From assembly GCA_030167865.1 (NCBI GenBank), contig JALAGF010003172.1, forward strand, positions 1-64,000: a stretch of 64,000 bases of DNA. Reading direction: 5' to 3'. This stretch comes from Craspedostauros australis. Its lineage: Eukaryota. The notes beneath the pieces were generated by a model, which was given only the letters and a program-made list of their open reading frames with translations, ran no database searches and had not been told where the DNA came from. How positions within the stretch are numbered: the stretch's first letter is position 1; each line of letters starts with the position of its first letter. Below are positions 1 to 64,000 of this stretch, piece by piece. The position numbers and the translations under genes were made by a program.

Positions 1-2406
1 TGGATGGGATGAGCGCCCTGTGGTGTCTATTCATGAAGACATGCAGCAGGTACATACCGTACGAATGAATATGAACGAGAGCACCGAAGAGATTGAGACG
101 ATCTGACGAGCAGCAGAGCCACCGCATATCGAGGGGACCAAGCAGATACGGACGTTATTACCGGTTATTTGAGCGTTAGACTGGGCACTTGCAGCTGAAT
201 CGTACGCAGCAGAGTAGAGACCGCATCAGAGGTAAATGGCTCGTGCCTTGAGCTCATAATCCGTTGTTTACTTCCAATTCCATGCCTTTTCCCAGTAGGA
301 GAGTTTGATACATCAGTCTCTAGAGCAGAGCAGAGAAGCATGTTTCGTTCCTGTTCAATCGTATCCAGTCGCCATTGAGCGCTCGTACCATACGACTACT
401 TCTTGACAACTGGGTTCTGCCAATAAATCGCTTGTTGATAGCAACACCCTCAATCACATCGACACTGTGCGAATACGAGCCATGAACGAAGAATGAATCT
501 GGTGTACGTATAACAGGATGGCTACAGTTCAAATTCAAAAGGACATGGTTGCTGTGGATCCCCGTCTTGCTCGTGTCTTGTTCTTCACCTCATTCACTTC
601 TTCTCCTCTTCTTCAGTGCCTATTCTTCATTGATAGTTTATGATACTCAGTTAGTGCTTCATGATGTCAGAATCTGCTTCCTGTGACAAATACACGTTTC
701 AAAGAGACACAAATACGACATATGTTCACTTCGGTTCATCCACGTTCGTCCATCTATCCGTTTCAGAACATGAAAATCCGAACACTGACAATGCACGTCT
801 GTTCTTCAGAACAAATCCTTGATGTCTGTCGCAAACCGAACGCCGATCCATCCAACAAACAAGACACTGGTGGTGCTGGGGACACAGCGAACCGTGTCTC
901 TCTTCCTCTCTTCGTTCTGCTGCTGCTGCTCTCTCTCTCTCCCTTGGCGTTCCCATCATCGACCAACAGAGCCAACACATCAACACAGAGGGCATACTTG
1001 TGCGGGCACTCGTATGTACCACACCAACGCAGACGAGACCAGAGGAGAGGAGAAACGGATGAGCTGCACAAGAGAAGGAGATGACAGTACTCAAAGCTCG
1101 GACGAGCACACAGCACACGCACAAGACAAATGCGAAGAATCGACATTCCTCAGTTCTCCGTCTCCCCTCTGCTCCGCACGTCTGCGTCAACAACCAATCC
1201 TCGAAAGCTCCCAGACCATCCTCCCTCTCGTGCCCCCATGTTGGCTCTCTGTACCTTGAAGCAATCGTATCCCACACACGCACATGCAGACACACACGTG
1301 CTCTTGTGCTGCCATGTCACACTTCAGCCAAAGAGATCGGATTTGATGCTGGTCTTGGCGTGAAAGCCTTCAATCCAAGTGATTCAAATCCGAAACAAAG
1401 CATCAAGCCACCACACTTCCTGCGACAGATTCTTCCTCAATGGGCAAGGAAGATCCCGCGGTGTCTCCGACGATGTTCTTCTACCTCAATCGTATTTCGA
1501 GTGCACGGGCCATCTCCCTCTACGTCCACGCCATCGCCGTCGTCATCGTCGTCATGTCTGTCCTAAACCACCGACAATGCTCTACCAGATTCTAACATTC
1601 TACGAGGACGCACGACGAGTATACCATGCATCATTGGAGGCAATAGATCCCCATTCAACCGCCTCCTCGTTCTTGTTTCCGTTAGCTCTGCTCATGCAAA
1701 GTCGAACTTTCAACCCTGCGCCATCAGAGCAAGCCGCCGCACACTCGTGCTTTCACGCGACCCACTGCGGCACAACACCGTGTGGCCCACACAGAACATT
1801 TCACACATGAAAGTCGCTCATCAAGAGAGTGCAGTGTCCCGCAGGTATGTGTATCAATGTTGATGTTTGACAAGACATGTGGAAGAATCAATCCGTCACA
1901 TTCTCTTCCGCAACCAACCCATCATCGACGGCGTTCGGGTTGCACACGTTCGAACATCGCCCCAAAACCGAACCAACGAGATAAAATGAGAAGAAAACAG
2001 TCATGTTGGGGATTGTTCGTTGGATTGCTTCTTGGCACGCGCCGGAGGCAATGCCCTCCGCGACGCTTCGTCACATTTTGCGCAGCGTCGTGCTGTGCTG
2101 TGTTCCGCCCTGTCTCGTCAGAGCATCACCGGCAACCACAGAGAAACAACAACAGCACCAGTAGCATCGGGAGCATCCTCAGGAACAACTACCACAACTA
2201 CGACTACGATCGCAGTTACAACCGCGAGAGCATCGAGGTCAATCGCGACAACCAAGATCAACCTCGGGGCAAGGAGACGAAAGAGGCTCACAAAAATCAA
2301 GATCGTGCAAAAGCAAATCAAAACACAAACACACAGCTTTTGAACGCCGCGCTCACAGCACGCACATACATCCAAACAAACCAATCAATCAGCCAACGAT
2401 CTAACC

Positions 2407-4621
2407 ATGACCGAAACCGTCGACTTCACCTACGTGTGCCAAACCAAGGAAGAATTGGAATGCGCACGCACCTGCGTCACCGTCGAGCAGTGCAATCTTT
2501 GCCATTGCGCCACCATCGAGAAGGATGCCTCTGGTGACTGGGGCGACTTCATGGACGTCGTGTTTGGGCTTTTGCCGATCATCACTCTCCTTGTCGTCAC
2601 CGTCAAGAAGAATCCATGGCCCACCACCCAGAGCCTGCCATTCGCGGCCGCGATGATGTTCGCCATCCGAACCATGTACTTTGGATCGGATCCGTTGTTG
2701 GTGAGTACTCGAACTTGTCTCAACTTGTCGGCGCCGCCCACTCCGCTTGCCTTCCTTTTCACGCATGCATGCATCGAAGTACCATACTCTCACCCTTGAC
2801 ATTGTACGATCCCCTGCTCGCATAACACACCGCCATACCATACGAAATCAGGCCTCCGGATGCGTGATCAAGGGACTCCACGAGGCATGGACACCGCTCA
2901 GCATCATGGCTGGTGCCATCTTCCTCTTCGAGACCATGGAATCGACCTACTGCATGCCGTACATGATCCGTGAGATGAAGGTCCTCACCCAAGGACACCC
3001 AGTTGCCGAGGGCATGATCCTCTTCTCCTTCGCCACCATGGTGGAGGGAGCCAGCGGATTCGGTACCCCCGCTGCTCTTGGAACCCCGATGCTCGTTTCG
3101 ATGGGACATCCAGCCCTCCAGTCCGTCGTCATGCTTCTCGTCTTCAACACCTTTGCCACAGTCTGGGGTGCCGTGGGTACTCCCATCTGGTTCGGGTACG
3201 GCTCCCTTGGTCTGTCTGAAGATGACCTCAAGGAGGTCGGCAACCGCGCTTCCATCGCCATGACCATTGCCGCATTCATGCTGCTCCCATGGGCCCTCAC
3301 CATCCTCATGCCTTGGAGTGTTATCCGCCGCAATTTCCTCTTCGTCATCCTTGCCATCGCAGGAACCGTCTTGCCATCCCTGGGACTTTCCTTCACAAGC
3401 TACGAATTCCCTTCCTTGCTCGGTGGTGTCGTCGGTTGTTTCGTGACCGGCATGCTCAGCCAATTCAAGATCGGCCTTACCCCACTGTCCGAAGAAGACA
3501 ACCAGGCCTGGATGGAGCGACGCGAACAGATGGCCGCAGAGGCGTCAGAGAAGGCATCATCCGCCACCAACAACCAGGAATCCGGTGATATCAACATCGC
3601 CAACGACAAGGACATGGCCGGCGACAATGGCGACGACGTCAAGATCATCGAAGGTGGCAGCAGCGAGAACGAATCCGAAGATCGCGAGAACAGCAACAGC
3701 GACGATCCAGAAGCTGCGAATGACAACAAGACCGTCGATGGCTCCAGACTCACCGAGGCCGCCATCGCCGAGAAAAAGCGCAGAGCCGCAGAGGCAGCCG
3801 CTGAGGAACACCTTGGTGCACGCAAGCCATTCGGAGCCGAGTACATGACAGAGGCCGTCCTCCGCACGCTCCCAATCTGGGGCGTCGTCCTCTTGCTCAT
3901 CATCACCCGCATCGAAGAGATTGGAATCAAGGAACACCTCGTGGACAAGGAGCCTAACTTTGAGATCGTGCTTGGATCGTGGGGTATCTTCCGCCTCTCC
4001 CGCAGTCTCGTCTTCCAGCTCAATCACATCTTGACCTACCCAAACCTCAACTGGAAGTACGAGCTCCTCTACATCCCATTCTTCATGCCTTTCATCGTCA
4101 TCTCCTTCTTTACCTTCATCATCTATCGCCAGGGTGCCAGATCATCGCCAATCCAGATCGCCAAGACCACCATCGCGCGCCTTCGTAACCCCGCCGTTGC
4201 ACTGCTCGGCGCGCTCGTATTGGTCCAGCTCATGATCCGTTCCGGAACCGCCGCACCAGCCTTCATCATCGGAACCAACCTCGCTGATTGGTTCAAGGAA
4301 GGCTTCGTCATCATCTGCCCATTGATCGGTGCGCTTGGATCCTTCTTCTCCGGTTCCACAACTGTCTCCAACCTCACCTTTGGTGGCATCCAGCTCATCG
4401 CAGCCGAATCCATCGGCGTGTCCGACACCGCCATGCTCGCTCTGCAGGCCATCGGTGGCTCCGCAGGCAACGGCATCTGCCTCAACAACATCATCGCTGC
4501 ATGCGCTGTGGTCGGTTTGAAGGTTGGCGAAGGAGAGATCCTGGCCCGCACGGCCCGCTTCGTCTTCTCCTTGACGAGCATCGCCACCGTCGTCATGCTC
4601 GTTCTCTACTTCCGCTTCTAA
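2407..4621 (+). CDS. lctP: L-lactate permease (LctP family), 2 exons: 2407-2700, 2852-4621 (~687 aa)
   Basis: Phase-0 intron GTGAGT(2701)..CAG(2851) joins two ORFs in frame. Many hydrophobic helices. LctP-like motifs 'FATMVEGASGFGTPAAL', 'FNTFATVWGAVGTPIWFG', 'GALGSFFSGSTTVSNLTFG', 'QAIGGSAGNGIC'. Confidence 0.88.
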
Positions 4622-5238
4622 GCAGCGGGGTGCTCTACATCATTCCATGGCGACGGACGCGCACGCGCACGCACGCACGGAATGGAATCGTATCTCTACA
4701 ATTTTGCGTACCCATACGAGCGGCACACTTCGACGGTCAACGACGGACCGGCTCCCTCGTCACAGAGCACCGCACAACTACCACACTGGCAAGCACTCCG
4801 TTGCAAATCTTCATGATCGCCACTTCCGTCTTCATTACACCAATCCCATCACTTGTGCAACCAGGCGATGATTACATTCCACTGGTGGAAGCGCCTTCCA
4901 TATCGGAGGCGCACTCTGCACGACTACCCACGCTACATCATACATTCCATCAATTCTGATCAAAAGAAATCATACCAACAGCATACCATAACATTAGGCT
5001 ACAATTGATCCAAACTACTGTTAGCTCACACCCACAACAGCGCAAGTGACAGTCCGTCGCCTGTGCAAGTGTGAATGTATAGGGTCGTGTGTGCTGATGC
5101 GAACGAACGGACGGTTGGCGAGCGATGATTTTCTATGCGATGGCCATGGCGTGCGGAAGCGGTGGTCTTGCAGAAATTCCGGCACGCGAGAAGAGTGACA
5201 TCACTCTTGATTCGCAACATCACTCTTCATCCGCGACA

Positions 5239-6392
5239 TCAAATAATGGCCAGTAGGGGGTCCTCCTGTGCATCCACGTCCTGTGTCCTGCCGGGAGACC
5301 CTTCAGTTTCATCAAGACGGATCGGAACGTAGTCGTCGCCATACAGGAAATCAAGATAGCGGTCTGAAGAGCTGGATGCTTCACCCAAGCTTTGCTGTGT
5401 GGGGATCGAATCCCCCAGGGGTCTTGCATCGTCGTTGCTATGCTTGGGCTTTTTGCGAACTGGGTGGCTGTCGGTGTTCGCTGGTTCGTTGCGTCGTGGG
5501 GCAAGATGTTCGCTCTTATTTAGCAAGGCCGAATCAAAGGCACCTTCCCCAGCTGTATTGAACCAGGTCGGAGCGTGCGGACATGGGTAAGGATGATTAC
5601 GAGCAACAGAGGTTGTTAGCAGGTTGTGGGCGTGTTAGTAGCAGTCTGCTGGCAATCCACGCGCATCGATGACGTAGTGGACTGCAAACTCGCACGGCAT
5701 TCGACTCATCATTGGTGGGAACAGCACGCGAGGGACATCACTTACCATGCCTCATACTTGGACGGTTTTGAGGCCTGCGGTCGTCATCCTCCCCACGATT
5801 GCGTCGTTTCAGAGCCGGTGCTTGATGACGCGAATCTTGCGTGGTATCAAGGGATGGAAGGCTGGGTGGATGGCCTTGTCCCGCATCTGACCAAACGATT
5901 GGCACAGCCTTTGCTTCGGGGTTTTCACTGTTGTCCGGTGTCACGTTTGCCGGTATCGTTTCTGGATTTGGATGCTGTTCGGCGAGAAGGAAGAGAAAAC
6001 GAGAGATGGTGAGAAGGCATCGGTGGCAAAGACACTACTGCAAGCCAATCGAATAGGGCAAGAGTCGTGAGCACACTTACCGTTTGCTCCGCAGCCTGCT
6101 TTGCTCTATTTCTCTCCTTGAGGCGATAATAGTATGCTTTTCGAACCCGTTCGACGGCATCGTCCTGTGATAGCTGTTCCCATGTCCCATTTTTCAATTG
6201 TTCGTAGAACTGCCTGCCTTGTCCTTGGAGTTCTTCGAGGATTGCTCGGCTGTACTCTGTTCTATTGGGAGCTTCATCGAAAGAGTCCAAGCCATTATCA
6301 ATGAACTCGTATAATTCTTTATTGCCAGGATGGGAGTGGTGCGATTTGCTTTGACCGCTGATGATCCAGTCGCGTTGAGGTTCCTGAGCCAT
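5239..6392 (-). CDS. DUF6824-domain protein, 3 exons: 6392-6081, 5974-5746, 5552-5239 (~284 aa)
   Basis: N-terminal 'PQRDWIISGQSKSHHSHPGNKELYEFI...GRQFY...WEQLSQDDAVERVRKAY' matches the diatom-expanded DUF6824 pattern. Two GTAAG..CAG introns (6080-5975, 5745-5553) join three ORF fragments in frame. Confidence 0.7.
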
Positions 6393-6952
6393 GGCCGTGC
6401 GTATGATGGTGTTCTCAAGGGAACACGTTGGGTTGTGCTTTGGAGGTGCCCGGAGAGTTCGGTGATGGCGGCAGTGGTTCAGAGGGCGGATGATGGATAA
6501 GGATGGCAACAATGCACTTGAGGATAGAGCTGTGATGATACCGGACCATGCGACAGTTGTGAGTGCATACTGAAATTTGCAATCCCAACCGGTTGTTGCT
6601 GCTTTTTCTTTTCTGGTTGCTTTTGTCTGCTGTGGCTTTTGGCTGTTGTTGTCTCGTTGTCTCGTTTGTGTGTGACGAGATGCCGTTGTGAGCTGCTGTT
6701 GTGAGCTGCTGTGTTCTTCGACGCGTTTGACTGCTTCCTGTGCTGCTGAAATTGGTCCGTCGACCCAATCGATCACTTGTCTCCGTATTCGGAACCCGCG
6801 ACTCGGATGCGAACTTCTGAGGCACGCATCATTATGTAATCTTCATAAATACGATATGTCGATGAGACAAATCCTCATATGTATAACCTGTCACAATGGC
6901 ACCTATGAGTTTTGCATCATTAAGTGAGGGATTCACTTTGAATGCGCCGTCC

Positions 6953-8476
6953 TCACCACGTGTACTTCTTCCCGTCAGCGTCAAAAAACCACGATTCTGG
7001 CAACCGCTTGACGATTGCCAAGGAATCATCGTGCCTCCATGCTTTTTCATCGATGTTCAGGGGTCCAAAGAAATGGGCTTTAAGATGGTCGGGCGCGACT
7101 GCTCGGAACTCCTGCAGGATGTGGATGTTGAATTTGCCCGCATCGATGCATTGCTTGGTGGCGGCGAGGACGCGGTGTTCGAGGTCCTTCTTGGAGGACG
7201 AGGTCGAAGCATTGGCGAGATTGCGGCACGATCGTAGGTAGTGCGCGTAGTGGAAGCTGGTGGTGCGGATGCGTTGATGCGCTTGCAAGGCCTTCCATAG
7301 CTGACCAGCCACGCGGAAGGCGACGCTGAGCATTTCAACGCTGTCTGCGTCCTGTGCACGTCTTTGCAACGATGTGCATGCCTGGAGCGCATGCGCGAAG
7401 GAGGATTCATCGGTCAGTGGAGGTGGCTGTCTGGATGTAATCGATTGGTTGCTGCCAGCTGCCGCCGAACTGGCATTGTCATCGACGTTGCCGTTGGCGG
7501 GTGCAGCATCGTCATCAAGATGATCAACGCTCGCATCCGTCGCAGCATCGGCAGCGGGCGCTTTCTCCTCGACAGGCCGCGCAGTATCCAATCGTTGCAG
7601 GAGCTGCGCCGCCTCGATGGATCGGCTGGGATCCCTGGAGTTGGACCATGCCGCCAGGACCTGATTCCAGTGCACGGCGTGCGGTCGCATCCTGGGATCC
7701 TTTTCCGAGTACTCCTCCATCTGGTGCACGAGCTGTTCGCAGCGCTGCGGAATGCGGGATTCGCCATGCAACGTGCTGGATGCGTGCAGTCTGAGAACGA
7801 GGAAATAGGTCTCTTGGTTGGGCAACGGGAGCTGCACGGGTGATCGGATGTCGTTGCGAAGGAAGTGCTGGTGCAAGGGGTAGTAGAGGCCGTGCATGGT
7901 CCGCAGGATGCGGTAGGCCCTTTCGGCCCTCTGGTAGACGAGGCGGTTGCCAGGGAGGTGTTGGAAATTGCGATTGTTGGCGAGCTCCGCGATGGCGGCG
8001 TTGCATCGTTCCGTGGTGATTCTATCGGCGGTGCCCGTGAGGCCGATGTTGTAGAGCTCCTGCAACAGCTGCAGGGTGAATCTGGTCTGGTTATCCAGAC
8101 GCGCGTGGGGCAAGGGCTCTAGATCGAGGGGCCACCTATCGATGTGGGGATACTTGCCAACGGGCTTTTCGAGCGTCGAGGAGCTCCATGGGTTGAGGTA
8201 CTCCTCCTGCCGGAACCATTGTTGCCAGTCGTTTGTTTCATCGTAGAACGAGTAACCTTCGGGGATGTGCTGATCGTCCTGGGTGCGCGTGGATACCGTT
8301 CTCAATGAGAATGGGCGCGCCGTTCTGCGATGCAGCGATCTCCTCCACCACGCGCCGCTGCGTGCATCGACGCGGGCTGCTGGTTTGCTTGCGACAGTTC
8401 TGCGTGATATTGCGCGTGGCTGTGGAGTTGTGGCAACGCGCTGGCAGATTCTGCGGAGATGACGACCGGCGTGCAT
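6953..8476 (-). CDS. PPR-like alpha-helical repeat protein, probably mitochondrial (507 aa)
   Basis: Arg-rich, acid-poor N-terminus resembling a transit peptide. Degenerate PPR-like repeats 'PNQETYFLVLRLHA', 'PHAVHWNQVLAAWSNS', 'DESSFAHALQAC', 'TSFHYAHYLRSC'. Confidence 0.65.
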   Translation of the reverse strand: MHAGRHLRRICQRVATTPQPRAISRRTVASKPAARVDARSGAWWRRSLHRRTARPFSLRTVSTRTQDDQHIPEGYSFYDETNDWQQWFRQEEYLNPWSSSTLEKPVGKYPHIDRWPLDLEPLPHARLDNQTRFTLQLLQELYNIGLTGTADRITTERCNAAIAELANNRNFQHLPGNRLVYQRAERAYRILRTMHGLYYPLHQHFLRNDIRSPVQLPLPNQETYFLVLRLHASSTLHGESRIPQRCEQLVHQMEEYSEKDPRMRPHAVHWNQVLAAWSNSRDPSRSIEAAQLLQRLDTARPVEEKAPAADAATDASVDHLDDDAAPANGNVDDNASSAAAGSNQSITSRQPPPLTDESSFAHALQACTSLQRRAQDADSVEMLSVAFRVAGQLWKALQAHQRIRTTSFHYAHYLRSCRNLANASTSSSKKDLEHRVLAATKQCIDAGKFNIHILQEFRAVAPDHLKAHFFGPLNIDEKAWRHDDSLAIVKRLPESWFFDADGKKYTW

Positions 8477-9654
8477 CGTGCTGGTTCAAGCCTGTGTTTC
8501 GAGTGGAGCGGACTTGAGCGCAGTGAAAAGTTCAACAGCTGGCGTGTTCGGGCCGTTTGGGCGCTGATCCGTCCGCCGTCGTGCTGTCCTGGTACAGCCC
8601 AGTACAGTCGAGGCGAGATCGCGATTTATGACCTCTTGGTGGAACGGATGTGTTGAGGCGATGATCGCGCTGTGCTGGTGTAGCTGCGTGCAAACAGCGC
8701 AGGACGGCGATTACAACCTCTTGATGGGACGGATGCGTTGGGGTTGGCACTGGAATTGGCGATGCCGCCAAATGGAACCACCATGGTCGCTCCGTTGTTC
8801 GTGGTGTTCGTTTGTCCGGTTTGCGTGCAGTCTCTGAAGTGGTCGTGAGGATTTCCGACTCCTCCGAACACAACTGAGCAAATTTTAGTCGTGTATGCAA
8901 CGAGACGTGGTGCGTCCATTCGTCGACGGTCTTGTTGAGGTTGATGTGTTTGGTGTGACGCAACAAGGAGGCAGACACGGCGACGCACAACCACCACCAA
9001 TCACGGGCCGCCATCGGCTGCCCGCAGTGGTGGTCTGTTGTTGGTGACGATGGCACGAGTTGGTGTGTTGTGCTGTGCGCGTGGAGGGTTTTGGCTGTCG
9101 TGATGGACATCGTGTCTCTCGCTCTCTCGGATGGAGCAACTCCTCTCGACCATCAAAGAGCAGACCAAATCAAATCAAAGCAGAGCGAAAGCACGAGTAC
9201 GAGTTCACACGAAGTGAATTATTTGGACAGCTCATCCCAAGAGGTCAACCACCAACAGAAGAGACGCCAGGTACCAGCTCTGGACATCATTGCACTGATA
9301 TCCCTGCGCAAGCCGTCACCACCATCTCAGAGATCCCAGGAAGATCCCAAACAGACCATCCGCACCATTCGTATTTCGGCTCCAGATCGTGGAACCCCAC
9401 GCTGCCGAGAGCACCACATCGATCCCATCTCATTTCATCCCAGCTGGGCGTCTCTCGTTGCAGAGATCAAACGCTGAAGCCTCTGACGCCGACGGTCATC
9501 AAACAGAGCGAGAATAGAGAGATCCGCGAAAGCCGAAGAGAGACGAACAAGGCTGAAGACATCCCAGGTTTCAGAGACAAAGCGATCAAACAGATTGGAG
9601 CAGAAGGGCAGATCGGAGTGCAAAGATTGAATCGAAACACATCAACAGCACAAG

Positions 9655-10709
9655 ATGAGTCGATGGGGCGATTCCACGGATGATGAGGACGACTACTTCG
9701 TCCCTGATTCCAAGCCAACCATCAATGCCAATGGACACGCCAATGCAAACGCAGATGGTGCGGCCGGCAACGGCGACGATGATGATGAGGAGGAGCACAT
9801 CATCACCAAGATCACACCCCAGCAAGTACGTACGGACCAGATCAGCTCAGATGGATCATTGTCGTCGCCAATGTCTATTGTCTATTGCCCTTGTCTCAAG
9901 TGTTGGCGGAGAGGCACTGGAAGTGTTGTATCGTCCATTGCACTGCTGCTTTCCCACCCGACCTCACTTGATCTATCACATCAAGCCCAACCCATGACTA
10001 ACCCCACTCTTTTCCCTTGCTTTCCAACATCCAAACACCCGCACCATATACACATACTTACTTTATAACGCACCATACCATACCATTCCTTGCATACTCA
10101 AATCTGCACCATCCGCCAACACAGCTCATGGAACCGATCAAACAGGAAGAGAATATCGCGGTCCCCCAACTGAAGGGCAGATTCCATCTGGAGGATGAAG
10201 ACGACGACGACGATGCGGACGACAATGACAGAGAGGAGGACGCGGAGGAGAGACGTCAGCGAATAGAAGCAGCCCGCGAGGCGGCACGAAAGAAAGAGGA
10301 GGCCAAAAAACAGCAGAAATCGTTAGATGATGATCTGGACAACCTCGATGACATTCTCAACGAGATGGGGATTGATGCGTCTGCTGCTGCGGAGGAGGAG
10401 GAGGATGACGAGGTGGAAGTGGCCCTCGCCGATCCGGCCGTATCTGCGGCTGCCGCCACCAAACGACGACGCAGCCGGAAAAAGAAGAAGGGCAAGGCCG
10501 ACGCTGATCAAAAGGCAGCACCGGCCGACGAGGATGGTCCCGTCGATGTGGCCGCCGTGCTCAAGGCGAAGGCCAAGAAGAAGTCATCCACGGCATCCAG
10601 CAGCGCCGCCGCCGCTGCCGCCAAGGAGCTCAGCAAGGCCAAGAAGGCCGCGGATGCCAACAAGAAGAAGAAAAAGTCCAAGAAAGAGAAGCAGGTTTAC
10701 GAGCGGTAG
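9655..10709 (+). CDS. Hypothetical acidic/Lys-rich coiled-coil protein, 2 exons: 9655-9825, 10125-10709 (~251 aa)
   Basis: Phase-0 intron GTACGT(9826)..CAG(10124) joins 'MSRWGDSTDDEDD..' to 'LMEPIKQEE..LDDILNEMGI..KKKKKSKKEK'. Strong coding-like codon usage. Confidence 0.75.
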
Positions 10710-11048
10710 AGCGCATGCGAGTAGAGCATAGTAGAGTATATCGGACTCTTTGGTCGTTTTCATTGCATGCTGTCGCATTGTATTGCGACAGACTGCCGAG
10801 CATCACATCCAATCTTACTGCTCAACTTGCCATGGAGCAGGAAGCCTCATCGAATGCGGCAACGGTGGAACACTCCTGCAGACCGAGCACGACGTATATT
10901 CTCCTACTCTCAAGAGGTAACGATAAAACCATTACAGTAGAGTGATGAGAGTGATGAAACAAAGCTATGTATACAACGCGAGTTACATACGTTGCAGAGT
11001 GCTGTACTCAACTCTTGTCCAAGTCGTGTCCTCGCTTCAGTATCATCC

Positions 11049-12230
11049 TCATACCATCGTCCTGGCCCAACCCAAGTGCCGCGTGGCACCCGGTTTCGCC
11101 ATCCAGTCTTCAAGTTTCCACCCGCACCGTTCCAACATAGCTGCCGCAGTCTCGCGATCGTCATCCTCTAATTCCAACCGATCCGCGAAGCACAGATACC
11201 CTGACCATTGGGAACACAGTTCCAGCAACTTCGTCGGCACGCCTTCGTCCAAATACAACAGCACGGCTTCGAACACGAAGATGGTGACAACGTCCTGCGC
11301 CTGCTGCTGCTGCCGCAATGTCCACAGCAAGAAGATCGTCTGCACGTGATCCCAATCATTGAGATCGACTTCAAAGAATTCCGGCAATCGTTTGCATTTG
11401 CCATAGTGCTGTTCCAACATTCGACGTTTGCATTGGATCACATCGGGCATGTCCAATTCGATGCCATGCTCAATTGCGTTGCTGGCCTGCAACAAGTGGA
11501 TGGTACGAATATCGTATCCGGCACCAAACGTGATGATCTGAATGGGTGCGTCGCCGTGATGCTGCCGCAAGATCTGTTGAATGGAGCGATGCAAGTACGT
11601 CATGCGAATCTCGATGTTGGTCTGCAGGAATCTCGGGTACGATCCGATGGACTGCACAATGCCGCGGCGTATCCATCGCGGTAGGAGGCGATAGTACAGA
11701 TCGTGATATTCATGCACAGGCGAGGTGGGGGACATGGTGGCCATGGCCTTCCACCACATGCACATGAGGGAGAGGCTCGAGTTGGGTGGACGCAAGGGAT
11801 TGCAAATGAATTCCAAACCGAGAATGACGCGTTTCGTGGTGCGGAGCCATAGTAGCTTGAGGCACCGGGGCCACGATGTGGTGGGTGGTTCGACGCCCAA
11901 CTGCTTGGCGAGGTTGATGTAGTCTTCTGGTCTCCACTGAGGGCCGCGCTTCGATTTGAGTTTCGGTTTGGTGGTTGTGGAGATTTGGGATGTCTCGTTT
12001 GCGTTGCCCTTAACATCGCCCTCAACACTGGCATTGGCATTGACATTTGAGCTGACATTCGACGACACGGTCGCCGATGCATCTCTTCCATCCTGTATTC
12101 CCTGTGACTTTGGTGAGGATGCGCTTGGTGTTGACGTTCTGCGAAATGAGCTGGACACCTTTACGGTGACCACCAACAATCCAAGCGTCGCCAGTCCCAC
12201 CAACGCGTTGTTCTTGCCCGGTGCCTTCAT
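11049..12230 (-). CDS. SAM-dependent methyltransferase, leucine carboxyl methyltransferase (LCM)-like, with N-terminal hydrophobic segment (393 aa)
   Basis: Motifs 'NIEIRMTYL', 'IITFGAGYDIR', 'ELDMPDVIQCK', 'VDLND', 'IFVFEAVLLYL' are typical of the LCM family. Confidence 0.8.
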   Translation of the reverse strand: MKAPGKNNALVGLATLGLLVVTVKVSSSFRRTSTPSASSPKSQGIQDGRDASATVSSNVSSNVNANASVEGDVKGNANETSQISTTTKPKLKSKRGPQWRPEDYINLAKQLGVEPPTTSWPRCLKLLWLRTTKRVILGLEFICNPLRPPNSSLSLMCMWWKAMATMSPTSPVHEYHDLYYRLLPRWIRRGIVQSIGSYPRFLQTNIEIRMTYLHRSIQQILRQHHGDAPIQIITFGAGYDIRTIHLLQASNAIEHGIELDMPDVIQCKRRMLEQHYGKCKRLPEFFEVDLNDWDHVQTIFLLWTLRQQQQAQDVVTIFVFEAVLLYLDEGVPTKLLELCSQWSGYLCFADRLELEDDDRETAAAMLERCGWKLEDWMAKPGATRHLGWARTMV

Positions 12231-12777
12231 CTTCGTACTGTGTCACTGCTCCACCATATCCTCCTTCTCCTTCTCTTCGTCCTTTCCTTGCCTTTCTTTT
12301 CCTCAGCACCGACTCGCTGGCCTCCTCTTCTCAACAGGCTCTCCTGTCGTTGCTTTGCGTGCGTTGGCTTTGTGATGGATGATGTTGTCGCGGTTGTTCC
12401 ACACGTTTGCAACAGACCAACACAAAAGATGAGACTGAAAATGAGAACGAGACCAAACCAACAAACTTCCACGAAAACAGATCGGATGGACTTGTGTAGG
12501 CCCTTTCCACTTGAATCGAATTATTCGTGGTGCTTTTTTTCTTCCCCCCTCTGTCTGTCTGTCTCCCGATAGTTTCGAAGAATCATCATCTTTCCCAAAA
12601 ACGTCACAACACATCAAACGACACGACAAAGCAATTCACTTCGCCGAAACGAACTGAAACGAAGATCCACGTTGGATCACACGCTGCAGCAAAGAGAAGA
12701 AGCACCATGGAATCAAAGACAACACAGCAGCGCAATCGCGAGGGAGGAGACATTCCGAGACAGCAACGACGGCTATC

Positions 12778-13782
12778 ATGATGGCGATTGCAACAAATAT
12801 ATTCGCCACGATCGTGCTGCTTCCGTTCGCGGCAGGTTTCGTGCCGTTCAGCGGTGGCGGACGAGTGCAGAACACAGCATGCGGGATGTTCACCGGAATC
12901 GTGGAGGAGATGGGAAGCGTGGTTTCGTTGGAGGAACGTGATGACATGATGCTTTGGGATGGCACCAAGGGGAAGGGCACCGAGCTCACGGTCAAGGGCG
13001 AAGTCGTCATGGATGGCGCATACTTGGGGTACGTGTGATGTGTGGTGTTGGATTACATCACAAGGAACGGGTTATTCTGTTGCCGTACAATGCACCGTTT
13101 GAACTGTTCATCTCTTTGTGTGTCCGTGTGCCAATCTATTTCTGACACCCTGTTTCATCTTTCATCACGCCTTCAATCCATTTCGTTGCATTCCATTCCA
13201 TGCCTTCTCTTACTGTCGGAACCAAACAGATGCAGCATCTGCGTCAACGGCGTTTGCTTGACGGCGACCGAATTGGATTTTGACAACAACGTCTTCCGCG
13301 TCGGTCTGGCACCCGAAACGTTGCGACGCACCTACTTCACGGATCTGCAGGCAGGCGAGCCCCTCAACTTGGAACGTGCCTCGGAAATTGGCGGTCGCAA
13401 TTCGGGACATTTCGTGCAAGGTCACGTCGACGGCGTCGGCACCGTGATTGATCGGTGGCAGGATGAAGATTCCCTGTTTTACAAAGTGCAGGTCGATGCG
13501 AATATTTTGAAGTACATCGTGCCGAAGGGCTTCATCGCCATCGATGGAACGAGCTTGACGGTGGTCGAGGTCAACGCGCAGGAGAAGTGGTTCACATTCA
13601 TGTTGGTCGATTACACGCAGAAGAAGATTATCATTCCGAGCAAGATGGTGGATGGCAAGCTGAACATCGAGGTCGATGTGCTCGGCAAGTATTCCGAGAA
13701 TGCACTGGCGGCCCTTATTCCAAGATTGGAAGCGCTGGAGGCAAAGGTCGAATCGTTGGAGAAGGAGTTGGCGCAGAAATGA
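12778..13782 (+). CDS. Riboflavin synthase (alpha chain), plastid-targeted, 2 exons: 12778-13028, 13230-13782 (~267 aa)
   Basis: Hallmark 'MFTGIVEEMG' follows a signal peptide ending AAG|FVP (ASAFAP-like). Motifs 'GCSICVNGVCLT', 'NLERA..GHFVQGHVDG', 'KGFIAIDGTSLTV', 'NIEVDVLGKY'. Phase-2 GT..AG intron 13029-13229. Confidence 0.95.
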
Positions 13783-13945
13783 ATGATGAGGCAGTGGTGA
13801 TGACCGTCGCGTTTCGCAATGGACAGAAGGAGGACGGTGCCTCTTCGTGTGAAGTATTCAGTTGAACGACATTGGCGTCAATGCCCCGTTCTTGCCACAT
13901 ACACGAACAAAATCGTAGCAACAGGAGAGTACTCTATATTGGCAT

Positions 13946-16900
13946 TTATTCTGCAGATGATCTTGTATGGCCACCGGCAAACGCGTTGAGCTCATCACTA
14001 TCGACAAACGACAAGGACACCTCCGCATTCGGCAGGGCAACGCGCTGACTGGCATTCAAGATGGCATTGCGTTCCTGCAACCAATCCTTCAGTTTGGGTT
14101 GCTCAAATGAGACGTTGTTCTTGATCTGGATGACGAAGGCAAAATCTCCACCAGCACCACCGCCGCCTGCCGCATTCGTCCTGCTCCGGTACATCTTGGA
14201 AGATGGTCGAATCGAATCCGTCTGGTTGAAGAAGGACTCCGTCGCCAACACTGTTTGCAACAAGTGCAACGATCCCCAATGCTTCACTTGTGCTGGAAGG
14301 AGCCTTTCCTCGTTGTGTCGTTGGTTGATTTGCAACACGAGGCAATGGGTGCTGCCACTGCTGCTGCTGTTGCCTTCTTCGATCTCAGCATTGAACGGCA
14401 ACAGCGTGTGGACCAACGCATCAATGGAAACAGTTCCATCATCACCGACTGCGTTTTGTGTCATGCTGGCAGCCCTTGTGATTTCATCGATGATGCTCTG
14501 CGTCGTCGACGGCGTGGAACTACGAGCACAGTTGCCACCGCTCACTGGTGCGACCACCGCCATAGTCTTGCGTTTCGTAGCGACTTGTTTTGCTGCATCC
14601 ATGCTGTTGATGCTTTCCGCAGTGTACATCTCTTTGGGTAGCATGACCAGCAACGGACTGGAATGGCGCATGTGGTTGGCTGCTTTGAAGAAGTGGACCA
14701 CGATAGTGTTGATGGCATCTCTCTGCTGCTTCTGCTGGTACGTTTGCGTTTGCGTGTCCTGCGCGGGCTGATTGGTAGGAAGGACGAGCGATCCATTGGC
14801 AAGATCATGGAACAGGATAGAAGCAAGCCAGATGGTCCATCCATATCCACCCAGGTACCCCACGCCAGTTCCGTAGATCTGTCGACGCGATGCCCAAAGT
14901 TTGATGATCCTGAGTGCTCCGGAGAATGTATCGACCATGTTCGTGTGATTTTCATGAACCTGTGTTGCGATCTGGCGCAGCCTTTCCACGATGATATCGA
15001 CGTCGTGGACTGATGCAAGAGCTGCTGCACTGGCACTGTCCAATGGTTGGCCATCCCCGTCTTCGAAGCAGATTTGGATGTCGACAGCTGGCGTTGCAGG
15101 CATAAGCCTCACTGTCAGCACAGACAAGACGCGGCCTGAAGCGTTGGATGTTCTCAGTCGGCATCTGCTCTGTCCATGCAATGACTTGATACGGACTTGC
15201 AGGGCGTTGAAGAATTCATCCGCGTTGCTTTCCATCAGGTTCACATCGTCACCACGAGCCTTGGACCGCAGGACTACAACCATGTCAACGTCGGAGATGC
15301 CCGGCAAGGTCGAGCGCGTGGCATGAGAGCCGAATGGACGCATCTGCACCTCGACTGCATCTCCAAACTGTTTCGCGGCAACTGTGTGGCAGGCTCGCTC
15401 GATTTCGTGCAACGTTCCGCACGCAGTACCATCGAAGAAGCTCTTGCGGCTGGACCCGCTGTCATTAATGAAGGACTTCGTTGCATTGACCGGGATTTTC
15501 GCTTTGTCTTGTCCCGCGAGCGGAATCGATCCGCAGCAGTAGAAGCTCTTGTCGAGACTGCTGCGTCGGAAGATCCCCACGGAGTGGCAATCCAGACATG
15601 CAGCATCTTCTTGCATATTGGATTGGGCATTGGTGCGCTGCTTCGGTTGGTTCTCAAAATGAAAGCGAATGCGTTGCAGCTGTTGTCTGGCAGCGTCGAC
15701 GGTTGCATACTTGCCCAGCGAGATATGAGGTGTCCATCCATCCTTGAAACGGCTTTCCTGATCGTGGCAGTTGGGGAATGCAACTCGCAGTACGGCGTAC
15801 AGATCTTGCAACCATCTGGTGCGAGGATCCGACATGTTGGGAGTGTACACAAGCGATGATGACTGCGCATGCTCAAAGACACGGAAGGAAGCTGCATCAA
15901 TCGGCAGATGGAACCCGTCCGGTTGCTGTGCGAACGTACTTTGAATCGCCATCTTGACACCGCGCGTGGCCATGTCCATCGCGTTGGCATTGGAGAGTTC
16001 AACGAATCCGTACATGAGGGTGATGTGCGGGATTGGGAGGGAAGATGCGCGATCGTACATATCCAGGCCATAGAACTGCTTCTGATTGAGCTGGATGGCA
16101 AGGATCGAATCGGTGCTTGTTGGAACCGTTGCAGCCCATGCATTGCAGTCGATGGCCGACGATGATGCTTCCATTCGTGAATGTGCCGTTTGCGAAAGAC
16201 CACGCTGCTCGAATCGAACGCACACGCCGTAGTGATCTGATGGTGGCAACGGGTCGGAATGATGTCTGCCCAACAACGACGCCTCCATTGGTTGGATTGG
16301 GAGTCTATTCGGCATCGTGACATCTTTGACGACGAAGATTCTGTCGATTCGTCGTGGAGGATTCTCGGCATGGCCGTACTGCCTCGTCTTGTTGGCTCGG
16401 GCATTGGTCTTCCAGTCGAAGGTGCAATGGTGCTCGCCCTTGCTCTTCGATGACACCCAAGCATCGTCAAAGTACCTGGCCGAGGCATACGGGATGGCAT
16501 CCGCACCGTCATTGAAGTCTCCCATGATGAAGGTGACGGGACGTATCTGCGTTGCCTCTTGCTCCCTCTGAATCAGCTGCAGCTTAGCAACAAAGGCTGC
16601 AAGTTCTCGTCGCCGCGCTTGTGACCTCGTGCTGGTGGTCTGCGTATCATGATCAAACTTGTCAGCAGGCAGATGAACATTAGCGACGTTGTACACGCGT
16701 GTGCCGTGCAGCAATGTCACGATCATGCCTCTGTCACGGTCGCCTTCCACACAAACAAAGCTATCGTCGGCTTCGAATTTGGTCTTGTTCCACAACATCA
16801 CGTTGCCGTACGCTCTGGTGCTTTGCCAACGCGAGTGCACATCAGACAGGGCGTACGTCCTTCGAACCCACGGTTGTCGTTCCAACAGCTTGAGAAATCG

Positions 16901-17821
16901 TGGCGTCACTTCTTGAAGTGCGATAATGTCCGCATTTGAACGCTCCAGATCGTCCATCAACCGCTGCCATCGATCGCATGTGGAGTCGGAATCAGACAAG
17001 AGGCTGTCGTCGCCCTGTGCCAGCTTGTCGTTCGCATCGCGATGGAGATCGAACAGCACGTTCCACGTGACGAGCTTCAAGTCATCGTCATCGCTTTGCA
17101 GTTTGGTAGCATTCGCATGTGCTTGTATGCAGTGCTGCTGCTGGTTGTTCTCAGTCTGTGTGGATGCGGGTGTCACTTTTGGATTGAATGCGTAGGAGCC
17201 TGGCAGATTCTTCCAACAATGCCTCTGTGGAAAATGCGACTTCGTTGAGTTGTTGGATGATCCTGAAGTTTGAATTGTTCCTCCAGATGTTGCCAACTGC
17301 GACGATGGCGCGGTGTGGCCATTCTTCATTGCATTCGCTTTCGCAGCCGCCGTTTGCCTGGCCGCCTTGCGTGCTCGTTGCTTCCTCTTCTCCTCCATCC
17401 TTTCCTTGCGTTCTTCGGCAAGTCGTCGCATGGTCTGCATCGCCATACGGATGTTGTGTACCGTCTGCGGCGCCGGCAGGATGCTATTGCCGTGGCCGGA
17501 GCCAAACAACCGATCCACGCGTGCGGCTCTATCCCACATGACGCTGCGCGAAAGTTCCGCATCGTCAGGCGCCGGCTTCACGGTCTTGCGGAAGTACTGG
17601 ATCCGGTGCTCGGGAATGTCGCCACCTTCATTGATGTTGGTGTAGTCTTCGACGCACTTCTCCATCGGTCCGTTGATCCTGCAGTCGTATCCCATGAGCA
17701 CGTTGGACGGCGACGCTTCTTCGATGCCGGACCATTTCAAGCGATTGATGACTTCGGCGGCCGTTCTCAGCTTTCGTTTTGGCGATGTCTCGCAGTGATG
17801 CTGCTTCTTGTTTTGCAGCAT
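13946..17821 (-). CDS. Multidomain RNA end-processing protein: MJ1316 + EEP phosphoesterase + 2H phosphoesterase + poly(A) polymerase-like nucleotidyltransferase (1291 aa, intronless)
   Basis: MJ1316: 'LRTAAEVINRLKW..MGYDCR..GDIPEHRIQYFR..WDRAARVD'. EEP: 'TWNVLFD', 'ALQEV', 'NVHL', 'MGDFN', 'RIDRIF', 'SDHYGV'. 2H: 'PHITL' and 'PHISL'. Pol-beta NTase: 'PFGS..SDVDMVV', 'VDIQ'. PAP central domain: 'LRIIKLWASRRQIYGTGVGYLGGYGW'. Confidence 0.85.
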   Translation of the reverse strand: MLQNKKQHHCETSPKRKLRTAAEVINRLKWSGIEEASPSNVLMGYDCRINGPMEKCVEDYTNINEGGDIPEHRIQYFRKTVKPAPDDAELSRSVMWDRAARVDRLFGSGHGNSILPAPQTVHNIRMAMQTMRRLAEERKERMEEKRKQRARKAARQTAAAKANAMKNGHTAPSSQLATSGGTIQTSGSSNNSTKSHFPQRHCWKNLPGSYAFNPKVTPASTQTENNQQQHCIQAHANATKLQSDDDDLKLVTWNVLFDLHRDANDKLAQGDDSLLSDSDSTCDRWQRLMDDLERSNADIIALQEVTPRFLKLLERQPWVRRTYALSDVHSRWQSTRAYGNVMLWNKTKFEADDSFVCVEGDRDRGMIVTLLHGTRVYNVANVHLPADKFDHDTQTTSTRSQARRRELAAFVAKLQLIQREQEATQIRPVTFIMGDFNDGADAIPYASARYFDDAWVSSKSKGEHHCTFDWKTNARANKTRQYGHAENPPRRIDRIFVVKDVTMPNRLPIQPMEASLLGRHHSDPLPPSDHYGVCVRFEQRGLSQTAHSRMEASSSAIDCNAWAATVPTSTDSILAIQLNQKQFYGLDMYDRASSLPIPHITLMYGFVELSNANAMDMATRGVKMAIQSTFAQQPDGFHLPIDAASFRVFEHAQSSSLVYTPNMSDPRTRWLQDLYAVLRVAFPNCHDQESRFKDGWTPHISLGKYATVDAARQQLQRIRFHFENQPKQRTNAQSNMQEDAACLDCHSVGIFRRSSLDKSFYCCGSIPLAGQDKAKIPVNATKSFINDSGSSRKSFFDGTACGTLHEIERACHTVAAKQFGDAVEVQMRPFGSHATRSTLPGISDVDMVVVLRSKARGDDVNLMESNADEFFNALQVRIKSLHGQSRCRLRTSNASGRVLSVLTVRLMPATPAVDIQICFEDGDGQPLDSASAAALASVHDVDIIVERLRQIATQVHENHTNMVDTFSGALRIIKLWASRRQIYGTGVGYLGGYGWTIWLASILFHDLANGSLVLPTNQPAQDTQTQTYQQKQQRDAINTIVVHFFKAANHMRHSSPLLVMLPKEMYTAESINSMDAAKQVATKRKTMAVVAPVSGGNCARSSTPSTTQSIIDEITRAASMTQNAVGDDGTVSIDALVHTLLPFNAEIEEGNSSSSGSTHCLVLQINQRHNEERLLPAQVKHWGSLHLLQTVLATESFFNQTDSIRPSSKMYRSRTNAAGGGGAGGDFAFVIQIKNNVSFEQPKLKDWLQERNAILNASQRVALPNAEVSLSFVDSDELNAFAGGHTRSSAE

Positions 17822-18776
17822 GTTGTGTGCGCTTCAAGTGCGTGTATCTCTGTCTTTGTCTCTCTCTATCACTCTTTCTTGAGTTTATGAGATCTCCTGC
17901 ATCTCGTCAACATGCGTTGCACTGCGCCGCCCCGAAGTGTGTGCGTTGTGTTGTTTGCATTCTCACAGAGTGTGGTCTGGTTCGCGATCTGCCCTTTCGA
18001 TTTGTCCACGTTTGGAAGCCATAGTGCACGTCTGATACCACGACTGAAAGAATCACGAATAATATTCGTGACTTGAGTCATTGCACAAAACCATGATTGA
18101 TGTGTCCACGCTTCACACAGTTGGCACAACGTCGACATGAGACAACACGGCGCAGCACCCCTCTCAAGGTCTGGAGCTGCGCCTTGTGGGTCTTCCGAAG
18201 TGCACACACACAACAATGATCAGCATCATTGTCATCGTTGTCGGTGTGGCAGTTGTTGGACATGCAAGTCTCGAATTGTTCTTCTTCCTTTTGCGGATTG
18301 ATTGGCTCAACGGTCGGCAACCTGGCTGCGCGCACCGTGACATGTCACGCCAAAAATCATTCACGCAAATCATGTGACCGAGTCTTGTGAATAGCTCGTA
18401 CAGTAGCAGTACCATGATGGCATCACATCATGTCACAAGGTCTCATCGTGGGACATGATCAAAGAAAAAGAGAGTGTTGGTGGGAATCCATGTGTGCGTT
18501 TGTATGGGAGGCAGGAGGTGGAGAGACAGAGAGTCCTCGACAAAATGGAAAAATGGATTGGATGGCCAAAGCATGGAAGGACACGGAGAATGCGGAAGAG
18601 GCCTCGCTATGGCGTCCACGCTCCGAGTGCTTCGATGGTGGAATTGTCCACACCGCCTCACAATGAAGGCTGGCAAAGGATCGGGCAAACGAGTGTTGAT
18701 GGACATTGTGCGATACCACTCTTCGATTGAAATACTCCACTCCCTTGCACATACACTCTCAAACAAACAACTCACG

Positions 18777-19850
18777 ATGAATAACTCATCATCACAGCAG
18801 CGGCACCAGCTGGAGCATCGGCATCGGCATCTGCGACACAAGCCTTTGCGAACGTCTCGCAGGCGCTATTCATCCAACTTGGCGGCTGCGTTGCTTGGAT
18901 GCGTATGTATCGCATTGGCGCAAAGCACCCCATCCCACGCGTTCAAGGAATGCCTCAAGGAAGACCGTCGGCGCAAGTGGCAAGAGCCATGCGAGAAGGT
19001 GGACATTCATGAATCTTTCCATCACCTCGCCGACCCGATGAAACAGCTCAGGGAGAGCAGCCAACTCACTTGCAGCAACGCAGCCGCCGCAGAGAGCTCC
19101 AACAGCAACAGCGACGACAATGGCACTTGTGATAGCCAGAACAATCGCAACACGATTGGCAACAGCGACATTGTCAGCTCCGAATACAACGAACGCAAGG
19201 ACGCATGCTCGTACGTGACGGCAGCTATTTTCGCTGAGAATCCCATGTACGACGCCGTCCTTCTGCACCAAGGCATGTGCGATGGCGGAATCGCCGAAGG
19301 CACGTTCGGTCCTCACGATGCGTTGAGGCTGCTGCCCAACAATCAAGAGCTCATGTCGCTCATGATCTACGGACGTGATCTGGCAAAGGCCATCGCCACT
19401 GCTATCCACCACGCGTATCATCACAACGCGAGGGGATCCTTTCCCACAACGGCGGGGATGCGCTACAAATATCAGCTCGTGGGTGAGGACATCCATGTGT
19501 CGGACGTCCAATTTCTGTCAGCATCGTGCGGTTGGCAGGATATTCAATTCGACCAGGTCTACACCGTGCTGACGAATCGGCATCTTCTCGATCATCACGA
19601 AGGCTACAGAGCTCTGCAAGCCGCGGTCATCAAGCAGGTGACTGGTAACAGCGAGGCGCACACCTTCTGGTCGCACACCCAGTCATTGTGCCGACTCGAA
19701 ACGAAGGAAGCTAAAGCGGCACGACGCCTTCGGGAAGCAGAGGCAGAAGCCTTGGCGAGTTACGGAGAATCCAAGATGGTGCATCACGTTGGATGCGTGA
19801 ACTCTCAGCATACGGCAAGGAGTAGACCTGTATTCTCCGCCGGAATGTGA
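18777..19850 (+). CDS. Protein with signal/anchor segment and only the 5'-nucleotidase C-terminal domain (~357 aa; start uncertain, ORF open from 18474)
   Basis: 'DAVLLHQGMCDGGIAEGTFGPHDALRLLPNNQELMSLMIYGRDL..GSFPTTAGMRY..VYTVLTNRHLLDHHEGY' resembles 5_nucleotid_C. Hydrophobic segment 'LAAALLGCVCIALA'. No metallophosphoesterase motifs seen. Confidence 0.65.
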   Translation: MNNSSSQQRHQLEHRHRHLRHKPLRTSRRRYSSNLAAALLGCVCIALAQSTPSHAFKECLKEDRRRKWQEPCEKVDIHESFHHLADPMKQLRESSQLTCSNAAAAESSNSNSDDNGTCDSQNNRNTIGNSDIVSSEYNERKDACSYVTAAIFAENPMYDAVLLHQGMCDGGIAEGTFGPHDALRLLPNNQELMSLMIYGRDLAKAIATAIHHAYHHNARGSFPTTAGMRYKYQLVGEDIHVSDVQFLSASCGWQDIQFDQVYTVLTNRHLLDHHEGYRALQAAVIKQVTGNSEAHTFWSHTQSLCRLETKEAKAARRLREAEAEALASYGESKMVHHVGCVNSQHTARSRPVFSAGM

Positions 19851-20906
19851 TCCAATCCCAATGCAAGCGTCCACGGCATGGTACGACGGAGAACCACATC
19901 AAAACAGACTTTGTTAAGCAATGGTAATGCGATCACAAATACATTTAGAGCAGTACTATTCACAAACATCTCAAACAATCAAAGAGATAGATAGAGAGCC
20001 TACTGACTTCAAGTATCATATTTGGAGGGGGGAACGGGAACACAAGTACTCTCCTGGGACGACTTGAGCGTCGCGAATACAGTCAACAACGATTCATGTA
20101 TTCCATCTGTCTGACCACTCGTGGAGTACTGTCCAGCCTCCCAACACCGTGAATTGTGTGTCTGCTTCAGCACCAATTCTTCGTGTCATCTCCATATCTT
20201 CCTCATTCCTTGACGACGACTCGCATCCGAATGGATGGGATCGTCGAGGATGCCAGGATCAATTCAAGTCCATGGGCCAGAATCTCCTTTGCAGCGCAGT
20301 CGCGAGAATGGTGTAGGTACGCACTCTTTCACTCATACTGTGCCATACGCCACTTGTCATATCGCACATATTGTATCGTAGAGTATTATTCTGCAGATAG
20401 ATCCATCTTTCCCCGTTGTCTCTCTCTCCCGCAAGATATAATAGAATACCTGGCAACATTGTACGAACTGATTCCGTGGCGAGAGAGATGGGAAACATGC
20501 CGATCATCAGCCATTTTGCACGACTTGGAATTTGAGTTTTGATGTGCTGAGTCAGTGCGCGGATGCAGGTCCGACGGATCATCGACGAACATCCAGGAGT
20601 GCTCTCTGGTTCCTACCCAGGTTCTTTTTGATGGCTGACGTGCACGCAAGAAAGGAGGAAAAGGTAGTTGGGAACGGGCATCGTCATCCCTCCAACACGC
20701 CACGGACAGATCTTAGGTATCTGCCATCATCCTCGCCCTCACCCTTGCCCCGCCCCCACTCTCGCCATCGTGATTCTCAACATCCCTCTTCAGCGATCCT
20801 CTCTCTCGTAGGGCTATACCAGGAATCCAAGTAGAACTCTCGTCTGCTCCATCTCCATTTCCATCTCCACTGGTGCGCACACACACGCACGACAACAGAA
20901 ACAAAA

Positions 20907-21896
20907 ATGATCAGACTGCTCCCCTCCGCTCTCCGCTCAGCCTCACAATCCGCAAAGCAGGTCTTTCGAGCATCCCGCACACGCATCACCCCAAGCATCA
21001 AACCAACAGGAGCCCTCCACTCCATCACCTTCCTCCTCGCAACCTTCAGCACCATGAGCACCTCCGACGCCTCCTCCTCGTACAACTCCGCTCCAGTCAA
21101 GAGCCTCGTCACACCAGGCAACTGCCAGTTCGGAGATGAATTCGTCTCCGTCTCTCTGGTCGACCGTCACACCGTCTCCAGCACATCCACCGTCTTCCGA
21201 TTCGGTGTGCCGGACACCACCAAGCCGCTCAACCTCAGCACGTGCGCCTGCATCCTGGCCAAGTACGACGACGATAAGGGCGAGGCCGTCGTGCGTCCAT
21301 ACACTCCAATCTCCACCAACGACCTCATCGGTAGCTTCGATCTCCTCGTCAAGAACTACGGACCAGAGGCCAACATGTCCAACTACATGCACCAGATGAA
21401 GGTCGGCGACCAGCTCGCCTTCAAGCACATCGCCTTCAACGTCAAGATCCAGGCACCGTTCGAATACAAGAACATCGTCATGATCGCCGGCGGCACGGGC
21501 ATCACGCCCATCATCCAGGCCTTGCACGCCATCTTGGGCGACAAGGACTCCAAGATCAACGTCACCCTCCTCTACGGTTCACGCGTCAAGGAGGATATTC
21601 TGGCGCAGGAGATGCTGGATCGTTGGGCATCCGAATATCCCGACCAATTCAAGCTGATCCACGTGCTGTCGCACGAACCGGCCGACTCCGGATGGAAGGG
21701 CGGACGCGGATACATCAACAAGGCCATGATGGAGGAGCATGCCGCACCAGCCAGCACCGGCGAGGATACCATCATCTTCGTGTGCGGTCCACCGCCCATG
21801 TACAACGCCCTGTGCGGGCCACGCACGGAGCAGGATAAGGTGTCCGGATTGTTGGCCGACATGGGATACACGGCCGAGCAGGTGTACAAGTTTTAA
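20907..21896 (+). CDS. NADH-cytochrome b5 reductase with organellar (probably mitochondrial) presequence (329 aa)
   Basis: FAD motif 'RPYTPIS', 'LLVKNY', NADH motif 'MIAGGTGITP', 'FVCGPPPM', C-terminal 'VYKF'. Confidence 0.93.
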   Translation: MIRLLPSALRSASQSAKQVFRASRTRITPSIKPTGALHSITFLLATFSTMSTSDASSSYNSAPVKSLVTPGNCQFGDEFVSVSLVDRHTVSSTSTVFRFGVPDTTKPLNLSTCACILAKYDDDKGEAVVRPYTPISTNDLIGSFDLLVKNYGPEANMSNYMHQMKVGDQLAFKHIAFNVKIQAPFEYKNIVMIAGGTGITPIIQALHAILGDKDSKINVTLLYGSRVKEDILAQEMLDRWASEYPDQFKLIHVLSHEPADSGWKGGRGYINKAMMEEHAAPASTGEDTIIFVCGPPPMYNALCGPRTEQDKVSGLLADMGYTAEQVYKF

Positions 21897-22584
21897 ATAC
21901 TAATACAATACAATCCAGTTTGATACGAAAGTACCCTGTTGTATGAAATCCAATCATACAAATGGAACTTGGTTGGGTGGTGTTGTCGTTTTGCACCTGG
22001 AGGAGTGAGTCGATCAATCAACGATTGCATCGTCACTAGTTACGCATCCTCGACAGGATCTCCGTCCACAACAGTTGCATTCCATTTGCTTGTTTGCGTC
22101 GTCGTTTGCCAAGGAGACATACGACGCGGTCACACGCTGTCTTTTGTGCTTGCATCACAAACCGAGCGTCATCATCGATGGGACAACAGGCATGCGGATG
22201 GCGCATGATGGAAAACCATTTCAATCTACCGTATCATTTGCTATCCTGTCTGTTTTTGATACGATTGATGAAGATCGAAGAGCGCACCGAAAGCCACGAT
22301 TACTTCTTGATTCAGAATCATCTTCCGGAAATGATGCTGGTCCCAAAAACAAATTGACAACTCTTGGATTCTGGTTGGATGGGATCGTGATTTGTGATGC
22401 CCACTGGTGCTGCCAGAATGATGATTTGCATCTTCGTATGAATGTGCTTGGCGGATACTATCACGATTGATGCCATTGCAATACTCTCATGCGATCGTCA
22501 CACTGCATCTGCCATCTTTCATCCATCACATCATGTTTGTCAATATGAACTGGCGCACATGTATGCACTCGTGCGCAAACCAAT

Positions 22585-23055
22585 CTAAATCTTGGTAAGG
22601 AATGCCAATGGACCCTCGGTGGGCAAGAAGTGGAAGGCGTCGTTCAACAGGAGCACGAATGGGAAGCCAAAGAGAAGGTAGGCCCACCACGACATCTGGA
22701 AGGGGTTGGTGTTGGCCGACATGGCTGGATCGGTCCACTGCACTTCCTCCATCTGCCCGCCGCGGGCCAAGTTCTTGTAGACGGCCTTGGCCTGTGGCTT
22801 CTCGTCGGTGGTGATCGCCACTGGTGCTGCAGTGATATCGCTGGAATCGGGCTTGGTCTCTTCGGTGACCTGCAACGCGGATGGCGCGGCCTTCGTCTTG
22901 TCGTCGTCGTCGGCATTGAACATGTTGAGCGCCGTCGTTACGACAGATGGGACGGTGGCGACACGCACTGTCTTCAGCGGCGAGCCTGGGGACACGGTGA
23001 AGGCGGCCGCTGATCCGAGGAGGGCGACGAGAAGGAGGATGGTGGTTCGCATCAT
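22585..23055 (-). CDS. Small plastid-targeted membrane protein of unknown function (156 aa)
   Basis: Bipartite presequence 'MMRTTILLLVALLGSAAA|FTVSP' and a single C-terminal TM helix 'WWAYLLFGFPFVLLLND'. Confidence 0.75.
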   Translation of the reverse strand: MMRTTILLLVALLGSAAAFTVSPGSPLKTVRVATVPSVVTTALNMFNADDDDKTKAAPSALQVTEETKPDSSDITAAPVAITTDEKPQAKAVYKNLARGGQMEEVQWTDPAMSANTNPFQMSWWAYLLFGFPFVLLLNDAFHFLPTEGPLAFLTKI

Positions 23056-23611
23056 GGTGGCAGTGAACGTGTGAAATGGATGAATGGATTGAAACGGACG
23101 GAGCGTGGAAACTTCGGTCTTGGGATTGCTGTCGCTTGCCGTCAACTTGTTTGTCTTGAGAATAGTGGAGTTTGTGAATTTGTGGGCACATCATGAAGAT
23201 GCATCAGAGAACAGATTGCAATCGTCGTGGACCTGTGTGTGTGTGCGCATCCGCATCATGCAGATCCTTCTTCGCCACTTGTTTGCGTTGTTGTTCTGCT
23301 TTTGTGATCAACAGGCAAGTTGAAGTTGTCATCACGAAATGACGATGAGATCTCCAATCCACGATTCAGAATCCATGTCAGTCACGGGTGCGTTGCTTCG
23401 CCAAAAAATGACTCTGGATCCAAAAGCGACATTTCCTCCACTTCCCAACAAGCACCAACATCAGCATCACCAGCATCACAACTCAGCTCGGCTCTTGGGC
23501 CATTCCCCCATACTCAACCACAACCAACATCCAAGGCATACTCGCGGGGGTCCTATTTGCATGTCACTCGCAATAGCCATTGCGCAACACAAATTGGAAC
23601 AAACGAGCACA

Positions 23612-25327
23612 ATGAAGTTGAGCGCCAGATTGCTGGTGTGGCTTGCCTTGGGCACGGTCATTGCGGCCGCCCAGCAGCAGGAAGAAGGTTCCTGTTCTGC
23701 CAATTCGCAGAATGCCGACGGCTCCTGTGCCGCGCCATCGTCCCAGCCAGTTCAGATTGGTGGCAATCCACCATCGAAGCCCGTGGCCATCGGCGGCGAT
23801 CCACCAAAAGTAGTACAGACAACGCAGACGCAAGAGACAGCGTCACAAGAAATCAAGTCGAATGATGACTGCACCGACCACAAACCCGATTGCTACGCCA
23901 AAGCCAAGCAGGTTGGCGCATGTCAGAATGAAGCCCTGCGTCAGGACTGCCCTCGCAGTTGCAAGGTCTGTCAACGCGAGTGCGTCGACGACAAGCCGGA
24001 ATGTTGGGGTTGGGCGCAGAATGGCGAATGCGAGACAAACCCAGCCTTCATGCTGCAGCATTGCTACAAGTCCTGTCTGTGCGAATCCGGCGAGTGCACC
24101 GACACGGCCGTGGAAGGCACAAGGCAATGTCGCATCTGGGCGTGGCATGGCGAATGGTGAGTTGGTTGATTCTTGCGCGTTGTGGGAAGTTGATATGTGC
24201 AGCTGATTCATGTAATGGCCGTTGGGACAGCATCGAATATTGAAGAATATGCAGTCGCTGTGTTGCCTCAAGATTCGGCCTCCTCAAACATCAAACATCA
24301 GCCGCCAACCATCAACCGTCAACTTCTCTCATCCCATTTCATTGTCATCCATCTTTTGTTCAACGCGCACGCGAACAATCACAACTTGACACGACGGCAG
24401 CGAGGACAATCCAGTCTTCATGAATCTCAACTGTGCCAAGAGCTGCGGCGCATGTCTGGACGTTCATGAGCCTGAGCCACCGTGCGAGGATGATGCAAAG
24501 TACAAATGCCAGCAGTGGTCCGAGACGGATGGATTGTGGTAAGTCAATGGTGCTTGCGCCTGCGTCTGCACTTCGGAGTTGAGGTGATCGCGTGCATCGT
24601 GTGTGGTTTCGATTACATTGCTACTGCAAAAATGCACATACATTGCACGATACAGCAACTGCGCAGATCTATGTAAGGCAGTTTGTCTGTCGTCACTCGA
24701 TCGCATCCGTTTCTCAACTATCCTGACTGAATGCATTCACGTACACATTCACTGATGACTTGCACGCCGCCACCACTCTTCCGCTCACATGGACAACCAT
24801 CACGCATCTCATCGTACTCGTGATACACCACATCGTTTTATATTCACAGTGATGGCGACTGGCGTGCTAAACACGGCAGCCAATCTCTGCACACCATCGA
24901 CGCGAACTTCGTCGTCGAATTCTGCCCCGTCAGCTGTGGCGTGTGCGACGTGCACCTGGATGAACGCGACTTCGATTTGGACATCGGAGTACCTCAGATC
25001 TTCCCTGACGACGAAGATCCCAAGATGGTGCGCAACCGCGTGCGACGCAAGGTCGTCACCATCCAACAGTATCTGCAGGGCCTGAAGCCAGAGGTTCAGA
25101 AGTACTGCAAACTCGGTTACGATATGTGCGCGCGGTTGGCGTTGTCGCAGGAATGCGACAAGCACAAGGACGAAGACGTCATCAAGTATGCTTGTGCAGC
25201 GGCGTGCGAGAAGTGTGAAGAATTCGAAGACGATGAGGATGGCCAAGGCATGATCTTGGCATGGTACCGTCGGGCGAGGCAGCAGTACTTTGAGAAACAC
25301 CAGCTGCCGGAGCCTCTCGATGATTAA
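23612..25327 (+). CDS. Secreted ShK-domain repeat protein, 3 exons: 23612-24156, 24401-24538, 24850-25327 (~386 aa)
   Basis: Signal peptide 'MKLSARLLVWLALGTVIAAA'. Repeats such as 'CVDDKPECWGWAQNGECETNPAFMLQHCYKSC'. Two phase-2 GT..AG introns restore the frame. Confidence 0.85.
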
Positions 25328-27848
25328 GGTGAGATGCACGTGTGCAATGGAATGTAATCAGACATACAAGTATGACATGTCACAATGATGCGGGGGGCAT
25401 TTCTCAATTGGAGAGTAACGGAGTGAGAAGTAGATTTGCTTGGTTTACAATTGCTCGGCGATCTTTTGTTGCGCTGAATCTCTAGATCCGATGTGTCGCT
25501 AGTTTCATCGTCTGTCCCACGATCGTGGAAACAACAACCACACGATCCCACAACCAGCGATTTTCCCGTCAAACGAAGCAAAGCACAACAGCGACAACCA
25601 CATCAACAGCATCAACGGAGCCAAGCGGAGACATTCGCTCTCACATGCACACTGTCCATCGTCTCTGCAAACTCCCAGGACGTCATCCGGTTTGGTGACA
25701 CAATTACAATGCACACACAGCCCACTTACACACGCTGACCCCAGCATGGACAGTGCATACCATCTACTCTGATTTAAGACGCAGTGGCAGTCCGGATCAT
25801 GAAGGAGCAAAGGAGTCCAACGACGCTGTGATGAACACGGATTGGCATTCAATACATACATCAGTCAGTGCGTCAGTTGTCGATGGTGAGTGCGAAAGGC
25901 CAAGGGAAGATGCCATGAAAGTCGGTGCTCCCAGGACGTATCACACCCCCATGCGTGCGCATACGCATGCACCATCGTTGCTGCTGCTGCTCCTTCCTTG
26001 TGATGATTAGAGAATTATTTTTGTCATCTCGAAGTGGATCCACTTGAGCCGCATCATTCGTGGTGGAGCTCGTGGGTTCATTTCATAGGGGATGATCCGA
26101 CGTTTGGGAATGTGCTTTGATGGTCCCGTCAGGGATCTCGGTACTTCCATGAGGAACTACAATAAGCGACCATACTCTCTGAGCAAGGCAAAAGGAAAAG
26201 CAGGCATACGAATTGCATTCGTGGTATGCACGTGCGTCATAAGCGCGTCTGCATGCGGCACAAGAGGCGTCACGCGATGGAGTAAAGTAGCATACCACAC
26301 TTACGAACTCGTTCCACCCCAGCATCCATCCCACTCACATCCATATCTTCCTTCACTTCATCCGCCAACTGTTTCATCCATTCATTCATTGACCAATCCA
26401 TTCCAATGGTTCCTGCTCATGCGGCTTCCAATACAATCCCAGCACTTCCAGATCATCTTGTGCCCCGTCCTCTGCTGTATTGTGTATCTGTCGCCAGTTC
26501 TCTTTCCCATTCGCAGAGGGCATGTTCATCCCTGCCAATACTCACTCATGCGTCTGCACGGTGTCACTGCGTCGGAAACATCCAAACATTGCACATTCGC
26601 CATGTGCGAGAGACAAGTATTATACCATCGTTCTTTCTATCTTCGTTTTGGCAACACAACTGGGGATGCTTTACGTATGAATGTTATGTGTGGTGCTATG
26701 TTGCTGTACTCGCTAGTGTGTGTGTGTGTCCTGCCCTCTCCTCTATGGTAAAGCAGGAGTAGCTGCTTTATGCCTCGATTCATGGAAGAATCCTCGCCTC
26801 TGGGTGCTTGTGTGGTGTAGGGGAGCGAGCCTGTGTCGACTCTCTCCGTCGTTCTTGTGCGTTGCTTAAATGTCTGCCCTCGCGCCATTTGATTGTAAAA
26901 ATGACATCGTCGCAACGTCTTGTGATGGGAGATGGTGATCGCCCGGTTGGTTTCCTGTGTGAAACTCTGTCGGGTGAGGGGCCTTTTTAGGTCGGCAACG
27001 AACACGTTCCGCTCATAATGCGCACTGAAGCGCAGTGGGGTGCGTCATGTTCTCCTGAGTGCCGAACCGACGGTGTGGTCATTTGTTTTTCGCCTTGTCC
27101 TTGTTCAATGTTTTTCCGTGGCCTCGCTTTGTCTTCCATTGTTGTGTGTCCATCCACTCTGGGGATGCATTGGAACCATTCGCATGCTCAACACACTGTG
27201 ATGCGATGTGTGTTGTTGTGGTGGATGGGGCACGTGCGCATGCTCCGTAGCAATGTGACCTTTCTCGCCCTTGCTCTTGCTGCCATGGTTGCGCCCTGGT
27301 TCTGTGTGTTTGTGGTTGTCGATGATGGTTATGGTGCGGATGCGCTCGTGATGTTGGCGGAGCTGTTGCTTCTGATGAAGCACGTTGATGTGCGGATCAT
27401 GGGTGAGTATCTCGCCGGCCAATCAATGGATGGAGTGCTGCTGTTCCTTCTCCAGAGTGAGTGTATTGGAACAGATCATGCTCATGGCGATGCTCCGTAT
27501 CGACTGTCCTCGTGCGTGCCATGCCATGTCATTCAATGTGGCTGGCCCATCATCGGTTGAGGCAAGTCTTCCAGTATCCCCCCCCTCTTGAGTTGGAACT
27601 TCTCTGTTTGAGTTTCGCACCGCTGTTGTCGCTGCTGCCGCTGACGTTGTTGTTGAAGGAGCAGCGTCGCAGTCGAACCGTGTTCCTGCGTGGAATGGAC
27701 AGGGACTGCCAGGGAGCGTTTGGACATCTGCTGCTGCTGCCGATCCATGATGATGATGAAACGTTCCAATTCATTACTTGTTCGCTCCTGGTTGTATCAT
27801 GCGAAAGCCATGATGCCGTCTCCCGTACCGCTTGTAACGTTGAGGAGA

Positions 27849-28877
27849 CTAGGTGCGCCCCGCAGCGCCATCGTTGACACTGTAATCCTCCTCCATGATG
27901 GGAATGACGTTGGGCCCGGATGAGTCCTTCGTCGTCGTGTGCTCCGCGCTCTGCCGATACAACGATCGCAGCCTTGCCACGGCGCTCTCGAGCACCTTGA
28001 CGCAGGAACTGTTCTGCGCGATGTATCCGTTCAACTCCGCCGCGACGCGCGCTTGCAGGGCATCCTGTCGCGATTGCGATCGTATGCTCTGTTCGATGGC
28101 CTGCATGACGGCGATGCCGCCGAGACACGAGGGAGGCCACGCCAGGAAGTAGGTGTCGAAGGACTCCAGCTCGGTGAGGTACATCGCGCATTCGAGGATG
28201 TTGACGAGCTCCGTCATGTCGAGGTCCGGCTGGAGCATGGTGAGCAGGGATCGCACGAAATGCGTGGGCGTGAGGATGCGGTGCTCCCACGACATGCTCT
28301 GCAGCATGAGCTTGCCGGTCGACAGCACGTCCTGGACGGTGACGTCGCCGGCGCCCGTGAGCTGCAGCAGCCTTGGCAGGTCCACGTTCTGCTTGCCGAC
28401 CAACCGGATCGTGAGGAAGAGCGCCGAGATGGACGTCCGCTTGTACCTCCACTGGTCGAGATGATCTCCGCATTGCGTGACGGCGAGGTACTTGTCGAGG
28501 ATGTTGATGGCCACGTACACCACGTCCCTGCGTTCTCCGAGGTGGTCCACGAGGTCGTAGAACCATTGCACGACCTTCTCTCGCCAGATGGAGTTCTGGA
28601 AGGCGCCCGGCTGCGTCGTCTTGAGCGCTGTCCATTCGGCGGTGCGGAGGCCGGCCTCTTCGGTTTGCATCAGAGTCTGGAGTGATGGTGTTGGTAGAGA
28701 TGCCGTTGATGATGCCGTTGATGATGCAGATGCGGATGGGGGTGGTGCCAGCGAGGAAGATGCTGCGCCGCTGCCTGCATCAGCTGATGCCGTTCGTGAT
28801 GGGGAGATGCTGCTGCTGTGTCCATGGTTGCTGGTGGCAGCAGAAGCCGCGCTTGGGCCGGAACCTCGCAATGCCAT
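27849..28877 (-). CDS. Cyclin (diatom-specific cyclin type), 342 aa
   Basis: Cyclin box 'WREKVVQWFYDLVDHLGERRDVVYVAINILDKYL', 'SALFLTIRL', 'LTPTHFV', 'YLTELESFD..WPPSCLG'. Confidence 0.88.
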   Translation of the reverse strand: MALRGSGPSAASAATSNHGHSSSISPSRTASADAGSGAASSSLAPPPSASASSTASSTASLPTPSLQTLMQTEEAGLRTAEWTALKTTQPGAFQNSIWREKVVQWFYDLVDHLGERRDVVYVAINILDKYLAVTQCGDHLDQWRYKRTSISALFLTIRLVGKQNVDLPRLLQLTGAGDVTVQDVLSTGKLMLQSMSWEHRILTPTHFVRSLLTMLQPDLDMTELVNILECAMYLTELESFDTYFLAWPPSCLGGIAVMQAIEQSIRSQSRQDALQARVAAELNGYIAQNSSCVKVLESAVARLRSLYRQSAEHTTTKDSSGPNVIPIMEEDYSVNDGAAGRT

Positions 28878-30960
28878 TGTCGATTCTGTGATATGATGGG
28901 TTTGCTGTGATGTGTGATGGGTTTTGCTGTGATGTGCGTGGTGCGCTGCGATGTGTCTTGTGTATGAGTGCTGAACGATTCTGCTCTATGAGTCTTTTTA
29001 TGAGTACTGAACGATGCAGAGTGCTTTTCTTGTCTGTTCCCCTCTGCGCTCGTTGACAGACACACACACAAAGAGAGAGAGAGAAAGAGGTCGTCCCTTC
29101 TTCTGCTCTCGTTTTGACGCTGTTTTTGCGGAGTTTATCGAAAAGCGCGGGAGTGAGCGACGTCAATGAGGACGGATTGGAGCAATAAGGATGGATTGCA
29201 CCGAAGCGAAGATAGTTTGCGGTTTGGTTGCGGAATCCACCTTTCGGTCGCGCGCTTGCTCTTGTGTTTGCTGCGCAGTCCAGTCTCCCCGATACAGTCA
29301 ATGCTCCACAACTGATCTGATGCGGGTGTTGTTTTCGTGGTCGTTCGGTTGCGCCTTCGCTTGATGGCTCTTCCGACCTGCGATGGTGTTTGTGAAGGTG
29401 TTTGCGAAGGTGCTTGCGATGGTCTTGGAAGGGGTGCGGTTGTTTGTTGGGGACACGAACCAAGTCGACGAGCGTGTTTGCTTGCCAACGATGTCGATGA
29501 TGTCAACGATGATGAGAACGATAAGGATGATGGTCAGCAACAACACCAACAATGATGATGTGTTGATGTGATGATGTGTTGAGGGGAGAGGTTGTTTGAG
29601 AGGAACGAGCAGCAAAACTTCACGAACAGAGACAGCAGATTTTATTGTGCGCTTCGTTCTTGCTCGTGTGCAAGAGAAAGCGACAGCAGCGACAATCAAC
29701 ACGAGAACCGACGAACGACAATTGCCGCAGTGATGGCGCACCGTCAAAACGCTCGCATTCCTCACCCTTTCTCTCCTTTTTGCCTTTCGTGCCTTCGTTG
29801 TCGTGATTCTTGGCGGGCGCAGAAATCCACACAAACCACCGACCTCAACCAAGAGCAAAGAGAAAAAGATCAACAACCACCTCGCACTCCACGCAAGCAA
29901 CACACACACAAACGAGAACGAAGGTGTCAAAACTCCAGATGTCAGTCCACTCCAGAACGGTCGGCACAGCCGCAAATGCCGTGACAAGGATCCACAATCC
30001 GTCTTCTAAACACGTTTTGGAATCAACAGAACACAATCTCCACATAACGACACAGTGATGACAGCGAATGCGTCATCCCCTACAACTGTACCCGTCCAAC
30101 AGTCGCTGGCAGCAGAGTGCGCAGGTGCGTCATTCTGATCGGTGCTTACATAGTGCGCCCACGTGGTTGCGGTACTCAGGGGTACCGAACGAACCGAAAT
30201 CATTCGCAAGGCAAGCAAGATGTCACGTTTGCGTCACGGCAGTCGACAGATGCGATTTCAGTCCCTTCGGCAAGCTGCCGATTCTGCGAGACGAACAATT
30301 CGCAAAGTATCACCAGCTGATTTGAGGCATGTGGTCGCCGTGTGGCACCAACGGCACTCGCCGTGGCACCCCTTGCAGCTGCACCTTGTTCAGCACAGGT
30401 GAGTCGTCAGGACAAAATGAAATGACACTCTTGCTTGACAGTGCACACATGTTCTGTTCGTCTCCATCCTTCCATTCCATCGGAGCGCGGTTTGGATTCC
30501 TGTTCTGCTCTCCTTCGGGGCAGATGAGCAACACGCTGCGGCGATGGGAAGAGTGGATTGGATGTATGCCGCTCGAGTCTGGAGCGCGAATGCTGCTACC
30601 ATACTCGACGAACATGCAGGTTGAGCGCACGTTCCTGTATTTGTAACTCGTCGGCAGTGTGTGTCCACTTCTCGTTCATGCCACTGCTTCTGTTGTTGCC
30701 ACTAGATGCAATGGCATGCACCATTACGCGGCCTCAAGTTGCTTACGTGGTATACTATGTACTATATGAGTATGCAGGTGCACTGCCCTTCACAACGTGT
30801 CTCATTCATTATCTACTTACTCCACCTCTACGAGGACGTTCCATCGATCCAAACTTTTCCAACACCTTCACCGCCATCCTCCAGATACCAGACGGCAGGA
30901 GCCATGCGTCCCTTCAACGATGATTACTCTTCACAACTCCCTCTCTCTCTCTCTCTCTCG

Positions 30961-32166
30961 CTAGTCAGCGAAGTGAAGTGCCTCAATGGGCTCATCCTCC
31001 AGCGTTCCATCGAGCGTGCTAAAACCCTTGAGGATGTACTCCTTCCCGCCAAGCGCTTCCTCCAGCTTGCCCCACTCGTTATCCTTCAGCGGATGCATGC
31101 GCTGCTTCATCTTCTTGCTCATGAACATGCCCATGAACTTCATGAACATGTCCATCCACGTGGGCGTGTGCAGCATGTACATCTCCGTCATCTTCACCGG
31201 CAGCACGCCGATCGTCAAGCGATCCAGCTTCGTGCCCAACTTGGGCGGCACCAACGTGAACGTCTGAAGAAACCCGATCTTGTTCACATCCTCGCAGAAC
31301 ACCATGCCGTGCTCCTGCGCGTTGGGATGGTACATGATGGCATGCGCGAACCAAACAAAGGCGCGCGTGTGTTGCGTCACGCTGAACTTGTGCTTGATGG
31401 CATCCAGATCGATCTTGCTAAAGTCGAACCACCACACGAATTGGCCCGTCTTGCTGATGGAGGAGCGCATGCCCCAGGCCTTGTTGCAGTCGCGGACGCT
31501 GTCGGCCGTCAACGGTGGCTTCGAGATCTCGTCGCCGCCGCTGTCCTTCATCCAGTTGGCGTACGATTCGAGGCGGCGGAAGGCCTTGGAGATGTTGTAT
31601 TTGAACTTGGTGTTGTCGTTGTTGGTAGTGGTGGTGGCATCGTTGGTGGCATCGTTGGTACCTTGCTCTGTCTGCTTGCTCTCTTTCTTCTTCTTGTCGT
31701 TGTCATTGAGATCGCCCTCCGCAGCACGAGACCACATGACGAATGCGGTGTAGAGATCATCCTTCGTCTTGCCAAACTGTTCATGCGGCGACGTATCGAA
31801 GTTCCACTTCTCACGCTTGGCGGCCTTCACCTTGGGGTTCGTGCGTGCTTCTTCCACCCATCTGGCCATGAGCACCGTTCCGTCCTCCTTGTCGTCGACC
31901 CACTTGTCGCCCTTCTTGTCCGATCCGTCGGGATTGGAGAAGGTCTGGATGGACTCCTTGATGACGTTGGTCCCGTCGGAGTGCTTGCGCATCACGGACA
32001 CCATGCCGTTGATCGTGGATGGATCCTCATCTGCACTACTCGTGGCTGTTGTGGAGGATGCAGCGGTGGAGGCGTCGGCGGTGCTGCTCATGGTTGAGTC
32101 GGCCTTCATGATGGCCTTGTCGATCTCACCGTCGGTGACTTCAAACTTACTGGTCGTTGCGGACAT
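30961..32166 (-). CDS. CRAL-TRIO (Sec14-like) lipid-binding protein, 401 aa
   Basis: 'NISKAFRRLESYANW', 'AQEHGMVFCED', 'LPVKMTEMYMLHTPTWMDMFMKFMGMFMSKKMKQRM'. Confidence 0.8.
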   Translation of the reverse strand: MSATTSKFEVTDGEIDKAIMKADSTMSSTADASTAASSTTATSSADEDPSTINGMVSVMRKHSDGTNVIKESIQTFSNPDGSDKKGDKWVDDKEDGTVLMARWVEEARTNPKVKAAKREKWNFDTSPHEQFGKTKDDLYTAFVMWSRAAEGDLNDNDKKKKESKQTEQGTNDATNDATTTTNNDNTKFKYNISKAFRRLESYANWMKDSGGDEISKPPLTADSVRDCNKAWGMRSSISKTGQFVWWFDFSKIDLDAIKHKFSVTQHTRAFVWFAHAIMYHPNAQEHGMVFCEDVNKIGFLQTFTLVPPKLGTKLDRLTIGVLPVKMTEMYMLHTPTWMDMFMKFMGMFMSKKMKQRMHPLKDNEWGKLEEALGGKEYILKGFSTLDGTLEDEPIEALHFAD

Positions 32167-32916
32167 GGTTGGATTCTACTCTCTCTCTCTCTCTCTCTCT
32201 TCAGTGACTATTGTTGAGTGTTTTTTTGCGCTTTATTGTGATCAGTGCTTGTCGTCACAGGGGATGGCGGTGGATGCATCTGGAGAGAATAGTATTGGCA
32301 GTGCGATGCATAGGTGGTGTCTTCTCTCGTTGCCGTTGGATCCGTCAGAGAGAGAGGATGAGCGCACTCCCACCACCCACATACCAAAGATCCTCTCGTC
32401 ATTGTGGCATTTCAATCTTGTTTCTCCTCCCGATCTTCGTCCTGAGTGTTCCTCCACGTCTCGGATTTCGCGCCGCGAAACCGCAGGAACAACGACGAAG
32501 AATTCTGATTCGTTGATTTGGGAAACTATCCAAGCGCTAATTCTGAATCGGATGTATCAATCGGGCCCTGCAAATGATTCGACATGAGTTTCAACTAGAG
32601 ACTATATATGTACTTTGGAGAACAATACCCCACAAGTGCTATTTGTGGTGGTTGGCAACAACACAGGTGGTTCGGACGCAACTCGGATGTTCGTACCATC
32701 AGCACGACACAAGAAAACACACCCACAAACACAGCGAGAAATCGTGGATGAGTTGCAAAAAAGCGCTCATCTTCGCACACAAACAGCTCCACAACTGACG
32801 ATACTCTCAGGGTTTTGTGGAACGGCACCCTTGATGGACTGCGAGCCAGCGCACATCAAACACAAAGCGATACTCGTGGAGCATCTTATGATCTGAACCC
32901 CTTTGGAAACCCCACC

Positions 32917-35900
32917 ATGTCTTCGAAGCGAGACGACGAGGAAGACGACGTGAGGCACCTCGACATACCAAGGAAGAGGATGAAGCTCAGCAGCAGTGTC
33001 GGCGGTAGCGACCACACACAAACAGGGCCCCCTGTTGGTGGTTCTGTTGCTGCTGGTTCTGGCGGAAACAGTCGTGATTGTGACAGGGGCTGCTCAGAAA
33101 ATTCAAAAAGAGAACCACCCACACCATCAACGCCATCCACTTCTGTGGTCTCCACGACATCGACAGGAAGCGACCATGCTACCACCATCCAGGATGGCTC
33201 CAGTTCATCCCAGAGACACCAAGAGCATCGCCACAAGCATGGAAATGCGCATGCAAATGTGGATGCAACCACAACTGCGACTACAACCGCGACTACAACT
33301 GAAACTACAACTACAACTACAACTTCGTCTGCATCCAATCACTCAAAGACAGCACCAACGAAGGCAATAGCAACGCAGGCAGTAGCAACATCGATGAAGA
33401 AGCCAGCACCGCCATCTTCAGCCGGTGGGTCAATACAGCAACGAAACCACAATCGCAAACATACTCGTACTCAGAAAGATAATCACAACCACAACCACAA
33501 CCACACCCAAGATGGGAATGGAAATGAAACGGAGCACACGAAAGCAGGCAGCAAGGAGACCACAAACAGTCCGTGTGTTGCCACTGCTTCGACACTGACG
33601 TCAGCGTCAGCGTCACCTTCAACATCACCTTCGGCAGACCACCACAGACGGAAGCAGCCGATGCCAACGCGGCGCATCGCACCTTCCCTCGATGCCTACC
33701 TGCGCAACGGGGCCTACCTCATCTTCCAGCCTCGCCCGGAGTGGTTTACAACCGACATCACCACCTACATGACCCCGCCGACCAAAATCAAGACGGTGAG
33801 GCTTGCAGCGATCGACGAACGGTACATCGTGGACAGCTCGTCATCATCCGCGGATGATGGCAACAAGAAGACCGCAGCGCGCGATGACCAGGGATACAAG
33901 AACAGCAGCAGCGGCGGTGACACGGAGGAGATGAACGGCGCATCATCGTCCACGACCGCTGCAGCATCCCTGTTGATACCCGAATCGGCCTCGTCGTTGT
34001 CATCATCATCCTCGTCGGATGGGGCGAGAGATGGGAAGTCCGGCGACCAAGACCACGGCAAGGACCAAGGCAATGCCACGGCTCGCAACAGCAGCGGTGC
34101 CAATGCAGTCAGCCGACCGTGCGTGCCCGTCAAGTCGCGATTTGGAAAGGACAACGACACTGCCCTGCATGTCGCCATCCGCAAGAAGGCCACCAACGCA
34201 GCCATCGCCCTGCTGGAGCACGGCATCGACGCCAACGTGCGCAACCGCAAGCACGTCACGCCGCTCATACTGGCGTCCCAAGAAGGCGACCTGCGCATCG
34301 TCGAATGGCTGCTCAATGCCCGTGCACCTGTTGACGTCGGTTCCACTTCGCATACGGGTGCCTCGGCCGTGCTGCAGGCGGCTCACTTTGGTCATCTCAA
34401 GGTCCTCAAGGCCATCTTGGAACACCAGATGCAACAACGGCAGGCATCACCGCTGCACTCCTCCTCAATGCATCCGGCGGCGTTTGCTGGATCTAGCCAC
34501 AGCACGGCAAGTCACAGCACGGCAAGTCACAGCAATTCGCGTCGCCTCATCGAGGTGGCCAACCACAGCAACACGACGCCCTTGATGCGCGCAAGCCAAG
34601 AGGGCCACCTGGCGGTCGTCAAGTACCTGCTTTGCATCGGCGCCCTTCCGAATCGTCGCAACAACTCCAGCATGACCGCCCTCATGCTTGCGGCCCAGCG
34701 CAATCACGGCGAGGTCTGCCAGATCTTGATCGATCACGGGGCCGAAGTCGATGCTGTCAGCACGACGCAATCCACCCCGCTGATCCTGGCATCGAAACGA
34801 GGACAATTGGCCGCCGTCAAGGTCCTCGTGGGATCCGGCGCGGAGCTGTGCCAACAGAATGATCAAGGCAAGACTCCGCTGCAGATCGCCATGAAGCACG
34901 GGCGCTGGCATCTCATCCCCTTCCTCAAAACCCAGATGCAAATCAACCTCATGCGCAAACGAAGGCGCAAGCGTGTCGTTTGGGAGATCGTGCGTCTCTA
35001 CACCCTCTTTCAGCAACGCAGAGTCAGTATTCGTCAGAATCTGTACTGGCAGTACCATTGTCGAGATGTTGGTGACGAGCATGAGCAGCAAGAGGATGCG
35101 TCACCGCAGATGCAATTGGAGGAGCATGCGGATGGCATCGAACGTGGCCAGCACCGACAAGGGCAGCGGCATCCGCCAAGGCCGATGCATCTGTCATTAG
35201 ATCGGCAACGGCCAAACGGCAAACAACAACAAATGATGCAGCAATGCATCGTGTCGGCGCCATCGACATGGAATTCGCTGATGTCCCAGATCATGATCCT
35301 CCCAGCAAGTCTCGTCGAGACCATCTGCGATTACATTCCGTTGCCGCCCGTGTGGGATGTTTTGATCGGGCTCTACACGCATCGATCCCTCAAGAATGCC
35401 AACATCGCCGTGCTGTCTGGTTTGGATCTGCTCGACGATATCTTGGAGGAAGGCGGATTCTGTGATGCCTGCGATGCGGCGCAGCTGGAACCGCCCACGG
35501 CTCCATTTCAAAGCTGGGTAAGTGCACGATCAACTTACGGTTGCGAGAGCAGTGTTGCGAACGATTGGGACGCACGGCATGGGAGAGCGATGGAGATGCT
35601 CATTACGAACTTCCAGGCTCACATTTCTTGATTGTGTCTACTCATCATTCTCTCTCTTTCTATGGTGTGATATGATTTTGAATACACTATTTGTTTACTG
35701 GATGCTGGCGGTGACAAATACGACAACAGGCGGAGTGGAAGGCATGGATGCGCTGCAATTGCGTACTGGCATCGACGGCATCCCCGGGGGCTGCGAGGAG
35801 AGACAATGCACAAGCGCAACGACCAGCTCCTGCACAAGCTCAGCAAGATCAGAGCGGGGACGATAGTGACGATGATGACGACCTGATTCTCCCCCGGCAG

Positions 35901-36392
35901 TTTATGAATGCCCCCGTGCAGCACCATGATCATGCAGACGATGGCATGGATGATGCGAACAATGATGATGGCATGGGAGAAGGGGTAAGGCCGAGAGCTG
36001 CGCTGCCAGGCCTGGATCAGCAGCCACAGCATGAGCAACGGCGGCGCACGAACATCACGCACGCCACCATTCCACCACCGCGCAATCCATCGAAGCCGAC
36101 CATCTGCGAGATTCGGCATCAGGCACAGTACTTGCAACGCCTCGCCTGTTCGCCGAAATTGCAGGAGATCCTCCAGCAGCCACCGTATCGCATGCCGCGC
36201 GAGATCGTGCAGCAACTGGTGAACATTGCGGACCTGCAGTCGTTGTTCCGTCGCATGGTGGTGCCGCGGATGTCGCTCATGATGCATCCCAACATCAAAG
36301 TCGATTCCCCCGTCAGCGTGGACATCGTCATGCTCTGCTCGCGGATGCTGTCATGGTACAGCCGTGAGCGGGAGCACGATCATGGCTTTTGA
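32917..36392 (+). CDS. Ankyrin-repeat protein with long low-complexity N-terminus, 2 exons: 32917-35517, 35730-36392 (~1087 aa)
   Basis: Ankyrin repeats 'DTALHVAIRK', 'TPLILASQEG', 'SAVLQAAHFG', 'TPLMRASQEG', 'TALMLAAQRN', 'TPLILASKRG', 'TPLQIAMKHG'. Phase-0 intron GTAAGT(35518)..CAG(35729). Confidence 0.88.
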
Positions 36393-38565
36393 TGAGCGCT
36401 CTTCCCTGAGACGTACCAATACGAGCAGCGCCGTGATCAACAAGAGGGGAGCAATTTAACAAGTGTAACTCTACATACTTTGCATCACATGTTCTGTTCT
36501 TGTATGCGCTTGAGTATGGTCCAGAAATGTGGAGCTCAGGGAGCAAAGGGAGAAGACCAACAGAACATACCAATGCAGAGTTGAGTGTTGTGTGGCTTGG
36601 GGGCAGTCGCAGCTCGTATCATCCAGACGCATTGGCGCAGTTTGTGAATGTTCGCCGCGGACCGAGCCTGCCACATATCACCATCCGAAACGATGTGTCA
36701 ATGTTCAAGCGTATGGGACGTTGAAGTGTTGGATGGGTACAACACGCTCCGTGTTCGTCGGCAAGGATACCGCCCATCTCGATCGTGGGGGCGACATCAG
36801 GCGAATTGATGGACATTGCCATCTTGGAACCATGAACATCACCAATCAACCATGAACTACAAATGCGACGTTCTTGTTGGCTGCAACATCAAACCATTCT
36901 TTGAGGAACACGCGTGGGTATCGCTCTCCCACCTGCGAACTTATCTTGCAAGGCTCAGGGAGACAACCTCTGTCCCTCGCCCCATTTTCATTGCCTCCAA
37001 GGAAGGGACAAGCCATCACAGCAGCCCCTATCTTGTCTTTCCCAGATACCGAAAGGGAGAGACGGAGGAGCGTGTGGTCGTGGAGGTGTTGGGGAGTAAA
37101 ACAGCGTTCTTGGAGACGAATTGGAGAAAGATGATCACCTCGGCGGAGCGATCGTTCAAACCACAGCACGCACATGGCACACAACAGACGTCTGTTTGGT
37201 CCAGCATGGAGACAGATGCGAAGCGCGTTTTAGTTCAGTCGACACAATTCTTTGCATCAGGCGCCTGGGGCTCTGCATCCATCAAACAGTTGGATGGCCT
37301 TCCTGTGCCGATGCGCTTTCACATCCACGAGAGCGTCGTGCTCCTTGCTCGTTTCCTCACCCTTCGGCCTTTCCTCCCATCGTGCTTGTGGTGCCGCTTA
37401 TAATAGATGAGATGGGATTTTCGATCTTGTGCATAGTCGAAGTAGAGGACTCAGAATGCGGTGCGGCTTGGAGGATGAGGAAAGGCGCATCCATCATCTC
37501 GCTCATGGCGCAATTTGTGTGCAGCTGCATCCCGCCACGTGCTTCGTGTGCGTGTTTGGGCACAGGTGCGTAAAATGTGACAGAGCTGGAGCAGGTGCGA
37601 ACACGTAGCAATTATGCCATGCTTCGCTCATGACCCGCACTGAGTCCTCATGATCGTTCTTTTGGACTTTGTTTCATGTTGTGGCTGGAAGTGTGCGTTT
37701 GGGCCTTGTTGCACACGCCACCAATCCATTCTCGTGCCACCGACAACAGAGTCTGCTCCCCAAGCGTGTTCTTGGCAACAACAAGCAAGATTCCGTGTAG
37801 TATTGGCGCGTGCATCCAAACTGCCAGAAAGTATCATCCATGGGCGAGAGAAGAAGTGAAAGCATAAAAAACCGTTGATGTTTTCCGTGGGCGTGTGAGT
37901 CGTGATAAAACTGAGTGGCGCAAGCGGTGCTATGGGGCTTAGTGTTGGCACTGTTATGAACTTATTGTGTATTGCCTTCTCAAGTCCCACCGTGGTCATC
38001 ACCTCCGACAGTTGAAGTTCGAATGACATTGTGACACACTTCCTCGCTGTTCGTGGACGATGCCAACCCGAATCATGGACTCGAACGCCACATGATGATG
38101 GATAGGGAAGTAAATGTCAGAATGCGCTTTCAACAACACTGCACAGCAAACGAGACGCGAACAGCGTTGTTGTGGATGGAGGTTGCGCTCACGCTGTGTT
38201 GTGATGAGTTGTTCGAGACAACTCTGGCGAATCCTGTTCGTTCTTCGACACTCCTCTCCCTCCGGCGTTGGGTACCGACAGAGCAGAGTCGCCATCTTCT
38301 CTTTCAGGCGATGCTGCCCAACGATGTGGCACTGGGTTGTGATGGCATTGCCTGAATGGTTGGATGTGTTGTATTGTATTACATTGCCTTGCATTGCATT
38401 GCATTGCCTCGCATCAACACAAGAAGCAGCTCACCACAAAGATCAGAACCCGTCGCATTTCAGCACAATGCATCCAATTGCGCATAATCCAATGACAAGA
38501 CCCAAGAGAGGCCACAACACCAAAACCAAGAGGCAACAAGATCTGCTCAACAAAAACGTGTGGTC

Positions 38566-41500
38566 ATGGCATCCAGATCCAACCGCAGGAGCAGCCACAG
38601 CACTCCATCGCTGGAGATGAAGGAAGCGCTGATTCAGAATTCCAGCTACCACTCCAAAGCACGCGCGCCAAAGACGTGGGGCGAGTTCTCCCAGCAGCAG
38701 CAACAACAGCAGACACTGGGACATCCGGATCATTCACGAAACCGCCATCATGGTGGGAATCTTGGTGGATTGATGGATGGCGGTGCCAATGTCGGACCAG
38801 CTAAAACCCATAGCGGCAACCGATCGGGCACAGGGACATTCCCGGCCATAGACACAAATGCGGACATTCGACCTTCAGGGACAGCGTCCAGATTATCTGG
38901 GACATCCTGCTCAAGAACGGGAATGGTGTACCACTGTGTTGGCCCAGATTCACGGTCATCGCAACAACCAACACCAGCAACACCACATACACAACAGCAA
39001 CACCAGCAACGGGCTTTTGTGCACTATTCCCCTTCACTATCACGAACAACAGCAGCAACAGTAACAGCAACAGGAGCAGTAATACCAACAGCGACAGCAG
39101 TAACAACAAGAATAAACTCAAGAACAGGCTCCCACCCAAGGCCATCGCAAACATCACAAACATCATCACAAACATCACAAACATCATCACAAACAACAAC
39201 AACACCGCTGACAACTGAAAGCCAAAGGCTGGTGCAGGAGTGGGACACACAGGCGAACGCAACGATGGAACCACACGAACAGATGGACCTGCTGTCGCAG
39301 CAGCAACAAGAACGCTTCGCCAGAGGACCTGGCCAGCCCAGGCCACCGAACACCCGAACCTCCCTCAAGTTCCAAAGAGCGCCGCGGCGATCAGGAGGTT
39401 CCTTCTGGAACACGATGTCACGGCGCAACTTCTCACCTGATGACATCCGCAAGTCCTCCAATGGCTACGATGAATACAGCTTCGACGAGGAAAGCCCCGA
39501 GTCCTTCGTCCTCGATGATGACTCCGTCGAAAGCAGATCGACCATGGCTGGCCTGGCGGAACGCAACCGTCCCCAACGGACTTTCTTCTCCTTTGGCAAG
39601 CAATCACGATCGCGACCCAACAAGGGGCACTTCAAAGGCAAGGCCGGTTCTGGGGCCAGGACGGCCAGCACTTCGGGGGGATCGCTCAGGAGGAAACCCC
39701 ATGGATCGTCAGCATCGTCTGGCCAACCCAAGGGCAAGCCCGGCCAGGCACCAAACCATCCCGGTGGTGGCGACGACGGCGATGATGATGATGATGACCT
39801 CCCTAATCCGGTGTCCGCTGCGTCGAATGCGTCGTCAAGGTTGTACGAGGACGTCCTCATCTGCGGCACCTTCTACAAGCTGCGCCAGTTCCGCAACTTC
39901 ATCGGCATCTCCATCGTCTACCTGTGGCTGCTCCTGCCTCTCGTCATCGGGATCTACCTGCGCTCGCAGCAGTTCGACGAGTTCGACACCCACTTCAACA
40001 CAGTGGCGATGCAGTTCATCCACACGCTGGAGCATCGCGTCGGCATGATCAGCAGCAACCTCGAATACCTCAGCATCACGGCCAACGTCGAAACCGATGC
40101 GAAGGATTGGCCCTTCGTCACCATCGTCGACTTCGAACGGTACGCGACGACATACGAGGGCATGCTGCTCTTGACGTCGTTTCATCCCACGGTCGTGCAG
40201 GGCAACAAGAGAGAGTGGGAGCGGTACGCGGTCGACCAGACGAGCATGGATGATCCGCTCCAGTATCCCGTCATCTGGCATCTGGATCCGAATCAGACCA
40301 CCTTCCAGGTGCTGCCGTACTTCGACACCGAGAACAGGACGTACTTCCCAGCATGGCAGTACACGACGGTCAAGGACACCTCCTTGATCAACGGAGATCT
40401 GCTTAACGTCTACTACCCCGACGAGATCAGTCATCTCCTGGAACGATCGCAGTCTGATGGTCATGGCAACGAAAGTCGAACGACGCTTACCGTCACGCCA
40501 GTTCATGCCAACCCTTCGGTGCAGGAGGCTGCGCTCTACGAGAATCTGATGCGGCTCAGCGACGAGCACGCCATTGATGAGTACAGAAACGAGCCTGTGT
40601 CATGGGTCTTCGTCCCTGTGTACCCGCAGGCACCAAATGGCGAGGAGGACACGGTGAGCGTGGCAGCCGAGAATGAGCAGCAACCAAGCACCTACACGAG
40701 CAGCGCCGAATCATCCATGTTGGGTGTCATCAGCTCCATCCTTCACTGGCCGACGTTCCTGCAGTTCAACTCGACCATGGACAACCACAACATCGTCTGC
40801 GTGGTTGAGAACACCTGTGACGACACAGTCTTCTCCATGGAACTGAGGGGCAACAACGAGGTGCGATTCATGGGCTACGAAGATGCCCATGACCGAGGGT
40901 ACGATTCCATGAGGCGTACCCTGTCGCTGCAAAGCGATTCTCGCGATCTTGGTAGCATCAAGACCTCCTTCTGCCAACACGCCGTCCATGTGTACCCATC
41001 CGATGCCTTCCAGGGGGACTACATCACCTTGCTGCCGTACACGATGGGCCTGGGCATCATCGCCCTCTTCATCATCGTCTTCACCAGCCTCTACTATTAC
41101 GACACCACCATCTATCGACAGATCCGGACCATCCAGCAATCATCCCACGAGAACCAGATGATCGTCACGCAGATGTTCCCGCAGCAATTCCGTCCCATGC
41201 TGACAGGCAAGACAAGCCACCCGCTCACGAAGCACATACCCAAGGACATGATCACACCGGGAACGACGCCATCTGGCAAATCATCCACCATCACGCAGCA
41301 ACCCATCGCGGATTTGTTTCCAAATTGCACCGTCTGTTTCATCGACGTTGCCGGTTTTGATGTTTGGAGCGCGAATCGGGAACCGGACCAGGTAAGTCCT
41401 TGCCGTATGTGCTGTCACGTTGAATGTGCTGCCACGTTGAATGTGCTGCTACGTTGATTCGGTTGCGAATACTATCTCCTCACCACTTGTGTCTCAACCT

Positions 41501-43711
41501 CTCTTTTACTGTGCATATGTACGTACGCATAATCATCAACAGATATTCACGTTGCTTGAGTTCCTTTTCCGCAACATGGACAACTTGGCACGACGCCGGC
41601 AGGTCTTCAAGGTGGAGACCATCTCAGATTGCTACGTCGCCGTGACAGGATTGCCAGATCCACAGAACGACCACGCGCCTCGCATGGCTCGATTCGCCAG
41701 GGACTGCATGACGCACTGCCATCAACATATTCGTATCCTGCAGAGCACGCTGGGCCGCGACACCATGGATCTGCGGTTGCGCGTCGGCATGCACAGCGGC
41801 CCGGTCACGGCCGGTGTGCTGGTGGGGGAAAAGGCAAGATTCCAACTGTTCGGTGACACCATCAACACGGCCAGCCGCATGCAATCGACGGGACGCAAGA
41901 ACCGCATCCAGGTGTCGGAGCACACGGCCGACTTGCTCAAGGAGAGCGGCAAGGCATCGTGGTTGACGCTGCGCGAAGATGCTGTGCACGCGAAGGGCAA
42001 GGGTATGCTCGTCACGTATTGGCTCACGGGCAACACGGGACACAACAGGAACGTGTTGGAAAGCCAGCCGCACTTGCAACGACCGTCAGCTGGTGGGTCA
42101 GCCGAGATGTCTGACGTATTCGGTACCACAGATCTGTCGATGCATGCCAACCAGAGCAACGAATGGAAGGTCAGCGACGTTGAGCTTGCCAATGGTGGAG
42201 CGAACTCGGGTGGTATCAAGGCCACTGCAGCAGCCGGTGGAGAAGGTGGCGGAGTCCTTCGACGGGGGTCAGGTATCGGCCGTCGTCAAAACTCGCAGCA
42301 CAGCAACGCCTCCCACGGCGATCGCAGCAATCGCGTTGTGGAATGGCTGTCTGAAATTCTGTCCGAGCAGTTGCGACACATCATCGCAGAACGGGAAGGC
42401 AAGAAACGCAACGACGCCACGAAGAAGGCAATATCGTTCGACTTGGCGCCGATGAAGGATGGTGATGACAGCAGTGTTGGCGGTGGCGGTGGCGGCAGTG
42501 CCATAGGAGATGGGAAGACCTCACCCAAGACCAAAAAGGTCGACCTGGATGAAATCACGTACATCTTCCCAATGCCGCTGCGCTGCAATGCGACGACAGG
42601 TATGAAGGTCAACCAGTCCGTACAGCTGCCGTCTCTCGTCAACGTACAACTGCGCAAGTACGTCTCCACGATCTGCCGCAAGTACCGCAAGGTCCCATTC
42701 CATGATCTGGATCACTGCGCGCACGTCACGATGTCTGCCGTGAAGCTTCTGAAGCGCATCGGCAACTACACCAACAGCAACGGCGGCATCCTCTCCGATC
42801 CTGATCGTATCCACGACATGACGTACGGCATCGCATCCAACGCGTTGGTGCGCTTTGCCGTCGTCTTCGCCGCGTTGATTCATGACGTCGATCACCCAGG
42901 CGTGCCCAACGGCCAGCTGTCCAACGAATCATCACCGCTGGTCGCCGAGCATTCGGACCAATGCACGTTGGAGCAGAATTCCTTCCAGATTGCCTGGACC
43001 CTGCTCATGACGCGGGACTACAAGGAACTCGTGGACTGCATCTGCGACAACATGCAGGAGCTGTCCCAGTTCCGTCTGTACGTTGTGAACCTGGTGATCT
43101 CCACGGAGATCTTCAACCCTCGCCTGAAACTGACGCGTTTGGAGAAGTGGGAGCAGGCCTTTGCCTTAGATGGGTACTTGGAAGAGGAGCACTCGCGCAG
43201 TAATGCACCCAGACCCCGCGAGGCCGAAGATCAGACGGACATGGAGCAGAAGGCCACCATGGTGCTGATCTGCTTGCTGCAGGCCGCCGACATCAGCCCC
43301 ACGATGCAGAGCTGGTCGATCTACAAGAAATGGAACGAACGGTTGTTTCAGGAAATGTACAACGCCCACCAGGCCGGACGATCGCCGCGCGATCCCAGCA
43401 TCGGCTGGTTCCAGAGTGAGCTGTGGTTCTTCGACAACTTCGTGATTCCCATCGCGCAGAAGCTGCGGACCTGCGGCGTGTTTGGTTCGTCGTCGTCGGA
43501 TTGCCTGACGTACGCACGCGAGAACAAACGCGAGTGGGAGAATCGCGGCGAGGAGCTCGTGCAAGAGATGGTGCAGCGGGCCCGCGAGAAGCATGCGCAG
43601 ACGATGAGATCGACTGCACCAGAAGCGTCGGCGGTGTCCGCAGTGCATGACAAGGAGAATATCGCTCTGGCGGGACCGACAGCAGCAGGCGGAGACGGAG
43701 GACAGAAATGA
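38566..43711 (+). CDS. Receptor-type guanylate/adenylate cyclase-3',5'-cyclic nucleotide phosphodiesterase fusion, 2 exons: 38566-41391, 41543-43711 (~1664 aa; start uncertain)
   Basis: Two TM helices flank a CHASE-like ectodomain. Class III cyclase motifs 'FIDVAGF', 'KVETISDCYV', 'RVGMHSGPV', 'RFQLFGDTINTASRM'. PDEase_I motifs 'PFHDLDH', 'IHDVDHPG', 'AADIS'. Phase-0 intron 41392-41542. Confidence 0.92.
41416..41457. repeat. 17-bp tandem duplication (CACGTTGAATGTGCTGC x ~2.5) inside the cyclase-PDE intron
   Basis: Read directly. Confidence 0.85.
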
Positions 43712-44095
43712 TTGAATGGCTGAGCCGGAGTACTCGTGCCACGGGAGTTTATCACATCTACTAGGTAGCTTGCAGATAACGTTCTGACTGATGGGCTACG
43801 TCTTTAGGAATCCTCGTTGGAGGATACAGCAGGTAACAGTAGACATGCACTTTTGAGGTATGCCACAGCGCCTGCAATTAATGGCTTGATGGTGTCTCAG
43901 CGAGTTTACGTTTCCGGGCAAGACATCCGCAAGCAATGTCCATGTCACTTCACACACACGAATTCAGACTATGAGTGCATACAAATCCAATACATCGTTG
44001 AGTACTACAGAGATCGTTTATGTTACAGAACGATAGGCTCCAGGTGTCCAAAAAGGAATGGATCGCACAACACCTCGTCACAGTTGCAGTCATAA

Positions 44096-45013
44096 TTACA
44101 GCATCTGCTTGATGTACTCATCCATCTGCTCGCCCTTGTCACCATAGTCCTTGCCTTGATGCGCGCCTAGCTTTTCCTTTTCGAACTTACTGCGCGGACA
44201 CGTGAGCTGGAAGGGGTACAGGAATTTGGACGCCGCCTCGAATGCATCCCCGACCGTGACGAGTTCGTGTATCATATCCTCCATGCAGATGATGCCATGC
44301 TCCTCGCCGAGATGGTCCTCCAGAATGGTATTATCGGACAGCGGAACGCGCTCCTTCCCGATGCAGCCGAAACTGCGACGCACCATGAGATCCTGAATCA
44401 TGGCCTCGGACGGCGTGCCGTACAGCACCCAGGGTTCGATCATGTGCAGCAGACGGCGTGTCGCGGGCGTGTACTTGAGAAAGACGCCCTGAAATGGCTT
44501 GCGCAGACGGAATCCGTGCAAGACAGTGACGATCTTGGGCGGCGCCTTGCCCTGATCCTCGCGGATGCGCACGACGAAGACCATGGAGGCATCGACGGAG
44601 TTGGTTTGGTACGTGACCGCCTCCGAGGCTGGTTTGGCCAGGTGCTTGGAACGCCTGCGCTTCTTGGGGCTGTCGTCGCCCAGCGGGATCTCCTTGACGA
44701 TGGTCTCCTTGCTGTCCGATCCCCGCTTTTGCATGCCCTTCTTCTTGACGCGCTTGTACCGAATCTCGTGGTTTCGGCGCGATTTGGCCATCGACAGCAG
44801 CTTGGCGGGCTTGATGACGTACTGTCCCTTGCGCTGCTTGCCGTACTTGTTGAGCTTCTTCTTGCCGCTGCCCTTGGGCTGCACCTGCAGCTTGCCGGTG
44901 GCATCCAGCTGGGCTGCCTTCTTGCGCCGCAGCTCATCCAGATCATGGCGTCGCTTCAGCACGGATTCCGGCACCAGCGGCAGGTCCTTGTGTTCTTTCG
45001 CAATCATCGACAT
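44096..45013 (-). CDS. Ribosomal protein L7-like (uL30 family; Rlp7/RPL7L1-type ribosome biogenesis factor), 305 aa
   Basis: 'LVPESVLKRR', 'MVFVVRIR', 'FRLRKPFQGVFLK', 'IEPWVLYGTP', 'PLSDNTILEDHLG..IICMEDMIHEL..FLYPFQL', 'DYGDKGEQMDEYIKQML'. Its divergence from canonical RPL7 suggests the paralog. Confidence 0.88.
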   Translation of the reverse strand: MSMIAKEHKDLPLVPESVLKRRHDLDELRRKKAAQLDATGKLQVQPKGSGKKKLNKYGKQRKGQYVIKPAKLLSMAKSRRNHEIRYKRVKKKGMQKRGSDSKETIVKEIPLGDDSPKKRRRSKHLAKPASEAVTYQTNSVDASMVFVVRIREDQGKAPPKIVTVLHGFRLRKPFQGVFLKYTPATRRLLHMIEPWVLYGTPSEAMIQDLMVRRSFGCIGKERVPLSDNTILEDHLGEEHGIICMEDMIHELVTVGDAFEAASKFLYPFQLTCPRSKFEKEKLGAHQGKDYGDKGEQMDEYIKQML

Positions 45014-46820
45014 CTTCTATTATTATATATTATATAATACTACTGCTGTATTTAATACTCTCCTGTATTGGACTACTCTGGAGTGTTGGAATGGTTCAAT
45101 GGGACGCTGCCTTCCTGGCTTTGGTGTTGTTGGTGTTATTGTTATTGTTGTTGTCAATGAAGATCGGCGGCAGTCGGTTTGATGCAGAGCGCGGATGGAA
45201 CGTCATGGTCGAAGCGTTTTTGTTCTTTGTTGTTGTTGCGGAATTGTTGGTTGTGTTGCCGTGGTCTGTTCTCGTACGTCGGAAGGAAGGCTGCGATTGA
45301 GTGTAGAGACGGGTTTGCACATCAATCATTTTCAGCGATCGGCGCGTAAATTCGCCATTGCTCACACGAAGTCTCCTTTTGCGCGATGTCGGTGGTATTC
45401 ATGACCCGCGAAGCCATCGGATGCAGACACAGCTGCGCGCAGTCGTATTCAGCATCCGAGTGATTAGGACATGCACGCACGTGGAGACCAGGGAGATGAG
45501 GAGAGCAAGATGAGTTGGATTGGATTGAACTGACCTGAGCAACATCCATGCATGACCTTCTCCTTCATGGTGGACGTGGTGTCACTGTGACTGGGAAGAG
45601 TCATACGGAAGCTGCCAAAGCTTCAGCGTTCTTGCTTGCTGCTCACGCTAGTAGCATACGCAAGAGAGCACGGCATCGCACAAACACTCTCCGAGTAAGC
45701 GCGTGATGATTGCTTGAATTCTATGCAGGGTACGAGTATGGCGGTCTTGCGCGTGGTAGAGTAGCCTTTGATGTGCATGCCGAAGCAGAGATTGGGATGG
45801 AGCATGCGCAGACGAGGAGATTGTCTCCTGCAAGGACTCAGGCATGCGAAAGCAGAGGAGAGTGCTCTGTCGAGTACAATGGCAGGCAAGTCAGCAGCCA
45901 TACCTGCGTTCGCACCACATACGTAGAGAGCATTCATGTTGAGTGTTCTACTCGTCCTCACGCCAATCTTGTGAGCTTTTGGAACGATCATGTTGCCGTG
46001 CATGAACGCTTTTACAAGTTGAGTACGTGTACGTGTACGTGTACGAGATATGAGACAAGTAGGCAAGGAGAGCAAATGGCCAAGAACACTATCCTCCTCC
46101 CGATGTGTAGCTCGTGCGTACTAGTAGGTCGTACGTGAGCATCGCAGCCGTCCATGATACCACTTTCGCACAAGGCTGTTTGTGCTCTCATCAGGCAAGA
46201 ATCTGATACGGGCACGATCGTACGACTGTCAAATGGAATCTAGATTGCCTGAGCAATCCTCTTCGGCTCCTCCCACCACATCACACCGCGTGGCGCCACA
46301 TGACATCGCCGTCACCGCCGTTGCCACCCTCACAGACAGGAGTGGAAGCAAGACGCCATCTGGGTGGTGCCTGTGCTTCCTTTTCACTTTCGCTCTTGGT
46401 GCGCAAACAGATTTGAATCATGGCGGAAGCACGACACAAACCAAGATACCCCTCGATCCCGAGTTTGACTCGGAACGACTCAGGCGTGATAGACCATTCG
46501 TAACGTTAAGATAACGTTCAATATCGTGCGGACTCTTACGAACGGGCCATGCGGCGCCGCGAAAAATAGTGTGACACACATGCATGCCTGGCTTAAACGT
46601 TGCGGTTAACTTTTTCGGTGAAGACGAAAAAAGACCGTTACCGGCTTGAGCGCGTGTGAGGCCCCCGCATGGCTAATTCTCGTTGCGGTAACGCGACAAC
46701 AGCCGCGCTCGACGAAAGTTTACCACGTCTTCGCGGTCATCGTGGTTTCCACGCGAAGATCCTCATCCACGACATGCCTGAGGCGACCCCATCAACAACA
46801 AGGGGAGCGAAAATGGGAAG

Positions 46821-46880
46821 AGACATGGCATGCAGACATGGCATGCAGACATGGCATGCAGACATGGCATGCAGACATGG
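46821..46880. repeat. Minisatellite, 13-bp unit AGACATGGCATGC x ~4.6
   Basis: Perfect tandem copies read directly. Confidence 0.95.
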
Positions 46881-47644
46881 TGGTGACATGCACATTGGCA
46901 AACAAGGAGAGCGGAACGAAGCGGAGGAGGAACACGCTCCCTTGTGAACAACAAGAAGCACGAACAAGACGGAACCGGTTGATGTTCCCATCGGCTTCAA
47001 ATGTGCACTGCGCTGGTTCCCACATTTCGATTTCCTGAGCATTGACAGTACGAACAGCACAAACAGTGCCAACAGCATCGACTCTTCCTACATCTTGGTT
47101 GGCAACACCATTGACAACATCAACAACAAAGACTTGACTCCTCTCCAATCGGAAGAACATCACACCCAACAACACTCTGCCAATCCCTCCCATACTCACA
47201 AAGCATTCGTAGCAAAAACCGTGAAGAGTTGCACGACCAAAGAAGGAATCGTTCGCGCACCCCAACAAACAATCAAGACAGGAAAAGCGAGGAATTCTCC
47301 GTAAAACACAAAGCAGCGATCGCCATTCCTGACTTCTCTCTCTCTCGGAGACGATTGCGCACGCCAGGGAAGGAAGGCATCGCCAGGTTCTCGTTAAGAT
47401 CATAGAATAGAACACTCGCAGATCAGACCACTCCTCACAAAACGAAAACGAAAGCGCAACTCAGCTCAACTCAAACGAACAAAGCCTCCCATCAATTCTT
47501 CCTTCCCTCCTCTGAAGAGCCATAAATTGAACAACTTCACTCCGATCTTCCTTCTCACAACACATATCCTCGCCATCCATCAGCTTCACTTCGCATCACG
47601 GCAATCCAACAACCACAACATCAACCACAACATTCTACGCAACC

Positions 47645-48556
47645 ATGAACGTCTCCCAGCACGCACATCCACTCCATCTTCAGCAGCAGACAGTCGGCCA
47701 ACATCGATACCAGCAACAGCAGTACTATCAGCAACAACAGCAACAACTGCAGCAGCAACAATTGCAGCAACAGCAGAGGAGAGGGGACGCAGCGTCCGAA
47801 GTGTCATCGTTGGGATGCGGCACCTGCAAGTTCAACCCGCACTGGAGGCCACCCGCCAACCCCAACCAGGAACCAGCTCCCATGGTGCCTCCGAAGTTCA
47901 TCTTCATCACCATCCGAGTCTCCACCAGCATCATCACCAGCAGCAGCAGCGCCAACACTAACTCGAACTTGAAGCCCGCCACAGCGTGCGTCTCCCCAGC
48001 CAGTTCCACAGACAAGAGACAGCAGCAGCAGCAGCAGCACAATGGACATGCCCAGATGCACACACCCACGGCATCGCCAACCTCGCATGGATGGCTGGCA
48101 GAACGCAGCCCGCCTGCGATCATCTCACCCACGCACATGCTGTATCGCCGCTCTGCCAGCTGGAACCCCAGCGGAACTCCGCAGTCACGAAACAAGCTGC
48201 CCCGGCTGCAGCGCCCATTATCGCAGATACGACTAGCCGGCAGCAATGTCGTAACTCCCAGGAAGGATGCGACGCCCCAGCCTTCCGTGCCACAGCGGCT
48301 ATCGATCACGGTGGAGAACTCGGTGGGCTCCCTGCAGACAGCCTCCACGATGGGATCGGACTCCGCGTCGCTGGCTTCCGACTCCTTCCTGCACAGCCGC
48401 AGCAAGAAGTCCGCAGCCTCTTCGCCCATCGCCATTGACGGCGATCATCATCACCAGCGGCGTCCCAAGAAGAACGCGTTCTGGAAGAAGGTCGCATCCC
48501 CCATGCGATCAAAGCGACAAACACGCCTCAGTCGTGCCAAAGGATGCCTGGCATAG
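47645..48556 (+). CDS. Hypothetical Gln/Ser-rich disordered protein with polybasic C-terminus ending GCLA (303 aa)
   Basis: ATG in ACCATG context, polyQ tracts, many SP motifs, C-terminal 'RSKRQTRLSRAKGCLA'. No known domain recognised. Confidence 0.6.
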   Translation: MNVSQHAHPLHLQQQTVGQHRYQQQQYYQQQQQQLQQQQLQQQQRRGDAASEVSSLGCGTCKFNPHWRPPANPNQEPAPMVPPKFIFITIRVSTSIITSSSSANTNSNLKPATACVSPASSTDKRQQQQQQHNGHAQMHTPTASPTSHGWLAERSPPAIISPTHMLYRRSASWNPSGTPQSRNKLPRLQRPLSQIRLAGSNVVTPRKDATPQPSVPQRLSITVENSVGSLQTASTMGSDSASLASDSFLHSRSKKSAASSPIAIDGDHHHQRRPKKNAFWKKVASPMRSKRQTRLSRAKGCLA

Positions 48557-49121
48557 GAATCAAAAGTTTTGGAAGCTTCCTTGGGACACGAAATGCACCA
48601 TCCTGCAGTACGCTCGCAATCAAAGAGTCCGCCAACGGATCAAGGAACGCAGCGATGGAAAGAAGGAGCCACAGCGCTACTCCCACTATATGTCACTCTA
48701 AGCAACATCAGTAATATCCGCACGTTATATGCAGTAAACAAATCAATTCAGTAGATGATAACAGATCAAGAATTACGCTCTTCATAAAGACACGGAAGTG
48801 TTGCATCATTCCTCAATCGACTCCGACATTGCAAACAGCGCTGGTCGTGAAATCCATTGCTCTACTCTTGTAGATGTACTCATGCGACACACATGATTCT
48901 GATTTGACAAACTGGAATGCGACATATCTAGCTATATCTAGTAGACTTCAAGTGTTCCGCGCCAGAAATAAAAACGCAAAAGGTACGGCGCAAGAGGAGC
49001 TGACAGCAACGCAACACAAAACAAGAAGCAGCGCAAATGGAAACAAACAAACACAACGCATGCTGAATGAGAACGCACATTCTCCCTTCCACAAAGCATT
49101 GTATTGCCTATCATTACCACA

Positions 49122-50434
49122 ATGAACGACACTGCAACCCCGATGATGACAAGCACCCCGGGTGACACGGCTGAGCAAGCGGGATCGCTGGCGGATGCGA
49201 TCGCCTCGGCTCTTGCGCGTCAAAGCGACAAACCAGATGGCGCCAAAACGGAGGGCGTTGAGACCAAACCTGAGGCTAAACCGGAGGCTAAACCTGAGAC
49301 GAAGGCTGAGGCCGACGTGAAGGAACCAAAGATAATCGTTTCCCCGAGAGGTGCGTTGATAATGTCGTCAGTGTGTAGCAGAATGGAAGTATGGTCTGCA
49401 CTGTGTCATGTTGAATGGAGCTTGGGTCACGACTGCGTGTTGCTGCGAATCTAGAAAAACAGCAACGACAATGGGAGTCACCTGTTTCAAAAATCTCATC
49501 CACCCCATTGGTGCTGGTCTCCTCATCGAATCCTTTCTGTTCCTGCCGTATCACATCCGTACCGCATCACACCGTGGGATGCCATTGTCGTCCTCTGGGT
49601 CTCGCAGTCTCTCGCAAGACGCCAGTGCGTCGACCAAAACGAAGAACCTCTAGATCTCCACAGGCGAGACAGCTGTTCGATCCAGCAGCGGAGCCCACCC
49701 CCAAGGCATCACCCAAGGCATCGTCCAAAGCTTCACCCAAAACTCGGCCCAAGGCTTCACGCAAGCCTTCACCAAAGGCGTCATCCAAAAAAACGTCTGA
49801 CGAGTCAAGTGAGCCAACCGCACGGCAACTGCGTCCTCGGTCCAAGTTGCCAGCACGCAAATCCATCACTCGAGTCAAACCTCCCCGCAAGGCAGTGCAG
49901 GCAACAGCATCGACAAAGCCGATGAAGACGAGAGCCCAGAAGAAGCCTCTGACGCCTACTTCCGCGGCAAAGGCATCAAAGCCAACGAAGAGACAAACCA
50001 GGTCTCCGGCAGCTGCAAAAGCACCGGCAAAGCCTGTCGTCACGAGACAAACTCGGAGGTCGCTGACGGCAACTCCTCCAAAACAAACCGCCGCGTCGGC
50101 ACGCACGACGAGGTCCAAGACATCACCCAAACCGAAACCAGTCAAGGCAAGAACCCCCCAGGCAAAAATGACGATCCTCGAACGCCGATTCCAGCCCAAC
50201 AGTCGAGAGGTTTACAGAGGACCGCCCTCGGATGCCTTGCTCGGAGGCTGGCCAAATGGTTGGATCAAGACCATAGAAGCACGCAAGACCCCCGGAAAGC
50301 ATGATCCGTACTGGTACACGCCCGTGAGACGCTACAAGCTGCGTAGCCTGGCCAACGTTCGAGCGTTCATCGGCAACCTCCAGGAGACGAACGGTGATGA
50401 GGCGAAGGCGTACAAAATGTTGCGAACGAAGTAG
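49122..50434 (+). CDS. Methyl-CpG-binding domain (MBD) protein with histone H1-like basic region, 2 exons: 49122-49350, 49608-50434 (~351 aa)
   Basis: Phase-1 intron GTGCGT(49351)..CAG(49607). K/R/P/A/S/T-rich 'TPKASPKASSKASPK'. C-terminal MBD 'WPNGWIKTIEARKTPGKHDPYWYTPVRRYKLRSLANVRAFI'. Confidence 0.78.
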
Positions 50435-50886
50435 AGAACAGTGAACTAGACGGACTGGAGTGGGGTGTCGTGTGGTATGGCAACATGCATCGCACACCCC
50501 TCCTCCAGTCTTGCTCGTTGCATCATGGGATGCCATGCGGCGACGTTCACAGCGGGAGAAATGCATTCGACAGCGCGGTCAGCCTCGTTTCGAAGGGTAT
50601 AGTATATGGTACATATGCACAAGTGTTCCATTCAGCTTTAGGATAAAACAGCAGTAATTTGTGGTTTGTGGGAAAGAGTTGCGTAACAGTAATCGTCCGT
50701 ACTCTTTGAGGGATAGCAACATCGTGTAAGATACTGGTAATGTGCACTGTTCTATGTCCACGTCCACCGCTATTGCACGTTTGCATCATTCTGCTATGAG
50801 TCCTGTATCGCTTGGGATTCATGTGGTGGGCATCATCGCTATCGCATCTGTCCATCCCTTCAGCCATTGATCCATCCATCCATTAA

Positions 50887-53253
50887 TCATTCATCATCGT
50901 CGTCCAAGTGGGAATCTTGATCATCCGATTCTGCACCACGCACGTCGTTCGCATCGCCCATTCGTTTGCTGTCATCATCCGCAGAAGCTTCCGCCTTTGC
51001 CGCTGCACCGTTACGTTTCGGCTGCGCCATGCTCTTGACCAGGATATCCGCCAGCACGTGCGATGGCAGATTGCCCAACGCCTCCGACACGTCGTCCGAC
51101 GATTTGTAACCCGATTGGAACTCATCCCAATTCTGCGTGATGCTGCGTATGCATCTGCGCTGCAGATTGCTGATGGACGTCGTCTCGTGCAATTTGGCAT
51201 CGGCCATGAGGAGCTCGTGGGCCACCGACGTATCGATGGCGGGCAAAGTCTGCTCGTCCGTGAGCTTGTCGAACAGGGACGCCTCCATGTCGTTGTGCAC
51301 GATGCAGATGGTGGCGGCCTTGGACCAGTTCTTGGATTGGATTGCCATCCATTCCTTCGAGAACGTGGAGGGATCCTTGCGGTGCAAATCCTGCATGTGC
51401 TGTTGCGAGGTTTCGAGGATGCTGGCCAGGAAATGCGGTGGCACGAGTCCTGCCAATTGTGGCTTCTCCGTGAGAAGGGAGCCGATCTTGGCCTTGCTGA
51501 CCGTGAGCAGCTGCTTGGCGTTGTACTGCGATGCGTAGGCCAAGAATTCGCCCATGTTGGTGAGGGACAGATTCTTGCGGTAGAATTCTATGATGGCCTT
51601 TTGCAGCGGGATGATCTGCAAGAAGTCGGCCACGGTGAAGACAGCGCAGGCGCGTTCGGCGCTCAGCGTCTGCTTGGCCTCCTTTGTGTAGTACAGAAAG
51701 TCCAGGACCATGGGAAAGACGTCGGCCTTGGCGGGGATGAATCGCAAGGTCGTGACGCCGTTGTTGGTGTTGCGCTGTTGGAACTGCTGGCAGAAATACT
51801 TGCTTTTGCGCACACCGAAGCCCAGGACATTGCGGTGCAGATGGTAGACATCTTCCGGCAACGCCGATGCCGTATCCGTGGTGCTTTCGCTGGCCATGCT
51901 GGCGGTGCTCATCTCCTCGCGGATCACAATGACGGTCCAATCGCTGAAACTGGCGGAGGGATCCGATTTCCAGCTGAGTCTGGCTCCGCGTCCCGGGCCG
52001 CTGGCCGAGGTGCCGACCGACGAAGCGGAGGCACTGGATCGGACACGCCGTTTCGTTTTGGAGGGATGGAGCATGGAGTTGCCGTTGGTGTTGCCGTGCG
52101 CGCTGCCTGTACTGCCGATCCCGTCCGTATCGTTCGTGCTGCTGCTACTTCCGCTGTTGGTGGACGTCGTGGTTGTGGAAGTTCCGACGCGACTCCGTGA
52201 ATTGGAAGACGAGGATTGAGCAGCGGGAGACGATGTCGTAGAGCTGCCATTGCGTGACGATCGCCTACGGCGCGATTTGGAGTGCTTGCTGGGCGATTGT
52301 CGTTCATCGGTACGAAATTCGCGCGATTTGTGCTGAGGCTGGGGACTGGAGTCGTGCGTGGAATCGAGGTTGATGCTGAGCGCCTGCGTTGCCGTCGCGA
52401 TGTCTTCCATGGTGAGATTAGAGGATTCCACGTCGCCGGTGGGTATGACGGTCGCGGACATGACGATCTTGGAGGCATCGAGCTTTCTGCTCTTGCCATC
52501 CGGTTTGGCTGCTGGTGAGTACATTGGCGAGTATCCGCCACCGGTGGGCGGGTCGTGCATGGAGCGGTTGAGGGTGTACTCGCGCTGCATCTCCTCGGCC
52601 CGCGGTGGCGCGAGCGGGAGGTTGGATCGCTGACGTCCGGCGCTGTGGTTGGACGATGACGCGGACAATGGGGGTTTATCGGAATCGTTCTTCGGACTGT
52701 GCCTGCCATTCCTGCCATGATTATTGCGACTGCGGCTGCTGCCGTCGCTGCGCGAATCATCCTCGACGGAAGCCATCGCTCGATCTGTCTGATGATACTT
52801 GTACAGGTCTCCGTCTGTGTTTGTATCTGCGTTTGTAACTGTACTTGTAACTGCACTTGTATTTGGAGCTGAGAGTCCCAGTATGCCACGACCCGTGCTG
52901 TTCAAGGTCTCGCCGTTGGGTCTGCCGCCGTTGCTATCGGTCTCGTGTTGCTTGCCCCACGTGTAATCAGCGTCGCCTTCTTCGTCGGGGAACTCGTCGT
53001 CACCTAACCCCTCGAACTGCAGATGGCCGTCGTCCGGGATATCCGGGATATGAATTTCCGTGATTCGGAAGGAACCCGCGGTCGTCTTCTTGAGGCAGCT
53101 CTTGAGAGGCTTGGCTTGCTGTTGCGCTTGCTGTTGTTGTACGTCGGTTGCTCGTTGCGATCGTTGCTTCGTTCGCTCTACCTTGCGGTGCTCGTCACAG
53201 ATGAATTGGCAGGAGAATAGAAACAATCTGCAACCCAAAGTGCAGCATGGCAT
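50887..53253 (-). CDS. BTB/POZ-domain protein with long disordered N-terminus (~788 aa; ORF open to 53394)
   Basis: 'SFSDWTVIV', 'YHLHRNVLGFGVRKSKYF', 'VFPMVLDFLY', 'VADFLQIIPL' match the BTB pattern seen in diatom proteins. Confidence 0.82.
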   Translation of the reverse strand: MPCCTLGCRLFLFSCQFICDEHRKVERTKQRSQRATDVQQQQAQQQAKPLKSCLKKTTAGSFRITEIHIPDIPDDGHLQFEGLGDDEFPDEEGDADYTWGKQHETDSNGGRPNGETLNSTGRGILGLSAPNTSAVTSTVTNADTNTDGDLYKYHQTDRAMASVEDDSRSDGSSRSRNNHGRNGRHSPKNDSDKPPLSASSSNHSAGRQRSNLPLAPPRAEEMQREYTLNRSMHDPPTGGGYSPMYSPAAKPDGKSRKLDASKIVMSATVIPTGDVESSNLTMEDIATATQALSINLDSTHDSSPQPQHKSREFRTDERQSPSKHSKSRRRRSSRNGSSTTSSPAAQSSSSNSRSRVGTSTTTTSTNSGSSSSTNDTDGIGSTGSAHGNTNGNSMLHPSKTKRRVRSSASASSVGTSASGPGRGARLSWKSDPSASFSDWTVIVIREEMSTASMASESTTDTASALPEDVYHLHRNVLGFGVRKSKYFCQQFQQRNTNNGVTTLRFIPAKADVFPMVLDFLYYTKEAKQTLSAERACAVFTVADFLQIIPLQKAIIEFYRKNLSLTNMGEFLAYASQYNAKQLLTVSKAKIGSLLTEKPQLAGLVPPHFLASILETSQQHMQDLHRKDPSTFSKEWMAIQSKNWSKAATICIVHNDMEASLFDKLTDEQTLPAIDTSVAHELLMADAKLHETTSISNLQRRCIRSITQNWDEFQSGYKSSDDVSEALGNLPSHVLADILVKSMAQPKRNGAAAKAEASADDDSKRMGDANDVRGAESDDQDSHLDDDDE

Positions 53254-54597
53254 CACCGACGAAAGACTTGGGCTTGCGGCCACGATGAACGCTGCTGCGG
53301 TCTCCGCAGTGTGCGTCCGTGGTGGCAGTCGGAGAGGGAAATCGAGATGGAGGTGCGGAGAGCAAGGCGGATGGCTCTCTCGGCTTGGCTTCAATCCGCT
53401 GGAATCAACCGGAATTGGATTGGATCAAGTTGGATAGACTCGGATTAAGTTGGTTGAGCCGTCCTGAGTTGTCCTGAGTTGTGTGGTTGATGGCTCTGGT
53501 TGCATCAACTGCCTTTGACTTGGTCTGTGGTGCTATATGAAGGGATCGTCGAGTAGTGACGGAATATTGTGGTCTACTCTGCTATGGTATGCAACAGTCG
53601 AACAGAGTGGAGCACAGATGCTGCAGCCCTGTATTGGCGTATTAGTATAGCTGAATGCGGATTGATGAATCGATAGGTGGGTGTGCCTTCTTGCCTCAAT
53701 GCTTCGCCGTCGACGTAGGGTAGATGTCCTCAGAGTGTTGGTATTATAATAGTATTATAATATCATGTGTGCGAGCGCTTGTACTGCCTGCTGCCTGGAT
53801 GGAAGGAATGTAATGTATGATTGGCAACAACAAGCCGTGGCAGTTGCTGTCGTCGTGGCACTCTTGGGTATGGAGGCTCGTCGCTGCACAAGAAGCCGCG
53901 CCTTCGCCCTTTTGCTTCCATTTTTGCTTCTATTTCTGGTCCTGTTTCTGATTGTGCTTCTCGTTGTGATCGATCTCGCGTTGCGTCTGTGTCTGAAGAA
54001 CACAAATTTGGCGCTTCTTGGATACAAAAGACACAAAATTGGTTGCCATTTTTGTTCTCCATTTCTTCGTTTCAGCAAGAGGCACTCGGTACAGAGATTG
54101 CGTCGAGAGGTCAGTCTCCTTTGTTGCTCCACGAAGAGAGAGAGAGAGAGAGACCAACGACAGCCTCATAATTCTATTATGGATCACACGCGACAGATGC
54201 TATTGCGTTGATGATAATGGTACGGCAGTCTCCTCTATTGCAACAGCAGCGGCTCATTTGTGTTGGATGAAACGAGATGGCACAGCGGAGGCAATTGAAT
54301 TGGCTTCGCATTCGCACTGCTCGCATCCTTCCATTTCGCACCCTCTCTTCTGGTGTTCGCTCTCTTCGATCTCCATCGCTTGCTCTCCGCTGCACTTGGT
54401 ACGCTGAGACTTTGCGTTGCATTGCTGTATAATACTCCGCAAAAGCGCAATTCCAAAATTGGATCCGATCCACTCATGTCGCGATTCATGCAACTCCATG
54501 ACATCCCATCACGGCGCGCCATGCTATCTGCGTTCCCATGATGCTGCATGCTTCGTATCTCGCCCGCTATCTACGTCACTCCACTCCGTTCCACGTT

Positions 54598-55151
54598 CTA
54601 TTTGGAGCCATCCTTGGAATCCTCGTTTTCCGACCAATTCTTCTTCCATGGTCGCAGGAACCACCACGTGTTCAGTCTGCGATCAATGTGCTTGCCTGCC
54701 ACGAATCCTGCCTTCTCCTTGGCCTTGTCGTACTCCTTGGCGCCATGCACCTTCTTGTCGTCCGCGTATCCGAGCTGTTCCAGTTGAATGCAATGCAATG
54801 CAATACAACGTGAAGATGAATTGATGCAATACAATGCAAAGCAAGGAGAAGTGAGTACAGATGAACACCATCATGGATACTTCGTGAAGCAACAGAAACC
54901 TTGCGTCCCATTCCAATCTCCACACTCACATGATCCAAATTCTCACTCGACATGAGCTTATGATCCATCCGACATTGCAGGTACTCCCTCGACAAGTCGC
55001 GGCATTTGTGATGCGTGTCCTTGGATGCTTGCATGCATTCCAGATAATTCGTCATGACCGCCTTGCATTCCGCATCGTGATCCAAAGGGAAGATGCCTCG
55101 TTGCGGCGGGCGCACGAATTGTTTCGAGGTGCTGAAGTTCATGGAAGACAT
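54598..55151 (-). CDS. COX19: Cytochrome c oxidase assembly protein COX19, 2 exons: 55151-54930, 54774-54598 (~132 aa)
   Basis: 'RPPQRGIFPLDHDAECKAVMTNYLECM..CRDLSREYLQCRMDHKLM' (twin CX9C). Phase-0 intron GTGAGT..CAG restores the conserved 'LDH|LGY'. Confidence 0.93.
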
Positions 55152-55246
55152 GGTGTCGGCAGTGTTGCTGTTGCTGTTGATTGGTGGTCGTCGAGCCGGA
55201 CTTCGTGGGGTGTTGCTGTTCTGATTGCTCAAGGTTGATTCCCTTC

Positions 55247-55309
55247 TCGCTTGCGTGTCGTTGCTTGCGTATCGTTGCTTGCGTATCGTTGCTTGCGTAT
55301 CGTTGCTTG
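55247..55309. repeat. Minisatellite, 14-bp unit TTGCTTGCGTATCG x ~4.5, upstream of COX19
   Basis: Three perfect copies, one variant copy and one partial copy. Confidence 0.93.
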
Positions 55310-56434
55310 ATCAATGAAGAGGTTCACCCAACTGATTTGAAGATGTTGCGATGTGTTGTGTGGAACTGCAGATGCCCACCCACGCAGATGAGACCAACAC
55401 AACGATTGCATCACAAGAGAAGCCTTGTTCGTTCCGTTCGCGTCGTTGTCGTGGTCAATTCGCGTTTCTGGTTCGAGTTGTTGTGATGTGTTCCGGTGAG
55501 TCGTATACGTAGACTGTTCAATCAGGATCTTCTCCTAGTGATGTGATCGAACAAGTCGTAGAACGCACTGGGAGAAGACCACGAAACCATCTTGCTCCGC
55601 TTGTTCGTTCCACTCATACGACCCCAGGTCAGTGAGTCGACCAACCTTTGGTAAAGTAGAGTGGCAAACGAAGAACTTTGCGTTGTTATTTGGTTTGCGA
55701 GTGTAGTTGGTGGTGGCGGCAGTGAAGAGCTGCATGTGTCCAACACGTTCAAGAGTCCCTCGCAATCTGTCGAGATCAGTCTTGTCCTTGTGGAGTTGGA
55801 GTACATGTCGGCGAAGTATTGGCACGGGAAGAGAAACTGATTTGTCCACGCTGCTATCCGGGAGAGTATGTGTCTCTATAGAGGGAGGTTATCACACAAT
55901 ACCAATACGCTCCAGGAACTCGAATACAGACAACGACTTCCTTTCGCTTCTCTGCGTCTGTTATCTGCAGATTCTACACTCCTCCCTTCTCCCGCACGAG
56001 TTGGTGGTTTGTGGCCTTGACGAGGTAGTCGAGACGAGATCGATGTCCAGACGCAGTGAAACCAGGGAGAGCGTGACCAAATGAAATCGAGTCGGGCCGA
56101 GTGTGGAAAAAGGCTCCGTGGTTGGACAAGGAAGAGGCAGAACCAGCAGCAAGGATGACGCAAAAACACGAAGGACAACACACAGAGCACATGATCGCAG
56201 CGCGGAAGAACGAAGGATCAAAGGCGAAGAAGGGGAACAACGAGACGAACAAAAGGAGCGACAAATTCCACCCAACCAGCACCCTTCCACCATTTGGGCA
56301 CAATTCCCAACGACACCCAGCAAAGCCAACAACGCCCGACAAGGCCCAACCACGCAGAGCCCAACTTTGCTTCGCTGTCTGTTGGGAGGAGTTCTGTGCA
56401 CCCGCGAGTAGGATCCACCACACCGCGATACCAC

Positions 56435-56481
56435 ATACTCATACAGATACTCATACAGATACTCATACAGATACTCATACA
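56435..56481. repeat. Minisatellite, 12-bp unit ATACTCATACAG x ~4
   Basis: Read directly. Confidence 0.93.
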
Positions 56482-56688
56482 CATCCTCCACTCGTATTCG
56501 TCCCACGACCATAGCAATTAGCAATAGCAGGTGGTGGAACGTGTAATAGTATAATAGTATCGATAACAGGCATACGACGAGCAAACGCGGGCACATTACC
56601 GCATACCGCATTCTTCCATTCCCTTCCCTCTCTTCCCCTCCTCTTCCATCGTCATCACAACTCGTATTACGCTATTATAGCACGATTA

Positions 56689-56694
<6 letters not shown>

Positions 56695-56722
<28 letters not shown>
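56695..56722. repeat. (AG)n microsatellite
   Basis: Read directly. Confidence 0.9.
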
Positions 56723-56956
56723 CAGAGCTTCGTCGCGATCGTACGTTGATCCTTTCAATCGACGACCAAGGATACAGATACAGCCGCAATTACAATTGCA
56801 GCTATTATAATTGCAGCTACAAATAGAGGCCAACACGACCAGACCGCAGCAGACCACACAAGAGGCGATCCCCGTTCTGCATCTTCCATCCATCTCTCTG
56901 GTGTTGGCACTCGACTTGAGGCTGTGCCATACATACTATTATACTGTTTTCGACAG

Positions 56957-56994
56957 TTGATCCATTGACCCATTGATCCATTGACCCATTGATC
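56957..56994. repeat. 8-bp unit TTGAYCCA x ~4.7 with alternating T/C (16-bp higher-order unit)
   Basis: ttgatcca ttgaccca ttgatcca ttgaccca ttgatc. Confidence 0.9.
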
Positions 56995-57156
56995 GGTTAC
57001 GATTGTGACAGGAGGTTTGGAACGCAGACATTCAGGCGAAACCAAGCAGCAAGGCAAGGCCTGACGGCACGGTACCAACTCAATCCTTCGTCCATTGCCC
57101 ACAACAATAGCAAAAGCAACAACAATAGCAATAGCAGCAACAGCGACGACAATAGC

Positions 57157-58347
57157 ATGAACCACATTCAACCGCCGGTGCTGCCGCCATTCGACGACGT
57201 CGCGCTGGAGGCGGAAATACAGAGCACGCCACCGTGCGCCAGCAACGTCCACAGATGGGTCATCCCCGCAGAGGGCGGTCTGCCAGTGTACATGCCCGTC
57301 GACGTCGTGCGCTGCGATGGACTTGCCGAACGCACTTACGAGGTCATACCCAGCATGCCGCGCAAGGAGCTGTCGCACGAGGGGGTGTGGGGGGAGCTCT
57401 ACTTCGCCGTCGTCTACCCGAGGATGCCACCGCAGCAGGCGGCCGCCATAATACCCGCCGGCCATCAATCGCTGCTCGTCAACGCGACGGAGGGCATCTA
57501 CCAGCAACCCAACGACGACGCCTCCTGCCAGAGGGTGGCCATCAAGCGGTTACAGATCCAGCTGGTGGCCAAGGCGCTGGAGCAGAACAACAACGAGAAT
57601 CCCTTCCGAGAAATATACCGCATGCGGACGCTGGGAGACAACGTGCACATGCTCAGATACGTCGAATGCCTCAGAAATGACCAGTACCTTTACATCATCA
57701 TGCCCATGTGCGAATCGCTGCTGGATGGACCGCTCACGGAGGACCAGGGCAAGGTCCTCTTCCGGCATATGCTCGAGAACCTCGTCTACCTCAAGAATCT
57801 CAGGATTTGTCACAGGGATATATCGCCCGACAACTGCATGATCTTCAACGGACGGATGCTCTTCATCGATCCCGCCATGGCGACCGAAATGGGGCCGGAC
57901 GGGACCATCATCAACGACGGCCGCCAGCTCTGCGGAAAGCTGCCCTACTGGAGTCCCGAGGTTGTCGCCCTGTCTCGATACGGCAGCCAGACCTACAACG
58001 GCATCCAGCGGGATTACTGGGCCGCGGCGTTATCTCTCTACTCCTTCCTCACTTTCAATGTACTGTACAATACGCCCATCCACGAGGACGTGCAATTCCG
58101 AATATTCATCATGGCCGAAGGTCTGTCTCGCAACGGCACCGAAAACGAGAACGTCCTGGCGGAACTCGACGAGCTCGAGGGCGACGAGGCATCGCAGGAA
58201 ATGTACCGCAGAGTTGTGCGGCAGCTGCATCAGATAGACCAGATGACGCCGACCTTGTTGCATCTATTTGAAAACACCTTGACTTGGGCATCGGAAAAAC
58301 GGTGGACGTTGGAAGGGACCTTGTCATGTCCATGGTTGACTCGATGA
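57157..58347 (+). CDS. Ser/Thr protein kinase (CAMK-like, stramenopile type) with atypical DPA for DFG (~396 aa)
   Basis: 'VAIKRL', 'ENPFREI', 'HRDISPDN', 'IDPAMA', 'GKLPYWSPE', 'RDYWAAA', 'LSCPWL'. Confidence 0.87.
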   Translation: MNHIQPPVLPPFDDVALEAEIQSTPPCASNVHRWVIPAEGGLPVYMPVDVVRCDGLAERTYEVIPSMPRKELSHEGVWGELYFAVVYPRMPPQQAAAIIPAGHQSLLVNATEGIYQQPNDDASCQRVAIKRLQIQLVAKALEQNNNENPFREIYRMRTLGDNVHMLRYVECLRNDQYLYIIMPMCESLLDGPLTEDQGKVLFRHMLENLVYLKNLRICHRDISPDNCMIFNGRMLFIDPAMATEMGPDGTIINDGRQLCGKLPYWSPEVVALSRYGSQTYNGIQRDYWAAALSLYSFLTFNVLYNTPIHEDVQFRIFIMAEGLSRNGTENENVLAELDELEGDEASQEMYRRVVRQLHQIDQMTPTLLHLFENTLTWASEKRWTLEGTLSCPWLTR

Positions 58348-59154
58348 TGAGATGACAACGAGTACAATATGGTATGATAGCGTTATGATGAATGGAAGCG
58401 ATGGATTTGACAGCAGCGGCGAAGGTGATGGTGGTCATGAGCATGCACATGCACACAAGTACGACCACAATGACGACGATTATTGTCGTGATGACGGGAG
58501 CCAAACAACCGATCGACCAACGCATCAAGGCGCCAACTTTCACACCTCCGTATCATAGATACACTGGAGAGTAGATCCATGGGCGTGCCTGGGTGCTAGC
58601 GGGTTGCTGCAGGAGCTCGAACAGGGAGACTCTTTTCGGATGCAGCACGCGGAGACGACGACACTGAGGCTGAAAAGTATCGAGTGAGATATCTCTTGGT
58701 TGGATCCGTGCCCGCGTTATGCATGGCGCTCCGTCAGCATCAGCGACCGCAGCCGTGGTCAACGCATTGAAAGCGTGGTTGCCGGGATGGATGGATGGAT
58801 GGATGGAAGGATGGATGGAAACGGATTCATCTTCCCAAATGGTGAATTACGAGCCCTCTGCTCCTATTACGAATATTCGTTCCGAACGATGTGCCTGCGG
58901 CATTGGTGGGTATCTGCGCCAACGACAATCCGGCGGTTATAACGTATCTGTAGCGACCGCCGACCACCATGACCACTGTCAAAACGAAAACAGCAACCAA
59001 GACGACGACAGTATGCCCACTGCTTTGCTCCGCTTCGCTTCAACATCTTGCTTCCCTCCATTCAGTTCATCCAACAGCAAAATACAGTAGACCATAGTAA
59101 TTGTAGATTCAGCCAGCGTCCAAGATTCGTGCTAAGTGTCTCACCGGCATTGGA

Positions 59155-61499
59155 TTATTGATGAGTTTTCGGCTGTCGCTGTTGATCTTTCTTCTTCTTC
59201 TCCTTCTTCTGCTGCTGCTGTTGCTTTTGCTGCTGTTTGTTCAGGGCATTGCGATGCAAGGTGGTGTTGCGGAAGGTATGGCTCACCTTCTCGCGTGCGC
59301 GCTCGTTGTCGACCATCTCCCATACGCCTCGCAGACCGTGCTCGTCCACTGCGCCTTCATCTGCACGGCGCTTCAGCACCCGCACACCTCGCTTCCGCAG
59401 CAACTTCACGAGCTTCATGGAGAGCTGCGTCTTTTCCGACTTCTTATTGAGCTGGTACTGATCGTAGTACGAATCCACAAACACGCCCAGCGAGATGTTT
59501 CCGGGAAAATCCTGGAAGGGTCGTCCGCGCCCGCACAAGATGTCGTCGCGTTCGGGGAAGGCGATACGATTGTGAATAGCCTCAAGCTTGCGTTGCTGTT
59601 GCAGTTGCTGACGTTCCTTCTCAGCGATGCCATCGAGCCACGCGTGGAACTGCTGAGTAGATACCTTGCCATCCGGTTGGATCGGCAATTTCTGAGTGGG
59701 GATGCCGAACGTCATGAGCTTGTATAAGTTTTCCAGGTGCGATCCTGATACGGCCGAGGAGAGGGGAGGAGTGGAGAGCGCGGCGGAGTGAAGTGAAGTG
59801 GAGTTCATGAATTTGGCACCGGCCATGATCGTGGGTGGCGAGCGAGAGATTGAATGAGTGAGGGGATGACAAGTCGATCACCGCGCCACCTTCATGGCAG
59901 ACAGCGTGCAGAACACCTACACATCACAGAGTGGTTCAGAAATGGCGCAATCAAATGCACCCTGTTGAAGGCCGCAACACCACATCCGAGGACAGAACCC
60001 GCCACAAGATATGATAGACACTTACCAAAATGAGCACGAAATCGCACTCGTCCTTGGTGTCCGATCATCAATTGCAGCGCATGCATGGGCACAGCGAGCT
60101 GCGGGTTGTCGTAGCAAAAATGCACGGCCGACAGCTTGGCGGGCACGGCATTCAGCAGCTTGTTCGAGCCTTGCAGATAGGATGCGTCGCGGAACCGCCG
60201 ATCTTGGCACAGCTCGTTGGCGCAGACGCCTTGGATCATGCTGGAGTCGTACACAAGCAGTATCACCCCCTTCTGGGACGACTCCGAGAATTCTCGCAAC
60301 GCGAGGGCGCTCAAATAGAGCAACGAGCGTGACATGGAGATCCATTCGGTGCGGCTGCGACGTTGCTTAGGGACTGCCAGTATGACCGGACGCCCCACCT
60401 GATCCGCCCCAATGATCTGCGTGCTCCCAGATCGCAAATACGCATGATCTTCAGGCTGCAGATCGTCGTAGGTGACCGGACGTGCCAGACACTCCACGCC
60501 GAACAATTCCAGGCGCAACTCGAAGTAATTGACCAGCCGCTTGGCCGCTTTGTTGATTTCAAAGTTCTCGGCCCGCAGAAAGTCCAGGCGGAATTTGGCG
60601 TCCATGACCTGGGCCGGCGACAGGAAGAAGGCGCGATCGTAGCTGGAACGATGCTTGATGCGCTTGATACGTTGATCGAGTTTCTCCAACGCGTTCGCGA
60701 TCATGTCCGGCGATTCCTCGATGGGCACCGCAACGCCATGAATGTCTTCGTAAACCTGCTGACGCTCATGTATGGACAACGCGTTGAGCTCCTTCACCAG
60801 AAGTGATTCGCTTTGCGACGACATAGCTTCGCCTTGCGCTGATGTGAAGGGCGTGTCACCCGCCGCGTTGGCGTTGCGGTGCTGTCGGTTAGGCTGCCGG
60901 CTCAGTTTGCTGCTTTCGGTGATGGGGTCGTTAGATCGGGTGTCACCTGTGCAAAACCAGGACCCAAAGCATGGCTTTGTCTCTGTGCTCGTAGGAGCAG
61001 ATGTTGGAGACGTTGGAGGAAATGGAATAGGTGGTGATGATGATGAAAGTGGAAGCTGTGGTACAGATGCACTAGGCGTGCTCGATGATGGTGCCGTCGG
61101 ATGAATATCGTCCTGCTGCTGCATGGATTGTGGAGGAGATGAGAGAGACCCCGTTAGTGATGGTGCGACTGCGCTGACCGACAACACCGGATCCGCTTGC
61201 ACCTGGTGATCGCTCCCGAACGGCGATGCGCGATGTCGATCATGGTGACATTCATCCGAGTTGTTCATCATCCTCGCCATAGCCACCATGCCCATCCCGT
61301 CGGCGGTTGCACCATCACCTTCCATCTCCACACCGGAGATTTGCTCGGCCATTCCCATGAGCTCATCGTCTCCATGCTCGTTGTGCTGTTGACTGGAGGC
61401 GTGGCTCAGAAGCGTTGCGCTGCCTGTCGTGTTGCAACCTGAGCTGTCAGTGCTGAACACGCTGCGTTGGTCCGCGTCTCTGTCCTTGCGTTTGCCCAT
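59155..61499 (-). CDS. CRAL-TRIO-like + DUF6824 protein, 2 exons: 61499-60026, 59744-59155 (~687 aa)
   Basis: 'ELNALSIHERQQVYEDIHGV', 'FRLDFLRAENF..AAKRLVNYFELRLELFG', 'RFRAHFG|SHLENLYKLMTFGIP', DUF6824 'PERDDILCGRGRPFQDFPGN..AREKVSHTFRN'. Phase-1 GTAAG..CAG intron. Confidence 0.85.
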
Positions 61500-61732
61500 G
61501 GTGGCAGTGCGCAGCGTGATGAGTGCTGACTACTCGAATTATATAATAGAATAGAATACTTCGCAGCTGTTGACTTCAGCGTGATGAACTCAGCGTGTTC
61601 GTGGAGTATTGGGGTAGCGCTTGTCCTTCACTCGCACGATGTCTGATGTCCTGTCAATGCTGTATTAGCGTGCGCTTGTTGGATTCTTGCCAGTTGTTTG
61701 CCGGTTGCCCAAGTTCCTGCTCTCGAGTTGCT

Positions 61733-61806
61733 CTGCTCTGCTCCACTGCTCTGCTCCACTGCTCTGCTCCACTGCTCTGCTCCACTGCTCTGCTCCACTG
61801 CTCTGC
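61733..61806. repeat. Minisatellite, 13-bp unit CTGCTCTGCTCCA x ~5.7
   Basis: Perfect tandem copies read directly. Confidence 0.95.
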
Positions 61807-63638
61807 AGATCTATTCTACTGATCTTCTTGAGGCTAATCTCCTCGTGCACTTTGTGGACCTATCACGTGATGACGAGAGCAAACCTCCTATTCTTCTCAA
61901 GTTAATGCCGTTGGCTGTACGGATTAGACGTTGGGACGCCTGTATTGGCGGAGAGGCACAACCAAAGAGCAGATGAAAGATGTCGCGAGAGGGGCAGCGG
62001 CGTGATGTGATGTGATGTGAGTTTGTGGAAACGGTCGTCGTGTCCCCAACTTGATGGCTTTGTCACCATGAGCACATGAGCACATGACCTTTCTTTTCTC
62101 GCACAAACAAACAAGCCCTTCTCCCACCTTCTATTCCATTGTCGTGCTTCGACGTGGGTGCTCCCCTGGTACCACACCAATAGCGCCAAAATGGAGAATC
62201 GGAACAACCGCGCGGGTAATATTTGCGAATACTTGGCCCACGACAAGCGCCCCCCAGCCGGAACTTTTTATCGCACGCAAACACAACACAGAGAAGGTAG
62301 GAATACAGCCAAGGTGGGTCGTGGCTACGGGTACCGAGATCAGTTCGAAAATGCGTCGCGTTCGATAATGATACCTTCGCTTCCCCTGAAGTACCGCATT
62401 TCCACATTCGTTCTCTTCGCTCGTTTCGGAGCGCAACAACAGTCGCTTCCTTCGTCCTTGATCGTCTTCTTGCAGAGAGAGAGGCATTGTACTCCGCATG
62501 GCAACAAACCTATCAATGTAAAAAAAATCCATGTCTTCGGCAAGTTTCGTCCAAGCTCTTGGCCACATCTATTATTATCGGAGGTACCGCTGCACATAAG
62601 GATCGCACCATGTCTTGCAAATGAGAAGTAGCCCCATTGATGCGATATCAATCATGAACACGAGCGGATCAGACATCCCAACACAATGCTCCGCACCTGT
62701 TCTCCATCCCTATCTCTTTCTTTCCGTGGAGTTCCTCAGTTGCCGCATCCAACATCAGTCACAGGAACAAAGAACTCCACACCTGTGAGTAAGCAAGACA
62801 CACATGGCCTTGTGACACTGGAAAAGTGGAGTAAGTACTCGTGACGATCCTCTGTCCGTGTCGACGCTCGCAATTGCACACGCCTACGTCCACAACAACA
62901 ATGCCGCGCACAGCAACCGCTTGCTCGAAACGGGTCAACGTTGCAGGTTCGTTCCAGCAGAAGATGACCACAAAGATCAACACGAATACCAGCGACGAGA
63001 CGGTAGCATCATGAATTGGAGCGACAGGGGGCTTTGTTCGCAGAAGTCTCCAATGAGCGAGGGTGCTCTCTGCAAATGCTGGTGTGGTGTCTTCGTTCGG
63101 AAGTTGCTGGCATGAACGAAGGAGCCTGCGTCCATGGGTACCGCAATCACATCGCAACCTTGTTCCTGTGAGTACCGAGTTGGAACCGTCAACGATACAG
63201 AGAGTTCTTTGTTGGGAGAACACGAAAGAAGTCGAACAACAACTCTACCTCCGTCAACCATTTTGGCGCTAGCTTAACCGTCAAGGCGGTTAATAACCGT
63301 TAACGCGCGTCGGTTTTCACTATGATCTGCTGGTGGATGTTGTCACAAAGTGCGCACCTTTCCGGTTTCATTTCAATTCGCACAATGCATCAGCAGCAAC
63401 AGCAACAGTAACAGTAACGCCGATGAAAGTGAGATGATGACAACAATGGTGCAAGTCGTGGTGATGATGATGGTGATGATCACGGTAGGCGCGAGCGGAC
63501 TGGGTTCAACGCATCCTGCGTTGCATCATCCAACGCAACATTTCTCGCCGCTCCATTTCTTCGACGACGCACACCACAGATTCACTTGCACCCGCATTCA
63601 CGTACACAGACACACATAGACTCTACGAGGACACAAAC

Positions 63639-64000
63639 ATGCCATACAATGGACCATTCAGCCACCACAGATTGGTGATGGTGGGTCTTGCCGTCACGAC
63701 GTGCCTCTCTCAGATCAATGTCTTCGTCCTGAACCATTCCAACCTCGCTGCATCCCCGTCGGTATCATCACCATCGTCGCTGATAGCTACGAGGCTCGAT
63801 TCCTTTCAGTTGCCAGCCAACGCATCGCATGCAGGTGAAGCTGCAGCAACTGCACGGCTTCCCTTGCATCAGACGACAGGCGACAATGGCGAAGAAGACG
63901 AAGATGAAGATGAAGACAAGAAAAGAGGACATGACGAGCAGCACGATGAACAGCACTCGAAGAGAGCGCAACAACAACAGAAGGAGGCAATTCCACCAAC
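63639..64000 (+). CDS. 5' part of a probable membrane-anchored or secreted protein running off the window end (absent from the ORF track because it has no stop)
   Basis: Frame open from ATG 63639: MPYNGPFSHHRLVMVGLAVTTCLSQINVFVLN...GDNGEEDEDEDEDKKRGHDEQHDEQHSKRAQQQQKEAIPP. A hydrophobic segment is followed by a polar stem. Confidence 0.55.
   Translation, partial: MPYNGPFSHHRLVMVGLAVTTCLSQINVFVLNHSNLAASPSVSSPSSLIATRLDSFQLPANASHAGEAAATARLPLHQTTGDNGEEDEDEDEDKKRGHDEQHDEQHSKRAQQQQKEAIPP

Follow-up and report, generated by a model that had tools for sequence, protein, structure and literature searches.

Introduction

The fungal and plant-type tRNA ligases (Trl1/RNL) are multi-module proteins for 2',3'-cyclic-phosphate ends, in which ligase, kinase and CPD modules are combined. 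2H enzymes of the Usb1 type are trimming enzymes that create cyclic phosphates and do not open them. TDP2, an EEP enzyme that has an N-terminal UBA-like domain in metazoans, acts on 5'-phosphotyrosyl adducts and not on 2'- or 3'-phosphates. The canonical poly(A) polymerases (PAPs), such as yeast Pap1, S. pombe Pla1 and mammalian PAP alpha and gamma, serve the cleavage/polyadenylation machinery, in which they tail cleaved pre-mRNA specifically with ATP. ThpR, which belongs to the LigT type of 2H enzymes, opens RNA>p to leave a 2'-phosphate (PMC4201822), and ANGEL2 is an EEP enzyme with 2',3'-cyclic phosphatase activity, according to the title of PDB entry 6rw0. The MJ1316 domain is described (PMC6514570) as recognising RNA 2',3'-cyclic ends and as being fused to RNA-repair domains.

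Here, we describe P0001, a protein encoded on contig JALAGF010003172.1 of Craspedostauros australis within a window of 64,000 nucleotides (positions 1 to 64,000 of the forward strand; "the window" below is this whole stretch). Like Trl1/RNL, P0001 is a multi-module protein apparently directed at 2',3'-cyclic-phosphate ends, but it has EEP and PAP modules where Trl1/RNL has ligase and kinase, and neither Pfam nor NCBIfam gave a ligase or kinase family match. P0001 belongs, as a divergent member, to an RNA-repair family that is widespread, named in databases and biochemically uncharacterised; it is not a new kind of enzyme. Our literature search found no biochemical study of any MJ1316-EEP-2H-PAP member. 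We consider it probable, with modest confidence, that P0001 is a single-polypeptide enzyme that heals and extends RNA 3' ends.

Results

A single reading frame with four modules

P0001 is encoded by a single, intact ATG-to-stop frame, much longer than any other ORF of the region, in which MJ1316, EEP, 2H and poly(A)-polymerase modules follow one another from the N- to the C-terminus. The features are as follows:

13946..17821 (-), whole ORF P0001; 1291 aa plus stop, collinear with 26 homologues over the full length
17492..17773 (-), MJ1316 RNA-end recognition domain; residues ≈17–110, Pfam PF04457, pLDDT mostly >90
17324..17470 (-), long basic helix after MJ1316; residues 118–166, DSSP on the predicted model
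17087..17323 (-), low-confidence linker; residues 167–245, pLDDT <50 for 169–195 and ≈55–85 for 196–245
16202..17086 (-), EEP domain, TDP2-like; residues 246–540, Pfam, PDB profile, Foldseek, VIA
15518..16120 (-), 2H domain (LigT/AKAP18/Usb1-like fold); residues 568–768, Pfam, conservation, VIA
14942..15490 (-), Pol-beta nucleotidyltransferase (PAP catalytic) domain; residues ≈778–960, G831-S832, D844, D846, D914
14363..14941 (-), PAP central domain; residues ≈961–1153, K974-LWA...Y983...GYLGG
13976..14362 (-), C-terminal beta-alpha-beta-beta-alpha-beta (RRM-like) domain; residues ≈1154–1282, model secondary structure

The first-pass annotation of this DNA had proposed one ORF with these four modules in this order, which the ORF listing, Pfam, the alignment, and the profile and fold searches all bore out. 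The catalytic residues that it named are all present and are conserved in alignments of 27, 53 and 55 sequences, and it had located the HxT, HxS, FGS, DVD, VDIQ and KLWASRRQIY..GYLGG motifs correctly. Its domain assignments agree with Pfam, in which MJ1316, Exo_endo_phos, 2_5_RNA_ligase2, PAP_central and NTP_transf_2 all match P0001. Structure prediction gave confident folds (pLDDT 84 and pTM 0.74 for residues 1–745; pLDDT 90.3 and pTM 0.92 for residues 740–1291), and the EEP, 2H and PAP parts match solved members. P0001 aligns end to end with its homologues (27 sequences) and lacks none of the conserved blocks; the intronless gene model therefore fits. RNA-derived contigs span only the last ≈1 kb of the ORF, which counts against the healing-and-extending reading.

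Distribution of the family

Other diatoms have proteins of the same four-module architecture, some of them derived from transcriptomes, and so do Capsaspora, giant-virus-like contigs and many Myxococcota and Actinomycetota. All four Pfam families were found, in an order identical to that of P0001, in 22 of the 34 homologues scanned, and the same set of families occurs in most of the 104 matches to the bacterial protein P0061; a fungal protein has the four modules in permuted order. Examples include Archangium violaceum P0170, Streptomyces europaeiscabiei P0208, Capsaspora P0067, Cylindrotheca closterium P0002 and Odontella aurita P0022. In the databases, such proteins are called "poly(A) polymerase", "polynucleotide adenylyltransferase", "RNA repair domain-containing protein" or "DUF504 domain-containing protein". 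The fusion is not a diatom novelty: it occurs widely, also in other diatoms, and has names in public databases.

The bacterial, viral and eukaryotic members have all catalytic residues in common with P0001 and align collinearly over the full length. P0001 is 21–27% identical to bacterial members and 30–39% identical to other diatom-type proteins (alignment A1), or up to 41% over the columns kept for the tree. It is ≈250–300 residues longer than the bacterial members, and the diatom-type proteins have an extra long basic helix after MJ1316 as well as inserted segments in their EEP and PAP central domains. In the tree, these diatom-type proteins group in a single clade with strong support, and P0001 lies inside it. 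The nearest relatives of P0001 are diatom proteins, consistent with the diatom host that the annotation had assumed.

The MJ1316 domain and the basic helix

Pfam places MJ1316 (PF04457) at residues 19–79 with an E-value of 2e-5 and 25.6 bits, 0.7 bit below the curated cut-off of 26.3 bits; orthologues of P0001 score 33–41 bits, and the scores of bacterial members reach 66 bits. The domain in P0001 was accepted as MJ1316 despite this score because its core residues are conserved with the better-scoring members: the alignments of 27 and 53 sequences show little or no variation at W30, G44, P70, H72, R73, W96 and D103. The position just under the cut-off nevertheless counts against healing and extending. 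What the annotation had called a coiled linker is a single long helix (residues 118–166) in the predicted model. A long basic helix C-terminal to MJ1316 is a trait of the diatom-type proteins.

The EEP domain resembles TDP2

Exo_endo_phos (PF03372) matches residues 251–530 with an E-value of 2.8e-16, and all 53 aligned sequences share N254, E304, H383, D435 and N437 (GDFN), D493 and S528-D529-H530. Sequence profile and predicted fold both indicate that the domain is nearest to TDP2 rather than generic. When the EEP part of the family profile was compared with the PDB, TDP2 matched at 1.9e-28 and the next family, Nocturnin, at 6.7e-12; in Foldseek, ranks 1–45 were TDP2 entries without exception. 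VIA aligned 244 residues with TDP2 entry 4fpv (Z = 27.0, rmsd 2.9 Å), at an identity to TDP2 of 16–22%. That the nearest solved EEP relative works at 5' adducts, and that the match to the cyclic phosphatase ANGEL2 is much weaker (profile E 1.3e-9, partial, over positions 180–243 only; fold Z = 23.2 vs. 27.0 for TDP2), both count against healing and extending.

The EEP domain might accordingly act on 5' ends, as TDP2 does, removing a 5'-phosphotyrosyl-type adduct such as a viral VPg from RNA, with 2H and PAP left to handle the 3' end. The closeness of TDP2 by profile and fold fits such a role, as does the presence among the Foldseek matches of TDP2 entry 4puq, which contains a 5'-phosphorylated RNA/DNA product. 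We nonetheless consider it very unlikely: the residues in common are the generic EEP catalytic set, other EEP families lie within 1.4–4 Z units in the VIA fold search, and Pfam found no UBA-type domain in P0001, whose N-terminus is MJ1316. The architecture is common in bacteria, and the EEP of P0001 sits among RNA 3'-end enzymes, all of its partner domains indicating 3'-end chemistry.

The 2H domain

2_5_RNA_ligase2 (PF13563) matches residues 590–722 with an E-value of 1e-9. The two motifs, HxT (H599/T601, near 16027) and HxS (H699/S701, near 15727), are those of the LigT/ThpR-type and other 2H enzymes (E. coli ThpR, B. subtilis YjcG, AKAP18 and Usb1), whose fold P0001 also has, and both histidines are invariant across 53 aligned sequences. 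The extended ThpR motifs, HxTxxF and HxTxxR, have HITLMY and HISLGK as their counterparts in P0001, where the domain, unlike in those enzymes, is embedded in a multidomain protein. In VIA, the matches included AKAP18 (Z = 9.4), Usb1 and YjcG (both 9.3) and the P. horikoshii 2'-5' RNA ligase (8.4).

The Usb1 score is thus as good as those of the LigT type (9.3 vs. 8.4–9.3), which counts against healing and extending and gives some footing to a role in 3'-end maturation or turnover. On that account, a Usb1-like 2H or a CCR4/Nocturnin/PDE12-like EEP domain would trim nucleotides from the 3' end and may leave a cyclic phosphate for MJ1316 to hold, and PAP would re-extend the end, setting the tail length of particular small RNAs. 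The exonucleases CNOT6L, PDE12 and Nocturnin do reach Z = 23–24 against the EEP domain, near the value for TDP2, and MJ1316 is joined to an RNase_T exonuclease in P0108. The family profile, however, favours TDP2 over Nocturnin by 16 orders of magnitude, CCR4-type chains match it over their first 50–60 residues only, and the family is abundant in bacteria, which are without U6-type substrates and in which it is linked to ligase and kinase genes. We therefore regard trimming and tailing as unlikely.

A poly(A) polymerase module

NTP_transf_2 matches residues 824–858 (E 0.013) and PAP_central residues 965–1002 (E 1.1e-12). The FGS motif occupies residues 830–832, DVD supplies D844 and D846 (≈15292–15286), the third Asp, D914, lies in VDIQ, and KLWASRRQIY..GYLGG spans residues 974–992. 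The catalytic G, D and D are invariant in 55 sequences, and the S and the third D are present in at least 90%. P0001 thus has the GS, DxD, third Asp and KxWA...Y of the canonical PAPs, to which it is ≈14–16% identical in the fold alignments.

The family profile matched canonical PAPs at 7.6e-68 (PAP gamma) to 9.7e-61, covering the catalytic, central and C-terminal parts and extending to PAP residue ≈499; for the central domain, profile and fold matches are PAP gamma, PAP alpha, Pap1 and Pla1. In Foldseek, ranks 1–16 were all canonical PAP chains, with alignments of 550–590 columns. By profile and model, the polymerase has every part of a canonical PAP: a catalytic domain, a central domain and an RRM-like C-terminal domain, which in the predicted structure is the counterpart of the RNA-binding domain in canonical PAPs. 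Unlike those enzymes, P0001 carries its PAP behind three end-processing modules and has no sign of links to the cleavage/polyadenylation machinery; this domain setting argues for recruitment other than by that complex.

A nucleotidyltransferase combined with 2H and EEP domains also recalls the opposition of OAS to AKAP7 and PDE12, in which case the polymerase would make 2'-5'-linked or other oligonucleotides for the other two domains to degrade. Fold matches include AKAP18, rotavirus VP3 (of the viral 2-5A phosphodiesterases), a poxvirus cGAMP phosphodiesterase and PDE12, and NCBIfam gave a very weak CBASS-cyclase match (E 0.15). We hold such a signalling role to be extremely improbable, given that the nucleotidyltransferase matches canonical PAPs at ≈1e-68 and a CD-NTase (CdnC) at 7.6e-7 only, that the PAP RNA-binding domain is retained, and that MJ1316 and the ligase/kinase linkage favour polymer RNA ends.

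Gene neighbourhood in bacteria

Neighbourhoods were compared in 21 bacterial loci, 16 from metagenomes and five from myxobacterial genomes. An RNA_ligase (PF09414) gene and an AAA_33 P-loop kinase-like gene lie ≤5 kb from the homologue in 7 of the 16 metagenome loci, upstream and on the same strand in six of the seven; in two, ligase and AAA_33 form a fusion that directly adjoins the start codon of the homologue, and L075, one of the seven, encodes an HD-AAA_33 protein. An RlaP nucleotidyltransferase lies ≈3.5 kb away in L010 and L095. The remaining 14 of the 21 loci, including all five from myxobacterial genomes, have no ligase nearby, and the window holds no RNA-repair gene or operon partner near P0001; both observations count against healing and extending. 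The RNA-end-repair theme of the annotation is upheld by the linked ligase and kinase genes and by the description of MJ1316 in PMC6514570. Its functional interpretation is partly supported: it stands as to the modules, their order, the active sites and this theme, and needs refining as to the spread of the fusion, the type of EEP domain and the weight given to tailing.

The real output could be healing for ligation, in which PAP fills in one or a few lost nucleotides on a ligatable 3'-OH and no long tails are made; as in a bacterial heal-and-seal cassette, repair would then be completed by a 5'-kinase and an independent ATP-dependent RNA ligase. In favour, seven loci have linked ligase and kinase genes, RlaP lies close by in L010 and L095, and AAA_33 occurs in cis, as an additional C-terminal domain, in the cluster that holds a Pseudictyota dubia transcript. 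Against this stand the 14 bacterial loci without a linked ligase, the lack of one in the window, and the polymerase itself, which is of the processive canonical PAP type, complete with an RNA-binding domain, rather than a minimal fill-in enzyme. The diatom-related tRNA ligases, moreover, already have a tRNA_lig_CPD phosphodiesterase domain, and tRNA ligases with that domain carry their own kinase. As an account of P0001 we find healing for ligation doubtful. The bacterial context suggests that tailing is no likelier an output than healing for ligation.

Discussion

P0001 most likely heals 2',3'-cyclic-phosphate RNA ends and then extends them; we infer this order of reactions, and likewise the substrate (the annotation had named tRNA and U6), which phosphate EEP removes, which nucleotide is added and what becomes of the product. 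Beyond the domains, active sites and folds, this reading is favoured by the bacterial ligase and kinase linkage, by the AAA_33 domain in the cluster of the Pseudictyota dubia transcript, by the fusion of the closest MJ1316-helix modules to Tpt1, an RNase_T exonuclease and a tRNA ligase, and by the activities of ThpR and ANGEL2. MJ1316, aided by the basic helix that follows it, would hold an RNA cut by a ribonuclease or ribotoxin that ends in a 2',3'-cyclic phosphate. The LigT-like 2H domain would hydrolyse the cyclic phosphate to a phosphomonoester, probably a 2'-phosphate by analogy with E. coli ThpR, and the metal-dependent, TDP2-like EEP domain would strip that phosphate, or another 3'-blocking group, to leave a 2',3'-diol. 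The canonical-type PAP module, with its own RNA-binding domain, could then add untemplated nucleotides to the freed 3'-OH, and the healed or tailed end would go either to an RNA ligase encoded by another gene, for resealing, or to 3'-5' decay.

The MJ1316-plus-helix module also occurs in P0011, P0108 and short fragments. Its closest counterparts sit on a Tpt1 2'-phosphotransferase, an ERI/RNase_T-type exonuclease and a tRNA ligase with diatom proteins as its named relatives. A module of the same kind is N-terminal in five tRNA-ligase relatives of P0011. The basic helix might dock these enzymes on ribosomes or structured RNA. We suggest, tentatively and as a possibility we would not expect to hold, that the MJ1316-plus-basic-helix unit is a common address label for broken RNA ends, by which cyclic-phosphate fragments are triaged either to resealing or to healing and A-tailing for decay. 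If so, a label common to the tRNA ligase, Tpt1, the RNase_T exonuclease and the EEP-2H-PAP enzyme would join them in one triage system, for fragments arising, for example, from ribosome-associated mRNA cleavage or virus-induced RNA cutting.

Gene Model and Domain Organization

The repair gene lies on the minus strand at 13946..17821, where one ORF runs from ATG to stop and translates into a protein of 1291 aa (denoted P0001). The first-pass annotation had proposed an intronless gene with MJ1316, EEP and 2H modules and a nucleotidyltransferase with a poly(A) polymerase (PAP) central motif, and five Pfam families were matched along P0001 in that order:

Pfam matches along P0001
Residues 19-79, MJ1316, E 2e-5 (25.6 bits, against a cut-off of 26.3 bits)
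Residues 251-530, Exo_endo_phos (EEP), E 2.8e-16
Residues 590-722, 2_5_RNA_ligase2 (2H), E 1e-9
Residues 824-858, NTP_transf_2, E 0.013
Residues 965-1002, PAP_central, E 1.1e-12

A search of P0001 against NCBIfam gave nothing beyond Pfam. The motif positions listed in the annotation were all correct when compared with the translation. No hydrophobic leader was seen on reading the N-terminus, which enters MJ1316 directly.

Conservation was checked in three alignments: A1 has 27 full-length homologues (diatom, Capsaspora, fungal and bacterial), A2 has 53 sequences and A3 has 55. The EEP residues N254, E304, H383, D435, N437, D493 and S528-D529-H530 were conserved, as were H599 and H699 of the 2H domain, G831-S832, D844, D846 and D914 of the polymerase, and W30, G44, P70, H72, R73, W96 and D103 of the MJ1316 core. 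The reading frame of P0001 aligned with its homologues from the first through the last conserved block, and the intronless gene model therefore fits.

One public sequencing run, not recorded as RNA, yielded contigs that match the window at 100% identity and together cover 13000-14921, which includes the last ~1 kb of the repair ORF. One contig skips 13028-13228, with GT..AG ends, showing that the material was RNA-derived. An RNA-derived assembly thus contains the 3' end of the repair ORF region, and nothing more is claimed from these contigs; one of them spans two convergent genes and does not show one transcript. Single transcripts that carry all four modules exist in other diatoms.

No RNA-repair gene was found near the P0001 gene within the window, which has ordinary eukaryotic genes, including the following:

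Genes and ORFs in the window
13000-13782, + strand, lumazine-binding/riboflavin-synthase-like gene, convergent with the repair gene
18504-19847, + strand, gene with a 5'-nucleotidase C-terminal domain (E 2.6e-9), divergent, ~680 bases upstream of the repair gene
38566-43708, + strand, two ORFs of 963 aa (no Pfam match) and 756 aa, overlapping by 14 bases

The stop codons of the lumazine-binding gene and the repair gene are ~160 bases apart. The segment skipped by the RNA-derived contig is a 201-base intron of the lumazine-binding gene, so the first part of the ORF 13090..13782 is intronic, with the actual first exon located upstream of 13028. The 756-aa ORF has guanylate-cyclase and 3'5'-cyclic-nucleotide phosphodiesterase domains, and may form one large gene together with the 963-aa ORF.

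Structural Identity of the Modules

A profile made from alignment A1 was searched against all PDB sequences, and two AlphaFold models of P0001 were calculated from family alignments, one of residues 1-745 (pLDDT 84.0, pTM 0.74) and one of residues 740-1291 (pLDDT 90.3, pTM 0.92). With the profile, the polymerase part matched PAP gamma at 7.6e-68 and PAP alpha, yeast Pap1 and S. pombe Pla1 at 1.5e-63 to 9.7e-61, compared to only ~1e-13 for non-canonical enzymes of the Cid1/URT1 type. The match to canonical PAPs covers the catalytic, central and C-terminal regions. Foldseek, run with the model of residues 740-1291, placed canonical PAP chains at all of ranks 1-16, with 550-590 aligned columns, and the final 130 residues are predicted to form a β-α-β-β-α-β unit that resembles the PAP RNA-binding domain. 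A 2-5A-like signalling enzyme is another possible function for such a protein; this fits the profile scores and the gene linkage described below less well than an enzyme that heals and extends RNA 3' ends.

In the EEP part, TDP2 gave the best profile score (1.9e-28), followed by Nocturnin (6.7e-12), while ANGEL2, PDE12 and CNOT6L reached 1e-9 to 1e-7, only over the first 50-60 residues of the domain. TDP2 entries took ranks 1-45 in the Foldseek search with the model of residues 1-745 (best E 3.3e-15), and VIA-align superimposed TDP2 on the EEP part with Z 27.0 and an rmsd of 2.9 Å over 244 residues, ahead of other EEP families at Z 23-25.6. These matches raise the possibility of a TDP2-like remover of 5' adducts, but when the profile scores are taken with the gene linkage, that activity is a poorer fit than 3'-end healing.

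The 2H part matched the B. subtilis 2H protein YjcG at 5.6e-6 in the profile search, and with VIA-align residues 568-745 scored 9.4 against AKAP18, 9.3 against both Usb1 and YjcG, and 8.4 against the P. horikoshii 2'-5' RNA ligase. Usb1 here and CNOT6L among the EEP matches bring to mind an enzyme that trims and tails RNA by Usb1-like or CCR4-like chemistry; this, too, agrees less well with the profile scores and the gene linkage than a healing and extending function.

The model joins MJ1316 to EEP through a basic helix of 49 residues (118-166) and a disordered segment. A search by sequence for a solved structure of MJ1316, using a profile (A4) of 9 sequences, gave none, with two noise matches at E 0.5-1.8. 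Matches to EEP and 2H structures took up the fold searches with the model of residues 1-745, and MJ1316 is identified here by sequence.

Distribution and Phylogeny

The proteins nearest to P0001 are 30-38% identical over the full length; among them are one of Cylindrotheca closterium, called 'Polynucleotide adenylyltransferase' in UniRef, and one from a C. fusiformis transcriptome. All four Pfam families (MJ1316, EEP, 2H and PAP_central) were present in 6 of the 10 nearest. An exhaustive search with residues 1-1190 returned 730 cluster representatives at E <= 1e-3, of which 285 reached <= 1e-10 and 71 reached <= 1e-30; the four families were present in 22 of the 34 representatives scanned. Looking up the clusters gave the following sources:

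Sources found by cluster look-up
Odontella aurita, MMETSP transcripts, 1256 aa
Pseudictyota dubia, transcript, 1453 aa
'Corethron pennatum', transcript
Capsaspora owczarzaki

A second search, seeded with the bacterial homologue P0061, found 104 proteins, most of them with the four families, from Archangium, Stigmatella, Pyxidicoccus, Streptomyces, Kitasatospora, Catellatospora, Microtetraspora, Polyangiaceae and Planctomycetota, and one (P0262) from the fungus Cryphonectria parasitica. Their database names include 'poly(A) polymerase', 'RNA repair domain-containing protein' and 'DUF504 domain-containing protein'. Homologous ORFs of 888, 915 and 909 aa were also found on three IMG/VR contigs, one of them 624 kb long and one labelled GVMAG. 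The 909-aa ORF matches all four families; the other two match MJ1316, EEP and PAP_central and are collinear with the query through the 2H region. In a protein atlas, clusters of 53 to 387 members share this domain set, in Actinomycetota, Ascomycota and Rotifera. Judged by sequence, members of the family occur in diatoms, other protists and fungi, on giant-virus-like contigs and in many soil bacteria.

Many of the genomes of Myxococcus, Cystobacter and Archangium (loci L036-L050) match over only ~80 residues of MJ1316, and this points to further MJ1316 genes, alone or in other fusions, in addition to the four-domain gene. In the fungal protein P0262, the modules are permuted in alignment A1, with 2H first, then EEP and PAP, and MJ1316 at the C-terminus.

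A quick maximum-likelihood tree was calculated from 45 rows, from which P0262 was excluded because of its permuted domain order. The 18 diatom-type rows form one clade with an SH-aLRT of 100 and a long stem, within which P0001 groups with the Cylindrotheca proteins with good support. The viral rows make up a clade of their own, and Capsaspora falls among bacterial and unlabelled rows with weak support. By this tree, the diatom-type proteins stand apart as a conserved clade; since the tree is unrooted and many rows have no taxon label, neither a donor nor a direction of transfer can be read from it.

The cluster P0012/P0157, in which one transcript bears the label Corethron pennatum, is the nearest sister of C. 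closterium, closer than C. fusiformis. This placement beside Cylindrotheca is odd for a centric diatom; the transcriptome sample may have been mislabelled or mixed.

The MJ1316-plus-helix unit of P0001 has its closest copies (40-57% identity) in fusions with three other enzymes that act on RNA ends:

Fusions of the MJ1316-helix unit
P0144, Tpt1 2'-phosphotransferase
P0108, RNase_T exonuclease
P0011, tRNA ligase

The named relatives of P0011 are proteins of diatoms (Amphora, Cylindrotheca, Attheya, Seminavis, Nitzschia, Ditylum, Skeletonema and Fragilaria), and assignment to diatoms, made through relatives, applies to P0011 only among the three. MJ1316 (PF04457) is carried by 5 of the 94 P0011 relatives listed.

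Genomic Context of the Bacterial Homologues

At five myxobacterial genome loci, no RNA ligase was found near the four-domain gene and there were no conserved neighbours; an RlaP gene lies ~3.5 kb away at one of the five. We also examined the neighbours within 5 kb at 16 metagenome loci with long flanks, seven of which have both an RNA_ligase (PF09414) and an AAA_33 P-loop kinase-like gene:

Ligase and AAA_33 genes at metagenome loci
L054, L061: ligase and AAA_33 fused in one 594-aa protein, abutting the start codon of the homologue
L073, L075, L081: ligase and AAA_33 genes upstream, same strand
L070: two ligase genes upstream, AAA_33 gene downstream
L091: ligase and AAA_33 genes downstream, other strand

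The AAA_33 protein of L075 also has an HD domain. L095 has RlaP and no ligase/kinase pair, and neither was found within 5 kb at the remaining eight loci. Overall, the ligase/kinase linkage occurs at 7 of 21 bacterial loci, and is real, though not universal.

Other genes were seen at single metagenome loci: an ADP-ribosylglycohydrolase gene directly upstream of the homologue (L078:5042-5953), and a MoxR-vWA-beta-propeller ternary system encoded downstream of the ligase/kinase cassette (L070:10635-13175).

The diatom protein P0025/P0278, from the cluster with the Pseudictyota dubia transcript, has a fifth, C-terminal module, a P-loop kinase-like AAA_33 (E 3.3e-8); the kinase-like genes adjoining the bacterial members belong to this Pfam family too. 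The matches of the diatom module in the PDB and to a bacterial neighbour kinase cover only P-loop stretches.

Proposed Function

Many ribonucleases, ribotoxins and quality-control nucleases leave cyclic phosphates on RNA ends, and the ways in which cells remove or recycle such ends are, to our knowledge, only partly understood. The 2016 survey by Burroughs and Aravind is reportedly the first description of MJ1316 fusions. The first-pass annotation knew of no biochemical characterization or diatom description of this architecture, and our literature search likewise found no such study, although the supplements of the 2016 survey may list the architecture.

From its domains and context, P0001 is best read as an enzyme that heals and extends RNA 3' ends. 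MJ1316 would hold a cyclic-phosphate end, in line with the recognition of RNA 2',3'-cyclic ends ascribed to this domain (PMC6514570). The 2H domain would then open the cyclic phosphate; ThpR converts cyclic phosphate to 2'-phosphate (PMC4201822). The EEP domain would take off the phosphate, ANGEL2 being a known EEP cyclic phosphatase by its PDB title, and the PAP module would extend the resulting 3'-OH. In view of the ligase and kinase partners in bacteria, and of one diatom orthologue having an additional kinase-like domain, resealing may be an outcome beside tailing.

The family is already named in public databases, and is biochemically uncharacterized; the window gene is thus a divergent new addition of a kind already known, and the result is a sound annotation rather than the discovery of a new kind. 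The significance of the family lies in a single chain that combines a predicted reader of RNA ends with two enzymes that clean them and a complete poly(A) polymerase.
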